A DNA stretch of 64,000 bases from Christensenellaceae bacterium. Lineage in GTDB: Bacteria > Bacillota > Clostridia > Christensenellales > Aristaeellaceae. The stretch spans positions 16,217 through 80,216 of the forward strand of contig DUQK01000018.1 in NCBI GenBank assembly GCA_012837835.1, written 5' to 3'. The notes below the pieces were generated by a model. It worked only from the letters and a program-made list of their open reading frames with translations. It did not search any database and was not told the origin of the DNA. Position numbers and translations under genes: made by a program. Below are positions 1 to 64,000 of this stretch, in pieces. Position 1 is the first letter of the stretch. Each line of letters starts with the position of its first letter.

Positions 1-93
1 AGCTGTGTAAGACTGAGCCCCATGTGCTACAAGCACGGTACTTACTAAAAGCAGCGTAACTATTATAAGTAAATTAATACGTTTTTTGTACAT
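1..93 (-). CDS. 5-prime fragment of a secreted or membrane-anchored protein; continues past the left edge
   Basis: Minus-strand ATG at 93-91 lies 6 nt after AAGGAGG (complement of 100-106). It reads MYKKRINLLIIVTLLLVSTVLVAHGAQSYTA (basic n-region plus hydrophobic core) and is open to position 1. Too short for the ORF track. Confidence 0.4.
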   Translation of the reverse strand, partial: MYKKRINLLIIVTLLLVSTVLVAHGAQSYTA

Positions 94-278
94 TGAAATC
101 CTCCTTAATCTGACGATGTTACAACGGACACCATTAATATATTACAAATTAATTAAAATTGCAAGCCTTTTTTGAAAATATTTTTAATATTTTTATTTGT
201 TTACATTCAGACTTGACGATAGGCAACAATATTGTTACAATTATGTTAGAATTAGTTAGAACAGATGGAGGGAGAACG

Positions 279-1064
279 ATGAAAAGAAACAGCCTCATCA
301 TAATATTAATACTTACAGTAGCTTTGCTGCTTTCAGGCTGCGGCAAGCAGGATAAGGCGGCAGAGCAGGCAACGGAAGCCCCTACCCAGTCCATGCCTAT
401 GGAGTCTACGCAGGTACCGGTACCGGAATTTAATATGGAACTGCCAGAGGGATATGACCCTGCTTCGGAAGAAGACCCCGGCTCTATAATAGACAGCGAT
501 GCAGCTGCCGCCGGTGTCCACGTATACGCAGGCTCAAGCCCCATACCCATAGACCCTGTAGACATGCCAAGCCCAACCCCGCGCAAGGCGCTTGCATTTA
601 CCTACGCAAAATATACTGCGGACAAATTGGGCTTAAGCTTTGAATCCGTCGCCGGTTATGACGTAGACGATTCCCAAGAGAACATATATAAGCTTACAGA
701 GCCCGCCAGCTCCGTTAAGGATAATTACGCCGCTGAAATAACCCTGTCTTTTGCGCCCATTACAAAAAATTACAATATAAATAATGTACGTACCGATTTG
801 CGCTCAACGCTTGACAACCTAGGCAAAATAAACTACAAAACTTGGGAAACTACAAGCACGAGCAAGCGCACACTGCTTGGCAAGGAAGGCTACTACGGCA
901 ACTACCGCGGCGTACTGTTTGACGGCACTATAGTAAGGGGAAGGGTGCATATGGCTGTAGTAAACGATAAATTGCTCACCCTGCACGTAAGCTGCCCCGG
1001 CTGGTACAACACAGACTATATGAGCGTATACTCTCATATAAGAAACACGCTTAAGTTGCTGTAA
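279..1064 (+). CDS. Lipoprotein of unknown function
   Basis: ORF 159..1064 trimmed to ATG 279, which follows a GGAGGGAG RBS. MKRNSLIIILILTVALLLSGCGK is a signal peptide plus lipobox (LSGC). A terminator follows. Confidence 0.75.
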   Translation: MKRNSLIIILILTVALLLSGCGKQDKAAEQATEAPTQSMPMESTQVPVPEFNMELPEGYDPASEEDPGSIIDSDAAAAGVHVYAGSSPIPIDPVDMPSPTPRKALAFTYAKYTADKLGLSFESVAGYDVDDSQENIYKLTEPASSVKDNYAAEITLSFAPITKNYNINNVRTDLRSTLDNLGKINYKTWETTSTSKRTLLGKEGYYGNYRGVLFDGTIVRGRVHMAVVNDKLLTLHVSCPGWYNTDYMSVYSHIRNTLKLL

Positions 1065-1107
1065 TATTATAAAAACATCGACATAACGACGGTTAAACTG
1101 ATAAACA

Positions 1108-1136
1108 AAGCCCTAGCTTATAAGTTAGGGTTTTTT
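1108..1136 (+). terminator. Rho-independent terminator after the lipoprotein gene
   Basis: The ccctA...Taggg stem (1111-1115 / 1126-1130, extendable) is followed by TTTTTT at 1131-1136. Confidence 0.6.
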
Positions 1137-1140
1137 AGGT

Positions 1141-1198
1141 AAATTATTCTTGGTAAGTATAGGGTTTTTATATGTTTTGTTTATTGTAAGAATAATTT
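1141..1198. repeat. 11-bp perfect inverted repeat in the long leader of the ATP-grasp gene
   Basis: aaattattctt (1141-1151) and aagaataattt (1188-1198) are exact reverse complements separated by 36 nt. Confidence 0.6.
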
Positions 1199-1404
1199 CA
1201 AATTTTTGGGGCTATTAATCTGCTATCCATATCACCACAAACGGAAAAATCAATACGATATATATAAAGGTATTTTTATATTTGAATAGTTTAGACTTTT
1301 CTTTACAATCGGTATTTTCATTGTATTTGTTTTGACGATAGCTCATCTGTTGTGCTATCCTGCTTCAAATACGGCGCTAGCATCGCCGGGAGAGGAGCGG
1401 GGTC

Positions 1405-2598
1405 ATGCTTAATTTTGTGTTTATTTCACCTCATTTTCCGTCGAATTACTACCTGTTCTGCAGGGCGCTTAAGAACAACGGCGTTAATGTGCTGGGGATT
1501 GCCGATACGCACTATGACAACCTAAGCCCAGAGCTTAAAGAAGCTCTGAGCGATTATTACCAAGTACCAAGCCTTGAAGATGGCGATGCAGTTTTAAGAG
1601 CCGTGGCTTGGTTTACCCATAAATGGGGCAAGATTGACTGGCTTGAAAGCAATAATGAATATTGGCTTATACAAGACGCTTGGCTGCGCACAATGTTTCA
1701 TATTGATACAGGACCCATGCTAAATGATATGGAAAAATTCAAGCGCAAAAGCCAGATGAAGATACTCTTTAATGAAGCAGGCGTTAAAACAGCACCCGGT
1801 GAAGTGGTTACTACCCGTGAAAATGGGCTTGAATTTGCTAACAAATATGGATATCCTTTAATAATTAAGCCGGATATAGGTGTGGGTGCCCGTGGCATTT
1901 ACAAAATATATAATCAGGATGATTTGAACCGCTTTTTCGATAAAAAGCCTTATGAGCCTTATATTATGGAGGTGATGGTTAATGGACAAGTGTGTTCCTA
2001 TGATGCCATACTGGATAGTAAGGGCACGCCCCTTTATGAAACCGGCAACATTACCGTAATTTCCTTAGTAGATGTGGTTAATGATAACCTAGACAGTGTG
2101 TTTATGCTGCTCCCCGAGCCTGCTCAAGATGTGCTTAAAGCGGGGCGCAATACGGTTAAAGCGTTTGGCGTTAAAAACCGTATGATACACTTTGAGTTTT
2201 TTCGCCTTATGGAAGACCAAGAGGGTTTGGGCAAGAAAGGCGATATTGTAGGGCTTGAAGTAAATATGCGCCCTTCAGGCGGTATATCGCCCGATATGAT
2301 GAACTACGCAGGCAGCATTGACATATATAGGCTGTGGGCGGATATGGTGTGCCATGACCGTATTTGGCTTGAGGAAGGGCGCCGCACCTTTGTATGCCCT
2401 TTCGTTGGTCTTAGGGACAGCCAAGCATATAAGCTTAGCCATGAAGATATAATGGAGCGCTACGGGCACCGCATAGTAAAGCAAGGGCGCGTACCGGATG
2501 CTATGAGCGGCGCTATGGGAAATTATTATTACATTGCGCAATGTTTAGATAGGGAAGAAGCGGATGCTTTTATAGCTGCCGTTTCAGAAAGGGTATAA
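1405..2598 (+). CDS. ATP-grasp family carboxylate-amine ligase (substrate unknown)
   Basis: GAGGAG RBS before ATG 1405. Motifs PLIIKPDIGVGARGIYKI and GLEVNMRPSGG are typical of ATP-grasp nucleotide/Mg sites. 397 aa. Confidence 0.7.
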   Translation: MLNFVFISPHFPSNYYLFCRALKNNGVNVLGIADTHYDNLSPELKEALSDYYQVPSLEDGDAVLRAVAWFTHKWGKIDWLESNNEYWLIQDAWLRTMFHIDTGPMLNDMEKFKRKSQMKILFNEAGVKTAPGEVVTTRENGLEFANKYGYPLIIKPDIGVGARGIYKIYNQDDLNRFFDKKPYEPYIMEVMVNGQVCSYDAILDSKGTPLYETGNITVISLVDVVNDNLDSVFMLLPEPAQDVLKAGRNTVKAFGVKNRMIHFEFFRLMEDQEGLGKKGDIVGLEVNMRPSGGISPDMMNYAGSIDIYRLWADMVCHDRIWLEEGRRTFVCPFVGLRDSQAYKLSHEDIMERYGHRIVKQGRVPDAMSGAMGNYYYIAQCLDREEADAFIAAVSERV

Positions 2599-2599
2599 G

Positions 2600-3352
2600 A
2601 TGTTAGTACGCCATCAGCATTATTACAGCAATATTTTATCCAGAGATACTTATTCTATAATATATGGTCATGGGGGAAAGCCGGTGCTAGTGCTGCCCTC
2701 GCAGGACGGCGTAGCCCAAGATTTTGAGGGCTTTGGTATGCTCCCGTCCTGTGAGCCTCTTTTGAGCGATGGGCTTATTACCCTATACTGCGTGGACAGT
2801 ATAGATAAAGAAACATGGTCCAATTATAATGGCAATCCCCGCAGCCGTATGGAGCTGCACGAAAAATGGATACAACACTTAACACAGGAATATGTGCCAT
2901 TTGTAAAGGCGGATTCGCTCTGGCAGGGCAGGCTCATGGCGCTGGGCTGCAGCATGGGCGGCACTCACTCGGGTAATCTGGTGCTTCGCTTCCCCAACCT
3001 GTTTGACAGTCTAATAGCCATGTCCGGCGCTTTTGACGCTTCTTGGCTTATGTATGGCTACATGGATGATATAGTATACATAAATTCTCCCGTACACTAT
3101 ATGCCTAACTTACCTAAGGACCATTATTTTGTAGATGCACTCAACAGCTGTAAAATGGTGTTCTGTGCGGGACAGGGTGCATGGGAAGATGAGATGCTCC
3201 GTACTATGGGTATACTTAAAAGCGTTTTTGACGAAAAAGGCATAAATGCTTGGATAGATTTATGGGGTTATGATGTAAACCATGACTGGCCTTGGTGGCG
3301 TAAACAGCTTGCCTATTTTCTGCCTATAGTTATGGATGCGGTTGGAGCATAA
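2600..3352 (+). CDS. Esterase / alpha-beta hydrolase family protein
   Basis: Starts 1 nt after the ATP-grasp stop. Has a G-x-S-x-G nucleophile elbow (GCSMGG). Length and layout fit the putative-esterase family. Confidence 0.65.
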   Translation: MLVRHQHYYSNILSRDTYSIIYGHGGKPVLVLPSQDGVAQDFEGFGMLPSCEPLLSDGLITLYCVDSIDKETWSNYNGNPRSRMELHEKWIQHLTQEYVPFVKADSLWQGRLMALGCSMGGTHSGNLVLRFPNLFDSLIAMSGAFDASWLMYGYMDDIVYINSPVHYMPNLPKDHYFVDALNSCKMVFCAGQGAWEDEMLRTMGILKSVFDEKGINAWIDLWGYDVNHDWPWWRKQLAYFLPIVMDAVGA

Positions 3353-3408
3353 TAACAGCAATAATAAAACATATGCAGCGTTTTTGTTGCAGATGTTAAT
3401 GTGCTAGC

Positions 3409-3438
3409 AAAGTCCCAGTTTTCTGAAATGGGATTTTG
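3409..3438 (+). terminator. Weak rho-independent terminator after the esterase gene
   Basis: The tccca/tggga stem (3413-3417 / 3429-3433), extendable with A:T pairs, is followed by a T-run at 3434-3437. Confidence 0.4.
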
Positions 3439-3556
3439 TTAGTTTAATACTTATATCAGCCTAAAGAACCGTTCCGACGGTTATCCTTTGTGATATTGCT
3501 CCTCTCCTCGTCCTTTGCTATAATTAGCTTGTTTTTTTAACGAAAGGATTCAATGC

Positions 3557-4942
3557 ATGCAAAAACTAAAAGCCCTCTTTGCCCCCCGGGACATGACGGA
3601 AGGCACTCCTTGGAAAAACATACTCATGTTTGCTGTTCCTTTGCTGCTTGGAAATTTGATACAGCAGCTATACAATGCTGTTGATACCGCCATTGTAGGC
3701 AGGTATGTGGGAGATGACGCTGTTGCTGCTGTAACATCCTGTATGCCTGTTATTAATCTGCTTTTAGCGCTCATGGTGGGCATTGGGATGGGTACTAGTA
3801 TTCGTGCATCACAGTATTATGGAGCGAGAGATAAGGAAAACTTATCGCTTGTTATAGGCAACTGCCTTACCCTTACATTGCTTAGCTCGATTATTATTAT
3901 GGCTGTGGGTATTCCCCTTGTGCCGGTGCTTTTAAACCTGCTTAACACACCTGCTGAGATTATGGAATGGACCGGTCAATACCTCAATATTTACCTTGCC
4001 GGTGTTTCTGGCGCTATGTTTTACAACATGCTTTCAGGTATACTAAGGGGTCTTGGTGATTCACTCTCCGCCCTTGGTTTTCTTATTATAGCTGCACTCT
4101 TAAATGTTGTGCTTGACCTATGGTTTGTTATTCAGTTTGATATGGCTGTGGCGGGCGTTGCGCTTGCTACTATTTTGTCACAGGGTGTTTCTGCTGTGCT
4201 TTGTTTTATCAAACTAAAAAGTATGTCAACACTGTTTGATATTAACCGAAAGACACTTCGTCTTAACAAAAAAACCTCACTTGATATGATTAAATTGGGC
4301 TTGCCTACAGGTTTTACGCAGGCAGCCTTTTCCCTTGCAATGCTGCTTATTCAGCGGCTTGAAAATAGTTTTGGTCCTATGTTCATTGCCACTACCGGCA
4401 TTGTTAAGCGTGTAGATGGCTTTACAATGCTTCCAAGTTTTTCCTTTGGCAGCGCTATGACTACCTTTATCGGGCAAAATGTAGGCGCCAGAAAGTATGA
4501 CAGGCTGCATAAAGGCGCCGTTCAGGGCGCTAAGCTGGCTTTTTTTACGTCTGTTGTATTAACATGCGCTATTCTCCTGTTTGGCCGCAGTATGCTTGGC
4601 ATCTTTACTAATACGCAGGAAGTAATAGACCTTGGCATGAATATAATGTATATATTAGTGCCCGGCTACCTTGCCATGGGGCTTACCCAAACCATGTCGG
4701 GCGTTATGCGAGGGGCAGGCGATACCGTAACCCCTATGGGGATTTCGCTTTTTACCGCTATTATAGTGCGTACAACGCTTGCCTATGCATTGGTAGAGCT
4801 ATCAAAAACGCCTGAAAATCCAATAGGTGAGCCTTTAATGGTATATGTTTCAATGGTAATCAGCTGGGTTACAGGCGCTTTAGTAAATATATACTTCTAC
4901 CGCCGCGGTAATTGGAGGAGGTTGCTGTCTACTAAAGACTAA
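3557..4942 (+). CDS. MATE family efflux transporter
   Basis: 461 aa and polytopic. The N-terminal VPLLLGNLIQQLYNAVDTAIVGRYVG motif and a repeated 6+6 TM layout are typical of MATE/NorM. Confidence 0.85.
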   Translation: MQKLKALFAPRDMTEGTPWKNILMFAVPLLLGNLIQQLYNAVDTAIVGRYVGDDAVAAVTSCMPVINLLLALMVGIGMGTSIRASQYYGARDKENLSLVIGNCLTLTLLSSIIIMAVGIPLVPVLLNLLNTPAEIMEWTGQYLNIYLAGVSGAMFYNMLSGILRGLGDSLSALGFLIIAALLNVVLDLWFVIQFDMAVAGVALATILSQGVSAVLCFIKLKSMSTLFDINRKTLRLNKKTSLDMIKLGLPTGFTQAAFSLAMLLIQRLENSFGPMFIATTGIVKRVDGFTMLPSFSFGSAMTTFIGQNVGARKYDRLHKGAVQGAKLAFFTSVVLTCAILLFGRSMLGIFTNTQEVIDLGMNIMYILVPGYLAMGLTQTMSGVMRGAGDTVTPMGISLFTAIIVRTTLAYALVELSKTPENPIGEPLMVYVSMVISWVTGALVNIYFYRRGNWRRLLSTKD

Positions 4943-5004
4943 GTCCAATATGATGAAATACCCCAGTAGTATTGATAACAACAAATTATTGTTCGTTAAA
5001 AGGA

Positions 5005-5220
5005 CTATTCAATATTTTGCCATTTTACCCATTTAGAACTAGCAATTATCTTATGCTCTAAGCTATTCTGATGGTTTTCAAGATTATTTGATTCTTGGGA
5101 AACATATAATTCATATTTATCGTTTTCATTTTCTGAGCGTTGAATTTTGACAAAAGATGATTTTTCTTTTTGACTGGCGCCTAATGTGTTAAGTGACAGG
5201 GCAGATATATTTTCCATCAC
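5005..5220 (-). CDS. Small hypothetical protein (71 aa), third gene of the AT-rich cassette
   Basis: Start overlaps the upstream stop by ATGA (5217-5220). The protein is polar and charged with no TM segment. I recognise no family. Confidence 0.5.
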   Translation of the reverse strand: MMENISALSLNTLGASQKEKSSFVKIQRSENENDKYELYVSQESNNLENHQNSLEHKIIASSKWVKWQNIE

Positions 5221-5879
5221 GACCTCAATAACAGCTTTTTCCTTTCAGTTTCGATTAGTAAATGTAATTCATCTTTTGGTGGTATGATATTGTCAGTTTC
5301 TTGGAGATCTTCTGCGCTGTCTGCTGTTGCCTGACTTGTCCAAAGACCAGTATTGTACTGCAATCCTAATAGGCTTCCACAGATTCCGTTTTTAGGAATA
5401 TCTTGCCAAAGATCTATGGATTCCGAAATCCCTAAGTAGGATTTGCCATATTCATTGACTAGCTCAATCATTTTATCTAGGTTATGCTCATTAACGGTAT
5501 AGAAATAAAAGGTTTTTCTTTGCTCTCCAACACCTACATTATAAGCTTGGTGTGTTTTTCCTTTCCAGTTTTTAGGATTGAAAGAACCTGTGTCTAATAA
5601 GCCTAACATAAGTTTGTTATCAGTACCATCTTGACACTGCATGAGTTTTATGACGACTACCCCGCCTAGTTTGAGGCTATATGAACCCGATAGTTTGATA
5701 AATCCGAATTGCAGATTTTGACTATTTACAAATTTTTCAGCTAATTTCCGCAAACTATCTTCCCAATTTTTTATATGTATGCTTTTGATGTTTTTAATCT
5801 TTAATAAGTTATCCGTCTGCTCATCGGAAAAATCCTCTTCATCTTTAGTGGTCGGAAGCTGAACTTCTACATCCATCAT
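5217..5879 (-). CDS. Hypothetical protein (220 aa), second gene of the AT-rich cassette
   Basis: ATGA overlaps with both neighbours. Acidic N-terminus (TKDEEDFSDEQTD), then a beta-rich region. I recognise no motif. Confidence 0.6.
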   Translation of the reverse strand: MMDVEVQLPTTKDEEDFSDEQTDNLLKIKNIKSIHIKNWEDSLRKLAEKFVNSQNLQFGFIKLSGSYSLKLGGVVVIKLMQCQDGTDNKLMLGLLDTGSFNPKNWKGKTHQAYNVGVGEQRKTFYFYTVNEHNLDKMIELVNEYGKSYLGISESIDLWQDIPKNGICGSLLGLQYNTGLWTSQATADSAEDLQETDNIIPPKDELHLLIETERKKLLLRS

Positions 5880-6604
5880 ATTACATGCTTTGTTAAAAAA
5901 GCCCAGTTCTTTCTTGGTTTTTGGCTTATACTCAACAACATTTTTTTCACTAATTCTCCATAGGTGAGAATTCCGAAATATTGCTTATCAAAGTCATTAA
6001 GTGGCGGGAAAAAATTGCTACTCATTTCTTCGATAACAGTTTCTGATGATGAATCATTTGTCAGGGCAATAAAATAATATTCATCAACCCCTTCTAGGAA
6101 ATCCACCACACTTTCAACAACGGATTCTTTTTGAAGTTTTCGCCTTCTGCCATCCGGATGTTTATGGCAGGGTTCTATAATTGCTTGGGAAGATTCTTTT
6201 TGCGCCTTTTTAAAAGCTTGTACAAAACGGTAGCGGAAAGATAATTGAACATTCAATTTGCTGGATTGTCCTTTCAAATTATCAACACCATCTTCCCGCT
6301 CAAAGGACAGGCAGCTGCTAACATAATCTTTAAGCTTAGCTTCAATAAAAACTGCGTATTTTTTTCTGCCTGATTCAAACACAGCAATCAAGTCAGGGTT
6401 ACCAAAATGTGCAAAAGACGGTTCAACCATCCATTTGCAGTTTGTAATACCATCTTTCCAAGGCACTTCTTTGCCATCAAACAGCTTGATAGTACCAAAA
6501 AAATTATTGAGCTTCTTGTCTTTGTTTTTATCTCGATAGATATCCAACAAAATCCCATTGATGATTCCCCGTTCACCGTAAAATTGAATGTCCATATTAT
6601 TCAT
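5876..6604 (-). CDS. PD-(D/E)xK nuclease-fold protein (242 aa), first gene of the AT-rich cassette
   Basis: GGGAGG RBS (complement of 6615-6620) before ATG 6604. Signature residues are E11 in YGERG, D71 in GNPDLIAVF, and E88-x-K90 in AVFIEAKL, spaced as in Hjc/Mrr-like nucleases. Confidence 0.7.
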   Translation of the reverse strand: MNNMDIQFYGERGIINGILLDIYRDKNKDKKLNNFFGTIKLFDGKEVPWKDGITNCKWMVEPSFAHFGNPDLIAVFESGRKKYAVFIEAKLKDYVSSCLSFEREDGVDNLKGQSSKLNVQLSFRYRFVQAFKKAQKESSQAIIEPCHKHPDGRRRKLQKESVVESVVDFLEGVDEYYFIALTNDSSSETVIEEMSSNFFPPLNDFDKQYFGILTYGELVKKMLLSISQKPRKNWAFLTKHVI

Positions 6605-6633
6605 AAATACTTTTCCTCCCTAAATATTCTTCG

Positions 6634-6664
6634 TTTATAATGTCCTTTCGTAAATGTTTTTCAA
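6634..6664 (-). promoter_or_regulatory. Candidate sigma-70-type promoter of the cassette
   Basis: On the minus strand: TTGAAA (6664-6659), a 17-nt spacer, then ATTATA (6641-6636). It lies in the 78-nt gap after the glycosyltransferase stop. Confidence 0.45.
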
Positions 6665-6682
6665 TAAAACACACGAAAATGT

Positions 6683-7846
6683 TCACTTTTTATATTTATA
6701 ATTACCGCTTTCTATAAGCGCTTCATACCTTTTGAGCGCTTTACTTAAAATATTTTCCCAAGACATGGGTATGCTTTCTTTTGCGTTTTGTCCTACGTTT
6801 TCGGCAAGTTCATTATTTTCAAGAAGCAGTTTAAGTTTTTCAAACAGGCTTTCGGGTGTATTATCACACAGGAAACCGTTTACGCCGTCTTCCACGATTT
6901 CAGCTGCGCTGCTACCATCTATAAGTATTGAAGGGGTTGCCATAACAGCTGCCTCCCTTACTACCATAGGCGCATTGTCGTATAGAGATGGGAAAACAAA
7001 AGCTAAAGCTCTTGAATAAAGCGCGTCAAGCACAGCGGAATCATCTATATGCCCTATAAGCTTTGCGTTGTTTTTAAGCCCAAGCTCTTCTATGTCTTTC
7101 TGTATAGATTTCTCATCAGGACCTCTGCCGGCAAGTAAAAGCACAAAATCCTCACCGCTTTTTTTAAGCAGCGCAGCGCTTTCAAGCACTAATTTTATAT
7201 TCTTCTTATAGTTTATCTGCCCTACAAACAGCAGCATGTTTTTATCGCCTATGCCGTAGAGTTCTTCTACTTGCTTTATTTTTTCCTTATCTAATGTGCG
7301 AAAGTTTACGCCGTTTGGCATTACAGTAATTTCACCCTTAAAGCCGTAGCTATAGAGTACATCGGCGGTGGACTTGCTTACCGCCCATACTTCGTCGCAT
7401 TTTTCGTAGAAGGAAACAACATTGCTTATAAGCGCTTTTGATATTGTTTCGCTTTTAGTTGCCTTGTAAAAATCGTCGTAATATTTGGAATGGAATGTAG
7501 CAACTAGCGGAATTCCTTTACTTTTAGCAATTCTAACAGCCTCAATACCGGCTGCGAAGGGGCTGTGCGCATGGGCTATGTCTATTTTAGCCGCCCTCAT
7601 GCGCCTACGGTAATGTGTATCAAGCACAGGACTTCCTGTGCTGTATTGGGATATAGTGGGTATTTTAACTGCGCTGTAGTCAATAAGGTCAAATGGGAGC
7701 ATAGCTCTATTGCCAAAGTGATATAAGGGTGCGCTCACCGTAACCTTTGCGCCAAGCTTTGGCAGCGTTTCAGCGTACGCCAACACTACCCTGCCTACGC
7801 CATCTGCAATGGGAATGAAAGTATCGGTAAAAAGACCTATATCCAT
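6683..7846 (-). CDS. GT4-family (GT-B) glycosyltransferase
   Basis: AAGGAGGG RBS. 387 aa. The C-terminal FVFPSLYDNAPMVVREAAVMATPSI motif is typical of retaining GT4 enzymes. Confidence 0.8.
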   Translation of the reverse strand: MDIGLFTDTFIPIADGVGRVVLAYAETLPKLGAKVTVSAPLYHFGNRAMLPFDLIDYSAVKIPTISQYSTGSPVLDTHYRRRMRAAKIDIAHAHSPFAAGIEAVRIAKSKGIPLVATFHSKYYDDFYKATKSETISKALISNVVSFYEKCDEVWAVSKSTADVLYSYGFKGEITVMPNGVNFRTLDKEKIKQVEELYGIGDKNMLLFVGQINYKKNIKLVLESAALLKKSGEDFVLLLAGRGPDEKSIQKDIEELGLKNNAKLIGHIDDSAVLDALYSRALAFVFPSLYDNAPMVVREAAVMATPSILIDGSSAAEIVEDGVNGFLCDNTPESLFEKLKLLLENNELAENVGQNAKESIPMSWENILSKALKRYEALIESGNYKYKK

Positions 7847-7922
7847 ACCTTTCCCTCCTTTTTAATATTATAGCTTTTACAAATTCCCTTGGCAAGGTTG
7901 CATAAAAAGACCCTTATATACA

Positions 7923-7951
7923 TTGACAAAGGAGCAAACTTATTATACGAT
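7923..7951 (+). promoter_or_regulatory. Candidate promoter of the glutamate mutase operon
   Basis: TTGACA (7923-7928), a 17-nt spacer, then TACGAT (7946-7951), about 30 nt before the GAGGGGG RBS and ATG 7981. Confidence 0.5.
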
Positions 7952-7980
7952 ATAGCTATAAAAATGAGGGGGTAACCGCC

Positions 7981-8397
7981 ATGGAAAAGAAAACCATCGT
8001 CATTGGCGTTATTGGTGCGGACGTGCATGCCGTCGGTATCCAAATATTATACTATGCATTCTCTGAGGCGGGCTTTAATGTAGTAAACCTTGGGGTAATG
8101 GTATCACAGGAAGAATATATCGAAGCGGCGATTGAATCAAATGCCGAAGCAATCGTCGTTTCTTCATTATATGGCCATGGAGAGCTGGACTGTCAAGGGT
8201 TTAGAGAAAAATGCGAGGAGGCAGGGCTTGAAGGCATACTGCTTTATGTAGGGGGCAATATAGTCGTAGGCAAACAGCCTTTTGAAGACGTGGAAAAACG
8301 CTTCAAGGCAATGGGCTTTGACCGTGTTTTCGGTCCCGGTACTGCGCCTGAAACCACAATAGATGCTCTTAAAGAAGATTTGCTGGGTATAAAGTAG
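7981..8397 (+). CDS. glmS: Methylaspartate (glutamate) mutase S subunit, the B12-binding subunit
   Basis: 138 aa. Has the D-x-H-x-x-G cobalamin motif (ADVHAVG) and close overall resemblance to clostridial MutS/GlmS. This is not GlcN6P synthase. Confidence 0.9.
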
Positions 8398-8400
8398 TAG

Positions 8401-9798
8401 ATGCAAGCTGTACTGCTCATAGATTTTGGTTCTACATTTACAAAACTTACCGCGGTAGACCTTGAAGAAAGGCGCATACTTGCAGCTGCGCAGAGCTTCA
8501 CTACTGTTGAGAGCGATGTAATGCAGGGCTTTAACTGCGCACTTGAAATATTACAGGAACAGCTTGGCGGAGTGGAATTTATAAAGCGCCTAGCATGTTC
8601 AAGTGCGGCGGGCGGGCTTCGTATGGTGGCGTCAGGGCTTGTGCCCTCGCTCACCGCTAAGGCCGCAAAGCTTGCTGCCTTTGGCGCAGGCGCGAAAGTT
8701 ATAAAGACGTTTTCATATGAACTAACTGACGAAGATATAGACGTAATAGACGATATTGCCCCTGATATATTCCTTTTAACTGGCGGTACTGACGGCGGTA
8801 ATGTCAAGGTAATACAGCATAATGCGGGGCTAATTGCAACGGCTAAAAAGCCTTTTCCCATAGTAATAGCCGGCAACAGAAGCGCGGCTAAAGTATGCCA
8901 TGAAGTTATAGCTAGCGATATCCACCCTACATATATAACCGAGAATGTTATGCCGGAATTAAACAGGCTTAACATTGCCCCTGCGCAGGCGGTAATAAGG
9001 GAAATATTTTTAGACAGGATAGTATCTGCCAAGGGTTTAAGCCATGAAAAGGCGCTTATAGAGGGCATAATTATGCCAACGCCCGCATCTGTTTTAGCTG
9101 CGCTTAGCCTACTATCTAAAGGTACTGAAAAAACAGAGGGTATAGGCGAAATAATGTGCGCAGACCTTGGAGGCGCGACCACAGATGTGTATTCTATAGC
9201 AAAGGGTTATCCGCTTAATCCCTCTGTAATGCTTAGCGGTCTTAGAGAACCCTTTGAAAAGCGCAGCGTAGAGGGCGATATAGGTATGCGCTATAGCGCA
9301 AAGGGCATAGTAGATGCGCAAGGCTTGGAAGAGATTATTAACATTAGCGGTTTAAGTAAAGAAGAGGCGGAAAATTACTTAAGCGAAATATCAAAAGATA
9401 AGTCCCGATTGCCAAGCGATAATAAAACAAAGGCTATGGATTTTGCGCTTGCTGCACTTGCTATACGTACGGCGCTTATACGCCACGCGGGAGAACTTGA
9501 GCGCATATACACCCCAAGCGGCGCAGTATATAAGCAGCAGGGCAAGGATTTAACGGGTATAGATAAAATAATACTTACAGGCGGCGCGCTTGTACACTCT
9601 GATAACCCGCAGGCTATACTGGATATCGCTATTTCAAACATAGAAGAAAGCAGCCTTGTGCCAAGAAACCCTAAAGCCATAGTGGATAGGGGCTATATAT
9701 TATCAGCAATGGGGCTATTATCTACATATGATGAAGAAAGTGCAATTAATATAATGAAACAATATATAGGAGGGCATGTTGATAGAACTGGCCAATAA
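8401..9798 (+). CDS. glmL: Glutamate mutase accessory/reactivase protein MutL (GlmL)
   Basis: Sits between the S and E subunit genes as in Clostridium. The N-terminal [12 protein letters not shown] motif is actin/ASKHA-like. 465 aa. Confidence 0.8.
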
Positions 9799-11236
9799 GC
9801 GCTACGATGATGAGGAGTTTTTTAGGGAGAGGGAGGAAGTGCTTAAAACCTGGCACACGGGGCAAGAGGTAGATTTAAGCGAAGCTGTTGAGTATCAGCG
9901 CAGCATAAAAACGGAAAAGCGCTTCTGTACCAAGCTGGGTAATGCCATAAAAGGGAAAAAAACACTTGTGCAGCCAAGGGCGGGGGTTGCGCTTGTTGAT
10001 ATGCATGTTCAGCTACTGCAATATCTAGAAAATGAGGGTGAGGCGGACTTACTTCCCACTACCATAGACAGCTATACTCGCCTTAACCGCTATGAGGATG
10101 CGGAGCACGGCATTAGGGAATCCAAAACGCATGGTAAATCTATGCTTAACGGTTTCCCGGCGGTAAACTACGGCGTTAAGGGCTGCCGAATGGTAACAGA
10201 GGGTGTTAAAAGCCCTGTGCAGGTACGCCATGGCACGCCCGATGCAAGGCTGCTTGCCGAAACTGCCTATGCGGGGGGCTTTACAAGCTTTGAGGGCGGG
10301 GGTATATCCTACAACATACCCTATGCGAAAAACGTACCGTTAACTGAAACCATAAAAAAATGGCAGTATGTGGATAGACTGACAGGTTACTACGAGGAGC
10401 AGGGTATCTCATTAAACAGAGAGCCTTTCGGTCCGTTAACAGGCACGCTTGTGCCGCCCTGCGTATCTAATGCGGTGGCTATAATAGAGGGTCTGCTTGC
10501 AGCAGAGCAGGGGGTAAGGGACATTACCCTTGGTTACGGTCAGTGCGGCAATCTTGTGCAGGACGTTGCGGCTATAGAATCTCTGCGCTATATGAGCGAA
10601 AAATATCTTAAGCGCTTCGACTATGACGGCTATATATTGTCAACCGTGCTGCACCAATGGATGGGCGGTTTCCCGCAGGACGAGGCGAAAGCCTTTGGCG
10701 TTATATGCTGGGGGAGCGCGGTTGCAGCCCTTGCTAAAGCAACAAAGGTAATAGTAAAAACGCCCCACGAGGCTATGGGCGTACCCACAAAGGAAGCGAA
10801 CGCCGCAGGCTTAAGGGCAACAAAGCAGGTTATTACCATGCTTGCTGACCAAGCGCTGCCTCAAGATAGTGTACTTCTTAGCGAAATAGATTTAATAAAT
10901 AGGGAAACAGAGCAGATACTGGAGCGTACGCTTGAACTTGGCGATGGGGATATAGCTATAGGCACCGTTAGGGCATTTGAAGCCGGCGTAATAGATGTGC
11001 CCTTTGCCCCCAGCAGGTTTAACGCAGGTAAAATGATGCCCGCCCGTGACCATGACGGCGCTGTACGCTTTTTAAACGTTGGTAACCTGCCCTTTGACGA
11101 TAGTATTAAGGCTTTCCACAAGAAAAAGCTTGATGAAAGGGGCAAAGCGGAAGGCAGGGGAGTAAACTTCCAGATGGTAGTGGATGATATATATGCGATA
11201 AGCAAGGGACGCTTAGTTGGGCGCCCCCATAAATAA
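9776..11236 (+). CDS. glmE: Methylaspartate (glutamate) mutase E subunit
   Basis: Near-colinear with clostridial GlmE as I remember it ([43 protein letters not shown]). Overlaps the glmL end by 23 nt. Confidence 0.9.
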
Positions 11237-11255
11237 TATGGAAAGAGGGAAGAAA

Positions 11256-12494
11256 ATGAAAATCACAAAAATAATCTGCTCAGAAGGGCGCACAGGTTTT
11301 TATTTTGATGACCAGAAAGCAATAAAACAGGGCGCGAAAACAGACGGAAACATGTACGTAGGTGAGCCGGTTACTAAAGGCTTTACATCCGTTCGCCAAG
11401 CGGGGGAATCCGTAAGCGTAATGCTGGTGCTTGATAATGGTGATATAGCCATAGGCGATTGCTGCGCCGTGCAGTATTCGGGCGCCGCAGGACGGGATCC
11501 GCTTTTCTTGGCGGATGAATATATGCCACTAATAGAAAACGAAGTTGCCGAGCATTTTGTTGGAGAAAAGCTTGACAGTTTCCGCCGCCTAGCTGAAAAA
11601 ATAGAGCATCTGCATATAAACGGTAGGCGTCTGCACACTGCAATACGCTATGGGTTTTCTCAGGCGCTGCTGGCAGCTGTTGCCAAGGCAAAGGGCGTGC
11701 TTATGTGCGATGTTATAGCTGAAGAATACAACCTTAAAGTTTCTGATAAACTGGTGCCGATATTCAGCCAGTCGGGAGATGATAGGTACAACAACGCCGA
11801 TAAAATGATAATGAAAGGCGTGCCGGTAATATCACACGGGCTGTTTAACTCTGTAGAAAAGCTTGGCGAAAAGGGTGAAAAGCTGCTTGACTATATTAAG
11901 TGGATAAACAAAAGAATAGTCGATTTTGCCCCCTACGAGGGCTATAAACCTACACTGCATATGGACTGCTACGGTACCATAGGGCAGGTATTTGGCGAAA
12001 GCAACTATAAAGCCATGGCTGACTATATGGCGGAGCTTGAAAAAGCCGCTACGCCCTTCCACCTGCGCATAGAAGGACCCATGGATTCGGGCGATAGGGA
12101 AAGCCAGATAAGGGATTTGAAGGGTCTTAGAAATGAACTTGATGCAAGGAATATAAAAGTTGAACTAGTTGCTGATGAGTGGTGCAATACCCTTGATGAT
12201 ATAAAGCTATTTGTAGATAACAAAGCCGGGCATATGATACAGGTTAAAACGCCTGACCTTGGCAGCTTACACAACAGCGTTGAAGCCGTGCTTTACTGCA
12301 AGGGAAACGGCATGGGTGCATACCAAGGCGGAACTTGCAACGAAACCGATATTTCAGTAAAAGCTTGCATACATAGCGCCATGGCTGCAAACGCAGACCA
12401 AGTGCTCGCAAAGCCCGGAATGGGCGTTGACGAAGGCTATATGCTATGCTTCAACGAGATGCAGCGCATACTGGCTATTAAAAAACAGGGGTGA
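11256..12494 (+). CDS. mal: Methylaspartate ammonia-lyase
   Basis: ORF trimmed to ATG 11256, which follows GAAAGAGGGA. Matches remembered clostridial MAL blocks (GFYFDDQ, AVQYSGA.GRDPLF, ADEWCNT, KTPDLG, GGTCNET). Confidence 0.9.
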   Translation: MKITKIICSEGRTGFYFDDQKAIKQGAKTDGNMYVGEPVTKGFTSVRQAGESVSVMLVLDNGDIAIGDCCAVQYSGAAGRDPLFLADEYMPLIENEVAEHFVGEKLDSFRRLAEKIEHLHINGRRLHTAIRYGFSQALLAAVAKAKGVLMCDVIAEEYNLKVSDKLVPIFSQSGDDRYNNADKMIMKGVPVISHGLFNSVEKLGEKGEKLLDYIKWINKRIVDFAPYEGYKPTLHMDCYGTIGQVFGESNYKAMADYMAELEKAATPFHLRIEGPMDSGDRESQIRDLKGLRNELDARNIKVELVADEWCNTLDDIKLFVDNKAGHMIQVKTPDLGSLHNSVEAVLYCKGNGMGAYQGGTCNETDISVKACIHSAMAANADQVLAKPGMGVDEGYMLCFNEMQRILAIKKQG

Positions 12495-12498
12495 TTTA

Positions 12499-13425
12499 TT
12501 GGCAATCCGCTATGTAAACCCTTATTATAGCGTATATTTTGCGCCAAGGGGCGCTAGGCGTATGCTGGCTATTGGCAGGCAGATAGCCCAGCAGCACCTT
12601 GATGCACAGGATAGGCTTATAGGGCTAATGGGCGAAGCAGGCTCCGGTAAGAGCCTGCTTATAAAGGGCATGTTTCCGGGGCTTGAACTTACTAACGACG
12701 ATAATGGCGTAAATGTAAGACCTCTGCCCCTGCTTGATGTGTCGGACGATGGTTTCTATCAGCCGCATACCTATCATATAGACATACGCTTTGAAATGGG
12801 CTTTACACAACTTTATATACTGGCGGATGCTATTGACAACGCTATAAACAAGGGTAGGCGTGTTATTGTTGAACATTTTGAGCTTATATACCCTATGCTG
12901 CGTACAAATGCAGAGCTGCTTATAGGTATAGGCGAAGAAATAATAGTAACTAGACCCACTCTGTTTGGCCCTGAGCCGCAGGAAATAGCCGAAATAGTGT
13001 TAAAAAACGGCATATACAGGCGTATGGCGCATTCTGCTGAGGATTTAACGGAGTTTTATCTGCACCAACATTTGCCGCCGGATTTACAATACATACATGA
13101 TGATATAAGGCGGGGTTTCTTGCTTAGGTTTCCTAAAAAACCGCAGGTAGTTATAGAAGCTATTGAGCATTATGTAAAGGATTTAATATCGCTTGACATA
13201 CCTATAAGTTATCACGATGAGCAGCATATAATGATAGGCGACAAGCTGCACCTTTGCACCAATCCCCGTATGCATGTAAGCTCAACCGGCAAGATAGATA
13301 ATTTCCACTTGCTTAAAGAGTTCCATCATGATTTACTTAACGATGATTATATACTTGTTGGACTCGTGGGTGACCACAGTAAAGAAGAGGAATTAAGCGA
13401 TATAAATACTATAAGTTTAGATTAG
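12499..13425 (+). CDS. P-loop NTPase-like hypothetical protein
   Basis: Walker A motif GEAGSGKS. In-frame TTG at 12499 lies 4 nt after the mal stop; ATG 12562 is an alternative start. The track start at 12427 would overlap mal by 68 nt. Confidence 0.55.
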   Translation: MAIRYVNPYYSVYFAPRGARRMLAIGRQIAQQHLDAQDRLIGLMGEAGSGKSLLIKGMFPGLELTNDDNGVNVRPLPLLDVSDDGFYQPHTYHIDIRFEMGFTQLYILADAIDNAINKGRRVIVEHFELIYPMLRTNAELLIGIGEEIIVTRPTLFGPEPQEIAEIVLKNGIYRRMAHSAEDLTEFYLHQHLPPDLQYIHDDIRRGFLLRFPKKPQVVIEAIEHYVKDLISLDIPISYHDEQHIMIGDKLHLCTNPRMHVSSTGKIDNFHLLKEFHHDLLNDDYILVGLVGDHSKEEELSDINTISLD

Positions 13426-14771
13426 GCTTTTTGAAGCAGAACTATGTTTTCAATACCTGAAGTGTAAGAGAACATATCAACAGGTATGCTTTTTATAGGG
13501 GCATAGCCAAGCGCTGTAAGGCGGGCTATGTCCCTTGCTTGTGATGCAACATGGCAGCTTATATATATTATCTTTTCTGCATCAAGCTTTGCCATAGCTT
13601 CAATTACAGAAGGCTCAGCTCCCTTTCTGGGCGGGTCAAGCACTATTATATCCGGCTTATAGTTTTCCTTTACAAATTGGGGGAGTATATCTTCTACCTT
13701 TCCTAGGTGGAAAGAAGCGTTGGTTATATTATTATTTTTAGCGTTTAATATAGCATCATCTGTTGCTGCTGGCACTATCTCTATGCCTCTAACTTCTTTG
13801 CATTTACCTGCAAAGGAAAGTGCAATAGTACCTGCGCCGCAGTAAAGGTCCAGCACTTTTTTGCCTTCCAAATCGCCCGCAAGCTCCATAGCGGCGAGGT
13901 ATAGCTTTTCTGCCTGCTTTGTATTTATTTGGAAGAATGAAAGAGGAGAGATTCTGAAATTAAGCCCCAAAAGTTCTTCTTTTATATGGTTTTCACCGTG
14001 CAGCACTGCAAAGCTTTCGCCAAGTATAGTGTTTGTACGCTTTTTCTGCACGCTGCTTATTATTGATACTATATAAGGGTTTTCTTGTTTTAGCCTACTT
14101 ATCAGCTCATTTTTATATGGTATTTGTTTTTCTCTTGTAACAAGTATTAGCATACATTCGCCTTCAAGATTTACCCTTATAACTATATGCCTTATAAGCC
14201 CTGTATGGGCGTTTTCGTTGTATGGAGGTATGTTGTATTCTTCCATCCAGCTAAGCACGCTTTGCATAACTTGCATGGTAGGTTTCCTTGCTACTGGGCA
14301 ATTAGTTACAGGCACCACCCTATGGCTTCTGGGGTAGAAAAAACCCGCAACAGGCTTGCCGTTTTCAAACGCTAGGGGCATGGAAGTTTTGTTTCTATAG
14401 TTAAGGCTGCTATCAGCGTCTATGCACTTAGCTACCGGTATTTTGGCGCCAGCTATTTTGCTGAGCGTATCTTTAACAATTAGCCTTTTCTGAATTAATG
14501 TAGTTTCATATGTCATATGCTGGCATGTGCAGCCGCCGCATTTATAAAAAATATCGCATGGCGGCTCCTGCCTATCCGGGCTTTTCTGTAATATTTCAAG
14601 CGGTTTTGCGTATGCGTAGCTTTTAAGTACCTTTACTATCTTAGCCCTTATAATTTCCCCGGGAAGTGAAAAGGGCAGGAAGACAACCTTGCCTTCATGC
14701 CTTGCTATGCCCTGCATATCGCTGTTTAGCGCCTGTATCTCAAGCTCTAATATATCGTTTTTTTTGAGCAT
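13422..14771 (-). CDS. 23S rRNA (uracil-C5)-methyltransferase, RumA/RlmD family
   Basis: Fe-S cluster motif C-x5-C-x2-C (CDIFYKCGGCTC), SAM motif VLDLYCGAGTI and catalytic ISCHVAS. Start set at the MLKKND methionine so it does not overlap the upstream gene. Confidence 0.85.
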   Translation of the reverse strand: MLKKNDILELEIQALNSDMQGIARHEGKVVFLPFSLPGEIIRAKIVKVLKSYAYAKPLEILQKSPDRQEPPCDIFYKCGGCTCQHMTYETTLIQKRLIVKDTLSKIAGAKIPVAKCIDADSSLNYRNKTSMPLAFENGKPVAGFFYPRSHRVVPVTNCPVARKPTMQVMQSVLSWMEEYNIPPYNENAHTGLIRHIVIRVNLEGECMLILVTREKQIPYKNELISRLKQENPYIVSIISSVQKKRTNTILGESFAVLHGENHIKEELLGLNFRISPLSFFQINTKQAEKLYLAAMELAGDLEGKKVLDLYCGAGTIALSFAGKCKEVRGIEIVPAATDDAILNAKNNNITNASFHLGKVEDILPQFVKENYKPDIIVLDPPRKGAEPSVIEAMAKLDAEKIIYISCHVASQARDIARLTALGYAPIKSIPVDMFSYTSGIENIVLLQKA

Positions 14772-14772
14772 A

Positions 14773-15480
14773 TCAGAAATTTTTCCCCTCATACTGGCGG
14801 CATAATGTGTATTTAGATATGGCGCTTCTTGTAGACCAGCCCGCCCCAAGGGATAGTATATCTGATATATATGGCGGTAATGTACGGTTGAACTTAACCT
14901 CCATTATCATCATATCGTCTGAAAATACGGGTATGGTGGGAAGTTCCTTGTTGTAGATATCTATAGCGTTAAGCCCTGTTCTAAGCTGCTTATCAAATGT
15001 TATGCGTATTTCTTCAGCCGGGTGTATATAGGCTTCCCTTACATAGTCAACTATTACTACTGGGCGAAGTAGGCTAAGCCTAAGTTCCCTAAACACATCT
15101 CTAAGAAGACCCGATGAAGTGTTTTCAAGCCCCGTAGGGTCTTTAGCTATTATCTGCTCGCTAACAAGCCTTGATATAGGCGCTGAGCGCTTTGATATAT
15201 AGTTGTTGTACTTGCTCTTACATTCCATACGGATAACTGCATCCGAAAGGTTGTATATGCGTATGCGGTATTTATCGCGGCGGTAGACGCCGGCAACTTT
15301 TTCATACAATGCCCTATCGAAGATACTGTCAAAATAGAGCGAACGTATATGGTATTCATTGTTTTCATCCGCATGCGGGTCAGGGCTTAAAACGGCACTA
15401 AGCAGCCTTTTTAGTACCTCGTACTGAGAATTTCTTATAAAGTACTTAAGCTCATGGCGGAGCCTTAAGGGGGTTGACAT
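14773..15480 (-). CDS. VTC (CYTH-like polyphosphate polymerase) domain protein
   Basis: RHELKYFI and IRSLYFDS N-terminal blocks are typical of bacterial VTC-domain proteins. The start overlaps the upstream stop (TAATG). Confidence 0.7.
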   Translation of the reverse strand: MSTPLRLRHELKYFIRNSQYEVLKRLLSAVLSPDPHADENNEYHIRSLYFDSIFDRALYEKVAGVYRRDKYRIRIYNLSDAVIRMECKSKYNNYISKRSAPISRLVSEQIIAKDPTGLENTSSGLLRDVFRELRLSLLRPVVIVDYVREAYIHPAEEIRITFDKQLRTGLNAIDIYNKELPTIPVFSDDMMIMEVKFNRTLPPYISDILSLGAGWSTRSAISKYTLCRQYEGKNF

Positions 15481-16187
15481 TATATCGCCGCTTCACTCTG
15501 GCAGGAAACTAGGGTGGCGTCATATACACCGTTGGTGCCTAGCATATGTCCTACTATGTCGCTGCTGTCCCTTAGCTGGAGTTCAACCGTCATTTCAGCG
15601 CCGGCGCGCGTTACGGTTTTTGAGCGCAGGCGGTAGTTGCGCAGCACGCGGGATAGCATTATCATTATCTCTTGCTCAAAGGCGGGGTCATAGTGCATTA
15701 CAAGCAGGTAGCTGTAGTTAGTACGTAGTTTAAGAAAAGATATCATAAGCATTACAAAGCTTATGCCAAGCACCACCACCATGGCAGGCAGGTAGTATCT
15801 AGTGCCTATTAGTATACCCATAGTTATAGACCAGAACATATAGGCAGTGTCGATAGGGTCTTTAACGGCTGTGCGGAAGCGTACTATGGATAGCGCGCCC
15901 ACCATGCCCATGCTAAGGGCAACGTTTGAACCTATAGCCATAACGACCGATGAAGTTATCATAGTTAGCAGTATAAGCGTTACCCCGAAAGAGGGGTTGT
16001 ATAATACACCTCTGTAAGTCTTTTTGTATACCAGTGAAATAATAACGCTTGCAATTAGTGAAAACAGCAGTACCAAGGCAATGTCCTTTGGTGTGAACTG
16101 TGCAAATTGAGATATCCAAAAATCGCTTGTCGCAAGCGCCTTTTTGCTTGGAGCCGCCTGCTGCGCGGCATGAGCCAATGTAATCAT
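15480..16187 (-). CDS. DUF4956-type membrane protein, the usual partner of VTC-domain proteins
   Basis: GGAGGG RBS. 4-5 TM segments followed by a soluble C-terminal domain. Translationally coupled to the VTC gene. Confidence 0.6.
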   Translation of the reverse strand: MITLAHAAQQAAPSKKALATSDFWISQFAQFTPKDIALVLLFSLIASVIISLVYKKTYRGVLYNPSFGVTLILLTMITSSVVMAIGSNVALSMGMVGALSIVRFRTAVKDPIDTAYMFWSITMGILIGTRYYLPAMVVVLGISFVMLMISFLKLRTNYSYLLVMHYDPAFEQEIMIMLSRVLRNYRLRSKTVTRAGAEMTVELQLRDSSDIVGHMLGTNGVYDATLVSCQSEAAI

Positions 16188-16321
16188 TAAACACCCTCCA
16201 AATATGATTGCTTTAATTATACAGTAATTCTACAGAAACTCAAGTGATGTTAACAAGATCTTAACAAAAAGTATTGAAAATTAGTACAATTTGTGTTATT
16301 CTTTGCTTGTCAGGAGGGCGT

Positions 16322-16915
16322 ATGGATATAAGGCTTGTTGAAAAAGGGCATATAGTGTTCGATATTGGTAATGTGCTCTTAAGCTTTTGCCCCGACAGAG
16401 CGGTAAATGAACTTGCGCCAGACGGCAAGGAAAAGCTGTACCTTAAACATGTAGTGGGTAGCCATTCCTGGCAGGAGCTTGATAGGGGTACACTAACATA
16501 CGACGAGGCGGCAAATATCATGTGCGAGCACCCCGAAATGGCGGGAGAGTATGACAACGTAAGTCATTTTCTGTACAATTTTCCAAAGCTTATGCGGATT
16601 TTACCTGCGGCGAATGCACTCCATAAGCTTAAAAGCATGGGTAAAAAACTTTATGTGCTGTCTAACTTTCATAAACCGGCATTTGAAAGAGTGTACAAAG
16701 AGTATTCGTTTTTTAAATTGTTTGATGGCTTGTGCGTATCCTGCTATCTGCACCAAATTAAGCCGGAACCTGACATATATATTTCATTACTTACAGATAA
16801 TTCTATCCCTGCAGAGGACGCGGTTTTCATAGACGATGTACTGGAAAACGCTAAGGCTGCGGAGCAATTTGGCATAACGGGTATACATTACCAAAATGAC
16901 ATTGATTTTTCTTGA
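16322..16915 (+). CDS. HAD-superfamily hydrolase
   Basis: ATG 16322 follows AGGAGGG. Motif I-like VFDIGNVLL, and a late FIDDV motif. Confidence 0.65.
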   Translation: MDIRLVEKGHIVFDIGNVLLSFCPDRAVNELAPDGKEKLYLKHVVGSHSWQELDRGTLTYDEAANIMCEHPEMAGEYDNVSHFLYNFPKLMRILPAANALHKLKSMGKKLYVLSNFHKPAFERVYKEYSFFKLFDGLCVSCYLHQIKPEPDIYISLLTDNSIPAEDAVFIDDVLENAKAAEQFGITGIHYQNDIDFS

Positions 16916-16981
16916 GGACGCAAGGAATACAGCTTTTAATCCGTTATATAGTTGAGGAGCATTGAAAAGAGGGGATTATAA

Positions 16982-18418
16982 ATGAAATCGTACAGTCGCA
17001 TTATAAAAATAGCAGCCCTATTTGCGGTTATAATATCCGTAGTTCTGCTTGCAGGCTGTCAGTCAAAGCCCGATACAGGCGGCGATGACATAGGCGGCGG
17101 CGCAATAGACAATAATCAATATCCTTTCCCGGTGCTTACAACACCGCCGGTGACCGGCACGCCCGAGCCCACAGGCACTATAGCTCCTATAAGCTTGCCT
17201 TCCCCGTCTGCAACCAGTCAGGGAGCGCAGGTGTTGCCATGGGACAGCACAGCTATACCCGGCGCATTTGTAACGCCTACAGTTTCCCCCGGTATTGGCG
17301 GTACCGCTACTATCGCCCTTAGCTTTACAACCGGCACCCCTTCGCCCGAGCCTACAGTATATGTTATAAAGCTTGGCAGCAAGGGTCAGGATGTAAAGGA
17401 CATGCAAAAGAGACTTAAGGACCTTGGTTACCTTGAAGGCAGCGCCGATGGTGACTTTGGCAAGAAAACAGAAGATGCCCTTAAGGACTTCCAGCGCCGC
17501 AACGATTTACGCGCTGACGGTATTGCGGGAAGGGCAACGCTGTCCAGGCTACAATCTTCGTCTGCAAAGCGTGCGCTACCAAAAGCAACCGCAACACCTA
17601 AGGCTACAGCTACGCCTAAGATAAAAGAAAACCTATACTTGCAGCTTGGCGATAGCGGAAAAGACGTAACAAGGATGCAGGAAAGGCTTATAGAGCTTGG
17701 CTACCTTGAAGGCAAGGCAAGCGGCAGGTTTGATTCCTCAACCGAGCAGGCTGTATATGCCTTCCAGAAACGCAATGTCGCTTATTCAGACGGCATAGCT
17801 GGTCCTCTTACGTTAAAGGCGCTGTATTCATCAAATGCGCGTCGCACTTCAAGCGCAAAGGGCGTAGTGGGTGTATCTCTCCGCCGCGGCATGACGGATT
17901 CCAAATCCGTGCAGGAAATGCAGGCAAGGCTTAAGGATTTAGGCTATTATACAGGCAGCCGTGATGGCGATTTTGGCGCTAGCACGGAGGAAGCGGTAAA
18001 GGCATTCCAAAGGGCGCATGGTCTTACGGTTGATGGCGTTGCAGGTACAACAACGCTAAATAAGCTGTACTCAAGCGAAGCGCGAAATGCAGGTTCTGTG
18101 CCGGGTGGTAGTTCAACAGCAAAAGTAACGCCCATACCAAAGCCCACGGCTATAGCTAACTATGTAAATGTAACCCCGCACCCGAGCGGTGAATACGTAA
18201 CCCTAAGGGAAGGCAATAGCGGAGTGCTTGTTCGCAATCTGCAAAATGCGCTAAAAAGCCAAGGTTACTTAAGCGGCAGCGTAGATGGCAAATACGGTGA
18301 AGGTACTACAGAGGCGGTAACCCGCTTCCAGCAGGATAAGGGTCTATCCATGGACGGCGTTGCAGGACCTGCTACACAAAGGGTGCTTTTTGAGGGTAAT
18401 TACCCTAAGGGTTCATAA
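16982..18418 (+). CDS. Lipoprotein with four peptidoglycan-binding (PG_binding_1) repeats
   Basis: Lipobox LLAGCQS. Four roughly 60-aa repeats of the form G..V..(M/L)Q.RL..LGY....DG.FG..T..A...FQ......DG.AG..T. A Pro/Thr-rich linker contains ATATPKATATPK. Confidence 0.85.
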   Translation: MKSYSRIIKIAALFAVIISVVLLAGCQSKPDTGGDDIGGGAIDNNQYPFPVLTTPPVTGTPEPTGTIAPISLPSPSATSQGAQVLPWDSTAIPGAFVTPTVSPGIGGTATIALSFTTGTPSPEPTVYVIKLGSKGQDVKDMQKRLKDLGYLEGSADGDFGKKTEDALKDFQRRNDLRADGIAGRATLSRLQSSSAKRALPKATATPKATATPKIKENLYLQLGDSGKDVTRMQERLIELGYLEGKASGRFDSSTEQAVYAFQKRNVAYSDGIAGPLTLKALYSSNARRTSSAKGVVGVSLRRGMTDSKSVQEMQARLKDLGYYTGSRDGDFGASTEEAVKAFQRAHGLTVDGVAGTTTLNKLYSSEARNAGSVPGGSSTAKVTPIPKPTAIANYVNVTPHPSGEYVTLREGNSGVLVRNLQNALKSQGYLSGSVDGKYGEGTTEAVTRFQQDKGLSMDGVAGPATQRVLFEGNYPKGS

Positions 18419-18438
18419 TTACACCTTATTAAACATAT

Positions 18439-18468
18439 AAAACGAGGCGCAAAACACGCCTCGTTTTT
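18439..18468 (+). terminator. Rho-independent terminator
   Basis: The acgaggcg/cgcctcgt 8-bp stem (18442-18449 / 18457-18464) is followed by TTTTT. Confidence 0.8.
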
Positions 18469-18658
18469 ATAATTGCCTTATATACAAATCAGCCTGATTT
18501 ATACTTATCTCAGATAAAATCAGCTTTATCTTGTGCGCCTTTTCCGATTTGTCTTTGCTTTGTTAAGGCGCTATAGCGCCGCTATGTTTTCTTCGCAAAG
18601 CTTTGCCAAATCAAAAAATTCGCTGCAATCTATACGCTGCTTTAAGCAGAGATAAGCA

Positions 18659-19939
18659 TTATAGGGGATAATATTGTTCAACAAGATTTTTGTGCGAAAT
18701 ATTCTCTGCTAAATCCAGCAAGGATTTTTCGTCTATCTCTCCTTTGTTATATAGCTCAAGTAAAGGGCTTAATATCTCTTCTCTTGAATATGGAAGGTAG
18801 AACATATCTATAAGGCTGCTGTTTTCCGGAACACTCGGGAGAGAATGGGGGAGTAAGTTAAACCTTGACAGTATGTAGCTTGCGGCATAAGGTTCAACCG
18901 TACCCGCTATGGGGCGTACTGCAATTGAAGGCTTTCCGTTATTAGTAAAGCTGTCTAAACTCAAGCTAAGCAGTGCTTGGTATTGCTGGAAGCTGTTTGC
19001 AATTATCATAAGCCTTGGCATAGAGGAAGATGATACTAGCTTATCAACTATGCGTCTTATGTAAGCCAGTATAGGTTCATCGCTGCATGGGGGTTTTAGT
19101 GAAAGCAATAAATTGTGTTTAGCGCATATGTGTGCTACGGAAAAAACAAACGCAGTCTTATAACTTGCTGCTGTTTTACGGCTTATCTTTCCGCCTGCAA
19201 CTACGCTTTTTAATACTTCGTCAGCCTTTTCTATATTTACTTTAGAGGCGGGGAAATAATCAGGCTCTATATATACGCTTTTACAGTCCATAGAGTAAAA
19301 TACTGCTATGCGCTCCTCTATGGCTTTAATAAGTTCATCAAATGATGTTATAGGTTTATTTATAGAGGCGGATATGCTCTTTAGCGCAGGAAAAAATGAA
19401 GAGGTGTTAATATTACATAGTTTGCTTAAATCCGCAGTTGGTGATAAGGGGAAGTGTAAAACACCATCACTGTTAATATCAACAAATGGGCGTGTATCTT
19501 CTGAAATATCAGTTATTATATGCATAGAATGTATATTCGGCGAATTTAATATTCCGTTTATGCCAAGCCTTGAATGCCTTAACTTACCGCAAATATAGTC
19601 ATATGCTCCGTCAAAATCCTTATTAAATGCGGATAAGTCCATATCGAACAGTTTATTAAGCATATTTTGAAAAGTTAAGTACTGATAGCTAGCGGGGGAT
19701 ATGGCGGAAAAGAGCGCTTTAAAAAGTTCCTTCCTTTCAAAGCTTGGAAGCACTCCTGATAGCGGGGATAGATATGTTTTTATAAGGCTGCTGTATGCGC
19801 TGCTTTTAAGCAGCATACGCAGCGGGTCTTCAAAATGCCTGTTCCTAATAATATCCTGCAAGGGTATACGCGCGAAGTCTATCAAATAGGGGAGTTCGTT
19901 TTTCTTTTTATATAATTCAGCGTTTATATTATCGTACAT
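18659..19939 (-). CDS. Uronate (glucuronate) isomerase-like protein with degenerate metal ligands
   Basis: 426 aa. By memory it is colinear with UxaC at the N-terminus (ELY..ELPYLIDFARIP versus RLY..DQPIFDYHCHLP), in the middle (INGILNSPNIHSMHIITD versus ARGIMQQMNVKMVGTTDD) and at the C-terminus. The H-x-H motif is replaced. Starts 1 nt after the udk stop. Confidence 0.35.
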   Translation of the reverse strand: MYDNINAELYKKKNELPYLIDFARIPLQDIIRNRHFEDPLRMLLKSSAYSSLIKTYLSPLSGVLPSFERKELFKALFSAISPASYQYLTFQNMLNKLFDMDLSAFNKDFDGAYDYICGKLRHSRLGINGILNSPNIHSMHIITDISEDTRPFVDINSDGVLHFPLSPTADLSKLCNINTSSFFPALKSISASINKPITSFDELIKAIEERIAVFYSMDCKSVYIEPDYFPASKVNIEKADEVLKSVVAGGKISRKTAASYKTAFVFSVAHICAKHNLLLSLKPPCSDEPILAYIRRIVDKLVSSSSMPRLMIIANSFQQYQALLSLSLDSFTNNGKPSIAVRPIAGTVEPYAASYILSRFNLLPHSLPSVPENSSLIDMFYLPYSREEILSPLLELYNKGEIDEKSLLDLAENISHKNLVEQYYPL

Positions 19940-19940
19940 A

Positions 19941-20567
19941 TTAATCCTCTTTACTAGTCATTACGCAGCGCAGGTAACCTGTAAGCACTTCCACTATTCG
20001 GGCGTTTTTGCCGCCATGGCTTACTATTACATCTGCACAATTTACATAGTTTCGTATATAGCGGTCATACATAGGTTTTACTGTGCTTAGGTACTGCCTT
20101 GTAATGCTGTCTATACTGCGCTTTCTTTCCTTTATGTCGCGGTTTATGCGGCGCAGAAGGCATATATCAGGCTCAACGCTTATATATAGTTTCAAAAACA
20201 TTAGCTCCATAAGCCTTATATCATAAAACACATGTATACCCTCTATTATTAACACCTCAGTGGGGGTAACTATATCAACGGGGGGAATGGCTCTGTACTC
20301 TGAAAAATCGTAGTTTTTTCTTTCTATAGATTTGCCGGACAGCAGGGTTTTTATGTCCTCATAAAGTGCGTCGTGGTTAAATATTGCGGGCTGGTCATAG
20401 TTAAGCTGTGCTCTTTCCTCAAAACTTTTTTCGGGGAAATCGTAATAATAGGTGTCTTGGGTTATTATTGTGGCGCTGCAATTTTCCTTTGCAAGGGAAG
20501 ATTTAAGCTCTAAAGAAAGCGTGGTTTTACCGCTGCCGCTTGCGCCACAAATACCAATCACCAGCAT
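19941..20567 (-). CDS. udk: Uridine kinase
   Basis: ATG 20567 follows GAGGAGGGA. P-loop GASGSGKTT. Length and blocks (IIEGIH, RR..RD) are typical of Udk. Confidence 0.85.
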   Translation of the reverse strand: MLVIGICGASGSGKTTLSLELKSSLAKENCSATIITQDTYYYDFPEKSFEERAQLNYDQPAIFNHDALYEDIKTLLSGKSIERKNYDFSEYRAIPPVDIVTPTEVLIIEGIHVFYDIRLMELMFLKLYISVEPDICLLRRINRDIKERKRSIDSITRQYLSTVKPMYDRYIRNYVNCADVIVSHGGKNARIVEVLTGYLRCVMTSKED

Positions 20568-20683
20568 TTTATCCCTCCTCACAGAGCGAGGATACAACAA
20601 AGCGCCGCTTTTTGTCAATTATACGAATTGCAATTTGCTGTTTACTTTAGTATCATTGAATCGTAGCTAAAAGGAGGTACCTT

Positions 20684-21478
20684 ATGCGGGTAAAGTTGTG
20701 CGCTATAATAATATGTCTTGGTATATGTATTATAACAAGCATTTCATATGCTGATAATCCTGTAAAAAACTTCACAGCTGAAGTTCTGGCTCCCCATAAA
20801 GTGATTCTCAACTGGGATAGAATAGAAAATAATAAAGATAGCCTGTTACTGGTATACGAAAGGGAGGGTAATCCCTATTATAATTACATTGAGGTAAAGG
20901 GGAATACATTTAGCTTCAATTGGCTTATACCCGGGAGCAACTATCGCTTTTGGATAGGTAATGTGGACGAAGACCCTAATCCCGGTATGTATGAGGACGC
21001 TTCCCGCTATATAAGCCTGCCTCTGCCAATGGCAAACACATTTAAGGCAAGGGGCTACAATGCTATTTCAGCCGTTCTATATAGACACGATGATGTAGAA
21101 GACTGGAATGATAGTAAAAAATACCACAAGGCAAGCGCAGATAAGCTTTCCGCCATGCTTGATGTAATAGATAAAGAAAAAACCGCATATTACTCATTTG
21201 TAGTGCGTTATGTTTTGCCTATGCAAGTTAAGGAGTCTAAAGTTATGGACGGGCTTTGGGTATTGCACACCCCCCAAGGCTATGAATATTTTTCCGCAAA
21301 TGAGCTAAAGTTCGGCGAAGATTCCACATTAGACGGCTACTTTGTGCTACCGTTTAATGATTGTATAAAGACTATGCTGCATTACTCAAACAAAATACCG
21401 ATGCCCGGCAAATATGTACTTAGCCTATACTTAAACGGCTCAATCGCTGCCGAGCAGGAGATTATATGGAGAAACTAA
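20684..21478 (+). CDS. Secreted hypothetical protein
   Basis: AAGGAGG RBS and an N-terminal signal peptide (MRVKLCAIIICLGICIITSISYA). No family recognised. Confidence 0.6.
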   Translation: MRVKLCAIIICLGICIITSISYADNPVKNFTAEVLAPHKVILNWDRIENNKDSLLLVYEREGNPYYNYIEVKGNTFSFNWLIPGSNYRFWIGNVDEDPNPGMYEDASRYISLPLPMANTFKARGYNAISAVLYRHDDVEDWNDSKKYHKASADKLSAMLDVIDKEKTAYYSFVVRYVLPMQVKESKVMDGLWVLHTPQGYEYFSANELKFGEDSTLDGYFVLPFNDCIKTMLHYSNKIPMPGKYVLSLYLNGSIAAEQEIIWRN

Positions 21479-22143
21479 AGACCGTTTCACTCTTTGATTT
21501 TGACGGTACCATGCTAAAAGGCGACAGCATAGTTGAGTATATATCCCTTGCAATAAAAGAAGGGCTATGTCCCAAAAGAAATGTACCTGTTATGCTGTTA
21601 TCCGCGTTACTGGCTTATGGCGGTATTATTTCAGCTGAAAGGGCTAAGAGCATTTCGCTTTCTTTCTTGAAGAATGTAGATAAAAAAAGTCAAGAGGAAT
21701 TTGCAAAGCGCTTTATATCTGAAAATATTCTGCCTAGGCTATATCCAAAAGCGTTTGAGCGGCTGCTCATGCACAGAGCAAATGGGGATATAGTGCTTAT
21801 AGTGTCCGCTTCTCCTGACTGCTATATGAAATACCTGCCCCTATATCTGCCTGTAGATGGAGTGCTTGCAAGCCTTACTATGGATAATGGGAAAGTAACA
21901 TGCAATTTTAAGGGCGCTGAAAAGCTTGTGCGCATAAAAAAATGGCTTAAGGAAAACAATATCGCTATGGATAGAGAAAACAGCTTTGCATATGGCGATA
22001 GCAGCCATGACATACTCATGATGGAGCTTGCTCAAAATCCCGTATGTGTAAACCCCAAAAAGGCGTTAAGCCGTGCAAAGCCCGATTGGAAGACAGAATA
22101 TTGGAGCGAAAACGGCAATAATATAATAAACAATGGAGGATAG
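21466..22143 (+). CDS. HAD-IB family hydrolase (phosphoserine-phosphatase-like)
   Basis: Motif I is LFDFDGTML and motif IV is YGDSSHD. 225 aa. Confidence 0.75.
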   Translation: MEKLKTVSLFDFDGTMLKGDSIVEYISLAIKEGLCPKRNVPVMLLSALLAYGGIISAERAKSISLSFLKNVDKKSQEEFAKRFISENILPRLYPKAFERLLMHRANGDIVLIVSASPDCYMKYLPLYLPVDGVLASLTMDNGKVTCNFKGAEKLVRIKKWLKENNIAMDRENSFAYGDSSHDILMMELAQNPVCVNPKKALSRAKPDWKTEYWSENGNNIINNGG

Positions 22144-22147
22144 AAAA

Positions 22148-22525
22148 ATGAAAAATATCAATACCAGTAAGGCGCCCGGGGCAATAGGACCCTATGTGCA
22201 GGCGAAACTCGTGGGTAATTTCCTGTTTACGTCAGGGCAGATACCCGTAAACCCTGAAACCGGAGTAATACCCGAGGGCATAGAAGCTCAAACCGAACAG
22301 GCGATGAAGAACATAAAGGCAATAGTGGAAGAAGCCGGCGGCAAAATGGATGATGTCGTAAGGACATTATGTTTCCTTAGCGATATGGGCAACTTTGCCG
22401 TATTTAACAAGGTGTATGAAAAGTTCTTCCCGACAGATAAACCCGCAAGGAGCTGCGTTGCCGTAAAGGAAATACCCAAAAACTGCATGGTAGAGGTAGA
22501 GTGCATAGCCTATATTAAGCCCTGA
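22148..22525 (+). CDS. ridA: RidA/YjgF family reactive-intermediate deaminase
   Basis: Start set at MKNINT. Blocks GPYVQA, GQIPV.P.TG and PARSCVAV are typical of RidA. Confidence 0.85.
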   Translation: MKNINTSKAPGAIGPYVQAKLVGNFLFTSGQIPVNPETGVIPEGIEAQTEQAMKNIKAIVEEAGGKMDDVVRTLCFLSDMGNFAVFNKVYEKFFPTDKPARSCVAVKEIPKNCMVEVECIAYIKP

Positions 22526-22902
22526 AAGTATAGCTATAAAGGTGAAATGCAATTCAAAGTGCAACATTTATTATCCTAATACTGAATATAGTCTTTTGAG
22601 TGCTTCTTTCTGAAGGTAACTTAATTACCCCAATTTTTATAAATATTGGTTTTTAAGTGTTGGTTAGGGCTGAGTATGTTTAGCTTTTTTCGTTCGGAAA
22701 GCAGATTCCATGTCCTACAAATAAACTGAAAGCTATTCTCTTATGTAGGTATCTGCATTGTATTTCTCTACAAAAACCGGTATGTTGTGAATGTTTTACA
22801 AAAAAACGGCTGTTATGACAAATGTCGTGTTTTGATGACAGGACTTGTAGTAAAATATCATTAAACGGCTGTGCCGAAATAAATTGAAGAGGTGTATAGA
22901 GT

Positions 22903-23580
22903 ATGGTAACACAGGTATTTTCTCTCCAATATCCGGATGAAGCTTTAGACTGCATTGCAGCGGGGATTGATCAGATTGGTCTGCTGGTTGGCGATGAAAG
23001 TTGTCCTGCCTGCATAACGGTTGAACAGGCAAAAGAAGTGTTTAAAGCCGTAGGACATCGAGCCGTCAAGGTTGCGATCATTATGGTGCGCGACGAAGAC
23101 AAGATTATCGAAATTGCTAAGGAACTGCGGCCTGACATCGTCCATCTGTGTGATGAGGTTGTGTTTGCAACAAAGGCCTTTGCCGACAGATTAAAAGCAG
23201 CTATACCCGGCATCAAACTGATGCAGGGCGTGCCGGTAGAAGGTCCGGAATCCATTGCGCTGGCGAAGAGTTACGAAGGAATTGCCGACTTTATTATGAC
23301 CGATACCAACTGTTCTTATGGCATTGGTGCTTCAGGTCAAACCCATGATTGGGAAATAGATCGACGGATCGTGGAAGAGGTTAACATTCCAGTTGTTATG
23401 GCTGGTGGATTGGGACCAGACAACGTGGCAGAAGCCATCTATAAGGTGCGTCCTTATGCGGTGGATAGTCTAACACGAACTAGTATCGTGGAAAACGGCA
23501 AAGTTATTCGCAAAGACATTGATAAGGTTCGTGCTTTTGTGGAAAATGCCCGTATGGCCGCAAGAGATATCACAAGATGA
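22903..23580 (+). CDS. Phosphoribosylanthranilate isomerase (TrpF)-like TIM-barrel protein; no other trp genes nearby
   Basis: 225 aa. The C-terminal VVMAGGLGPDNVAEAI phosphate-binding block and the IVHLCDE segment resemble the PRAI family. Confidence 0.55.
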   Translation: MVTQVFSLQYPDEALDCIAAGIDQIGLLVGDESCPACITVEQAKEVFKAVGHRAVKVAIIMVRDEDKIIEIAKELRPDIVHLCDEVVFATKAFADRLKAAIPGIKLMQGVPVEGPESIALAKSYEGIADFIMTDTNCSYGIGASGQTHDWEIDRRIVEEVNIPVVMAGGLGPDNVAEAIYKVRPYAVDSLTRTSIVENGKVIRKDIDKVRAFVENARMAARDITR

Positions 23581-24548
23581 CCCCCCCCAATCAAAGGAAT
23601 ATGATTGTCTGCGTGGGAGATATCACGCCGGACATAATTATTCCTTATGGCGAAACACTTCAGGCTTTATCTCAGCTGTGTGAAGGAAAAGTCGTCACTT
23701 GTAACCCAGTATTGCGCCCTGGTGGAAGTGTTGCTAACACTGTAGCTACGCTTGGTCGACTAGGGTTACAACCCTATATGATTACTGGTGTGGGAAATGA
23801 TGAATACGGCGATTTTCTCGTGCATCATTTACAGGAATGCGGTGTCCATGTGGAGTATGTTTATCGCCAAAAGGAACGGATGAGCCTTATCTTAGCTGTA
23901 ATTGATAGTAAAGGTGAAAGGGTAATCTATCTGTTTAATGGTCCTGGTGCTAAGCTGCCAGAACCCACCAGAGAGCAGCTGCCGCAGGACATTATCCCGC
24001 ATATCGCTTGGGTGCATGCTAATGGGTTTGCCAACGATGCCACCGTAGACTATCTGGAAGCTTGTGCACAGGCTGGTGCTATGGTATCATTTGATCTGAA
24101 CTTGCGATGTGAGACTTTTGGGTTTCAAGCAGACAGAAAGGCACGGATACTCCGCGCTGTGGAGGCAAGTAACGTTTTATTGGGATCCGGGCTAGAGGAG
24201 TTTGCTCCGCTTACAGGGAAGGCAGACCTGCGTAGCGCAGTGAAGGCGTTGGGAAAGTCAGATCGAATTGTTGTAGCTAGAGATGGTCATAATCCCGTTC
24301 ATCTTTATGTAGATGGTCAGTATGAAACAATTCCTGTCATGCCCACTAAAGTTGTTAATAGGGTTGGCGGTGGAGATGCTTTTAACGGTGGCTTTATTGC
24401 CGCGTGCGCTGCGGGTCTTTCTGCGCGTGATGCCGTTAGATGGGGGAACTGTTGTGCCTCTTGTGCAATCAGTAGCCATGAACCGCATAGCATTCAACCA
24501 AAAAATATTATAGAGGATATGGTCGCTGCCCATTACACTGACTACTGA
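23577..24548 (+). CDS. PfkB/ribokinase-family carbohydrate or nucleoside kinase
   Basis: N-terminal GGSVANT block and C-terminal VNRVGGGDAFNGGFI (PfkB signature 2). ATGA overlap with the TrpF-like gene. Confidence 0.8.
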   Translation: MTPPNQRNMIVCVGDITPDIIIPYGETLQALSQLCEGKVVTCNPVLRPGGSVANTVATLGRLGLQPYMITGVGNDEYGDFLVHHLQECGVHVEYVYRQKERMSLILAVIDSKGERVIYLFNGPGAKLPEPTREQLPQDIIPHIAWVHANGFANDATVDYLEACAQAGAMVSFDLNLRCETFGFQADRKARILRAVEASNVLLGSGLEEFAPLTGKADLRSAVKALGKSDRIVVARDGHNPVHLYVDGQYETIPVMPTKVVNRVGGGDAFNGGFIAACAAGLSARDAVRWGNCCASCAISSHEPHSIQPKNIIEDMVAAHYTDY

Positions 24549-24637
24549 TTGCCCGACATAAGCAAAAGGCACTACGTTTGAGTCCATGTTTATTCCTATC
24601 TAGCGTATCTTGTTTAGCGGACAGAGGACCGAACACA

Positions 24638-25351
24638 ATGAATAAAAACACCGGAAATAGAAAAACAACAGAGCAATATCTAACCCGATACCCGTTGGAT
24701 AACATGTTTTCTTTTCCTGTTCGTAGGTTTCTCAACGTACGTACTATTCCCAAGCAGGGATATTTGTTTCGCTCTGATGAAAGCGTTAACAGGCTCTATT
24801 TCCTAGTAGAGGGGCGCGCGAAGACCTATGTTCTCCATCCTAACGGAAACGAAGCTATCCTTGCCTTTCCTGGTCCGGGAACTATCATGGGCGATATGGA
24901 GTTGGTTGGTTCAATAACAGAGTCCTATATGGTACAAGCGATTGAGCAATGTGTGGCTTTTGAATTGGATCTCCTTGCGTGTCGGGAGCAAGTGCTACAG
25001 GATTCCAAGTTTTTACTTCTACTCTGTCGCTTGATGGGAAATAAGCTGTACTACAAGGATGTGCATCTTTCTGCTGTAAAATCTTTTGATTTAAAGACAA
25101 AACTAGCAGAATTTATCTTATTGACACAGACGGATGGTGTTTTTAAGGAACCTCTGGAGCAAACTGCTCAGTACCTTGGTGTCAGTACCCGTCACCTGCA
25201 AAGGGTTCTTGCTTCATTCTGTACAATGGGGATATTAAAGCGTGTCAGAAACTGGTTTAGTATTCTGGATCAAAAAGCGCTTGCGGGATTTATGGACAAT
25301 ACTCATTTTTCTTTAGGAAAGGACCAAGGTTTTCTATCCTTCATTTTGTGA
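24638..25351 (+). CDS. Crp/Fnr-family transcriptional regulator
   Basis: cNMP-binding-like beta-roll (LYFLVEGRAKTY...GDMEL) and a C-terminal HTH (TAQYLGVSTRHLQRVL). The start is uncertain; ATG 24638 was chosen. Confidence 0.7.
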   Translation: MNKNTGNRKTTEQYLTRYPLDNMFSFPVRRFLNVRTIPKQGYLFRSDESVNRLYFLVEGRAKTYVLHPNGNEAILAFPGPGTIMGDMELVGSITESYMVQAIEQCVAFELDLLACREQVLQDSKFLLLLCRLMGNKLYYKDVHLSAVKSFDLKTKLAEFILLTQTDGVFKEPLEQTAQYLGVSTRHLQRVLASFCTMGILKRVRNWFSILDQKALAGFMDNTHFSLGKDQGFLSFIL

Positions 25352-25510
25352 AACCACGGAGCGCTTTTTATTTAAGAGGTTCATATTATAGTGTTAAGAA
25401 CAACCACTTTGGGTTTTGACAACATGTTTTAGTATGTATAAATATCAAGCACGCGTGAGGAAATGTATTGCTTATACTAAACAATTTAATTAAATTTTCG
25501 GATAGACTTC

Positions 25511-25539
25511 TTGACATTCAGCTCGTCTTTTGGCAAAAT
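25511..25539 (+). promoter_or_regulatory. Candidate promoter of the BMP/ABC transporter operon
   Basis: TTGACA (25511-25516), a 17-nt spacer, then CAAAAT (25534-25539) preceded by TGG. Confidence 0.5.
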
Positions 25540-25590
25540 ATTACATAAAGACCTAAGGTCGAAAAACATATAATATAAGGAGGATTTTTT

Positions 25591-26652
25591 ATGAAGAAAC
25601 TTCTAGCTCTCGTTCTTGTGTTGATGTTGGTGGTGCCCTTTGCGGGTCAGGCTGCTGAAAGCGGCTATGAAATCGCCATGGTTACCGATATCGGCACTAT
25701 TGACGACAAGTCCTTTAACCAAGGCACCTGGGAAGGTATCAAAGAGTATGCCGAGAAAAACAACAAGCCTTACCACTACTATCAGCCCACAGCTCAGTCC
25801 ACCGAAATCTATCTGGACATGATTGAGCAGGCTGTTAATGATGGCGCCAAGGTTATTGTCACGCCCGGCTTTCTATTTGAAGAGCCCATATTTATTGCGC
25901 AGGATATGTACGAGGATGTTACCTTCATCCTGATTGACGGTAATCCTCATGATGCCAATTACTCTGAGTACCGTACCGAAAAGAATGCAGTTGGTATTGT
26001 ATTTGCAGAAGAGCAGGCGGGCTTTTTGGCGGGCTACGCTGCTGTAAAGGATGGTTACACTAAGTTAGGATTTATAGGTGGCATGGCTGTTCCGGCAGTT
26101 ATTCGCTTTGGTTACGGTTTTGTACAGGGCGCTGAGTGTGCCGCTAAAGAAATGGGTATCAGCGGTCTGCAGATGAACTATCATTATACTGGCGGTTTTG
26201 AAGCTACCCCTGAAGTGCAGACTATGGCAGCCGCTTGGTATTCAGACGGTATTGAAGTCATCTTTGCTTGCGGTGGATTGATGGGTAACGCCGTCATGGC
26301 AGCTGCTGAAACAGCGAATGCTAAAGTTATCGGTGTGGACGTTGATCAGTCTGTTCAGTCTCCCTCTGTTATCACTTCTGCCACAAAGGGTCTGGCTGCC
26401 GCAGTTGTGCAGATGCTGACCGCCTACTATGAAGGCAATTTCCCTGGCGGCGAGGCCTTAGTGCTGGACGCCTCTTTTGATGGAGTTGCGCTACCTATGG
26501 CGACCTCTCAGTTCAAGACTTTCACCCAAGCTGACTACGATGCTATCTATGCTAAGCTGGTGGCTGGCGAAGTTGACCTGCTGAAAGACACAGATGTAAA
26601 AGACGCAACCGAGATTCCAGTCACTGCTGTTACTGTTACTCTCATTCAATAA
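25591..26652 (+). CDS. BMP-family (PnrA/Med-like) ABC substrate-binding protein, probably for nucleosides
   Basis: AAGGAGG RBS. Signal peptide ending AGQAAE with no lipobox Cys. The MVTDIGTIDDKSFNQGTWEG block is typical of the BMP family. Confidence 0.85.
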   Translation: MKKLLALVLVLMLVVPFAGQAAESGYEIAMVTDIGTIDDKSFNQGTWEGIKEYAEKNNKPYHYYQPTAQSTEIYLDMIEQAVNDGAKVIVTPGFLFEEPIFIAQDMYEDVTFILIDGNPHDANYSEYRTEKNAVGIVFAEEQAGFLAGYAAVKDGYTKLGFIGGMAVPAVIRFGYGFVQGAECAAKEMGISGLQMNYHYTGGFEATPEVQTMAAAWYSDGIEVIFACGGLMGNAVMAAAETANAKVIGVDVDQSVQSPSVITSATKGLAAAVVQMLTAYYEGNFPGGEALVLDASFDGVALPMATSQFKTFTQADYDAIYAKLVAGEVDLLKDTDVKDATEIPVTAVTVTLIQ

Positions 26653-26662
26653 TCACTTTTTA

Positions 26663-26697
26663 CGGACTGTCCCATTCATGGGACAGTCCGATTTTTT
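26663..26697 (+). terminator. Strong intercistronic hairpin/terminator between the binding-protein and ATPase genes
   Basis: Perfect 12-bp stem cggactgtccca / tgggacagtccg with a 4-nt loop, followed by A-TTTTTT (26691-26697). Confidence 0.8.
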
Positions 26698-26721
26698 GTA
26701 CTGCACAAAGAAAGGAGCGTC

Positions 26722-28245
26722 ATGGGCGAATACATTATTGAGATGCTTAACATCACCAAGGATTTTCCCGGCATCAGGGCCAATGACGATGTTATATTGC
26801 AGCTTAAGAAAGGCGAAATTCATGCACTGCTCGGCGAAAACGGCGCAGGTAAATCCACATTGATGAGCATATTATTCGGGTTATATAAACCCGATGCCGG
26901 CAGGATACTAAAAAACGGCAAGGAAGTAAATATTAGCGATCCTAACGATGCAAACCGCCTTGGCATAGGTATGGTGCATCAACATTTTAAGCTGGTGCAT
27001 AACTTTACCGTGCTAGAAAACATCATACTTGGCGTAGAAACGACAGAAAAGGGCATGCTTAAGATGGACGCTGCGCGCGACAGGGTGATGGAACTGTCCG
27101 AAAGGTACGGTCTTAAGGTTGAGCCGGATTTACTTATAAGCGATATAACTGTCGGTATGCAGCAGAGGGTTGAGATACTTAAAATGCTCTACCGCGATAA
27201 TGAAATACTTATATTCGATGAGCCTACTGCTGTGCTTACCCCCCAAGAAATAGAGGAGCTTATGTTAGTAATGCGCGGCATGGCGGATGAAGGTAAGAGT
27301 ATATTATTTATAACCCATAAACTTGAGGAAATTAAAAAAGTAGCTGACCGCTGTACCGTGCTAAGGAAAGGCAAGATGGTCGCCACAGTTCCTGTCGCAA
27401 CCACCTCAGTTGAAGAGATGGCGGAGATGATGGTAGGCAGGAAAATGCGCTTTACCATAGATAAAGATGAAGTTTCCGTAGGGAAACCCATACTCAGTGT
27501 AAATAACTTGTGCGTAAAGGGAGCCCATGAAAAAAATGCCGTAGACAATGTAAGCTTTGATGTACATGAAGGTGAGATAGTGTGCATAGTGGGTATAGAT
27601 GGCAACGGGCAAAGTGAGCTTGCCTATGCTATAGCCGGGCTTATGGATGTTGAAAGCGGCAGCATAAAATTTATGGGCGAGGATATAAGCCGCGCAAGGG
27701 TTAGAGAGCGAAATGATTTAGGGCTTGCACATATACCTGAGGATAGACATAAGTACGGTTTGGTGCTGGATTTTGATCTTCAACAGAACTTAGCCCTAAA
27801 AAACTACTATGCACCGGAACTCCAAAACCGCGGCTTTATTAACTTCCCTGCGGTTAGAAAACAGGCGGACATGCTGATAGAAAAGTTTGATATACGCTCC
27901 GCCCAAGGTGCGGATACCATGGCGCGCAGCATGTCAGGCGGCAACCAGCAAAAAGCAATAATCGCAAGGGAAATAAATGCAGACCCTAAGCTTCTTATAG
28001 CTGTGCAGCCAACCCGCGGGCTTGATGTAGGCGCTATGATGTATATACACGAGCAGCTTTTAAAGCAACGCAAGGAGGGTAAGGCTGTATTGCTTATATC
28101 CCTAGAGCTTGATGAAGTGTTTCAGCTATCCGACAGGATACTTGTTATATACGAGGGAAAGATAGTAGCTCAGCTTGCTGCAAAGGACGCAACGCCGCAG
28201 CTGCTCGGTCTATATATGGCGGGTTCAAAGGGGGAAAGCGCATGA
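26722..28245 (+). CDS. ABC transporter ATP-binding protein with duplicated ATPase domains
   Basis: Walker A motifs GENGAGKST and GIDGNGQSE. Signature motif SGGNQQK. 507 aa, typical of sugar/nucleoside CUT2-type ATPases. Confidence 0.9.
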   Translation: MGEYIIEMLNITKDFPGIRANDDVILQLKKGEIHALLGENGAGKSTLMSILFGLYKPDAGRILKNGKEVNISDPNDANRLGIGMVHQHFKLVHNFTVLENIILGVETTEKGMLKMDAARDRVMELSERYGLKVEPDLLISDITVGMQQRVEILKMLYRDNEILIFDEPTAVLTPQEIEELMLVMRGMADEGKSILFITHKLEEIKKVADRCTVLRKGKMVATVPVATTSVEEMAEMMVGRKMRFTIDKDEVSVGKPILSVNNLCVKGAHEKNAVDNVSFDVHEGEIVCIVGIDGNGQSELAYAIAGLMDVESGSIKFMGEDISRARVRERNDLGLAHIPEDRHKYGLVLDFDLQQNLALKNYYAPELQNRGFINFPAVRKQADMLIEKFDIRSAQGADTMARSMSGGNQQKAIIAREINADPKLLIAVQPTRGLDVGAMMYIHEQLLKQRKEGKAVLLISLELDEVFQLSDRILVIYEGKIVAQLAAKDATPQLLGLYMAGSKGESA

Positions 28246-29378
28246 GCAGAATAAAGAAATGGCTACTTAGTATATCGCCGTCGCTTATTGCTATATTATC
28301 CGGAATATTTGCGGGCTTTATTATTCTTCTTATAAGCAACCCCGCAAGCGCATTTAACGGACTTGTAGTAATATTAAAGGGTGGCTGGAATAATGGCATG
28401 AAAGGCTTAGGTCAGGTGCTATATTACGCTACCCCCATTATACTAACCGGACTTTCGGTAGGTTTTGCCTTTAAGACGGGCATGTTCAATATAGGCGCTT
28501 CCGGACAGCTTGTTGTAGGTGCATTAATGTCTATATATGTAGGCATAAACTGGACATTCCTTCCGGGGCATCTGCACTGGATAGTTGCAATGCTTATGGG
28601 TACGCTAGCCGGTATGGTGTGGGGTATGCTTGTTGGGCTGCTTAAGGCGTACAGAAATGTAAACGAAGTAATATCTGCAATAATGTTCAACTACATAGGC
28701 ATGTACGGGGTAAACTACCTTATAAAAAGTTCGGATACTATGTACGATATATTGCGCAACCAAACCGTCAATGTGGCGAAAAACGCTGTTATTCCTAAGG
28801 CAGGGTTGGATAATATCTTCTATATAGTAAAGGGACGTTTCCATGACGCCTCCAGTGTAAACGGCGGTATTTTAATCGCTGTGCTAATTGCAATCCTGAT
28901 ATATATCATGATTAACAAAACCGCCTTTGGATACGAGCTGCGGGCTTGTGGTTACAACCGCCATGCCAGTCGCTACGCTGGTATCAACGAGAAGAAGGCT
29001 ATTGTGGCTTCCATGTCAATTGCCGGTGCCTTAAGCGGTGTGGCGGGGGCGCTAATGTACTTGGCGCCGTCAACCGGCATGCACATTCACGTGACGGAGG
29101 TGCTGGCATCCGAAGGTTTCAATGGTATTGCTGTTGCACTGCTGGGTATGTCCAATCCTATCGGTATTATCTTTGCCGGTCTATTTATTGCCCACATCAC
29201 CGTTGGAGGAGCTTTCCTACAGAGTTTGGGGTATATGAAAGAAGTCATTGATGTAATTGTAGGTCTTATCATTTACTTTAGCGCCTTTTCACTCCTCATG
29301 AGGGATGTGATGACTAGCATCCGCAGGAAACATGGCAGAAAAGTTTTAAATACTGAAGGAAAGGAGGCAAAGTGTTGA
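28242..29378 (+). CDS. ABC transporter permease
   Basis: Polytopic, 378 aa. ATGA overlap with the ATPase gene. Confidence 0.85.
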   Translation: MSRIKKWLLSISPSLIAILSGIFAGFIILLISNPASAFNGLVVILKGGWNNGMKGLGQVLYYATPIILTGLSVGFAFKTGMFNIGASGQLVVGALMSIYVGINWTFLPGHLHWIVAMLMGTLAGMVWGMLVGLLKAYRNVNEVISAIMFNYIGMYGVNYLIKSSDTMYDILRNQTVNVAKNAVIPKAGLDNIFYIVKGRFHDASSVNGGILIAVLIAILIYIMINKTAFGYELRACGYNRHASRYAGINEKKAIVASMSIAGALSGVAGALMYLAPSTGMHIHVTEVLASEGFNGIAVALLGMSNPIGIIFAGLFIAHITVGGAFLQSLGYMKEVIDVIVGLIIYFSAFSLLMRDVMTSIRRKHGRKVLNTEGKEAKC

Positions 29379-30337
29379 TGGATACTATATATTTTCTTGT
29401 ACAACAGATGATGTTCTTCTCCATTCCGCTTCTGATTGTGGCGTTGGGAGGGATGTTCTCCGAACGCAGCGGTGTGGTTAATATTGCCCTAGAGGGTATT
29501 ATGGTGGCTGGCGCGTTCTGTTCCATTTTCTTTATCTCAAAGATGCAACATATCATGAGCGGGCAGGTACTTTTGCTGCTGGCTATTTTGATAGCAGCGG
29601 TATCCGGTGTGCTGTTCTCCTTGCTGCACGCCTACGCATCCATCAACCTGCGCTCCGACCAGACCATTTCAGGTACTGCCCTGAACATGATTGCTCCGGC
29701 TGCTGCCATATATTTGGCACGTACGTTACAGCCCAATGGTGTTCAGCAGATACTATTTACCAATACATTTCGTATCAATAAGGTACCGGTTCTTGGGGAT
29801 ATTCCTGTGTTGGGACCAATGTTTTTTCAGAATTCCTATATTACGACTTATATTGGCTTGGTTATATTCCTTGTTTCTGCTGTGGTGCTATATAAAACGC
29901 GCTTTGGTCTAAGGCTGCGCGCCTGCGGCGAGCATCCTCAGGCGGCAGATTCTGTGGGCATAAATGTATACAAAATGCGCTACGCTGGTGTGCTCTTGTC
30001 AGGGGCATTGGCGGGACTTGGCGGGCTGGTGTATGTAATTCCTATATCAACCAACTTTAACGCTACTGTTTCAGGCTACGGCTTTTTGGCGCTTGCGGTG
30101 CTTATATTCGGTCAATGGACACCTAAGGGGATATTCTTTGCAGCACTATTCTTTGGCGGTATGAAGGCTATAGCTTCCAGCTATTCGGGTATTCCTTTTT
30201 TGCAGAACCTAGGTATACCCAGCGATATATATAAAATGATACCCTATATAGCAACCCTTACAGTGCTTGCCTTCTCAAGTAAGAAGAGCCAGGCTCCAAG
30301 AGCCAGCGGGGTGCCTTACGATAAGGGTTTAAGGTAG
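29372..30337 (+). CDS. ABC transporter permease
   Basis: AAGGAGG at 29361-29367. Start is GTG 29372 or ATG 29378. Polytopic, 321 aa. Confidence 0.85.
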   Translation: MLMDTIYFLVQQMMFFSIPLLIVALGGMFSERSGVVNIALEGIMVAGAFCSIFFISKMQHIMSGQVLLLLAILIAAVSGVLFSLLHAYASINLRSDQTISGTALNMIAPAAAIYLARTLQPNGVQQILFTNTFRINKVPVLGDIPVLGPMFFQNSYITTYIGLVIFLVSAVVLYKTRFGLRLRACGEHPQAADSVGINVYKMRYAGVLLSGALAGLGGLVYVIPISTNFNATVSGYGFLALAVLIFGQWTPKGIFFAALFFGGMKAIASSYSGIPFLQNLGIPSDIYKMIPYIATLTVLAFSSKKSQAPRASGVPYDKGLR

Positions 30338-30550
30338 TGTGAGCGGCATAAATAGCGGAGTCTAACTTGGCTAGTATTATGCTTTCGTATAAAGCTCCTC
30401 AATGTGGGGCGGGTGTTCCCTTTTTAGGCTTTAGAAAACAAATTTCTTTCTAGTAACGTACAGTTGTTATACTCTGTTGCTTTTTTGGTGATTCTATAAT
30501 TGCCCTGTATATGTAAAAAAAACGAATAAATTTCACAAATAAACGCAGTA

Positions 30551-30605
30551 GATTTTACATTAGTCATGTACTTTGGTAGTATAAATTGAGAAAGGAAGGT
30601 AAACA
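30551..30605 (+). promoter_or_regulatory. Conserved 5-prime control module (copy 1), shared with the alkaline phosphatase gene
   Basis: gattttacattagt (30551-30564) and agaaaggaaggtaaaca (30589-30605) are identical to 45295-45308 and 45333-45349, with the same 24-nt spacing. TTCACA (30532-30537) lies 22 nt upstream of TTTACA (30554-30559). Confidence 0.6.
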
Positions 30606-30606
30606 T

Positions 30607-32361
30607 ATGAAAAAAATAACTGCACTGTTTCTAGCTCTAATGCTGGTAGTGTCGCTGGTACCCATGGGCAGCGTTTATGCTGAGGGTGAAACCACAATTA
30701 CCATACTGGGCACATCTGACTTGCACGGCAACATATGGGGCTTTAGCTATGAGGACAATGCTGAAACCAAAAACAACGGCATGGCTCGCGTGTATACCTA
30801 TATAAAGCAGGTGCGTGCTGAAAACCCCAATACTATACTGATTGACAATGGCGATACCATTCAGGGCACAATAATGACCGACGACCTGTTTAACAAAAAC
30901 CCTGAAAGAGAGCATCCTGTTATAATCGCCATGAATTACATGGGCTATGATGCTATGACGCTTGGTAACCATGAGTTCAACTGGGGTATCCCCTCTATGA
31001 AAACCATACTCGGCAGGGCGGACTTCCCTATGCTCTGTGCCAATGTACGCACCGCTGACGGCGGTCTGGTAACAGGCGAGGGATGGACCATAGTAGAAAA
31101 AGACGGCGTGAAAGTTGCCATCATTGGCGTTGTTACCCCTGATGTACCTATTTGGGATGGCGGCAAGGAAGGCATTGATGAGTGCACCTATGAAGCTGCG
31201 AATACCGCAGTTAAAAGTGCCATAGCAGAAATTGGGGATAAGGCAGACCTCATCGTAGTTTCCGCCCACATGGGCATGTATGCGGAATTTGACGAAGAAC
31301 ACGGCTCTGACTCTGCCCAAAAGATTTTGGATGACAATCCCGAAATCGATGCTATGCTGGTAGGTCATATGCACATGATAGTAAACGAAAAGCAGGGCGA
31401 CACCGTAATAGGCGGTCCCCGCAACGGCGGTCGCGACATAGTGCGTTTTGATATTACCGTAGGCAGCGATAAGGCTATTGTAGACGCAAAAGTAGATGTA
31501 ATAGACATGAAAGATACTGAGCCTGCTCAGGAAATCCGCGAGATTGAAAAAGTTGTTGAGGCTCATAATGAAACAATCAATTTCATAGCCGGCGGCACGG
31601 GTGACGGCGAAGAAGGCGGAGCTGCTCTTGGCAGCACCACAGCTAAGTTCCAGCCCGAAAATGAGATTGCCGGTATCCCCTCCGGTCGTATAATGGACAC
31701 CCCCGTTATGGACCTTATAAACAAGATCCAGCTTGAAAATTCACAGGCTGATGTATCTTCCGCGGCGCTGTTCAAGAACACTTCCGACCTGCCCGAGGGT
31801 GATATAAACTACGGTGATATATTCAACATCTATAAGTTTGACAACACTCTCTACCGTGTACCCATAACAGGCGCAGAGCTTAAAGCATACATGGAATGGT
31901 CCGCCGAGTGCTACAATCAGTGGGTTCCCGGCGATATCAACATCTCCTTTGACCCTGAATATCCGGACTATCTCTATGATATGTTCGCGGGTGTGGATTA
32001 TGAAATAGACCTAAGCCAGCCCAAGGGTGAGCGTATTAAAAACGTTATGTTCAAGGGTGAACCTCTAAAGGACGATGAGGAGCTTACGCTTGCGGTAAAC
32101 AATTACCGCTACTCTTCCGCGCTCAAATCTCAAGGTTTGGTATCCGGTAAGAAGGAATGGGAGTCCTCCAGCTCAATTCGCGATATGATAGTTGCTTACT
32201 TTGCAGAGCATTCTCCCGTTGCCCCTGAAGTAGATAACAACTGGAAGATAGTCGGTGTGGATCTGCAGCTTGATAATCCCAAGCGTGCAGAGATTATAGA
32301 AAAAATCAACGCCGGAGAGCTTGAAACCCCCTATTCTAAGAGTATTAACCTTAACGATTAA
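30607..32361 (+). CDS. Secreted bifunctional metallophosphatase / 5-prime-nucleotidase (UshA/CpdB-like)
   Basis: Start set at MKKITALF (signal peptide). Metallophosphatase motifs GTSDLHG, DNGDTIQG and GNHEF, plus a C-terminal 5-prime-nucleotidase domain. Confidence 0.85.
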   Translation: MKKITALFLALMLVVSLVPMGSVYAEGETTITILGTSDLHGNIWGFSYEDNAETKNNGMARVYTYIKQVRAENPNTILIDNGDTIQGTIMTDDLFNKNPEREHPVIIAMNYMGYDAMTLGNHEFNWGIPSMKTILGRADFPMLCANVRTADGGLVTGEGWTIVEKDGVKVAIIGVVTPDVPIWDGGKEGIDECTYEAANTAVKSAIAEIGDKADLIVVSAHMGMYAEFDEEHGSDSAQKILDDNPEIDAMLVGHMHMIVNEKQGDTVIGGPRNGGRDIVRFDITVGSDKAIVDAKVDVIDMKDTEPAQEIREIEKVVEAHNETINFIAGGTGDGEEGGAALGSTTAKFQPENEIAGIPSGRIMDTPVMDLINKIQLENSQADVSSAALFKNTSDLPEGDINYGDIFNIYKFDNTLYRVPITGAELKAYMEWSAECYNQWVPGDINISFDPEYPDYLYDMFAGVDYEIDLSQPKGERIKNVMFKGEPLKDDEELTLAVNNYRYSSALKSQGLVSGKKEWESSSSIRDMIVAYFAEHSPVAPEVDNNWKIVGVDLQLDNPKRAEIIEKINAGELETPYSKSINLND

Positions 32362-32383
32362 TAATAGAAAGTATCTATAGTAT

Positions 32384-32416
32384 AAAAGAAGCTCCTAAAA
32401 AGGGGGGCTTCTTTTT
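32384..32416 (+). terminator. Rho-independent terminator, probably bidirectional (convergent with sigH)
   Basis: 9-bp stem agaagctcc / gggggcttct region (32387-32395 / 32404-32412) flanked by an A-run and TTTTT. Confidence 0.75.
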
Positions 32417-32470
32417 GAATAAGGTGGGTGTAAAAGACTATTTTAAGGTTATGTAAGCTATTACAAGGTG

Positions 32471-33106
32471 TTATTCATCAATTTGAGATAGCAGGTATTC
32501 TCTTGTTTTTTTCCTTATGCGCTGCAGAGCATTGTCTACCGCCTTTGTATGCCTGTTAAGTTCAATTGCTATATCTTGGTAAGACTTGCCTTGCAGGAAT
32601 AGGCGAAGCACATCTTTTTCAAGCTTTGACAGCGTCTTTTGGTAGTAGGATTCAATATTTCTAATGCTTTCTCTATCCAATGCTTCGTCTTCAGGACCTA
32701 TGCTTTCGCTTTTCAGAACATCTATAAGCGTTCTCTCTCCCTCCTCACCCTCAAAATGATAGGGGCGGTTGAGGGATATGTAGTTGTTAAGCGGAGTGTG
32801 CTTGAGTCTTGATGCGGTTTTTATAGCAGTAATCATCTGCCTTTTTATGCACAAATCGGAGAATACGGCAAAGCTTGCATTTCTATCGGGCAGGTAGTCC
32901 CTTATAGCTTTAACTAAACCTATCATGCCTTCCTGCACAAGGTCATCCTGCTCGGCGCCTACGAGGAAATAACCTCTTGCTTTCATGAGCACATTTTTTT
33001 TGTATCGACTAAGCAGGCATAACATGGCATCAGTATCGCCCTGCTGTGCGAGCGAAACCAGCTCCTCATCGTTTAAATTATCTATATGTCCGTATTCTTC
33101 AGTCAA
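32471..33106 (-). CDS. sigH: RNA polymerase sigma-H factor
   Basis: Sigma-70 regions 2 and 4 (DLVQEGMIGL; YQDIAIELNRHTKAVDNALQRIRKK). Conserved position after rlmB. Confidence 0.85.
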   Translation of the reverse strand: MTEEYGHIDNLNDEELVSLAQQGDTDAMLCLLSRYKKNVLMKARGYFLVGAEQDDLVQEGMIGLVKAIRDYLPDRNASFAVFSDLCIKRQMITAIKTASRLKHTPLNNYISLNRPYHFEGEEGERTLIDVLKSESIGPEDEALDRESIRNIESYYQKTLSKLEKDVLRLFLQGKSYQDIAIELNRHTKAVDNALQRIRKKTREYLLSQIDE

Positions 33107-33107
33107 A

Positions 33108-34304
33108 TTATACTATCCTAGCGCAATATACTTGGTGCATTATTATCCCCGCTGCAACCGAGGCGTTGAATGAGCCTATTTTACCCGTCATGGGTATAGA
33201 TATAATTTTATCGCATTCATCCTTAACGCGGCGGCTTACGCCAAAGCCTTCGCTGCCTATAACCAGCGCTGTAGCGGAGGTAAAATCAGCTTCGCTGTAA
33301 GTTTCGCCGCCCATATCAAGCGCATATATCCAAACACCCTGTTTTTTAAGGCTTATAATAGTATCTGCAAGGTTTGTAACGCGTGCTATCTTTATGTGCT
33401 CAATAGCGCCGGCAGATGCCTTTGCTACTACATTTGTAAGTCCCACCGCTCTGTGTCTTGGTATTATTACACCGTGCGCTCCTGTGCAAGCTGCGGAACG
33501 TATTATAGCGCCTAGGTTATGCGGGTCTGTTATACTGTCAAGCAGCATAATAAAAGGCTTTTCGTCTCTCTGTTTTGCAAGTTCTAATATTTCATCAACA
33601 GTGGAATATTCATAAGCGGATGCAAAGGCAACCATGCCTTGGTGGTTGCCGGCAAGCATATCAAGCTGTTTTTTATTTACAGGCTGTATGCGCACTCCCG
33701 CGTCCTTTGCCATGGCGAGTATCTGTCTTGCGCTGCCCTGCATTTCTCCGGCTTGAACAAGTATTTTTTCTAAATCCCTACCTGCTCTAAGCGCTTCTCT
33801 TATGGGGTTTCTGCCTGTAAGCAGAGTTCCGTCGTTTAGCTCTTCATTTTTAATATCTTCGGTGCGCTTATTATCGTAAGTTCTGTTGTTATCCTTACGC
33901 TCATTGTAGCGGGGATTTCTGATGTTTTTATTCTGAGTATATTTTTCGTCGCTCTTATTATCGCGCTGTTTATTATAGCCTTTTGCTTCGTCCTTTACAT
34001 AGCCCTTAGTCTTGCGGTTATTCTGTTTTCTACCGTCTGATTTTTTGTTCCTAACAAATTCATCATTAAGCCCGAATACGCCTTCCATACTGTCCCCGCT
34101 TCTGTTTTTACTTCTTTTTCGAGGGGGCATGTTGTTTGGTATCATGCTGTATGGGTTTGTAGCGTCAAAACGGTTTTCATCCGCATAGCGTAGCGATGAA
34201 TTGGTTGGTTTTTGCTGGTCGGTATAATTCTTCTTATATCCGCCCTTTGCAGCCGATGTACCCTGTCTTTTGTACTGCTGCCTGCTTTTTTGTTTATATG
34301 CCAT
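33108..34304 (-). CDS. rlmB: 23S rRNA (guanosine-2-prime-O)-methyltransferase RlmB (SpoU/TrmH) with a long basic N-terminal extension
   Basis: The C-terminal roughly 245 aa carries SpoU motifs (LDSITDPHNLGAIIRSA, LVIGSEGFGVS, IPMTGKIGSFNASVAAGI). The first roughly 150 aa are a K/R/N/Q-rich low-complexity region. Confidence 0.85.
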   Translation of the reverse strand: MAYKQKSRQQYKRQGTSAAKGGYKKNYTDQQKPTNSSLRYADENRFDATNPYSMIPNNMPPRKRSKNRSGDSMEGVFGLNDEFVRNKKSDGRKQNNRKTKGYVKDEAKGYNKQRDNKSDEKYTQNKNIRNPRYNERKDNNRTYDNKRTEDIKNEELNDGTLLTGRNPIREALRAGRDLEKILVQAGEMQGSARQILAMAKDAGVRIQPVNKKQLDMLAGNHQGMVAFASAYEYSTVDEILELAKQRDEKPFIMLLDSITDPHNLGAIIRSAACTGAHGVIIPRHRAVGLTNVVAKASAGAIEHIKIARVTNLADTIISLKKQGVWIYALDMGGETYSEADFTSATALVIGSEGFGVSRRVKDECDKIISIPMTGKIGSFNASVAAGIIMHQVYCARIV

Positions 34305-34308
34305 CTAT

Positions 34309-35034
34309 TTAATCCTTTATTGTTTTGTATTTTTCGCGAACTTGCATTATCTGTCCGCAGGTTCTACTTCCCTCAGGGCAAGGTCCTGAAATGCAGGAAG
34401 GTCCGGCATTGTTAAATATTGCGGGTATTTCCTGTCTGCATATTTTAAGCATAGCGTCTGCCATGCGGTGTATTTCCCACTGGGCGCGGTTGCAGCACCT
34501 TAGTTTAAAAAAGTGCAGAAGCTCTCTTGCGTTCATGGTGAGTACAAGGCGTGTTTCACAGGCATTTGGCAATACAAAGCGCGCGTCCTCATTACCGCCC
34601 TCACCTTTTTCAAGCCTATCCTGCCACGATTTATACCAGCTTTGTATTTGTGCCATTTGGCTTTCGTATTCTTCTACGGCGTAATCACCGAGTGCTGCTA
34701 TCTTTGGGGGAATAATATAGTTAAAGCCATCAGCAAGAGAAACATACCTTTGACTCTGCACGCTGTATGATGCTATTCTGTGCCTTGTAAGCTGAGCCAG
34801 CAGTACGCGGCTTACGCCCTCTATGCCGAAAGAAAAACTTATATGCTCTATAACAGAAAGATGCCCGCTAGAAACCACCCCTTTAAGAAATGCGCCCTGC
34901 TTTCTTTCTGATACCTTTTGTTTAAGTTCCTCAACCGTGTCGGGGGAATAGCAAAGCCTTGCGGCAAGTGCAGAAAGTTCCTCACCCTTTGGGGTTACAG
35001 AGAGGAGAGTTACAGCTAAATCTACCTTTGGCAT
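34309..35034 (-). CDS. thyX: FAD-dependent thymidylate synthase ThyX
   Basis: ThyX motif RHR..S.....SQRY is present (TRHRIASYSVQSQRY). Confidence 0.9.
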   Translation of the reverse strand: MPKVDLAVTLLSVTPKGEELSALAARLCYSPDTVEELKQKVSERKQGAFLKGVVSSGHLSVIEHISFSFGIEGVSRVLLAQLTRHRIASYSVQSQRYVSLADGFNYIIPPKIAALGDYAVEEYESQMAQIQSWYKSWQDRLEKGEGGNEDARFVLPNACETRLVLTMNARELLHFFKLRCCNRAQWEIHRMADAMLKICRQEIPAIFNNAGPSCISGPCPEGSRTCGQIMQVREKYKTIKD

Positions 35035-35423
35035 TATATTCCTCCAAATTCTATTACAAGCGAAAACAGCTCATCTATGCGCCTTATATCTTTTTTAAGG
35101 TATAGAAAGCCAAAGACCGTTTCCATGGCAGTTGAGAGGGAGTATTCCTCGCAGCTTGCAGCCTTTGGCACCCTGTGTTTAGGGCTGGCATTTCTCCCGC
35201 GCCTTGCTATGTCCTTTTCTTCAGGGCTTAGATGTTCAAGCAGATTTTTAAATATTTTCGCCTGAGATGAGGCGCAAACAAAAGCTGTTTCAGCCTCATT
35301 AAGGGAGTTTAATCTCCTATGCTTTTGAAGCACATGTTCCCTAACTAGCAGCTCATAAACTGCATCGCCTATGTAGGCGAGCTGGAGCGGGTTAAGCTGC
35401 TCATAGTTTATACCCGCCTGCAT
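35034..35423 (-). CDS. mrnC: Mini-ribonuclease 3
   Basis: The LAYIGDAVYEL catalytic block, the 129-aa length and the conserved neighbourhood all fit. Confidence 0.85.
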   Translation of the reverse strand: MQAGINYEQLNPLQLAYIGDAVYELLVREHVLQKHRRLNSLNEAETAFVCASSQAKIFKNLLEHLSPEEKDIARRGRNASPKHRVPKAASCEEYSLSTAMETVFGFLYLKKDIRRIDELFSLVIEFGGI

Positions 35424-35424
35424 A

Positions 35425-36318
35425 TTATTCCAACGTTGTCTTCCAGTATTTGGACGGACTCATGCCCACTATATTTTTGAATGTCTTGGAGAAGTGGTAA
35501 GGGTCCTTCATGCCTACTTCGACACCTGTCTGTTTAACAGAAAGACCTTCTTTAAGCAGCACCTTAGCCCTTTCCATTTTGCAGTGCAGCTGGTAGCTCT
35601 GCGGCGGCATGCCCACTTCAGAAACAAAGCGTTTCCTAAATGTTTCAACCGGCATACGGCTTATTTCCGCCATGTCGCTTAGTGAATAGCTGTTTTTATA
35701 CTGGTGCTTGTGCATTTCGTCCAGAACCTTTGCAATCTCGTGTGATAATACGGCATTCATTGCCACCGGCTGACCACTGTGTGAGGCGAGCATTGCCCAA
35801 AGCAATTGCTGCAGCTGAGCTGATGCGCCCGCCTGCGCAGCAGCCTGTGCGCGTACTGCCGCCTGTACCGCGTTTCTTGCAAGCTTTAATTGAGAGGGGA
35901 GAACGCCCTGTTTGAGCGGTTTTCTGCTTATGGCGCCCATGCTCTGCATGAATTGCTCAACCAGCGGTCCTTTAACTGCTATCCAGAGCATGCGGGATTC
36001 CTGCTCGCATACGAGTTTACTTCCATGTGTATAGGGCGGGATTATTGCGCCTTCCCTTACTTTCATGGAAAAATTGGCGATGGAATCCACAAAGTCTACT
36101 ACGCCGGATTGTACGGCAAGCCATACCCAATCCTCCCTCTGCTTGAGTGGGAATTCTCCAACAGGGAGCATTGTGCTGCCGGCAGAAGATATCCAAATGC
36201 CGCTAGCCCTTGCCAGCGGATCGGGGTCGTGCACCCCTTCAACGCATAGTGGCGTTACTACGCCTTCTTTATTTTCTAAATCAAACATTACAGAACTAAA
36301 CTTTTTTGAATCCGACAT
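35425..36318 (-). CDS. AraC-family transcriptional regulator
   Basis: C-terminal double HTH (SLSDMAEISRMPVETFRKRF...PSKYWK) and an N-terminal cupin-like sensor region. Confidence 0.8.
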   Translation of the reverse strand: MSDSKKFSSVMFDLENKEGVVTPLCVEGVHDPDPLARASGIWISSAGSTMLPVGEFPLKQREDWVWLAVQSGVVDFVDSIANFSMKVREGAIIPPYTHGSKLVCEQESRMLWIAVKGPLVEQFMQSMGAISRKPLKQGVLPSQLKLARNAVQAAVRAQAAAQAGASAQLQQLLWAMLASHSGQPVAMNAVLSHEIAKVLDEMHKHQYKNSYSLSDMAEISRMPVETFRKRFVSEVGMPPQSYQLHCKMERAKVLLKEGLSVKQTGVEVGMKDPYHFSKTFKNIVGMSPSKYWKTTLE

Positions 36319-36464
36319 ACTTACCTCCTAAAATAAATACCCCGTTATTATATACACCAATTCTTACATTGTCAAGTTAAATACCTGATTTAACATTTAA
36401 TTTATTTTTATGAAAAGATGTGAGTAATTATAATATATTTATGCGTAATAATATGCTTTTAAAG

Positions 36465-36495
36465 CAAAATCCGCAGCTTGTATAACTGCGGTTTT
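36465..36495 (-). terminator. Terminator downstream of tRNA-Leu
   Basis: ccgcag/ctgcgg stem (36471-36476 / 36486-36491), followed on the minus strand by ATTTTGCTTT. Confidence 0.6.
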
Positions 36496-36499
36496 CACG

Positions 36500-36584
36500 T
36501 GGTGCCGGTGACTGGACTTGAACCAGCATGGGGGTTGCCCGCTTGATTTTGAGTCAAGTGCGTCTGCCATTCCGCCACACCGGC
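36500..36584 (-). tRNA. tRNA-Leu (anticodon CAA)
   Basis: The reverse complement folds as a cloverleaf. Acceptor is GCCGGTG/CACCGGC, anticodon stem CTTGA/TCAAG with loop CTCAAAA, a long variable arm, T-arm CTGGTTCAAGTCCAG, and an encoded CCA. Confidence 0.9.
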
Positions 36585-36637
36585 GTAAAAAGGATTATAA
36601 AATATGCTAATTGGCTTGTCAAGTCAACACATGTGTA

Positions 36638-38053
36638 TTATATCAAATACTTCCTTAGCCCTTTAGGGTAATGGTTTTTAAGCTGACCGTTTACTGCTTT
36701 TCCCCAGCCTAGTTGATAGCCTTTGTATGTAGGGGATAGCCAATCTTTTAGGTTATTGTCTATGTTAAGTACTTCGCCTGATAGGTACTTAATAGTTGTT
36801 TCTCTATCTATTTCTAGCCTGTTTTTAGCCACATGCGCCATAGCGAGTGCATGGTCTGGCAATAAATATTTAATCCTATCGTTTGCTATGTGCAGCCCGA
36901 AGCGCAGCAATTTTATACCCTCAAATGCGTTGATAGAGCAGGGGGCGGATACATATGTATTGCCGAATATACCGTTTATTTTAGGGGCGTTACATATATT
37001 TTCTATAAATTTGTCGGCTTTGGGATTGCTGTATGTGGGAGCAGTGAATATATCATCTGTTATACTGTTACTTTTTATATAATTATCGTTGATATGATAG
37101 GGTTTTTCTATGCATTTGTCCATGCGGTTGTGGGTTTTTTCATGTTTATTAGCATCATAATCATTATGCACATATGTAGAATTGAGGCTTTTCTCTAAGC
37201 CGCCTCTTTTTTTAAGAAGCGCAATAAAATGCCCTTCACCATCTACTTCATGGGGAAGCAGTCTTATCATGCCGTATTTTGCATGAGGCAATCCTTTTAG
37301 GCTAAACGCTTCAAGGCTAAAATCAGAGTGATGGCGCAGAAAATCTTCTATCACTCCTTCATTTTCAACAGTGTTAAATGTACATGTGCTGTAACATATT
37401 TTGCCGCCGTTTTTAAGCATTTTGGCGGCGCTTTCTAATATTTTACCTTGCCTTATAGCGCACTGCATGGGGTAATCTTCATTCCACTGTATGCGAGCTT
37501 CTTCAAGTTTTCTAAACATACCCTCGCCCGAGCAGGGGGCATCTACAAGTATTTTATCAAATGCGCTTTCAAAAACGCCGCAAAGCTTTTCAGGGCTTGC
37601 GCTGCATACTATGCAGTTTGTAATGCCCGTACGTTCTATGTTTTGGCTAAGCACATTTGCCCTAGCTGGGTGTATTTCGTTTGCTACAAGTATGCCATTG
37701 TTTTGCATTAAAAAAGCTAAGCCTACGGATTTTCCGCCTGGGGCAGCGCACAAATCCAGCACTGTTTCATTCGGATTTGGCGCTAACACATGCGGTGCCG
37801 CCATTGCGGAAGGCTCCTGCAAATAATAAGCCCCCGCTTCGTGCAAGGGGTCAGAGCCGAGTTTTTCTTCATCAGAAACGTAATAAGCGCCGTTTGCCCA
37901 AGGTACCGCATGTCTATCCTTAACACTAAATCCGGGTCTAACAAGCATAGCCTTAAGAGGCGGCTTTTCATAGCTTGCAATAAAATCGTCGTACGATTTT
38001 CCAAGCTGTGTCTTCATATTTTTTATAAATGCGCTTGGAAGCTTAATACTCAT
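36638..38053 (-). CDS. RsmB/RsmF (NOL1/NOP2/Sun) family RNA cytosine-C5 methyltransferase
   Basis: SAM motif DLCAAPGGKS and catalytic DAPCSGEG plus a TC-containing motif (YSTCT). Confidence 0.85.
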   Translation of the reverse strand: MSIKLPSAFIKNMKTQLGKSYDDFIASYEKPPLKAMLVRPGFSVKDRHAVPWANGAYYVSDEEKLGSDPLHEAGAYYLQEPSAMAAPHVLAPNPNETVLDLCAAPGGKSVGLAFLMQNNGILVANEIHPARANVLSQNIERTGITNCIVCSASPEKLCGVFESAFDKILVDAPCSGEGMFRKLEEARIQWNEDYPMQCAIRQGKILESAAKMLKNGGKICYSTCTFNTVENEGVIEDFLRHHSDFSLEAFSLKGLPHAKYGMIRLLPHEVDGEGHFIALLKKRGGLEKSLNSTYVHNDYDANKHEKTHNRMDKCIEKPYHINDNYIKSNSITDDIFTAPTYSNPKADKFIENICNAPKINGIFGNTYVSAPCSINAFEGIKLLRFGLHIANDRIKYLLPDHALAMAHVAKNRLEIDRETTIKYLSGEVLNIDNNLKDWLSPTYKGYQLGWGKAVNGQLKNHYPKGLRKYLI

Positions 38054-38891
38054 CGCTATCTTCGGGGTGATAATAGGTGTCCTGCGTATCCTCGTAATGG
38101 TAGTTTTCGGGTATTACGGTATGGTTGAATTCGGTGTAATCGAAATCTTCATACTCATCGTCATTATGGTTTATCTTTTCCTTTATGCTGTCAAACAGGT
38201 TAAATTTTTCTTTATTGCGCTCCGCCCTGCGCCTTCTTGGCGGGCGAGCGTAAGTTGTATGCTCGTACATGGGATGTTCGTATATAGGTTCCTCATACAC
38301 AGGCTGTCTGTATACAGGTTGTTCTTGAGCAGGCAGGGCGTAATAGCCATTATAATCATCAGCTGGATATTCAGTATATTCGTTATATACAGGGCGATTA
38401 TGTTCTGCGGGCGGCAAATATAAATCGGGGTTGTATTGCTGCATATCGTTATTTGCAAAAGCTTCGTACTGCTGCATATTGTCTTGTACAGGGAAGCTGC
38501 CGTACTGCACGTCCATATCATATGTATCGCTATAATATTCAGGCTGCTGAAACTGCGTATCATCTTCAAAAATATCGTATACAGGCGGCGGGGGAGCGAC
38601 ATAATTGTCGCTTATATCAACCGGTTCTTTAGAGAACATATCCGTACGCTTTTTAGCTAACATGTGGCTTAGCATGCTGTTTTTCCTTAAAATGCTCCTT
38701 TGCCTTAAAGAATAAGCGATATCAATAAGCGTGCATACTGCTATTATTATAAGCAGCAGTGGCAGCCATATGGCAGACAGCAGAGAAGCAAACCAAGATT
38801 TTCCTTCTGAAACGGAGTTCCAAATCCTGTTAGCTATGCTGCCCGTCCACCCAAGAAGGGCTGAAAACATCCAATGGGCAAAAGCGTTCAT
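38043..38891 (-). CDS. Membrane protein with a Tyr/Pro/Glu/Gln-rich low-complexity tail
   Basis: Two N-terminal TM segments, then degenerate repeats (PVYNEYTEYP, QPVYRQPVYEEPIYEHPMYEH). ATGA-type overlap with cdaR. Confidence 0.6.
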   Translation of the reverse strand: MNAFAHWMFSALLGWTGSIANRIWNSVSEGKSWFASLLSAIWLPLLLIIIAVCTLIDIAYSLRQRSILRKNSMLSHMLAKKRTDMFSKEPVDISDNYVAPPPPVYDIFEDDTQFQQPEYYSDTYDMDVQYGSFPVQDNMQQYEAFANNDMQQYNPDLYLPPAEHNRPVYNEYTEYPADDYNGYYALPAQEQPVYRQPVYEEPIYEHPMYEHTTYARPPRRRRAERNKEKFNLFDSIKEKINHNDDEYEDFDYTEFNHTVIPENYHYEDTQDTYYHPEDSDEY

Positions 38892-39985
38892 TGAGTTTTC
38901 CCACCCTCATCGCCACCTATGGGTTTTATGGTTATAGTTACATATACCGCATTTCCGCTCATATGGTAAGCTTCCTCAGGTTTTTTAATAACTACCGACC
39001 TTATAAGCGTGTCCTTAGCACCTGTAATATCTACAGGGTTTTCAACATCAAGCAGCTTTAATGTTTCCATAAGCTCGTTTGAGCCGGCAACATTCAGCAT
39101 GGCAGGGTCTATTTTAATATCTGTAACTTCATAGCCCTCAGCAGGGGTACCTGTTACAATTCCGCTCTGGTTTATGGGGGTTGCCTGCAGGCGGTACATC
39201 TCCTGCTCTACAAGCAGGCTGTCAAGCGGCATGGAATCACTGCTTACTTCTATAGTTCTCGCGTCAAGGGCATTATCCTGATAATCGTAAAGCGTAAACG
39301 GCACTGCGGTAAACTGCTTACGCGCTGCGGGGGTTAACAGCGAACCATTGTAATGAGCAACGCAGCGCATAACATTTTCTACTATTGATTTTGGACCCGA
39401 TACGGTAACCACAGGCGGGTCAACCACAGCTTTTGAAGCGTAAAAACCGGCGGGTATGGTGCCTGTTTCGTTAATCTGTACGGGTATTCTGCGCCTTGTA
39501 ATGTAAGGCTCCACATTTACGGTTATTTCGCTTTGGGATAGCCTTGTAACTCTGCCATATGTGGATGTGCTCGTATGCAGCACGGGTATATTCTGCTCCC
39601 CGGCTTTTTCTATACGGCTTAGGTCTATACGTATATTAAAGTTTGAAGCACTAGCGCTGTCGTAAGATTTTTGGGGTATTTCAGCCTGCATAGATATAGG
39701 CGGAAGCTCATTTAAATCGGTGGTTACTATAAGCCCGGAACGCTTTAGCGTATCAACGCCAAGCACACTTATATTTACATCGCGGAATACTTTTTCACGG
39801 GTGAGGTAGGGGTTTTCCGTGATGAGCAAACCCCATATAAGCGTTGCAAGCAGTAGACTTGCAAATTTCCACCGCCAGTTACGTCTTAATATATTAAAAA
39901 AGCGGGAAATAAGCTCTTTTATTAGCGTAGAAACTTTAGGTCTTTGGCTCTTAATATTTGGGTTTTCTTTACTGCTGTTGTTCAT
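38888..39985 (-). CDS. cdaR: YbbR-domain protein CdaR, regulator of CdaA
   Basis: N-terminal TM segment plus repeated YbbR-like beta domains. Overlaps the cdaA 3-prime end, as in the conserved cdaA-cdaR operon. Confidence 0.75.
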   Translation of the reverse strand: MNNSSKENPNIKSQRPKVSTLIKELISRFFNILRRNWRWKFASLLLATLIWGLLITENPYLTREKVFRDVNISVLGVDTLKRSGLIVTTDLNELPPISMQAEIPQKSYDSASASNFNIRIDLSRIEKAGEQNIPVLHTSTSTYGRVTRLSQSEITVNVEPYITRRRIPVQINETGTIPAGFYASKAVVDPPVVTVSGPKSIVENVMRCVAHYNGSLLTPAARKQFTAVPFTLYDYQDNALDARTIEVSSDSMPLDSLLVEQEMYRLQATPINQSGIVTGTPAEGYEVTDIKIDPAMLNVAGSNELMETLKLLDVENPVDITGAKDTLIRSVVIKKPEEAYHMSGNAVYVTITIKPIGGDEGGKTQ

Positions 39986-40850
39986 CGTCTTTCTTCCTGA
40001 GTTGCTTTATGCGCCCAAGGGCATCTCTTATAAATAAGGACATTTTGTTGTTAGCGTCGCTCTGACCGAATATGCCGGTTAATACCTGTTTTACGCCGTC
40101 TAAATCTAGGTGGCGGGTTAGCTTGCCTGCCTTTGCCATGCTTACAATACCCGTTTCCTCGGATACTATTATAACAGTTGCGTCTGTACTTTCAGATACA
40201 CCTAATCCCGCTCTGTGTCTTGTGCCAAGGTCGCGCGATATATTTGTTTCTTCGCTTAGTGTAAGCACGCACGCAGCGGCGACAATACGCTCATTTCTTA
40301 TTATAACAGCGCCGTCGTGCAGAGGGGTATTAGGCTCAAATATATTTACAAGCAGTTCGCCTGAAAGCATGGCATCAAGCTCTATGCCTGTGTTTGTGAA
40401 ATCCTTAAGACCGGTTCTATGTTCAAATACTATAAGCGCGCCTATGCGCCTTTTTGAAAGGCTAATTATGCTCTGCGCTATGTCGTTTACAAGCCTTTCC
40501 TCCTGTGTTTCAGTTCTTTGACCTCTATCCAGTATTGCGCCCCTGCCAATGTGTTCCAAGGCTTGTCTAAATTCCGGCTGGAATAATATCATAAGCACAA
40601 TTGCTCCGTTGTTAAGCACAAGCATAAGCAGCCAGTTTAATGTATTCAGCGAAAAAACATTTGAAAGCCAGCTTGCTATTACCAAAAACATGAAGCCTTT
40701 AAGCACTTGCAGCGCGCGGGTGCCGTGGGTTAGCATTAACAATCTATATATAATAAAAGCGACGAGGATAATATCTAAAAAATCCATGAAGCTAGGTCTG
40801 TTAAACAGGTTCCAAAAGAAATTGCTTATACCTGTTGAGAAATTATCCAT
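39969..40850 (-). CDS. cdaA: Diadenylate cyclase CdaA
   Basis: Three N-terminal TM segments plus a DAC domain (TPLHDGAVII, GTRHRAGLGVSE..DA..IVVSEETG). Confidence 0.9.
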   Translation of the reverse strand: MDNFSTGISNFFWNLFNRPSFMDFLDIILVAFIIYRLLMLTHGTRALQVLKGFMFLVIASWLSNVFSLNTLNWLLMLVLNNGAIVLMILFQPEFRQALEHIGRGAILDRGQRTETQEERLVNDIAQSIISLSKRRIGALIVFEHRTGLKDFTNTGIELDAMLSGELLVNIFEPNTPLHDGAVIIRNERIVAAACVLTLSEETNISRDLGTRHRAGLGVSESTDATVIIVSEETGIVSMAKAGKLTRHLDLDGVKQVLTGIFGQSDANNKMSLFIRDALGRIKQLRKKDDEQQQ

Positions 40851-40963
40851 GCCGTGCGTTCACCCTTTCAAGCTGCTGCTCTCAGTATACTACATTTTGT
40901 GAGATAAAGGAACAACTTTATGTTAAATTTATGTTAAGTTTTTACAAAGGCATCAAATTTCTC

Positions 40964-40993
40964 TTGACAAAATACCCCTAGGGGGTATATATT
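40964..40993 (+). promoter_or_regulatory. copA promoter overlapping a perfect CsoR-type operator
   Basis: TTGACA at 40964-40969. A 17-bp palindrome ATACCCCTAGGGGGTAT at 40972-40988. A TATATA/TATATT -10 element at 40986-40993. Confidence 0.75.
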
Positions 40994-41009
40994 GGCTTTG
41001 GAGGTGCTG

Positions 41010-43232
41010 ATGATGGTAGAACAAACTTTTAATATTGAAGGTATGCACTGTGCAAGCTGCGCCGCAGCTGTTGAGCGCAGTATAGAGGGTTTAAAAAGCG
41101 TAAATAAGAGCGAGGTAAACATAGTTACAAAAACGCTTAATATAAGTTACGATGAAAAGCTTATATCCCAAGATGACATAATAAACAGCATAGCTAAGGC
41201 GGGCTTTTCTGCAAAGCTAGTTGCTGATGATAAGAAAGACGAAATTATTGAAGAAGCAAAACCTAGCAATGCAAGGCTATATATAAGCCTTATACTTGCT
41301 TTTATTCTTTTTTGCCTTAACATGCTGCCTATGCTTATAGAGGGGCTATCTATACGGGAAAGCCTTGGCTTAAGCCCCTTTCATTATGCGCTGCTACAGT
41401 TTTTCATATGCTTGCCTATAATAATACTCAACAGAAAGCTTTATATAAGGGGTGTTAAATCCCTAATAAATCTATCCCCTAATATGGATACTCTGGTTAC
41501 CATAGGTAGCAGTACGGCTTTCCTGTACAGCGTTTATATCACCTTAATTATGGGCAATAATGCGGCGTTTTTGCACAACTTAAACTACGAATCCGCAGGT
41601 ATGATAGTAGCACTAGTAACATTCGGCAAACATATGGAGGAAAACGCAAAACATAAGGCGCTTAGCGCGGTGCGAAAGCTTATGGAGCTTGCGCCTGATA
41701 CCGCGCTTAAAATAAATGAAGACGGTAGCATTACCGAAGTTGCAACAAGCGATGTAGTAAAGGGAGATACTATACTTGTGCGCTCCGGTATGCGTTTTCC
41801 GCTTGACGGCAGCATTATAAGCGGCTCTGTTTCGGTGGATGAATCCATGCTTACTGGCGAAAGCCTTCCAGTGGAGAAAAACGCGGGGGATAAGGTGCGT
41901 TCCGGTACTGTGCTTGTAAGCGGTAACTCCGCAGTTGTAATGGCGGAAGAAATAGGCGAAGATACCGTACTTAGCTCCATAGTGCGCTTTGTTAAGGAAG
42001 CGCAAACTAAAAAAGCCCCAATTGCAAGGCTTGCGGATAAGCTGAGCGGCTATTTTGTACCCTTTGTAATAAGCATAGCTCTGATTGCTGCTTTATATTG
42101 GGCGTATATGGGCAAAGAAGCTCAATTTGTAATAAATATATTTGTTTCCGTAATGGTAATCGCTTGCCCATGTGCTATGGGGCTTGCAACGCCCATGGCT
42201 ATAGTTTCAGGGGTGTCCTTGGGCGCTAAAAACGGTATACTGGTGCGCTCGGGCGAGGTGCTTGAAAAAGCCCATAAGGTTGATACCGTATTGCTTGATA
42301 AAACAGGCACTATAACAAAAGGCAAGCTTAAACTAAAGCGTATTATCCCCCTTGATATTGAAGATAGAGAACTTCTTGATGTTGCCATGCAAGCAGAGCA
42401 GCTAAGCCCGCACCCGATAGCAAAGGCAATAGTAGAGGAATGCAGGGCAAGGGGCATAGTATCCCCCGCAGCGAGCGAGATAAACTCATTCCAAGGTGGC
42501 ATTTATGCTACTTTAAACGACGGCAGGAAAGTATATATAGCAAACGAAAAGGCTATGAATGAGCTTAATATAGATATTTCTTACTTTAGTAAAGAGATAA
42601 ATAAGTCTAAGCAAGCGGGGGAAACCGTGCTATTTACAGCGGTTGATAATAAGCTTGTAGGCTTTATGTCTTTCTTTGATATGCTTAAAGAAAACGCGCA
42701 TGAGCTTGTAAATAAGCTGGATAAACTAAACATAGAAACCGTGCTTGTAACAGGGGATAATAAGAACACAGCAAAGGAAATAGCGGAAAGTTCCGGCATA
42801 AGGCAATTTATGGCTGAAGTTAAGCCTACTGACAAGGCAGATATACTTGCTGACTACCAAAACCAAGGCAAAACAGTAATGATGGTGGGCGACGGCATAA
42901 ACGACGCACCTGCGCTTGCGCTTGCGGATGTAGGCGTGTCGCTTGGCTCTGCCAGCGATATAGCTATAGAAACTGCGGATATAATACTTATGAATGATAA
43001 TCTCCTAGGCATAATAAAGGCGCTTAAATTAAGCCATTTAACAATAAAAAACATAAAGCAGAATTTAGCGCTGGCTTTTATGTATAATATACTAAGTATA
43101 CCGCTTGCCGCCGGGCTTTGGTATGCTATAAGCGGACAGGCGTTAAGCCCCATGGTAGGGGCAATAGCGATGTCGCTAAGCTCGCTAAGCGTTGTTAGCA
43201 ACGCCCTGCGGCTTGGAAGGGAGGAACTATGA
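41010..43232 (+). CDS. copA: Copper-translocating P1B-type ATPase
   Basis: GGAGGTG RBS. One HMA domain ([12 protein letters not shown]), then CPC ([11 protein letters not shown]), DKTGT and GDGINDAP. Confidence 0.9.
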
Positions 43233-43531
43233 AAAACTGTGTACGCTGCGATGAATGCAGGCATAAACAGCGAAGCGCCGATAAAAAACGCTCCCTGCAA
43301 AATCGCCTAAAAAGGGTGGAAGGGCAGGTGCGTGGCATACAGAATATGCTGGATAATGATATATATTGCATAGATATATTAATGCAGACACAGGCAGCCA
43401 AAAAAGCGCTGGAGGCTTTCATGCGGGAGCTACTTAATGACCATATAAATACATGCGTAGCGGAAGGCATACGCAGCGGGAATGAGCATATCATAGATGA
43501 GCTTACAGATGTGCTGTATAAGCTTAAGTGA
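43229..43531 (+). CDS. csoR: CsoR-family copper-sensing repressor
   Basis: [16 protein letters not shown] block and Cys/His/Cys ligand positions (YCIDIL, HINTCV). ATGA overlap with copA. The N-terminus adds CVRCDEC. Confidence 0.85.
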
Positions 43532-43575
43532 TATAAAGCCGCCAAATGGATTGCGGATGACGATATTTGCCGCTG

Positions 43576-43986
43576 TTAGGGTCTTTGTTTAAGTTTTCTT
43601 TCTATTGCTCTATCTCGCTTTTGCTTTCCAAGTATACCTGCGCCTATAAAACATAGAATCATTTGCACAATTACAAGATAGAACCAAGGTAACATAAGTG
43701 CTATTGCAATTGCATAAAATACCCCTGCTGTAATAGCTGCCCAACGCAGTTTAAAAAACCATGAAAGTGCACAAAACAGTGTTGCCACAGCAGAAGCGAT
43801 CAAGTGCGGTATTGCCATTGTTACTCCCAACGAAAGTCCCAATGCTTTTCCGCTGTCTTCAGGTGTTTTAGTATCTATGGTTTTTACGGTATCCATTGTG
43901 TTATCCATGTATGTAAATGTAAATGCTAATGAAACGATACCAATGATTAAGGCTATCAATAACACAAGAGGGCGTTTGATTTTCAT
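43576..43986 (-). CDS. Small membrane protein of unknown function
   Basis: 136 aa with 4 predicted TM segments. The gene is more AT-rich than its neighbours. Confidence 0.55.
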   Translation of the reverse strand: MKIKRPLVLLIALIIGIVSLAFTFTYMDNTMDTVKTIDTKTPEDSGKALGLSLGVTMAIPHLIASAVATLFCALSWFFKLRWAAITAGVFYAIAIALMLPWFYLVIVQMILCFIGAGILGKQKRDRAIERKLKQRP

Positions 43987-44078
43987 TACAAGTTCTCCTT
44001 CTATAAATATTCACAATAATGTTATGTTAAACCACATGAAAATGCAAATTATTTAGTGGTTATTAATACAGAGTTTTA

Positions 44079-44109
44079 TAAAAAACAGCCGGAAATACAA
44101 ATCCGGCTG
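44079..44109 (-). terminator. Rho-independent terminator of rplU-prp-rpmA
   Basis: 8-bp stem cagccgga/tccggctg (44086-44093 / 44102-44109), followed on the minus strand by TTTTTT (complement of 44080-44085). Confidence 0.8.
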
Positions 44110-44143
44110 CTGTAAATTTACTCTAGTTTAAGCTAATGCAATA

Positions 44144-44428
44144 CTATGCCTGCACTGGATATATACTAACCTTTGTGCGGTGTTTGCCGTAATGCTCAAA
44201 GCGCACTATGCCGTCTTCCTTGGCAAATAGAGTGTCATCCCTGCCGCGGCCCACATTTGTGCCGGGGTGGATTTTTGTGCCGCGTTGGCGCACGAGTATA
44301 TTGCCCGCGAGTACGAACTGACCGTCCCCGCGCTTAACGCCAAGGCGTTTGCTTATGCTGTCCCTTCCGTTACGGGAAGAGCCTACGCCCTTCTTAGAGG
44401 CGAATAATTGAAGATTTAGCTTCAGCAT
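44144..44428 (-). CDS. rpmA: 50S ribosomal protein L27 with a Prp-cleaved N-terminal extension
   Basis: [24 protein letters not shown] is the classic Firmicutes pro-L27. Confidence 0.95.
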
Positions 44429-44757
44429 TGGAATTCCTCCGTTTCGTAAATCTGAATGTGTTCAGGATAGTTTTCTTGTAGCTGCTCAGCGCCTAGTTTA
44501 AATACATTAAGTATGGTATCCGTGGTTGCGCTAAGCTGAGTTGGTCTTAGGCGAAGTAGCAATGTGCCGCTGTTATCATCCATGTAAATTTGGGGTTTTA
44601 CGCCTGCGATTTTTTCAATCGCATTTGCACATGTTATAGATAACATAGACAGCGCGGCGCATAATATGTCTTTGCCCTGTGGGGCATAGCCCGTATGACC
44701 TGTAACCTCATAACCGCAGAGCCTGCCTGAATTGCTCAATATGCGGATATTGGTCAT
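44422..44757 (-). CDS. prp: Ribosomal-processing cysteine protease Prp
   Basis: Lies between rplU and rpmA. His/Cys dyad blocks GHTGYA and DILCAALS. Confidence 0.85.
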
Positions 44758-45062
44758 GCCTCGTTGATTGTGGTAATCTGAACCCTTGTGTAAAGCTGCC
44801 TATGACCTGCCTTGCGGCGGTAGTTCTTTTTGCTCTTGTACTTGAAAACGACAATCTTCTCGCCCTTAACCTGTTTTAGCACCTTGCCTATAACGTTTGC
44901 GCCTTCAACATAGGGTTTGCCGACTTTTAGCTCTTTTCCGCCTAACAAAAGTACGGGGAATGTAACTTCGTCATCAACTTCGTTTTCAAGCTTTTCGATG
45001 TGAATGACATCGCCCTCGCTAACGCGATACTGTTTGCCGCCGGTCGCTATTATTGCGTACAT
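44754..45062 (-). CDS. rplU: 50S ribosomal protein L21
   Basis: MYAII.TGGKQY.V.EGD start. 102 aa. Confidence 0.95.
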
Positions 45063-45173
45063 GCAGCACCTCCATCATATTACTCGCCGGAACACCTAGG
45101 CTGCGACAAGCGCATTAAAGCCCGTTCCGAGCGGCCGACCCTAAACTTACCACAAAGCTTAAGCTGTTGTCAA
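45063..45173 (-). promoter_or_regulatory. rplU promoter plus structured leader (possible L21 leader)
   Basis: On the minus strand: TTGACA (45173-45168), 18 nt, then TGG-TAAGTT extended -10 (45149-45144). An roughly 80-nt GC-rich leader follows with cggaac/gttccg pairing before GGAGGTG-ATG. Firmicutes L21 operons are known to carry a leader RNA. Confidence 0.45.
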
Positions 45174-45294
45174 GGCTTTGGAAGCAATATTTAAACTTTT
45201 TTTGCTCAAAAAGTATTTTTCAAGAACTTACCTTTATATATAGGATTTCATTGTATAAAAACACTTCCCACAAATTTTACAAATAACGCTAATG

Positions 45295-45349
45295 GATTTT
45301 ACATTAGTAGTGTAACATTACGCTGTAAACCAAGAAAGGAAGGTAAACA
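45295..45349 (+). promoter_or_regulatory. Conserved 5-prime control module (copy 2), shared with the 5-prime-nucleotidase gene
   Basis: gattttacattagt (45295-45308) and agaaaggaaggtaaaca (45333-45349) are identical to copy 1. TTTACA (45276-45281) lies 22 nt upstream of TTTACA (45298-45303). Confidence 0.6.
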
Positions 45350-45350
45350 C

Positions 45351-46850
45351 ATGAAGAAACTAACCGCACTGTTACTAGCCCTTATGATGGCTCTATCCCT
45401 CACCGGCATGGTAGCCGCAGAGGATGCTAAGGAAGCAAAGTACGTGTTCTTTTTCGTAGGCGACGGAATGGGTAGCCCGCAGATAACTGCAACACGTTAT
45501 TTCCTTGGAACGGTAAATAACCCCGATGCCCCGTTCCCCGTACCCGCTGAGCTTAGCTTCACCACTTTCAAGAGCGGCGGTCTTATGACCACTTATGACT
45601 CCACCAGCTTCTGCCCGGACTCCGCTTCCACAGCAAGCTCCATGGCGTCAGGTGAAAAGACGCTTTCAGGCGTTATCAACTATGATGTGAATTTAGAGCG
45701 TCAGTTCAAACCCATTACCGAGTATGCAAAGGCAGCTGGCAAAAAGATTGGTATAATTTCTAGCGTATCTATTGACCACGCCACCCCCGCTGCATTCTAT
45801 GCCAAGGTTCCCCATCGCAGCGCTTATTATGACATTGCTGTACAAGGCTTAACTGGCGACACAATCGACCTTATCGGCGGCGGTGGATACAAGCAGCCTA
45901 CAGGCAAAGAAAAAGATAAGAAAGATGTATTCGAAATAGCCAAAGAGAATGGCTTCACATTCATAAATGACAATGATGCTATCCGCAACCTTAAGCCCGA
46001 AGACGGCGAACGTATACTTATGATAGCTCCTGACCTTGCCGGCTCCGATGCAATGCAGTACGAAGTAGACCGTCGCCGTATAAATGCAGAAGGCGGAGAT
46101 TCACTTTCACTGGCAGATTTCACCAAATCAGCAATCAACTACCTGAAAGATAACGAAGAAGGCTTCTTCATGATGATAGAAGGCGGAAAGCTTGACTGGG
46201 CTTGCCACGCCAACGATGCAGTAACCACCATGTACGAAACCATCGCCCTGTCAGACGCAGTACAGGTTGCAGTAGACTTTGCAAAGGAACATCCCGATGA
46301 GACCCTTATCGTCGTAACTGGCGACCACGAAACTGGCGGTCTTACCATAGGCTTTGCCACCACCTGGTATGACACATTCTTTAACTACCTCGACAACCAG
46401 AATGTATCCTATGAGGATTTTGACAAACGCGTTGCTAAGATGCGTGAAGACGGCGTCTCATTTGAAGATGCAATGGCAGTAGTTGAAGAGTGCTACGGCA
46501 TGTCCATGGAAGAAGGCAAAGAGCTTAGCCTTATCGCAAGTGAAATTGCCCGTATGAAGGATGCCTATACCATGAGCATGCTTCCCAAGGCACAGCGCGT
46601 AATAGGCGAACAGGAAAGCTTCCTATACGGCGGTTATGAACCCTTCACCGTAACCAGCGCACACATTCTTAACAACAAGGCAGGCCTTGCGTACACATCC
46701 TATGCGCACACAGGGCTACAGATACCCGTATACGCCGAAGGCGTAGGCGCGGAAAACTTCCTCGGCTTCTTCGACAACACTGATGTATTCTTCAGCTTTA
46801 TGAGTGCCATGGGCTTGACCCCTGACAATGTTGAGGCGGCTGCGAAATAA
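45351..46850 (+). CDS. Secreted alkaline phosphatase (PhoA family)
   Basis: Signal peptide MKKLTALLLALMMALSLTGMVAA. Motifs VGDGMG, active-site DSASTAS and GDHETGG. Confidence 0.85.
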   Translation: MKKLTALLLALMMALSLTGMVAAEDAKEAKYVFFFVGDGMGSPQITATRYFLGTVNNPDAPFPVPAELSFTTFKSGGLMTTYDSTSFCPDSASTASSMASGEKTLSGVINYDVNLERQFKPITEYAKAAGKKIGIISSVSIDHATPAAFYAKVPHRSAYYDIAVQGLTGDTIDLIGGGGYKQPTGKEKDKKDVFEIAKENGFTFINDNDAIRNLKPEDGERILMIAPDLAGSDAMQYEVDRRRINAEGGDSLSLADFTKSAINYLKDNEEGFFMMIEGGKLDWACHANDAVTTMYETIALSDAVQVAVDFAKEHPDETLIVVTGDHETGGLTIGFATTWYDTFFNYLDNQNVSYEDFDKRVAKMREDGVSFEDAMAVVEECYGMSMEEGKELSLIASEIARMKDAYTMSMLPKAQRVIGEQESFLYGGYEPFTVTSAHILNNKAGLAYTSYAHTGLQIPVYAEGVGAENFLGFFDNTDVFFSFMSAMGLTPDNVEAAAK

Positions 46851-46872
46851 AAATATCCTGTCTTGACCTCTT

Positions 46873-46908
46873 AGACATCCCGTCTCCCCCCTTGACGGGA
46901 TGTCTTTT
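46873..46908 (+). terminator. Rho-independent terminator
   Basis: 12-bp stem agacatcccgtc/gacgggatgtct (46873-46884 / 46894-46905), then TTTT. Confidence 0.8.
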
Positions 46909-47018
46909 AAAAACTCTAACTTTTGCTAAAATAAGACCCCGAATGTATTTACCATAGCTTAACCCGCCCCTTTATACAGCTATGTTAAACAGGCAATATG
47001 TACTAATGGAGGTAAACA

Positions 47019-48140
47019 ATGCATTTTGTTAAAAATAAATGGGTACATTTTCTTGTTATTATTATATTAAGCGCACTTCTACTAATGATTCCTGACCCTA
47101 TTCAAAATGAATCAATGGCAATACCTAGAGCGCAGGTTGAAATTCTATCCGTAAATAATGATGTGCTTGATCCAGTAGGCATAGTTTATAACGGTGCACA
47201 GGATTGTATAGTACGCATAAACGAGGGTGAGCATAAGGGTAAGGAAATCCCCGCTCAAAACTATATGAACGCCGCGCTTGATAAGGATAAGCTGTTTAAA
47301 CCCGGCGACAAGGCGATATGCATGATACATGATAGGGAAACGGGCATAAGCGGCACTCTTGTAGACCATGATAGGCGCGCTGTTATGATACTGCTTGTAG
47401 CTCTGTTGTTTGTAATGCTAACCATATTTGGCGGCACATCTGGAGTTGGCGCTTCTATATCGCTTGCGTTTACTGCAATAGTTATATGGAAATTATATAT
47501 ACCCCTTATGCTAAAGGGCTTCCCGCCTGTAATTACTGCCATAGGGCTTATAATTGTGCTTGGTATAGTTATGTGCGTGCTGGTTGCAGGAGCTAACAAG
47601 CGTGCGCTTACAGCGATACTTGGCGGCTTTGGCGGTACGGTAGTTACAATTCTGCTTGGTGTGCTGTTTACTAAGCTATTCATGCTTGATGGCGGAGTGC
47701 TCCCATATATAGTGCCGTTGCTATCCCAAAGCGGAATGCAGTTCAACATGAACGAGCTGTTCCTATGCACTATATTTATAGGTAATGCCGGCGCTGTAAT
47801 AGACCTTGCCATGGATATAGCCGCAGGCTGCACGGAAGTTATAACCCACGCGCCTGATATATCAGCAAGAAAGCTATTTATGTCTGGAATAAACATAGGC
47901 AGAATGGATATAGGTACCATGTCTAACACGCTTGTTATGAGCTATGCTGGCGGTTTTTTAAGTATGCTGCTTTATTTTAGCGGTCAAGGTACGCCCGTTA
48001 TAGATATACTAAACTACCGCTTTGTAGTGGCAGAGATAATGGTAACGCTTGTAGGCTGCTTTGGTCTTATAAGCGCAGCTCCTCTAACAAGTTTCATAGC
48101 TGCAAAAATAATGACAGGAAAACCATTCTTGAAAGAATAG
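47019..48140 (+). CDS. YibE/F-family membrane protein
   Basis: One N-terminal TM segment, an roughly 90-aa extracytoplasmic beta domain, then 6 TM segments. Layout and Gly-rich helices resemble YibE/F. Confidence 0.55.
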   Translation: MHFVKNKWVHFLVIIILSALLLMIPDPIQNESMAIPRAQVEILSVNNDVLDPVGIVYNGAQDCIVRINEGEHKGKEIPAQNYMNAALDKDKLFKPGDKAICMIHDRETGISGTLVDHDRRAVMILLVALLFVMLTIFGGTSGVGASISLAFTAIVIWKLYIPLMLKGFPPVITAIGLIIVLGIVMCVLVAGANKRALTAILGGFGGTVVTILLGVLFTKLFMLDGGVLPYIVPLLSQSGMQFNMNELFLCTIFIGNAGAVIDLAMDIAAGCTEVITHAPDISARKLFMSGINIGRMDIGTMSNTLVMSYAGGFLSMLLYFSGQGTPVIDILNYRFVVAEIMVTLVGCFGLISAAPLTSFIAAKIMTGKPFLKE

Positions 48141-48306
48141 TAATAGGTTCGCCTTATATAATTATTTATATACACAAACATATCCCCGACATTGCATTAT
48201 GTGTCGGGGGTACATTTATGAGCTATCTGCCATATTGTGTTTATCGTACAGGTCATTCCCTAGACATAAAGATAGTATGCCTCATTCAACACTTCAATTT
48301 CCCAAA

Positions 48307-49899
48307 TTAAGGTTTAATAAAGCCATATCTATCAAAGGTTACTTTTCCGTTCATCATTGTAATAAGCACCTGAATATCCTTAATATTATCAGGCTCAACT
48401 TCATGCGGGTCGTTAGATAAAATTACCAAATCGGCATAATGACCTATATCAAGTTTACCTAATCTATCTTCCATGCGTATGGCATAAGCGGATTCTTCAC
48501 TGTAATTTGAAAGAGCTTCTGCAACGGTTACTTTTTCTAAAGGCATAAAACCTTCCGGCGGATTACCTTTTAAATCCTTTCGAGTTACAGCACAATACAA
48601 GCATTCCAGTGGATTCGGGTCTTCAATCGGCGCATCGGTGCCGTATGAGGTGTGCGCCCCTAAGTCCATCTGTGTTTTAAACGCATATGAAGTTTTTGCC
48701 AACTCCTTGCCTACACGGTTTGCCACAATGTGCAAGTCATAGTGTAGGAAAATCGGCTGATAAAACACCTGCAAATTATGTTTCGCTGTTTTTTTAAGAA
48801 GGTCTAAGTCCGTAATCTGGTGATGAACTATTCCCGAGCGCAAGGGATTACCTTCATCGTTTACTGTTGCCAAGGCATCAATCGTATGCGCTACCGCTCC
48901 GTCGCCTATTGCGTGTACTATAAGCGGTAGATTGTATTTTTTGGCAATTAGCCCAAGAGCTTTTATCTTTTCATTAGGAAGTGTGTCTACACCGCATGTA
49001 GTAGGGTCATCATGATAAGGTTTCCGCATAAGCGCTGTACGCGCACCCAGCGAGCCGTCTTTAAATAATTTGAGCGCAGACAGACGGTGTCTATCTGAAA
49101 ACAGCTCACTGTTTGTCCATTCCTTTAGAAACATTTCCAAAGCCTGTTCATCTTCATAAGTAAACTGATGAAACACCCGTACCTTAAGTTCGCCGTTTTT
49201 GTCAAAGCGGTTTAAAATCCTCAGTATTTTATCCTGATTAAATTCATACAGGTCATTTGTCTGAACAGCGGTAATCCCAAGGGAGCTCACATAGTCCATG
49301 GCTTTGCGGTAGTAACTTTCAATATCTGCTTCGCTCATTTCAGGGAAAATCCTCTGCACATAGCCTAGCGCTGTTTCATGCAAAATGCCGTTTGGAACGC
49401 CATTAGCGTCGCGAACAAATGCGCCGCCGTCAGGGTCTTTAGTGTCCTTTGTTACACCCGCCATTTGGAGCGCTTTAGAATTTGCCACCCCTATATGTCC
49501 GCACACGCGCGTAAACACTATGGGCTTGTCTGTGCAAATCCTATCCAAATCGTCCTTAGTCGGCATGACAGGTGCGTCAGTAAAATAATCCTGATTCCAC
49601 CCTCTACCTATAATGTAATCCTTGTCCGGGTTATCTAAAATATACTGCCTGCCCAAACGCACAATATCCTCAATGCTTTTTGCTTCTTGCAAGCGTAAAA
49701 TAGACAGCATACGCCCTATGCTTAGCAAGTGCATATGTGAATCGTGAAATCCCGCAACCACAGTTTTGCCTTGTGCATCTATCTGCTGTTCTGCCTGTTG
49801 AGCTTCATCGAAGTCTATGATTTTACCATCCCTAATTGTGATGCTGTGTTTTATACCCTGCGGTGTGTAAATTTTTGCGTTCTTAATTATGGTTTTCAT
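48307..49899 (-). CDS. Amidohydrolase-family protein (YtcJ-like, Amidohydro_3)
   Basis: GFHDSHMHLL metal-binding H-x-H block, a later HAIGD and a C-terminal GTDAP. 530 aa. Confidence 0.75.
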   Translation of the reverse strand: MKTIIKNAKIYTPQGIKHSITIRDGKIIDFDEAQQAEQQIDAQGKTVVAGFHDSHMHLLSIGRMLSILRLQEAKSIEDIVRLGRQYILDNPDKDYIIGRGWNQDYFTDAPVMPTKDDLDRICTDKPIVFTRVCGHIGVANSKALQMAGVTKDTKDPDGGAFVRDANGVPNGILHETALGYVQRIFPEMSEADIESYYRKAMDYVSSLGITAVQTNDLYEFNQDKILRILNRFDKNGELKVRVFHQFTYEDEQALEMFLKEWTNSELFSDRHRLSALKLFKDGSLGARTALMRKPYHDDPTTCGVDTLPNEKIKALGLIAKKYNLPLIVHAIGDGAVAHTIDALATVNDEGNPLRSGIVHHQITDLDLLKKTAKHNLQVFYQPIFLHYDLHIVANRVGKELAKTSYAFKTQMDLGAHTSYGTDAPIEDPNPLECLYCAVTRKDLKGNPPEGFMPLEKVTVAEALSNYSEESAYAIRMEDRLGKLDIGHYADLVILSNDPHEVEPDNIKDIQVLITMMNGKVTFDRYGFIKP

Positions 49900-49952
49900 A
49901 TGTCCTCCATTTGGTTTTTTAAAATATTGATACTAGCTTATGGCTTAAGTTA

Positions 49953-50546
49953 TTAATTATCCCAAACCATAACACCTACAACTTCGTATATGTTTTTCCC
50001 TACTTTTTCTTCAAAATATGCTTTTAGTTTTATATTTGCATCCCATTTTTCTTGTGGATAATTGCCGTATCGCATCTTAATATCGTTCATTCTATCCTCA
50101 ATATACATTACACCATCAGTGCCTGCTATGGAATCGCAGAGTTGGATTAATCTGTCATAGTCGTCAAAAACTACTTTCTGCAAATTGGTCTTGATTAAAT
50201 TAAGCTCTTCATCGCTTGTGTCAAATTTACCAACATAATCATCCAAGCTTTTATTATGAAAGGAATGGGTTAAACATATTTTAGCTACATCGGAATAACC
50301 TAAAGACATCATGTAGGTATAACCATCTGATATATGTCCAAGTTGCCGAAAACCGAATTTTCTGCCTATATCATGAAGCAAGCCTAAAACATAAGCCTTG
50401 TCAGGGTCTAAGCCATCACAAACTTCAGCTATTTTTTGCGCGCAATGGGCAGTAACTCGGCTATGCCTTACCCAAGCCCCGGGATTGCATTTTTCCGCTT
50501 CTTTTAATATTGATATAGCTTTTTGTTTGTCGGGGTGTTTTTTCAT
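49953..50546 (-). CDS. HD-domain phosphohydrolase
   Basis: ATG 50546 follows GGAGAG. HD motif (H...LLHDIGR). Confidence 0.7.
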   Translation of the reverse strand: MKKHPDKQKAISILKEAEKCNPGAWVRHSRVTAHCAQKIAEVCDGLDPDKAYVLGLLHDIGRKFGFRQLGHISDGYTYMMSLGYSDVAKICLTHSFHNKSLDDYVGKFDTSDEELNLIKTNLQKVVFDDYDRLIQLCDSIAGTDGVMYIEDRMNDIKMRYGNYPQEKWDANIKLKAYFEEKVGKNIYEVVGVMVWDN

Positions 50547-50730
50547 GCTAACTCTCCAATTGCTCTTTTTAATAACATCCAATGTGTATTTTAACCATTA
50601 ATAAGCGAATAGACAAATAATAGCATATAGGAATTATTTTATATGCTTGTAAACCGCACTAAAAGCCTTGCCATGTTTTGTAAAATATGGTACCATTGAT
50701 ATGTATTTAGGGATTAAGGGAGGTGGCTGC

Positions 50731-50832
50731 ATGGACAGTTGTGATAGTAGTACTAATAATGCAAAGTCTGATAGTTTATGCGGTAGCATATGCATGTTGC
50801 TGTGCCCACAGCTGCCATGTGGAAATTTCTAG
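50731..50832 (+). CDS. Cys-rich 33-aa micro-ORF (hypothetical peptide)
   Basis: GGGAGGTG (50718-50725), 5 nt, then ATG. Reads MDSCDSSTNNAKSDSLCGSICMLLCPQLPCGNF then TAG. A terminator-like hairpin lies about 30 nt downstream. Not in the ORF track because it is under 60 aa. Confidence 0.4.
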   Translation: MDSCDSSTNNAKSDSLCGSICMLLCPQLPCGNF

Positions 50833-50859
50833 CTATAGCCTAGTTTAATATGCCTATTT

Positions 50860-50896
50860 TACCGCTTAGACTATGATGTCTTATGGCGGTATTTTT
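50860..50896 (+). terminator. Terminator/attenuator hairpin between the micro-ORF and mgtE
   Basis: taccgc/gcggta stem (50860-50865 / 50886-50891) with imperfect inner pairing, followed by TTTTT (50892-50896). Confidence 0.5.
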
Positions 50897-51057
50897 GTGC
50901 CCTTTTTAAGAACTTAATACCGTTTCCCCGTGGCAATAGGCTTAGAATTTGAGATATTATTAGCGAATTCTTTGCAAATGCCGCTGTTATAACGCTTATG
51001 GCGTTAAAACGACTAAAATCACATTATATAGAAAACAAAAATATATGGAGGTGTAAT

Positions 51058-52386
51058 ATGGTAAAGGAAAGATACAACCTTGAGGAGCTTACTACTCTAC
51101 AAGAAAAAATTAACGCAATGAATCCGGTTGACTTGGCAGAGGAGTTTAATGAATTATCTGAGTATGAGATAATTCTAAGGATTAAACTTCTAAGTAAAGA
51201 CCATCTGGCAGATACATTTGCGCTGCTAAATAAAGATAAGAAAATACAGATTATAGAAGCTCTTTCTGATAAAAATATAAGGAGCCTTATAAAAGAACTC
51301 GATGAGGACGAGATAGTCGATACTCTTCAGGAGCTGCCCGCTAATATGGTAAGAAAGCTCATGCAGCATTTTGTAGATGATAAAAGGCGGCATGCAATAA
51401 ACCAGCTGCTTGGATACCCGGAAGAAAGCGTAGGCTCTATAATGTCGGTAAACTTCCTATCGGTAAAAATTACGGATAACCCCAAGGAAGCTATAAGCCG
51501 AGTGCTTATTTCAGACCTTGATGCCGATAAACTTGAACAGATTTGGATTACAGATGAATCCCTAATACTTGCGGGCTATGTAAACCTAGCGGACTTACTT
51601 AAAAACCCGAGCAGCAGTATGGAGGAATTACTCCATCCTATAACAAGCAGCGTTTACGCAACGGATGACCAAGAAGTTGTAGCAAAACTTGCGTATAAAT
51701 ATGACTTAGCTGAGATACCTGTTACGGATTCTGAGGGCAGGCTAATAGGCGTAGTGCCTGCAGAGTGGGCTATAGACATACTGCACGAGGAATACGAAGA
51801 GGACATTGCCAATATCCACGGTATAAAGGAAACGCATAAGGAGCCATATCTTAAGCAATCCGCATTTACAATGGCAAAGGATAGGACGACTTGGCTTGTA
51901 ATATGCCTTATAACTGCAACCGTTACGGGCGTAATAATTCAAAAATATGAAGCTGTGCTTGCGGCAAGCGTTATATTAACAGCCTATATACCCATGCTTA
52001 TGGATTCCGGCGGAAATGCGGGTTCACAAGCATCAACCACTGTTATACGCGCGCTATATGCGGGGGAGCTAAGCTATAAAGAGATATTCAAAGTGATGTT
52101 TAAAGAGCTTAAGGTTGGTATATATGCAGGTGTTGCGCTTGTAATAGTAAATATGATAAGGATATTCCTGCTTGATTCTGTAAGTATACAGGTTAATTTA
52201 ACTGTGTCTATAACGCTGCTGCTGACAATAATACTATCTAAAATTATAGGCGGAGCGCTTCCGCTTATAGCTGACAGGCTAAAGATAGACCCTACCATTA
52301 TGGCGGGTCCACTTATCACAACTATAGTAGATACATTTGTGCTTATTATATATTTTGAGGTTGCAAGTTTCTTCCTTGGGCTTTAA
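51058..52386 (+). CDS. mgtE: Magnesium transporter MgtE
   Basis: ATG 51058 follows GGAGGTG. MgtE-N domain, two CBS domains and the TM block PMLMDSGGNAGSQ. Confidence 0.9.
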   Translation: MVKERYNLEELTTLQEKINAMNPVDLAEEFNELSEYEIILRIKLLSKDHLADTFALLNKDKKIQIIEALSDKNIRSLIKELDEDEIVDTLQELPANMVRKLMQHFVDDKRRHAINQLLGYPEESVGSIMSVNFLSVKITDNPKEAISRVLISDLDADKLEQIWITDESLILAGYVNLADLLKNPSSSMEELLHPITSSVYATDDQEVVAKLAYKYDLAEIPVTDSEGRLIGVVPAEWAIDILHEEYEEDIANIHGIKETHKEPYLKQSAFTMAKDRTTWLVICLITATVTGVIIQKYEAVLAASVILTAYIPMLMDSGGNAGSQASTTVIRALYAGELSYKEIFKVMFKELKVGIYAGVALVIVNMIRIFLLDSVSIQVNLTVSITLLLTIILSKIIGGALPLIADRLKIDPTIMAGPLITTIVDTFVLIIYFEVASFFLGL

Positions 52387-52398
52387 GTAGAAAAGCCA

Positions 52399-53535
52399 TT
52401 AAAAAGCTATTGCGGATAGTGCGTTTATGGTTTCTTCTATATTTCTTTCGGTGTTGAAGTAGGATATGCTAAGCCGCACAGCGCCCTGCTTTTCTGTGCC
52501 CAGTGCCTCATGCATTTTGGGAGCGCAATGTGCGCCGCTGCGCGTGCATATATCATATTCAGTTGAGAGTATATCTGAAACCGTGGAGGAATCCATATCG
52601 CCTACGTTTATAGAGAGGGTGCTTGTCCTCTCTTTTTGGTATATATCACCGTATATTGTAATATTATCTATAGTTTGCAGTCCCATATAAAGCTGCGTAA
52701 ACAGAGCCATTTTCCTTGCGATAATGTTTTCAAGCCCTGTTTCATTTATGAATTTAAGTGCGAATAACAACCCCGCTATGCTGTGTATGTTCTGCGTGCC
52801 TGCTTCAAGGCGGTCAGGGTAGTTTATGGGCTGGTCGTGGCTAAATGAATCTATCCCGGTACCTCCGTATATAAGCGGGTCTATACGGGTGCTTTTTTTC
52901 ATACAAAGCCCGCCTGTACCCTGCGGACCCATTAGGTATTTATGCCCTGTAAAGCAGAGTATGTCGGCATTCATGTTGTTAAAGTCTATAGGTATGCTGC
53001 CTGCGCTCTGCGCCGCATCTACTATAAAAAGCAGCTCATTTTTCTTGGCAAATTTACCAAATGCAGCTATATCAACAGAATTACCCGTTACATTTGATGC
53101 GTGGGTTAATACAAGCGCTTTAGTATCTCGCCTTAATAACCTTTTGGCATCTTCAACATGTATATTGCCGATATCATCTGCGGGTAAAAAGTCTATGCTT
53201 ATTCCGGCGGTTTGTTGCATACGATATAACGGGCGAAGCACAGCATTATGCTCAAGTACACTTGTAATAACATGGCTGCCCGGTTCTATTGCGCCTAATA
53301 TTGCGGTATTAAGCGCGGTTGTGGCGTTTGCGCAGAAAGCTACTGTTTGGTTATCGCCAAGGTTAAATAGCTTGGCAATTTCTTTCCTGGCTTCGTGCAG
53401 GGTTCTACCCGCCCATATGGCGCTGGTATAAGCGCCCCTTGCGTAGCTGCCGCTTTCATTTATTGCGTTTGCAACGGCTTCGGCTACGCCTACGGGTTTT
53501 AACATTGTAGTTGCTGAATTATCTAAGTAAATCAT
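52399..53535 (-). CDS. Class V aminotransferase-fold cysteine desulfurase / selenocysteine lyase family protein
   Basis: PLP lysine in FTGHKYLMGPQGTGGL and active-site Cys in RSGAHCAP. 378 aa. Confidence 0.8.
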   Translation of the reverse strand: MIYLDNSATTMLKPVGVAEAVANAINESGSYARGAYTSAIWAGRTLHEARKEIAKLFNLGDNQTVAFCANATTALNTAILGAIEPGSHVITSVLEHNAVLRPLYRMQQTAGISIDFLPADDIGNIHVEDAKRLLRRDTKALVLTHASNVTGNSVDIAAFGKFAKKNELLFIVDAAQSAGSIPIDFNNMNADILCFTGHKYLMGPQGTGGLCMKKSTRIDPLIYGGTGIDSFSHDQPINYPDRLEAGTQNIHSIAGLLFALKFINETGLENIIARKMALFTQLYMGLQTIDNITIYGDIYQKERTSTLSINVGDMDSSTVSDILSTEYDICTRSGAHCAPKMHEALGTEKQGAVRLSISYFNTERNIEETINALSAIAF

Positions 53536-53765
53536 AATATCAAATAATAAATATGTGCGCTTGTAATGTCTATGCTTTTAAGTGCGTCTGTCAGCTCTTT
53601 TTCTAAATTAGACTCCGCTCTCCATGCAAGTCCGCAGCCTGCGGATATACTTTCAGGTAGTGGTATAAGCCTGCCGGAAAGACCATTTTGCCTGAATACA
53701 TCTTCAGCAGCAAATGCATCTGATGTAGCGTCAAAAGCTATTACAAGCGATAACTCTTCTTTCAC
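53532..53765 (-). CDS. DUF3343-type small putative S/Se carrier protein
   Basis: 77 aa with a conserved-looking P.P..IS.GCG.A block. ATGA overlaps on both sides. Confidence 0.6.
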   Translation of the reverse strand: MKEELSLVIAFDATSDAFAAEDVFRQNGLSGRLIPLPESISAGCGLAWRAESNLEKELTDALKSIDITSAHIYYLIL

Positions 53766-54370
53766 GGTTTAACAACGCTGCTTGCATTCATCATATGCTC
53801 AGCTATGGAGTACATATTTGTAACGGTACCTATCTTTAAGGTGTCCGCTATGTCGTAAAAATTAACGCATGTGCCGCAGGTTAACACCTTTACTCCGGCA
53901 TCTTCAAGCGTTTTTATATCGTCTATGCAATCAGAGCCTTCGCATGTTAGGTATGCTCCGCTGTTGTAAAACAGTATTACAGAGGGCTTAGTTTCAAGCG
54001 TAGTAAGGGTATATAAAAAGCTTTTCATAAGCTGCTTGCCAAGCTTTTCGTCGCCCACACCCATGCAGCTTGATGATACTGCAACTACTAAATTGCTTGT
54101 CTTTGCCACTTCGTTATCTGCTTTTACGTTTTCAGCATTCGTTTTTTGAACTGCGCCTGAAACGGCAATGCTAACCTTGTATGTACTTTCATCAACCTGC
54201 TCGGCTACAGCGTCAAGACCCTCGTCCTTTGCCATTTGAAGCAGATTTTGAACAGCGGTTTTATTGTCCACAAGAGTTTCAATTGTGTCTTCGCTGCTTG
54301 ATTCCCTAATTGCCTTTTTTGTTTTAACAACAGGTATGGGGCAGTTTAGACCCCTTGCATCTATGAGCAT
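53762..54370 (-). CDS. yedF: YedF-type selenium metabolism protein (TusA/SirA-like N-domain plus DsrE-like C-domain)
   Basis: ATG 54370 follows AAGGGAGG. MLIDARGLNCPIPVVKTKKA is the TusA C-P-x-P motif. The C-terminal half is DsrE-like. Confidence 0.75.
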   Translation of the reverse strand: MLIDARGLNCPIPVVKTKKAIRESSSEDTIETLVDNKTAVQNLLQMAKDEGLDAVAEQVDESTYKVSIAVSGAVQKTNAENVKADNEVAKTSNLVVAVSSSCMGVGDEKLGKQLMKSFLYTLTTLETKPSVILFYNSGAYLTCEGSDCIDDIKTLEDAGVKVLTCGTCVNFYDIADTLKIGTVTNMYSIAEHMMNASSVVKP

Positions 54371-54484
54371 GACAATACCTCCCTTTTGTGCATTATACCA
54401 CAGCTTGTTCAAATATCAATGGCGGATTGCCAAAACAGCGCCTTGTGGTATAATGTAATCAGCCTTAAAGAAGGAGTTTTTTTG

Positions 54485-55579
54485 ATGAAATTAGGTGTTG
54501 TGGGGTTACCCAATGTAGGCAAGAGTACGCTTTTTAACGCTATTACAAATGCAGGAGCGCAGGCTGCCAACTACCCCTTTTGCACGATAGAGCCAAATAC
54601 CGGCGTGGTACATGTGCCGGACGATAGATTGGATTACTTGGGCGAACTATATCATCCAAGAAAAGTAGTGCCGGCAACGGTGGAATTTGTAGACATAGCA
54701 GGTCTTGTGAAGGGTGCAAGCAGAGGGGAGGGGTTGGGAAATAAATTCCTCTCTCATATAAGGCAGGTGGATGCCGTAGTGCATGTGGTTCGCTGCTTTG
54801 AGGACGAAAATATTATACATGTAGACGGTAATATAGACCCTATGCGTGACATAGAAACTATAAACCTAGAGCTTATATTCGCCGATATGGATACGCTTAC
54901 AAAGCGCATGGAAAAAGCGGAAAAGCTTATAAAAACCGGCGAAAAGAAATACAAAATAGAGACGGAGCTTGCGGCTAAGGTAATAAGCCACCTAGAAGAA
55001 GGCAAGCCCGCCCGCAGCTATCCATTTACAGATGAAGAGATAGAAATCGCCCGCACATGGTTTCTACTTACAATAAAACCGGTGCTGTATGCGGCAAATA
55101 TTTCAGAGGAGGATATATCCCTTGGAGAAAGCAATCCCCTTATAAAAAGGGTGGTTGATATAGCATCAAAAGAGAATGCTCAAACGCTTGTTATAAGCGC
55201 TCAAATTGAGGAGGAGATAGCCTCTATGCCGCCTGAAGAAAGGGGAGAATATTTGTCAGCCCTTGGCATAGAACGCAGCGGGCTTGAAAGGCTTATACAG
55301 GCAAGCTATAGTCTGCTTAATTTGCAGTCTTTCTTTACGATAGGTGAGGACGAGTGCCGCGCTTGGACTATTAACAAAGGCACAAAGGCGCCTCAAGCGG
55401 CGGGCAAAATACATACGGACTTTGAGCGCGGCTTTATTAACGCGCAGGTAGTTCCGTATGAAACGCTAAAGGAACTTGGCTCTATAACCCTATGCCGTGA
55501 AAAAGGGCTTGTGCGCAGTGAGGGTAAGGAATATATAGTACAGGACGGCGATGTAATATTATTCCGTTTCAACGTATGA
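54485..55579 (+). CDS. ychF: Redox-regulated ATPase YchF (Obg-family)
   Basis: ATG 54485 follows AAGGAG. G1 is GLPNVGKST, G3 is DIAGLV, and the C-terminus has IHTDFERGFI. Confidence 0.9.
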   Translation: MKLGVVGLPNVGKSTLFNAITNAGAQAANYPFCTIEPNTGVVHVPDDRLDYLGELYHPRKVVPATVEFVDIAGLVKGASRGEGLGNKFLSHIRQVDAVVHVVRCFEDENIIHVDGNIDPMRDIETINLELIFADMDTLTKRMEKAEKLIKTGEKKYKIETELAAKVISHLEEGKPARSYPFTDEEIEIARTWFLLTIKPVLYAANISEEDISLGESNPLIKRVVDIASKENAQTLVISAQIEEEIASMPPEERGEYLSALGIERSGLERLIQASYSLLNLQSFFTIGEDECRAWTINKGTKAPQAAGKIHTDFERGFINAQVVPYETLKELGSITLCREKGLVRSEGKEYIVQDGDVILFRFNV

Positions 55580-56577
55580 GTAGATTGTCTTTTTTTATAA
55601 AACGTTTAGTGCGTATAGACAGAAAACGGTTTAAGGAAACCTTTGCCGCAATAAAAAAGCGCTCGGGTAAAAGTACGCCTTGGCTAATTATAGATATGCT
55701 TATATCTTCGCTCCGCTATGGCGCAGGTTATATGGATTACAGCATAGCCGAAATGTACAGGCTAAACCATAGACAAAAGAGCACCACAATAACAAGGGGT
55801 ATAAGCAACGATATAGTCCGCCGCATGAACGATAAAAGCTATACTCACTTCTTCGACGATAAGGCGGAGTTTAATACCCATTTCTCCAAATGGGTTAATA
55901 GAAAATGGCTGCATTTTGATGAAACTACCACTAGGGAAAGTTTTAAAGATTTTGTTAAAGGCTGCTCATCAATATTTGTGAAGCCTATAGAAGGCTCAAG
56001 CGGCGTTGGAGTACAGAGGATAGACGATTTGAGCGATGTCGAAAGCCTTTATGATAGTATTAAAGCGCTTGGCGATAGCATACTGGAAGAAACAGTAGTT
56101 CAGCACAGCGAAATGGCAAGACTCTGTCCGTATTCCGTGAACACCGTGCGTATAGCAACGCTGATAGGGGATAAGAAAAGCGGCATAGTATACACATTCC
56201 TTCGCATAGGCAACGGAAAAGCGGTGGATAATGTAGACTGCGGCGGTATGGCTTGCCGTATAGATACTGATACGGGTATAATAACAACGCCTGCTGCAAA
56301 CAAGGCGGGGGAAGTGTTCTATAAACACCCCTTAACAGGGAGCGAATTTATAGGCTTTAAGATACCCTATTTTGAAGAAGCGAAACAAATATGCCTTGAA
56401 GCCATGAATATAGTACCCGAGGTACGCTTTGTGGCATGGGATGTCGCCATAACTAAGGACGGCGCGTGCTTTATAGAGGGAAACTCATTCCCAAGCCATG
56501 CGGTGCCGCAGTTTGCGGTGCACTACCCTGACGGCATGGGAATACTAACCGAGTTTCGCGAGTTTCTGGATTGTTAA
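55576..56577 (+). CDS. ATP-grasp fold protein (sugar-transfer-associated type)
   Basis: ATGA overlap with ychF. VKPIEGSSGVGV and FIEGNSFP blocks are typical of ATP-grasp. Confidence 0.55.
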   Translation: MSRLSFFIKRLVRIDRKRFKETFAAIKKRSGKSTPWLIIDMLISSLRYGAGYMDYSIAEMYRLNHRQKSTTITRGISNDIVRRMNDKSYTHFFDDKAEFNTHFSKWVNRKWLHFDETTTRESFKDFVKGCSSIFVKPIEGSSGVGVQRIDDLSDVESLYDSIKALGDSILEETVVQHSEMARLCPYSVNTVRIATLIGDKKSGIVYTFLRIGNGKAVDNVDCGGMACRIDTDTGIITTPAANKAGEVFYKHPLTGSEFIGFKIPYFEEAKQICLEAMNIVPEVRFVAWDVAITKDGACFIEGNSFPSHAVPQFAVHYPDGMGILTEFREFLDC

Positions 56578-56640
56578 TGCAAGAATTTGCCTTTCTCGTT
56601 CGTTATATTATTAGTACCAGTTTACAAGGAGTTGAAACAC

Positions 56641-57966
56641 ATGAATTTACTTAATACTATACTACTTTATATGGCGCTGTTATCCTCTGCCTCTCTTGCG
56701 GGAGTGCCGGAGATAACCCCGCCCCCTATGGAGTTTATTAGCCCCGCGCCCGTTGAAATGGCTACTGCAACACTAGTTCCCTCAGCACAGTCCACATCTG
56801 TAATAGTGCCTCCGCCTGTGCAAACAGTTGCGCCTGTGGAAGTGCCATCGCTTACAACGGTTGCGAGAGGAGATAGGGGCAACAATGTGCGTACTCTCCA
56901 AAAAAGGCTTATAGAGCTTGGTTACCTTAAGGAGGGAGAGGACGACGGCATATTCGGCAATAAGACAAAGCGCGCGGTTGAACGTTTCCAGAACTACAAC
57001 AACCTGAAGGTTGACGGTATAGCCGGTAAGGATACGCTGGGCAAGCTGTATAATGACCCCTATGTAGTGCTTGCTCCTGTAGATGTAGGTACTCCCCGCC
57101 CGGTTGTTATGCCTACAACTGCACCAACCGTAAAGCCTGCGGTTATAATAAAGCTTGTAGCAAGCTATGTAGATGAAAAAGACAATGAATTTGCAAGGGA
57201 AGAGCTTTACTTCCAGCAAGGCATAACTACATATAAGGCAAATAGCGAACTTGTTCCTGAGGGTTATGTTCTTGCTTCAGACGGCGCAGTAAAGGTAACA
57301 GTTGATGGAGAGGGTAAAGCCACGCCTTCGTCTATTACATTCAAATACCATTCACCTGCAACAGAAGCCCCTGTAACGGAAGCACCCACCACAGCGCCTG
57401 CAGAAGCTCCAGTAACAGAAGCGCCTGCAACTGAAAAACCCACTGAAGAACCTACAGAGACGCCTACGGAAACACACGCTCCTACTGTAGACCCGCTAGA
57501 AGGGCTTGAAAAATTCCCTACTTCTTGTGTTTCAGGAGCTGCAAAGGAAGATGCTGCTGTATATATGGGTCCGGGTACAGAATATTTCGCTTTTGATGGT
57601 AACCCAAATATTGTTGCAAGTACAAACAATAACTATAATTGGTTCGGTACAAATAAGGACTGGGCAATTGTGGCATACATACACGGCGACGATGCTAGAC
57701 TTAGTATAGGTTATGTAAATAAGCAGGCTGCGCCTGAAGACCTATCGCTTTCTGAGCTTAAATTTTCAGATTATAAGACGAAACTAACAACCGATATTTC
57801 GCTTTGCGGCAATACGCATCTTGAAAGCGCTGAAATTGCCAAGCTTACTGCAGGAACGGAAATCACAATCCTTGCCACATATAGCCCATACCTTTATGTA
57901 GAGGCAATAGAGCCGGTTACAGGCAAACTTGCCCGAGGATTTATATCTGAGGATGCCATAAAATAA
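56641..57966 (+). CDS. Secreted protein with one PG_binding_1 domain, a P/T/E/A linker and a C-terminal SH3-like region
   Basis: ATG 56641 follows AAGGAG. Signal peptide present. PG-binding repeat (NNVRTLQKRLIELGYL...DGIAGKDTLGKL). Confidence 0.75.
   Translation: MNLLNTILLYMALLSSASLAGVPEITPPPMEFISPAPVEMATATLVPSAQSTSVIVPPPVQTVAPVEVPSLTTVARGDRGNNVRTLQKRLIELGYLKEGEDDGIFGNKTKRAVERFQNYNNLKVDGIAGKDTLGKLYNDPYVVLAPVDVGTPRPVVMPTTAPTVKPAVIIKLVASYVDEKDNEFAREELYFQQGITTYKANSELVPEGYVLASDGAVKVTVDGEGKATPSSITFKYHSPATEAPVTEAPTTAPAEAPVTEAPATEKPTEEPTETPTETHAPTVDPLEGLEKFPTSCVSGAAKEDAAVYMGPGTEYFAFDGNPNIVASTNNNYNWFGTNKDWAIVAYIHGDDARLSIGYVNKQAAPEDLSLSELKFSDYKTKLTTDISLCGNTHLESAEIAKLTAGTEITILATYSPYLYVEAIEPVTGKLARGFISEDAIK
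57352..57486 (+). repeat. In-frame degenerate tandem repeat encoding a (A/T)-E-A-P-V-T-type linker
   Basis: Encodes SPATEAPVTEAPTTAPAEAPVTEAPATEKPTEEPTETPTETHAPT. The units acagaagc(c/g)cct and gtaac(g/a)gaagc recur. Confidence 0.6.
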
Positions 57967-57985
57967 CATTTTACTAAAAACGATT

Positions 57986-58012
57986 AGCGCTGCAAAAAAC
58001 GCGGCGCTTTTT
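57986..58012 (+). terminator. Rho-independent terminator
   Basis: agcgctgc/gcggcgct stem (57986-57993 / 58001-58008, one G:U pair), followed by TTTTT. Confidence 0.7.
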
Positions 58013-58072
58013 ATATTTCATGTACAAATAACACAAACTAAATGAACCAATGTTTTTATAACATAAAAGCAC

Positions 58073-58098
58073 AAAAAAGAGGAACTAACCTGTTCCCC
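58073..58098 (-). terminator. Terminator of the tRNA-Gln/tRNA-Glu unit
   Basis: On the minus strand, a ggggaac/gttcctc 7-bp stem is followed by TTTTTT (complement of 58073-58078). Confidence 0.65.
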
Positions 58099-58111
58099 AC
58101 GCGCTAAGCTA

Positions 58112-58187
58112 TGGCACCTCCGACGGGAATCGAACCCGTGTTTCCGCCTTGAGAGGGCGACGTCCTAGACCGCTAGACGACGGAGGC
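58112..58187 (-). tRNA. tRNA-Glu (anticodon CUC)
   Basis: Reverse complement is GCCTCCGTCGTCTAGCGGTCTAGGACGTCGCCCTCTCAAGGCGGAAACACGGGTTCGATTCCCGTCGGAGGTGCCA. It folds as a cloverleaf with anticodon loop CTCTCAA, and CCA is encoded. Confidence 0.85.
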
Positions 58188-58189
58188 AT

Positions 58190-58263
58190 TGGCTGGGGAA
58201 CTAGGATTCGAACCTAGACAATACGAGTCAGAGTCGTAGGTGCTGCCGTTACACAATTCCCCA
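58190..58263 (-). tRNA. tRNA-Gln (anticodon CUG)
   Basis: Reverse complement is TGGGGAATTGTGTAACGGCAGCACCTACGACTCTGACTCGTATTGTCTAGGTTCGAATCCTAGTTCCCCAGCCA. Acceptor is TGGGGAA/TTCCCCA and the anticodon loop is CTCTGAC. Confidence 0.85.
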
Positions 58264-58310
58264 ACGCATTTATCAGCGCCTAGGCATTATACTTAATGTG
58301 ACAAATTATG

Positions 58311-59130
58311 TCAAGCAGGCATAAGGGCTATTTCAATATCGGGTGCCTGCAAGAAAGCTTCCCTTTCTGTAAAGCCGCCCTTCCAAGGGAAACTATCAGG
58401 GGCGCTAAATTTATATCCTTCACTAAGGCCAAGTGAACAGCTGCATATACCAGTATGCTCGTAAGCGGTTTTATTATCTATAGCTTTAAGCGCCTCTAAA
58501 ACTCCGTTATATATTAGTGGATAAGTTTCTTTAGGGGATGGCTCCCATTTATTAAGCTTATCTTTAACTGATATACATGATACATTTGGCGATAGCTCTA
58601 TCGCTTCCCTGTGCGATGCGGCGCAGCCTATGTTTGCCACATAAGGTGTGCCGTTAAAGCACATTACAGCCATTCCTATTTCAGCAATACTCAAATTGTT
58701 TATAATGAATCTTCCAAGTGGGGGGAGTGTGTATGGTATGGGAGAAATATGCGTTGTCCTCTCCGTTTCGGGCGTGCTGCCCTACTGTTATTATGCCGAA
58801 GGGATTTATTATAGCCTGCCCCCTTATTCTGCTCCATAAAAAGCACCTGCTGGGCGTGTCAAAAAAATTTACATTTGCGGGTAGTTTTTCTACTATTATA
58901 TTGCTTTCGGTGCAGCCCGCAAAATGCATATCGTACAAAAGTATTTCGTCTATTCCAAAGTCGTTAGTAGCAAAACATACTGCCAGAACATCGCTTGTAA
59001 TGCAGTTTCTTCCGTATTCTCTCCAAAGCAATTTGTCGGGGAAAAGCTCCTCATGCAAAAGAGCGTCCCTGTTATGTTCAAATATTCCGCTCGCGCCTTC
59101 CATATTCGCGATAACTATTAGCTGTTTCAT
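58311..59130 (-). pseudogene. dppA: D-aminopeptidase DppA (peptidase M55) gene, split by a 1-nt frameshift in a C6 run
   Basis: ORFs 58681..59130 (MKQLIVIANMEGASGI...) and 58311..58694 together make about 275 aa, colinear with M55 peptidases. The downstream frame stays open back through PPLGRFIINNLSIAEIG. The frames meet at the G6/C6 run at 58720-58725. Confidence 0.7.
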
Positions 59131-59251
59131 GTCCTCTCCTTTTTTGTTTGCATATATTATTTGTGGCTATAAAAAAACATGGCGCACTTATATGTACGCC
59201 AAAGTATAAAAATTAAACAAATAACCGGATATAAAACACAAAAATTACTGC

Positions 59252-59746
59252 CTATGCGCTTTCTGTAAGTAAATTATTTTCATATTCTGCGCTTGGCAGC
59301 AATTCCTTTTGCTGTAAGGCTTTAATCCTCTCTATACGTTTTTCTACTCTGTAGCTTGTGAGTATTTTTGAGCGGAAACGGTTAAGAGTTAGCCTTAAAC
59401 CTATAGCGCAGGGAAGCGCTATAATGCCTGCGCCTATACAGTTTAGCATAGTTCCTAGTGCAAGTGAAGCGCCATTTCTTACAAGACGGTAGCGAGTGTC
59501 TTGGTTGCCTGCTTTTAGGCTCTTATGCTTAAAAAGAACATTGCTGCCCTCGTGCAGCACAACGGTTGCAAAGGGGAGAGCTGTGCTTATAGGGCTTACG
59601 GTATCCATAAGTATATCAGTATTTTCAATAAGCCCAAGACCTATGCTCATTTCGTCAACAAAGCTTGCGCCAAGGGCTATGCTGTCTACTATTCTGCTTT
59701 TATCCCTAGATTTATAATGCTCAAAAAGTTCTTTTAGGTTTGCCAT
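59252..59746 (-). CDS. Membrane protein of unknown function
   Basis: ATG 59746 lies 5 nt after GGAGG. Two or three hydrophobic segments and a basic amphipathic C-terminus. Confidence 0.55.
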   Translation of the reverse strand: MANLKELFEHYKSRDKSRIVDSIALGASFVDEMSIGLGLIENTDILMDTVSPISTALPFATVVLHEGSNVLFKHKSLKAGNQDTRYRLVRNGASLALGTMLNCIGAGIIALPCAIGLRLTLNRFRSKILTSYRVEKRIERIKALQQKELLPSAEYENNLLTESA

Positions 59747-59747
59747 T

Positions 59748-60131
59748 TTAACCTCCAAATGTGCGGAGCAGTGCAGTTATAACCCATGCGCCACTTATTA
59801 TAAGCGCTATCCAGGTTATCTGTTTAAGGGAGCCTTGCAATATGCCCTTTTTGCGCTTCTGCTCCTTTGCTATGCAGTCCTGCAGGCGCTTTATATCCTG
59901 CTCAATGCTATTTAAGCGTTTGCTATATTCCTGTAGCCTTTCAGTAATTATTGTTATTTCTGCGGAATTATATTCCTGTTTGTCATATAAGCTGTGCAGG
60001 TCTGCATTCATGCCCTCAAGCACGGTGGTAACTTCTTCTGTGTACCTATCGACCTGCTTATATATATCCCTGCCCTTTATGCCTGAAATTGCGGATTCTA
60101 TAATGTTTTTTGGTTTAGCTTCATCGCTCAT
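59748..60131 (-). CDS. Coiled-coil protein with a C-terminal TM anchor
   Basis: ATGA overlap with the prs-like gene. Heptad-like central region (LQEYSKRLNSIEQDIKRLQDCIAKEQ) and a C-terminal WIALIISGAWVITALL segment. Confidence 0.55.
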   Translation of the reverse strand: MSDEAKPKNIIESAISGIKGRDIYKQVDRYTEEVTTVLEGMNADLHSLYDKQEYNSAEITIITERLQEYSKRLNSIEQDIKRLQDCIAKEQKRKKGILQGSLKQITWIALIISGAWVITALLRTFGG

Positions 60132-61345
60132 ACAAGCCTAATGCCCTTATCCAGTTGTTCCTTAGCATAGCGCTCAAGCAGATTTTTAATGCGGTTATAG
60201 GGGTTTAGCAATTTGCCAAGGCTTCTATCATGGTTTAGCGTTGCAATAAGGTATGATATATATTTGCTCATATCAGCACGTGCGAACCACGGCTTTTGCA
60301 GCAGCTCTTCTCTATGGTGTGTTAAGTTTGTAGTGATAACCTTAGAAATAAGCCCCTGCTCGTAAGCTTCCTGATATGCTTCAAGACCATTTGTGAAAAA
60401 CGCAAAGGTAACTATGGCAAATACCCTTGTCGCCTTACGTTTTTTAAGCTCCTTTGCAAGTTCTATTATAGAATCCCCGGTTGATAATATATCATCTGCC
60501 ACTATAATATCCTTGCCCTCTACATCAGGACCTAAGTATTCATGCGCTATTATGGGGTTGCGCCCTTCAACTATGCGGGTATAATCCCTGCGTTTGTAGA
60601 ACATGCCCATTTCGAGTGAAAGCACGGTGGAATAGAATATATTTCTTGGCACTGCGCCCTCATCGGGGGATACGACTGCCATGGTGTTTTTATTTATATA
60701 AAGATCTTTAACTTCCCTGCACAGCGCCTTTAGCATCTGGTATGTTGGCATTATGTTTTCAAAGCCGCAAAGGGGTATTGCGTTTTGAACTCTAGGGTCA
60801 TGGGCATCAAAAGTTAATATATTTGTAACGCCCATGTTCTCAAGCTCTTGGAGAGCTATAGCGCAGTCTAAGCTCTCTCTGGAATTACGGCGGTGCTGGC
60901 GGCTCTCGTATAGGAAGGGCATAATCACATTTACGCGTTTTGCCTTACCGGCGATGGCAGCGATTATGCGCTTAAGGTCTGAAAAATGGTCGTCCGGCGA
61001 CATAGGTACTTCCATATCGTACATCTTGTACCGGATATTGTACGCAGTTACATCGCAAATTATGTATATATCATAGCCGCGCACACTTTCTCTAAGCACA
61101 CCCTTACTTTCGCCGGTACCGAATCTAGGGCAATTCGCATTTATTAAAAAGGTATCCCTATCGCTGCCCGGTACCGTGTAATATTCGGTATCGAAAAATT
61201 CGGTGTTATTAACGCCTTGCCACTGTAAAAGCCATTTGTTTACGCTTCTGCCTATGTCTTCACAGCCCGCCATGGCAATGATGCCAAGCGGCGCTATTGG
61301 TGCATTTATCACCTTGCCATGCAAATCCTTAATTACATTGTTCAA
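60128..61345 (-). CDS. Ribose-phosphate pyrophosphokinase-like protein (long, divergent Prs family member)
   Basis: The likely start is TTG 61345, 8 nt after AAGGGGGA; the track start would overlap the upstream gene. Blocks TFDAHDPRVQN and VSPDEGA, and a PRPP loop IVADDILSTGDSIIE. Confidence 0.7.
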   Translation of the reverse strand: MNNVIKDLHGKVINAPIAPLGIIAMAGCEDIGRSVNKWLLQWQGVNNTEFFDTEYYTVPGSDRDTFLINANCPRFGTGESKGVLRESVRGYDIYIICDVTAYNIRYKMYDMEVPMSPDDHFSDLKRIIAAIAGKAKRVNVIMPFLYESRQHRRNSRESLDCAIALQELENMGVTNILTFDAHDPRVQNAIPLCGFENIMPTYQMLKALCREVKDLYINKNTMAVVSPDEGAVPRNIFYSTVLSLEMGMFYKRRDYTRIVEGRNPIIAHEYLGPDVEGKDIIVADDILSTGDSIIELAKELKKRKATRVFAIVTFAFFTNGLEAYQEAYEQGLISKVITTNLTHHREELLQKPWFARADMSKYISYLIATLNHDRSLGKLLNPYNRIKNLLERYAKEQLDKGIRLV

Positions 61346-61370
61346 TATATTTATCCCCCTTTTAATATTG

Positions 61371-62885
61371 TTATTCGATGTGCATAAGCTGTAATTTAGG
61401 ACATTCAACTTCCTGATTGTTTTCGTTGAGCATACTGCTTGTACCCACCAACACCCCATATGCGGTGAGCTTGGTATTTAACGGGTAGCCTACCTGTTTA
61501 TCGCTGGAAAGAATTATCAGGTTTTTATAAGTTTCCCCTGTTTTTGCCGTGGCGAATTTAAGTATCCACTCTCCCGCTTTTTCTTCTGAAGATATTATAT
61601 ATCCTTCGTAGCGGAGCATTTTGCCGTCATTGTTGTCTATGTTGCGCATAAGCGTGCTGTAGGCGGGGCTTTTTGCGCTGCTCTTAATGCGCGAAATGCG
61701 TTCCTCATCGCTTAAGGTGCGCTCGCAATTATAAATGAAAGACCTATCCTCGTAGTTTTCTTTTGAGAACTTGAGAATAATGTCATACTTGCCTTCGTTT
61801 TTGGTATCTATTTTGAAAGAGAATTTGCCGCCCGCGCCTATGCGCTTTGCACTTACTTCGCCGTTTACAGAAAGGCTTACGCTTACACCTTTTTCAGCTG
61901 TGCCTGATATGGTATAGCTATCCGCTTCCAGCTTTTCAGGCGGGGAATTATTGATGGCAACATTTATTAGCCCCTTGCGGTATGTTACGGCGTACTGTTT
62001 TTCAAGTGGGAGCGCGCCTTCAACTTCCACTGTAAGCGTCATAAAATACAGGTCTTCCCTAGGTAAGGTAATAGTTAAGCTGTAGCTGCCGTTTTTAGAG
62101 GCTGTTCCCTCAAACACCTTGGTTTCTGCGGTGCTGAACGAGCCTATAACCGCGGTAAGTTTCGCACCTGCTGCGGTTTTACCTTTCATGGTGAAGGTAT
62201 CCTCTGCAGTTTCGGAAGGAGCGGTTACCTGCTCATCAAAGCTTACTGGAAGCTGAGGCAGAGGTAATGTTTGAGTGAAAGTAAGTGTATCAAATACCTT
62301 GTTAAGTGCTTTATTATCCGCAGATTTAAGCTGCCTTCCTCCTAATACTTTCATGTCCATGGTTATGGTATAGCCGTTATAAATAGTACGCCTTTGGTAT
62401 CCTCTATGTTCAACGCTGCCTCCTTGGCGGAAATTATACCTTAGCATTAGCCAGCGCCCGGATTTTTTGAAGTTTTTCCATTCTACAGAATTATAGTGAT
62501 AGCCCAACACCTTAAACCTATCGCTTGCAGAGTGAAGCCTGCGGTAGGATGCGCGTGTCTGCGGAGTGTGTTCGTTTATGTTGAAATATTGTTCGGCTTC
62601 GCCATCTTTAACCGCGGAAAGGGTTAACAGCCTATCGTTCTTTTTGTCGGAAGCGATTAATAGCATTCCGCCAGTATTGAAACTTTCAACTTCATATCCT
62701 AAGCTTTTTAAAGTGTCCTCGTTATTTGCTGCATTGTCCTTAGTTATTACATTGTTGTATACGTCACTTGGAAGGCTTAGGCTTGCGTAGATGTCGTCAA
62801 ACTCATAGTTTTCTGCGCTTGCGGAAAAACCCAAACAAGACAACGCCAAAACAAATGACATAAATATTATTACACGCCTTTGCAT
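61371..62885 (-). CDS. Secreted hypothetical protein (504 aa)
   Basis: Signal peptide MQRRVIIFMSFVLALSCLGFSASA. Beta-rich, probably with Ig-like repeats in the middle. No family recognised. Confidence 0.6.
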   Translation of the reverse strand: MQRRVIIFMSFVLALSCLGFSASAENYEFDDIYASLSLPSDVYNNVITKDNAANNEDTLKSLGYEVESFNTGGMLLIASDKKNDRLLTLSAVKDGEAEQYFNINEHTPQTRASYRRLHSASDRFKVLGYHYNSVEWKNFKKSGRWLMLRYNFRQGGSVEHRGYQRRTIYNGYTITMDMKVLGGRQLKSADNKALNKVFDTLTFTQTLPLPQLPVSFDEQVTAPSETAEDTFTMKGKTAAGAKLTAVIGSFSTAETKVFEGTASKNGSYSLTITLPREDLYFMTLTVEVEGALPLEKQYAVTYRKGLINVAINNSPPEKLEADSYTISGTAEKGVSVSLSVNGEVSAKRIGAGGKFSFKIDTKNEGKYDIILKFSKENYEDRSFIYNCERTLSDEERISRIKSSAKSPAYSTLMRNIDNNDGKMLRYEGYIISSEEKAGEWILKFATAKTGETYKNLIILSSDKQVGYPLNTKLTAYGVLVGTSSMLNENNQEVECPKLQLMHIE

Positions 62886-62971
62886 AAGGCTCCCTCCTTC
62901 TATGAACTCAGTTAAATTCTACCATAATTGCATTAAACCGACAAGTAAAGCAAGCTCTCACTGCTTTGATT

Positions 62972-63718
62972 TTACATGCCCTTAAGAACATACAACAGCA
63001 CAAGATGTGCGGGGTATGCTATATACCCTAAGACCTTATTTCTCTTAATTTTGCTGTCAGTATTTATTAGAATTAGCGGGAGGGATAACATAGCCATAGA
63101 CTGAATCTTAAAACATGGTTGAATCACATATAATAGCCTAGATAGTGCAGGGGGTAAAGTTAGGTTTTGGAAATTTACTACGCTGTATGAATTGGCTCCC
63201 CAGTAAAGACAGAAGGATATAAACATAGCCGCAAATGCGCCTGCGTTTTTTCTGCACAAATACATGAATATTATAAGAAGTACTCCTCTAAAGCCATAGT
63301 CCATAGTAAGAAGCGCCGAAATAATAAGGCATATTATAGGCACAAGTATGTGGCTATAGCGTTTTCTTATCATTATGCCCCATATGGACAGCATGCCAAG
63401 AAGCAGCGTGAATATTACATTAAGCTCAAATACTTCGTGTGATAGCGCTAACATATACGGGTATTGAGATATAAGCGCAAACACAAGCAGCCTTAGAGCA
63501 TAGCGCAATGGGTTTTTTGTGTAATCTAAACCTCGCACAATATTGTAGCAGAATAAGGGAAATGCCATTCTTCCTACTACTCTTAACCATATTTGACTCG
63601 GGAAAAACACTATGCCTATATGGTCTATAAACATAGTGATTATGGCTACAAGCTGCAGAAGAGCTGTATCGTCATTTAATTCTGTGCTTTTATTATCGCA
63701 ATTAGTTATTGTATGCAT
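62972..63718 (-). CDS. TraX-family membrane protein
   Basis: Polytopic, 248 aa. The N-terminal LLQLVAIITMFIDHIG block is typical of TraX. Confidence 0.65.
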   Translation of the reverse strand: MHTITNCDNKSTELNDDTALLQLVAIITMFIDHIGIVFFPSQIWLRVVGRMAFPLFCYNIVRGLDYTKNPLRYALRLLVFALISQYPYMLALSHEVFELNVIFTLLLGMLSIWGIMIRKRYSHILVPIICLIISALLTMDYGFRGVLLIIFMYLCRKNAGAFAAMFISFCLYWGANSYSVVNFQNLTLPPALSRLLYVIQPCFKIQSMAMLSLPLILINTDSKIKRNKVLGYIAYPAHLVLLYVLKGM

Positions 63719-63731
63719 ATATTGTCAGAGA

Positions 63732-64000
63732 TTATTCTTCAGTATCCTCTGTATCTTCGCCTTCGGTATGGACGGGTGCTACGTTTGCCCTTATCTTTTC
63801 TTCGACTTCCTTGGTTATTTCGGGGTTGTCCTTTAAGAACTGCCTTGCATTATCCCTGCCTTGACCTATGCGCAAATCATTATATGAGTACCAAGAACCG
63901 CTCTTGTCTATGATGTTCATTTCAACTGCAAGGTCCAGCAGACCCGCTTCGCGGCTTATTCCTTGCCCGTATAGTAGGTCCACCTCCGCCACTCTAAATG
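63732..64000 (-). CDS. recA: Recombinase RecA, C-terminal portion (5-prime end outside the window)
   Basis: [61 protein letters not shown] matches the conserved RecA C-terminus. An acidic tail follows. The frame is open to position 64000. Confidence 0.9.

Follow-up and report, generated by a model that had tools for sequence, protein, structure and literature searches.

Three consecutive open reading frames on the minus strand of the window (the whole 64,000-nucleotide stretch of a Christensenellaceae contig analysed here) are successive pieces of a single gene, which has been broken by two 1-nt deletions in runs of adenines. The first of them, ORF1, is the N-terminal domain of this approximately 532-aa PD-(D/E)xK gene, which was likely inactivated recently; we put the probability of this reading at about three in four. 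In its intact form the gene would encode three parts: a predicted nuclease domain of the PD-(D/E)xK type, then a conserved C-terminal domain, and finally an extension at the C-terminus.

One gene in three reading frames

The undisturbed form of the gene is found in L019, a sister MAG from the Christensenellaceae, which is collinear with the window over 12 kb at about 88% (87.5%) nucleotide identity. Its syntenic locus holds a single intact 532-aa ORF between a glycosyltransferase and a MATE transporter. When the window is searched with this protein by tblastn, the match falls into three segments: residues 1–224 at 6604–5933 in frame -1, residues 226–459 at 5912–5226 in frame -3, and residues 454–532 at 5244–5008 in frame -2. 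Over the gene, the DNA alignment of the two genomes contains exactly two 1-nt deletions and two in-frame indels. At the first site, adding one A gives GELVKKNVVEYKPKTKKELGFFNKACNMMDVEV, which is co-linear with the intact relatives and restores a junction of the same length as in the homologue P0029; the lesion is probably a deletion that shortened an A8 run to A7. The ORF2 frame is open upstream as far as this run.

Other homologues are single proteins as well. ORF1 aligns with their N-terminal ~230 aa and ORF2 with their C-terminal ~125 aa (BLASTP E-value of 9e-28 against residues 277–398 of P0012), while long forms of 539–545 aa cover ORF3 as well. In L019, P0028 and P0029, the counterpart of ORF3 continues the reading frame of the upstream part. 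ORF1–3 are not separate genes in relatives: they correspond to one polypeptide at the L019 locus and in all other sampled lineages. The first-pass annotation had treated ORF1 as the effector of a cassette; there is no cassette of three proteins, as all three frames correspond to one ORF in the sister genome. The coordinates of the gene and its elements are listed in Table 1.

Table 1. Features of the disrupted gene and its upstream region, in window positions.
Feature	Position	Strand	Description and basis
Whole disrupted gene	5005–6604	minus	Equals one 532-aa ORF of sister genome L019; three frames here
ORF1	5876–6604	minus	242 aa
Nuclease domain (predicted PD-(D/E)xK, complete)	5942–6604	minus	In-frame ORF1 residues 1–221; AF2 model
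E11 codon	6572–6574	minus	Start of helix 1, FYGERG motif; translation, conservation, model
P70-D71 codons	6392–6397	minus	Directly ahead of core strand 2; translation, conservation, model
E88-A89-K90 codons	6335–6343	minus	End of core strand 3; translation, conservation, model
ORF1 out-of-frame tail and stop codon	5876–5941	minus	Residues 222–242, MLLSISQKPRKNWAFLTKHVI; no counterpart in any homologue
Frameshift site 1	5941–5947	minus	A7 run (coding strand: GTGAAAAAAATG); three-frame translation, 1-nt gap relative to L019
ORF2	5217–5879	minus	220 aa; linker, conserved C-terminal domain and first part of the long-form extension
Frameshift site 2	5243–5245	minus	A3 run, A4 in L019 and L031 (GAAACTGAAAAGGAAAAAGC)
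ORF3	5005–5220	minus	71 aa; end of the long-form C-terminal extension
GGGAGG Shine-Dalgarno	6615–6620	minus	10 nt ahead of the ORF1 ATG; read from the sequence
Promoter-like site TTGAAA-16-CATTAT	6637–6664	minus	Upstream of ORF1

A predicted nuclease domain and its family

Translation of ORF1 confirms the catalytic signature reported earlier: E11 lies in FYGERGIINGIL, P70-D71 in HFGNPDLIAV and E88-A-K90 in YAVFIEAKLK, with 16 residues between D71 and E88. The bare pattern is poor proof when taken alone. E-x(40-80)-PD-x(10-25)-[DE]xK arises in 7% of shuffled ORF1 sequences, and the shorter PD-x(10-25)-[DE]xK is present in six of the 56 window ORFs of at least 150 aa. It is conservation that raises the motif above chance. 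Among 154 representatives of the family (clusters at 50% identity), E11 is retained in 148, P70 and D71 in 152 each, and E88 and K90 in 153 each; the catalytic residues are invariant or near-invariant in the family alignments A2 and A3, too. E61, S115, N118, Q120, R126, R155, T182 and D184 are also near-invariant across the 154 representatives, and P200 and G211 are conserved in the family.

The family comprises about 745 protein clusters at 50% identity and is unannotated. Its members outside the window are single proteins of 370–545 aa, among them homologues of 372–411 aa and long forms of 539–545 aa, and nuclease-only members of about 245–265 aa exist. One 245-aa entry with a differing N-terminus, P0002, was dropped as a homologue, being an artefact of a contig at 0.98x coverage with many broken genes. 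Scans of ORF1–3 against Pfam, NCBIfam, PHROGs and PADLOC gave nothing usable (ORF1 has no match at E ≤ 1), no Pfam nuclease family was found among 101 family members at E ≤ 0.01, and the PDB yielded no match, by sequence or by profile, to ORF1 or the alignments A2, A3 and A4. Searches of IMG/VR, the PLSDB plasmids and GenBank phages found no relatives of the ORF1 family. Since none of the sequence libraries searched (Pfam, NCBIfam, PADLOC, PHROG, PDB) offers a match, the fold assignment draws on the model, the placement of the motif and weak structural neighbours.

The AF2 model of ORF1 has a pLDDT of 91.9 and a pTM of 0.90, falling to a pLDDT of about 57 in the tail of residues 222–242. DSSP assigns the elements H10–24, H28–37, E54–60, E72–78, E81–89, H117–137, H160–169, E175–182, H187–193, E210–214 and H215–220, and the model of the full-length homologue P0012 has the same element order. 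In this arrangement, E11 opens H10–24, D71 precedes E72–78, and E88 and K90 close E81–89. The order of the core elements and the motif positions match the definition of the PD-(D/E)xK superfamily (PMC3424549), and the domain is accordingly predicted to have a restriction-endonuclease-like core. Residues 140–221 are modelled as one confident unit with the N-terminal part (block pLDDT of 93–98) and supply core strand 4 as well as conserved residues. The last ~100 aa, from about residue 140, had been described as free of recognizable motifs and proposed as a regulatory or partner-binding domain. Neither description holds: R155, T182, D184, P200 and G211 all lie there, residues 140–221 belong to the nuclease domain, residues 222–242 are frameshift read-through, and the additional domains are found in ORF2 and ORF3.

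Structural neighbours are weak. A Foldseek search of the PDB with the ORF1 model places PD-(D/E)xK nucleases at 30 of the top 50 positions, with TM-scores of 0.2–0.3 and none at E ≤ 1e-3; PaqCI, BamHI, FokI, N.BspD6I, Bax1, the R2 endonuclease, Hjc, CinB, DdmD and Cap4 represent the superfamily, and metallo-beta-lactamases are interspersed among them. The matches obtained with the whole model of a 398-aa homologue are weak throughout. In the BFVD, the top matches are herpesvirus UL24, alk-exo, Cas4-like proteins and phage proteins labelled 'PD-(D/E)XK', with E-values of about 1e-3 and probabilities up to 0.99. UL24 (PF01646), a predicted endonuclease and a member of the superfamily (PMC3424549), ranks best (E-values of 1.2e-3 to 1e-2, probabilities of 0.84–0.99), but TM-scores of 0.2–0.3 and the lack of a PF01646 match for ORF1 limit the resemblance to the core, and UL24 belongs to viruses of eukaryotes in a genomic context unlike that of ORF1.

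The model, the conserved motif and these neighbours support the fold originally proposed: ORF1 very probably represents a nuclease domain of the PD-(D/E)xK superfamily, with the restriction-endonuclease fold. Neither of the two outcomes named in the first-pass annotation as refuting this, a different predicted fold or motif residues that vary among homologues, was observed. With the predicted core and the motif placed canonically in it, intact members would be expected to cleave phosphodiester bonds with the help of divalent metal ions, DNA being the likeliest substrate. The domain shares with the superfamily an acidic residue in helix 1, the PD ahead of strand 2, the ExK in strand 3 and the 16-residue hairpin spacer, all of them conserved. 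It differs from the superfamily in matching no catalogued Pfam or NCBIfam family and, by sequence, no solved structure, and in carrying extra invariant residues and large insertions between strands 3 and 4. The ORF1 family is most likely a new PD-(D/E)xK family.

It is quite unlikely that ORF1 is not a nuclease at all and that the motif marks a binding-only restriction-endonuclease-like fold or some other fold. Inactive members of the superfamily exist, active sites vary within it (PMC3424549), the PDB search gave no significant match and mixed in metallo-beta-lactamases, and the bare motif arises by chance in 7–10% of shuffled sequences. Against this, the four canonical catalytic positions and the polar residues around them are near-invariant in ~150 divergent representatives, the topology and motif placement agree with the canonical core, and the weak neighbours in two structural libraries are mostly PD-(D/E)xK nucleases.

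The conserved C-terminal domain encoded in ORF2 carries GSYS...K...F motifs. Its weak fold matches are 2fki, 2oc6 and 2od0 (TM-scores to target of 0.41–0.46, probabilities of 0.44–0.51). A relation to YjbR (PF04237)/DUF1801 was not supported: hhalign of alignment A4 against E. coli YjbR gave a probability of 0.1, and there is no Pfam match.

State of the window copy

The window sequence recurs at 100% identity, over as much as 1850 nt and through both sites, in six contigs that each come from a different sample (four JGI, two Logan), and the frameshifts are therefore real. Sequencing or assembly errors in an organism whose gene is intact are hardly credible as their source: both lesions do sit in homopolymer runs and the related entry P0002 is itself an artefact, yet six different samples reproduce both sites, and A3 versus A4 is not a length that is typically error-prone. 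A search of metagenome contigs for polymorphic A-run alleles returned only the intact, L019-type allele and no sign of phase variation.

The window copy is probably a recently inactivated gene, that is, a pseudogene, although this is less certain than the disruption itself. The frames of ORF2 and ORF3 contain no additional stops. Pairwise dN/dS values relative to L019, calculated by gene part, are 0.10, 0.44, 0.20 and 0.26, all below 1, with the nuclease part at 0.10 and the C-terminal domain more relaxed at 0.44; such values do not separate the window lineage from that of L019 and are compatible with either a pseudogene or a functional split. ORF1 is still preceded by a good Shine-Dalgarno sequence, and translation may thus continue to yield a truncated nuclease domain that ends in 21 junk residues and is devoid of the C-terminal domains. 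Promoter-like sites are no commoner in the window than expected by chance, and for the one upstream of ORF1 only its position is suggestive. The first-pass annotation considered the ORF1 product probably active; with the gene disrupted, this is doubtful for the protein of the window, which would at best be a truncated nuclease domain.

A functional split, in which three separate polypeptides would be made, with ORF1 as the active nuclease effector and the other two as its non-covalent partners or regulatory subunits, is unlikely, in spite of several features that fit it. According to the models, the first break falls where the final helix of the nuclease domain ends and the linker begins; the stop codon of ORF1 shares bases with the start codon of ORF2 (ATGA), a GAGG lies 5 nt ahead of the ORF3 ATG, and nuclease-only proteins occur naturally in the family. 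The downstream frames are stop-free and their dN/dS is below 1, but the C-terminal domain is relaxed in comparison with the nuclease part. Moreover, the split is confined to this strain among the lineages sampled, both breaks are plain 1-nt deletions within A-runs, the ORF2 'start' is the MM of a family-conserved KACKMM and has no Shine-Dalgarno, and ORF1 ends in nonsense residues. Restoration of the full-length protein by -1 ribosomal frameshifting or by transcriptional slippage at the A-runs, with low, regulated expression, is very unlikely. Both breaks would require a -1 shift, and they occur at G-AAA-AAA and G-AAA-AAG, which are similar to A-AAA-AAG, the slippery site known from dnaX and IS elements. 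Read in the zero frame, however, neither site forms a canonical X-XXY-YYZ heptamer, the RNA that follows the two sites folds no better than shuffled sequences (z = -0.40 and +0.64), polymerase slips efficiently on runs longer than A7 and A5, and two low-efficiency events would be needed in succession. Nor is the shift conserved: the gene is in frame in the sister genome and in every relative.

Gene neighbourhood and relation to known systems

In relatives, the nuclease is usually encoded by the second gene of a pair, the first being that of a 189-aa Cas3-HD-like hydrolase; the same HD family adjoins the nuclease gene in nine distinct loci. A divergently oriented WYL protein gene is found beside the pair in at least six of the relatives' loci, with WCX in two, and a SpoVK/CbbX-type AAA+ ATPase is often present. 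McrBC neighbours the pair in one locus. HD, WYL and AAA neighbours are absent from the locus of the window. No PADLOC-DB v2 defence model matches ORF1–3, the L019 protein, P0012 or P0023, and the neighbours match, weakly, only generic Cas3-HD, WYL and IetA-like AAA models. A literature search found no description of a module that combines HD, WYL and restriction-endonuclease-like proteins.

Several known systems invite comparison. The Holliday-junction resolvase Hjc and the cleavage domains of type II and type IIS restriction enzymes are the top weak neighbours in the PDB (PaqCI, 8em1; FokI, 1fok/2fok; N.BspD6I, 2ewf; BamHI, 2bam; Hjc, 2wcw/2wiw) and share the logic of the catalytic motif, but E-values of 0.08–0.5 and probabilities of at most 0.35 do not support membership in these families, and unlike restriction enzymes, ORF1 has no methyltransferase or specificity partner nearby. 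Among Cap4/NucC-type CBASS effectors, Cap4 (6wan_F) appears in the weak matches with a probability of 0.09 and also joins a nuclease to another domain, whereas ORF1 has no SAVED or CARF domain, no nearby cyclase and no PADLOC match. The kinship with Hjc, Mrr, NucS or Cap4 suggested at first is therefore reduced to weak fold matches, with no match in Pfam, NCBIfam or PADLOC. WYL regulators co-localise with defence systems (PMC9122601), and at least six of the relatives' HD–nuclease loci share a WYL gene, here divergent, with defence modules regulated by WYL proteins of the BrxR/CapW type; the genes regulated in the relatives, by contrast, match no known defence system, and the window has no WYL gene.

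The recurrent pair suggests an inducible module that degrades nucleic acids in defence or in a DNA-damage response; the defence reading rests on guilt by association, and the absence of the family from the phage, plasmid and IMG/VR collections counts against it. It is possible, if doubtful, that intact members serve as effectors in a so far undescribed system under WYL control, which would degrade nucleic acids in anti-phage defence or in the response to DNA damage, and that the window strain keeps a naturally split, free-standing nuclease domain still under selection.

For annotation, the 'hypothetical proteins' of 242, 220 and 70–71 aa should be merged as one frameshifted gene or pseudogene, and ORF1–3 should not be interpreted as a cassette of toxin, effector or partner proteins. 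New PD-(D/E)xK families and decayed copies turn up often, so neither would surprise a specialist. The family of ~745 clusters has no entry in the searched Pfam, NCBIfam, PADLOC, PHROGs and PDB libraries, and its catalytic signature, confident model and recurrent HD context, with WYL and AAA in part of the loci, make it reasonable to propose the family for Pfam or to include it in a screen for defence systems.

One gene read in three frames

The three proteins that the first-pass annotation had described as a cassette are evidently ORF1, ORF2 and ORF3, which follow one another on one strand, the stop codon of each overlapping the start codon of the next. Almost every relative is one continuous protein of 370–420 residues, and a few reach 539–545. 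ORF1 aligns solely to their first ~230 residues, whereas ORF2 matches the last ~125 residues of P0012, a 398-residue member of the family (E = 9e-28). In a three-frame translation, the frame of ORF2 is open upstream as far as the A7 run at 5941–5947. One A added to this run would give ...GILTYGELVKKNVVEYKPKTKKELGFFNKACNMMDVEV..., a reading co-linear with the long-form protein P0029, which has ...ELVNKKVVTYNATAGERLGFFGKACKMMGVEV....

The decisive comparison is with L019, a contig of a sister Christensenellaceae MAG (JAAYRU010000004.1), of which 12 kb run collinear with the window (~88% identity). There, a single intact ORF of 532 residues covers ORF1, ORF2 and ORF3, with the glycosyltransferase and MATE genes on either side as in the window. 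The window DNA differs from it by two 1-nt deletions and two in-frame changes, and a tblastn search of the window with the L019 protein gives three HSPs, each in another frame. Taken together, the relatives, the L019 alignment and the tblastn result show that ORF1 is a fragment, in which residues 1–221 are the genuine part, a predicted nuclease domain, and residues 222–242 (pLDDT about 57) are out-of-frame read-through. A three-protein cassette is not borne out by the single ORF of L019 and the single-protein relatives.

An alternative-frame ORF inside ORF1 is not a gene; its frame also accounts for the spurious N-terminus of P0002, a database entry from a contig of 0.98x coverage in which many genes are broken. 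A close relative on contig L017 is also split, with IIERDVEYPD flanking the break on both sides. Either a short duplication or a scaffolding artefact accounts for this break, which does not coincide in position with those of the window.

Features of the broken gene, its surroundings and its relatives (window positions in nt unless stated otherwise)
Feature	Position	Strand	Details
ORF1	5876–6604	−	242 aa
ORF2	5217–5879	−	220 aa
ORF3	5005–5220	−	71 aa
Deletion relative to L019	near 5945		1 nt, at A-run
Insertion relative to L019			18 nt, in-frame
Deletion relative to L019			15 nt, in-frame
Deletion relative to L019	5243–5245		1 nt, GAAACTGAAAAGG -> GAAACTGAAAGG
Long-form extension	5005–5440	−	ORF2 tail and ORF3; L019 aa 400–532
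Stretch used for dS	5005–6604		L019 7001–8599
Alternative-frame ORF	6388–6576	−	62 aa
ORF1–3 region	4800–6800		G+C 33–38%, flanking genes 42–50%
Glutamate mutase/methylaspartate ammonia-lyase operon	7981–12494	+	B12-binding subunit 138 aa; MutL-like 465 aa; Met_asp_mut_E 486 aa; MAAL 425 aa
Split relative	L017 5001–6627		150 aa + 399 aa
Nuclease-gene remnant	L033 575–1045		156 aa
Nuclease-gene remnant	L034 646–1116		156 aa
P0012 nuclease domain (model)	aa 1–232
P0012 linker (model)			Poorly ordered, includes conserved KACKMM helix
P0012 C-terminal α/β domain (model)	aa 286–398		Invariant GSYS, K and F positions

The predicted nuclease domain and the intact family

The catalytic residues listed for ORF1 by the first-pass annotation are found as described: E11 lies within FYGERGIINGIL, P70-D71 within HFGNPDLIAV and E88-A-K90 within YAVFIEAKLK, with a spacer of 16 residues from D71. 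By itself, the bare motif is not beyond chance: E-x(40-80)-PD-x(10-25)-[DE]xK arises in 7% of shuffles of the ORF1 protein, and PD-x(10-25)-[DE]xK is present in 6 of the 56 window ORFs of at least 150 aa. It is beyond chance because its residues are conserved across the family. A word-indexed search gave 25 relatives. When their profile was run with HMMER against the full set of 1.84 billion cluster representatives, 745 proteins matched at E ≤ 1e-3, and 112 matched at E ≤ 1e-30. In an alignment of 154 of the 745, the most strictly kept residues are E88 and K90 (153 each), P70, D71 and R155 (152 each) and E61, Q120 and R126 (151 each), followed by S115 (149), E11 (148), N118 (144), T182 (141) and D184 (138). 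Smaller family alignments show a consistent pattern.

The window ORFs have no match in Pfam, NCBIfam, PHROGs or PADLOC, sequence and profile searches of the PDB found none for the ORF1 protein or its family, and a Pfam scan of 101 family members was likewise negative. The AlphaFold2 model of ORF1, built with a 101-sequence alignment, is a single confident unit (mean pLDDT 91.9, pTM 0.90). It consists, in order, of helices 10–24 and 28–37, strands 54–60, 72–78 and 81–89, helices 117–137 and 160–169, strand 175–182, helix 187–193, strand 210–214 and helix 215–220. Helix 1 opens with E11, D71 is just ahead of strand 2, and strand 3 ends with E88 and K90, so that the β-hairpin would set D71 beside E88 and K90. 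The region from residue 140, which had been taken as a separate C-terminal part of ~100 residues, contains core strand 4 (175–182) and the conserved R155, T182 and D184, has a block pLDDT of 93–98 and belongs to the nuclease domain.

Foldseek matches of ORF1 to the PDB are weak (none at E ≤ 1e-3, TM-scores of 0.2–0.3). PD-(D/E)xK nucleases make up 30 of the best 50, all weak, with PaqCI, BamHI, FokI, N.BspD6I, Bax1, R2 endonuclease, Hjc, SwaI, CinB, DdmD and Cap4 among the neighbours; the other 20 are mostly metallo-β-lactamase noise. The best matches in a viral library are herpesvirus UL24 (E of 1.2e-3 and up, probability 0.84–0.99), baculovirus alk-exo, Cas4-like exonucleases and phage proteins annotated PD-(D/E)XK. 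UL24 is group 105 of the PD-(D/E)xK superfamily (PMC3424549). The proposed PD-(D/E)xK fold is upheld by the model topology, motif placement, conserved residues and weak Foldseek neighbours, and we regard this well-supported prediction as very probably correct.

The AlphaFold2 model of P0012 (pLDDT 80) has three parts. Structural neighbours of its C-terminal domain are all weak (YjbR 2fki, DUF1801 2oc6 and VP1028 2od0; TM to target 0.41–0.46), and a profile comparison with E. coli YjbR found no similarity (probability 0.1). Long forms (L019, P0027–29) carry ~130 extra residues with a conserved GLQYNTGLW motif, an extension for which no family match was found. The distant members P0125, P0131, P0150 and P0104 have ~95–230 extra N-terminal residues before a YGERG/YAERG/YSERG motif.

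Fate of the gene in the window

We take the window gene to be a recent pseudogene, with a probability of about 0.75. It has no secondary stop codons, and its pairwise dN/dS against L019 is 0.10 in the nuclease part, 0.44 in the C-terminal domain, 0.20 in the extension and 0.26 in the ORF3 part, all of which would fit a recent inactivation. The corresponding dS is very uneven (0.50, 0.36, 0.17 and 0.12), and the gene may be a recombination mosaic.

That the lesions are assembly errors is scarcely credible, since the window sequence recurs with 100% identity, over up to 1850 nt, in six further contigs, each from another sample. When metagenomes were scanned for other alleles at 5243–5245, the intact L019-type allele was the only one found. 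Restoration of a full-length product by recoding would need a −1 shift at both lesions, which are located on G-AAA-AAA and G-AAA-AAG, but it is very unlikely because these are not canonical heptamers, the RNA downstream of both is unstructured compared with shuffles (z = −0.40 and +0.64) and no relative has the frameshifts. The first break coincides exactly with the end of the nuclease domain, and the family includes natural members of about 245–265 aa that consist of the nuclease alone; that the pieces still work as separate products is nevertheless improbable. A truncated nuclease domain may still be made from ORF1, because its Shine-Dalgarno sequence (GGGAGG) is retained and a promoter-like site is well placed upstream. 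The earlier expectation of a probably active nuclease does not hold for this organism, where two 1-nt deletions break the gene.

In G+C content the broken gene is compositionally foreign, yet it is not a recent arrival, because the locus is syntenic in L019 at ~88% identity. Just past the glycosyltransferase gene lies an operon (Pfam labels taken from the identical contig L002) whose genes suggest that glutamate is fermented via the methylaspartate route.

Gene neighbourhoods of the relatives

In nine distinct loci, the nuclease gene is directly adjoined by a gene for an HD-domain protein (177–195 aa), in every case of one and the same family, located upstream in L016/L020, L017, L021, L027, L028, L029/L030, L033/L034 and L036 and downstream in L023. 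These neighbours match Pfam HD, with weak Cas3-HD and MobH-like matches. Five of the nine loci have a divergent SpoVK/CbbX-type AAA+ ATPase (664–670 aa) and a WYL regulator beside the HD–nuclease pair (WCX is also detected in the L017 regulator), and a sixth, L028, has a WYL/WCX regulator without the ATPase. The outer flanks vary between loci, and therefore the block seems to behave as a movable unit. In L033 and L034, from two samples, the HD gene is followed by a nuclease-gene remnant and then an opposite-strand gene; the remnant appears to be another decayed copy.

The gene for P0023 adjoins McrBC, DUF2779 and DUF2130 genes, that for P0012 is solitary, and HD, WYL and AAA genes are absent from the neighbourhood in both the window and L019. 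WYL regulators of similar type flank defence systems (PMC9122601). The nuclease matches no PADLOC model, and searches of IMG/VR, PLSDB and GenBank phages found no relative. From association, a family role in defence or in an inducible DNA-damage response is conceivable, and we propose it tentatively. The gene in the window is probably a decayed member of a new family inside a well-known superfamily, and its main value lies in the corrected annotation and in drawing attention to an HD + nuclease module that is so far uncharacterised.
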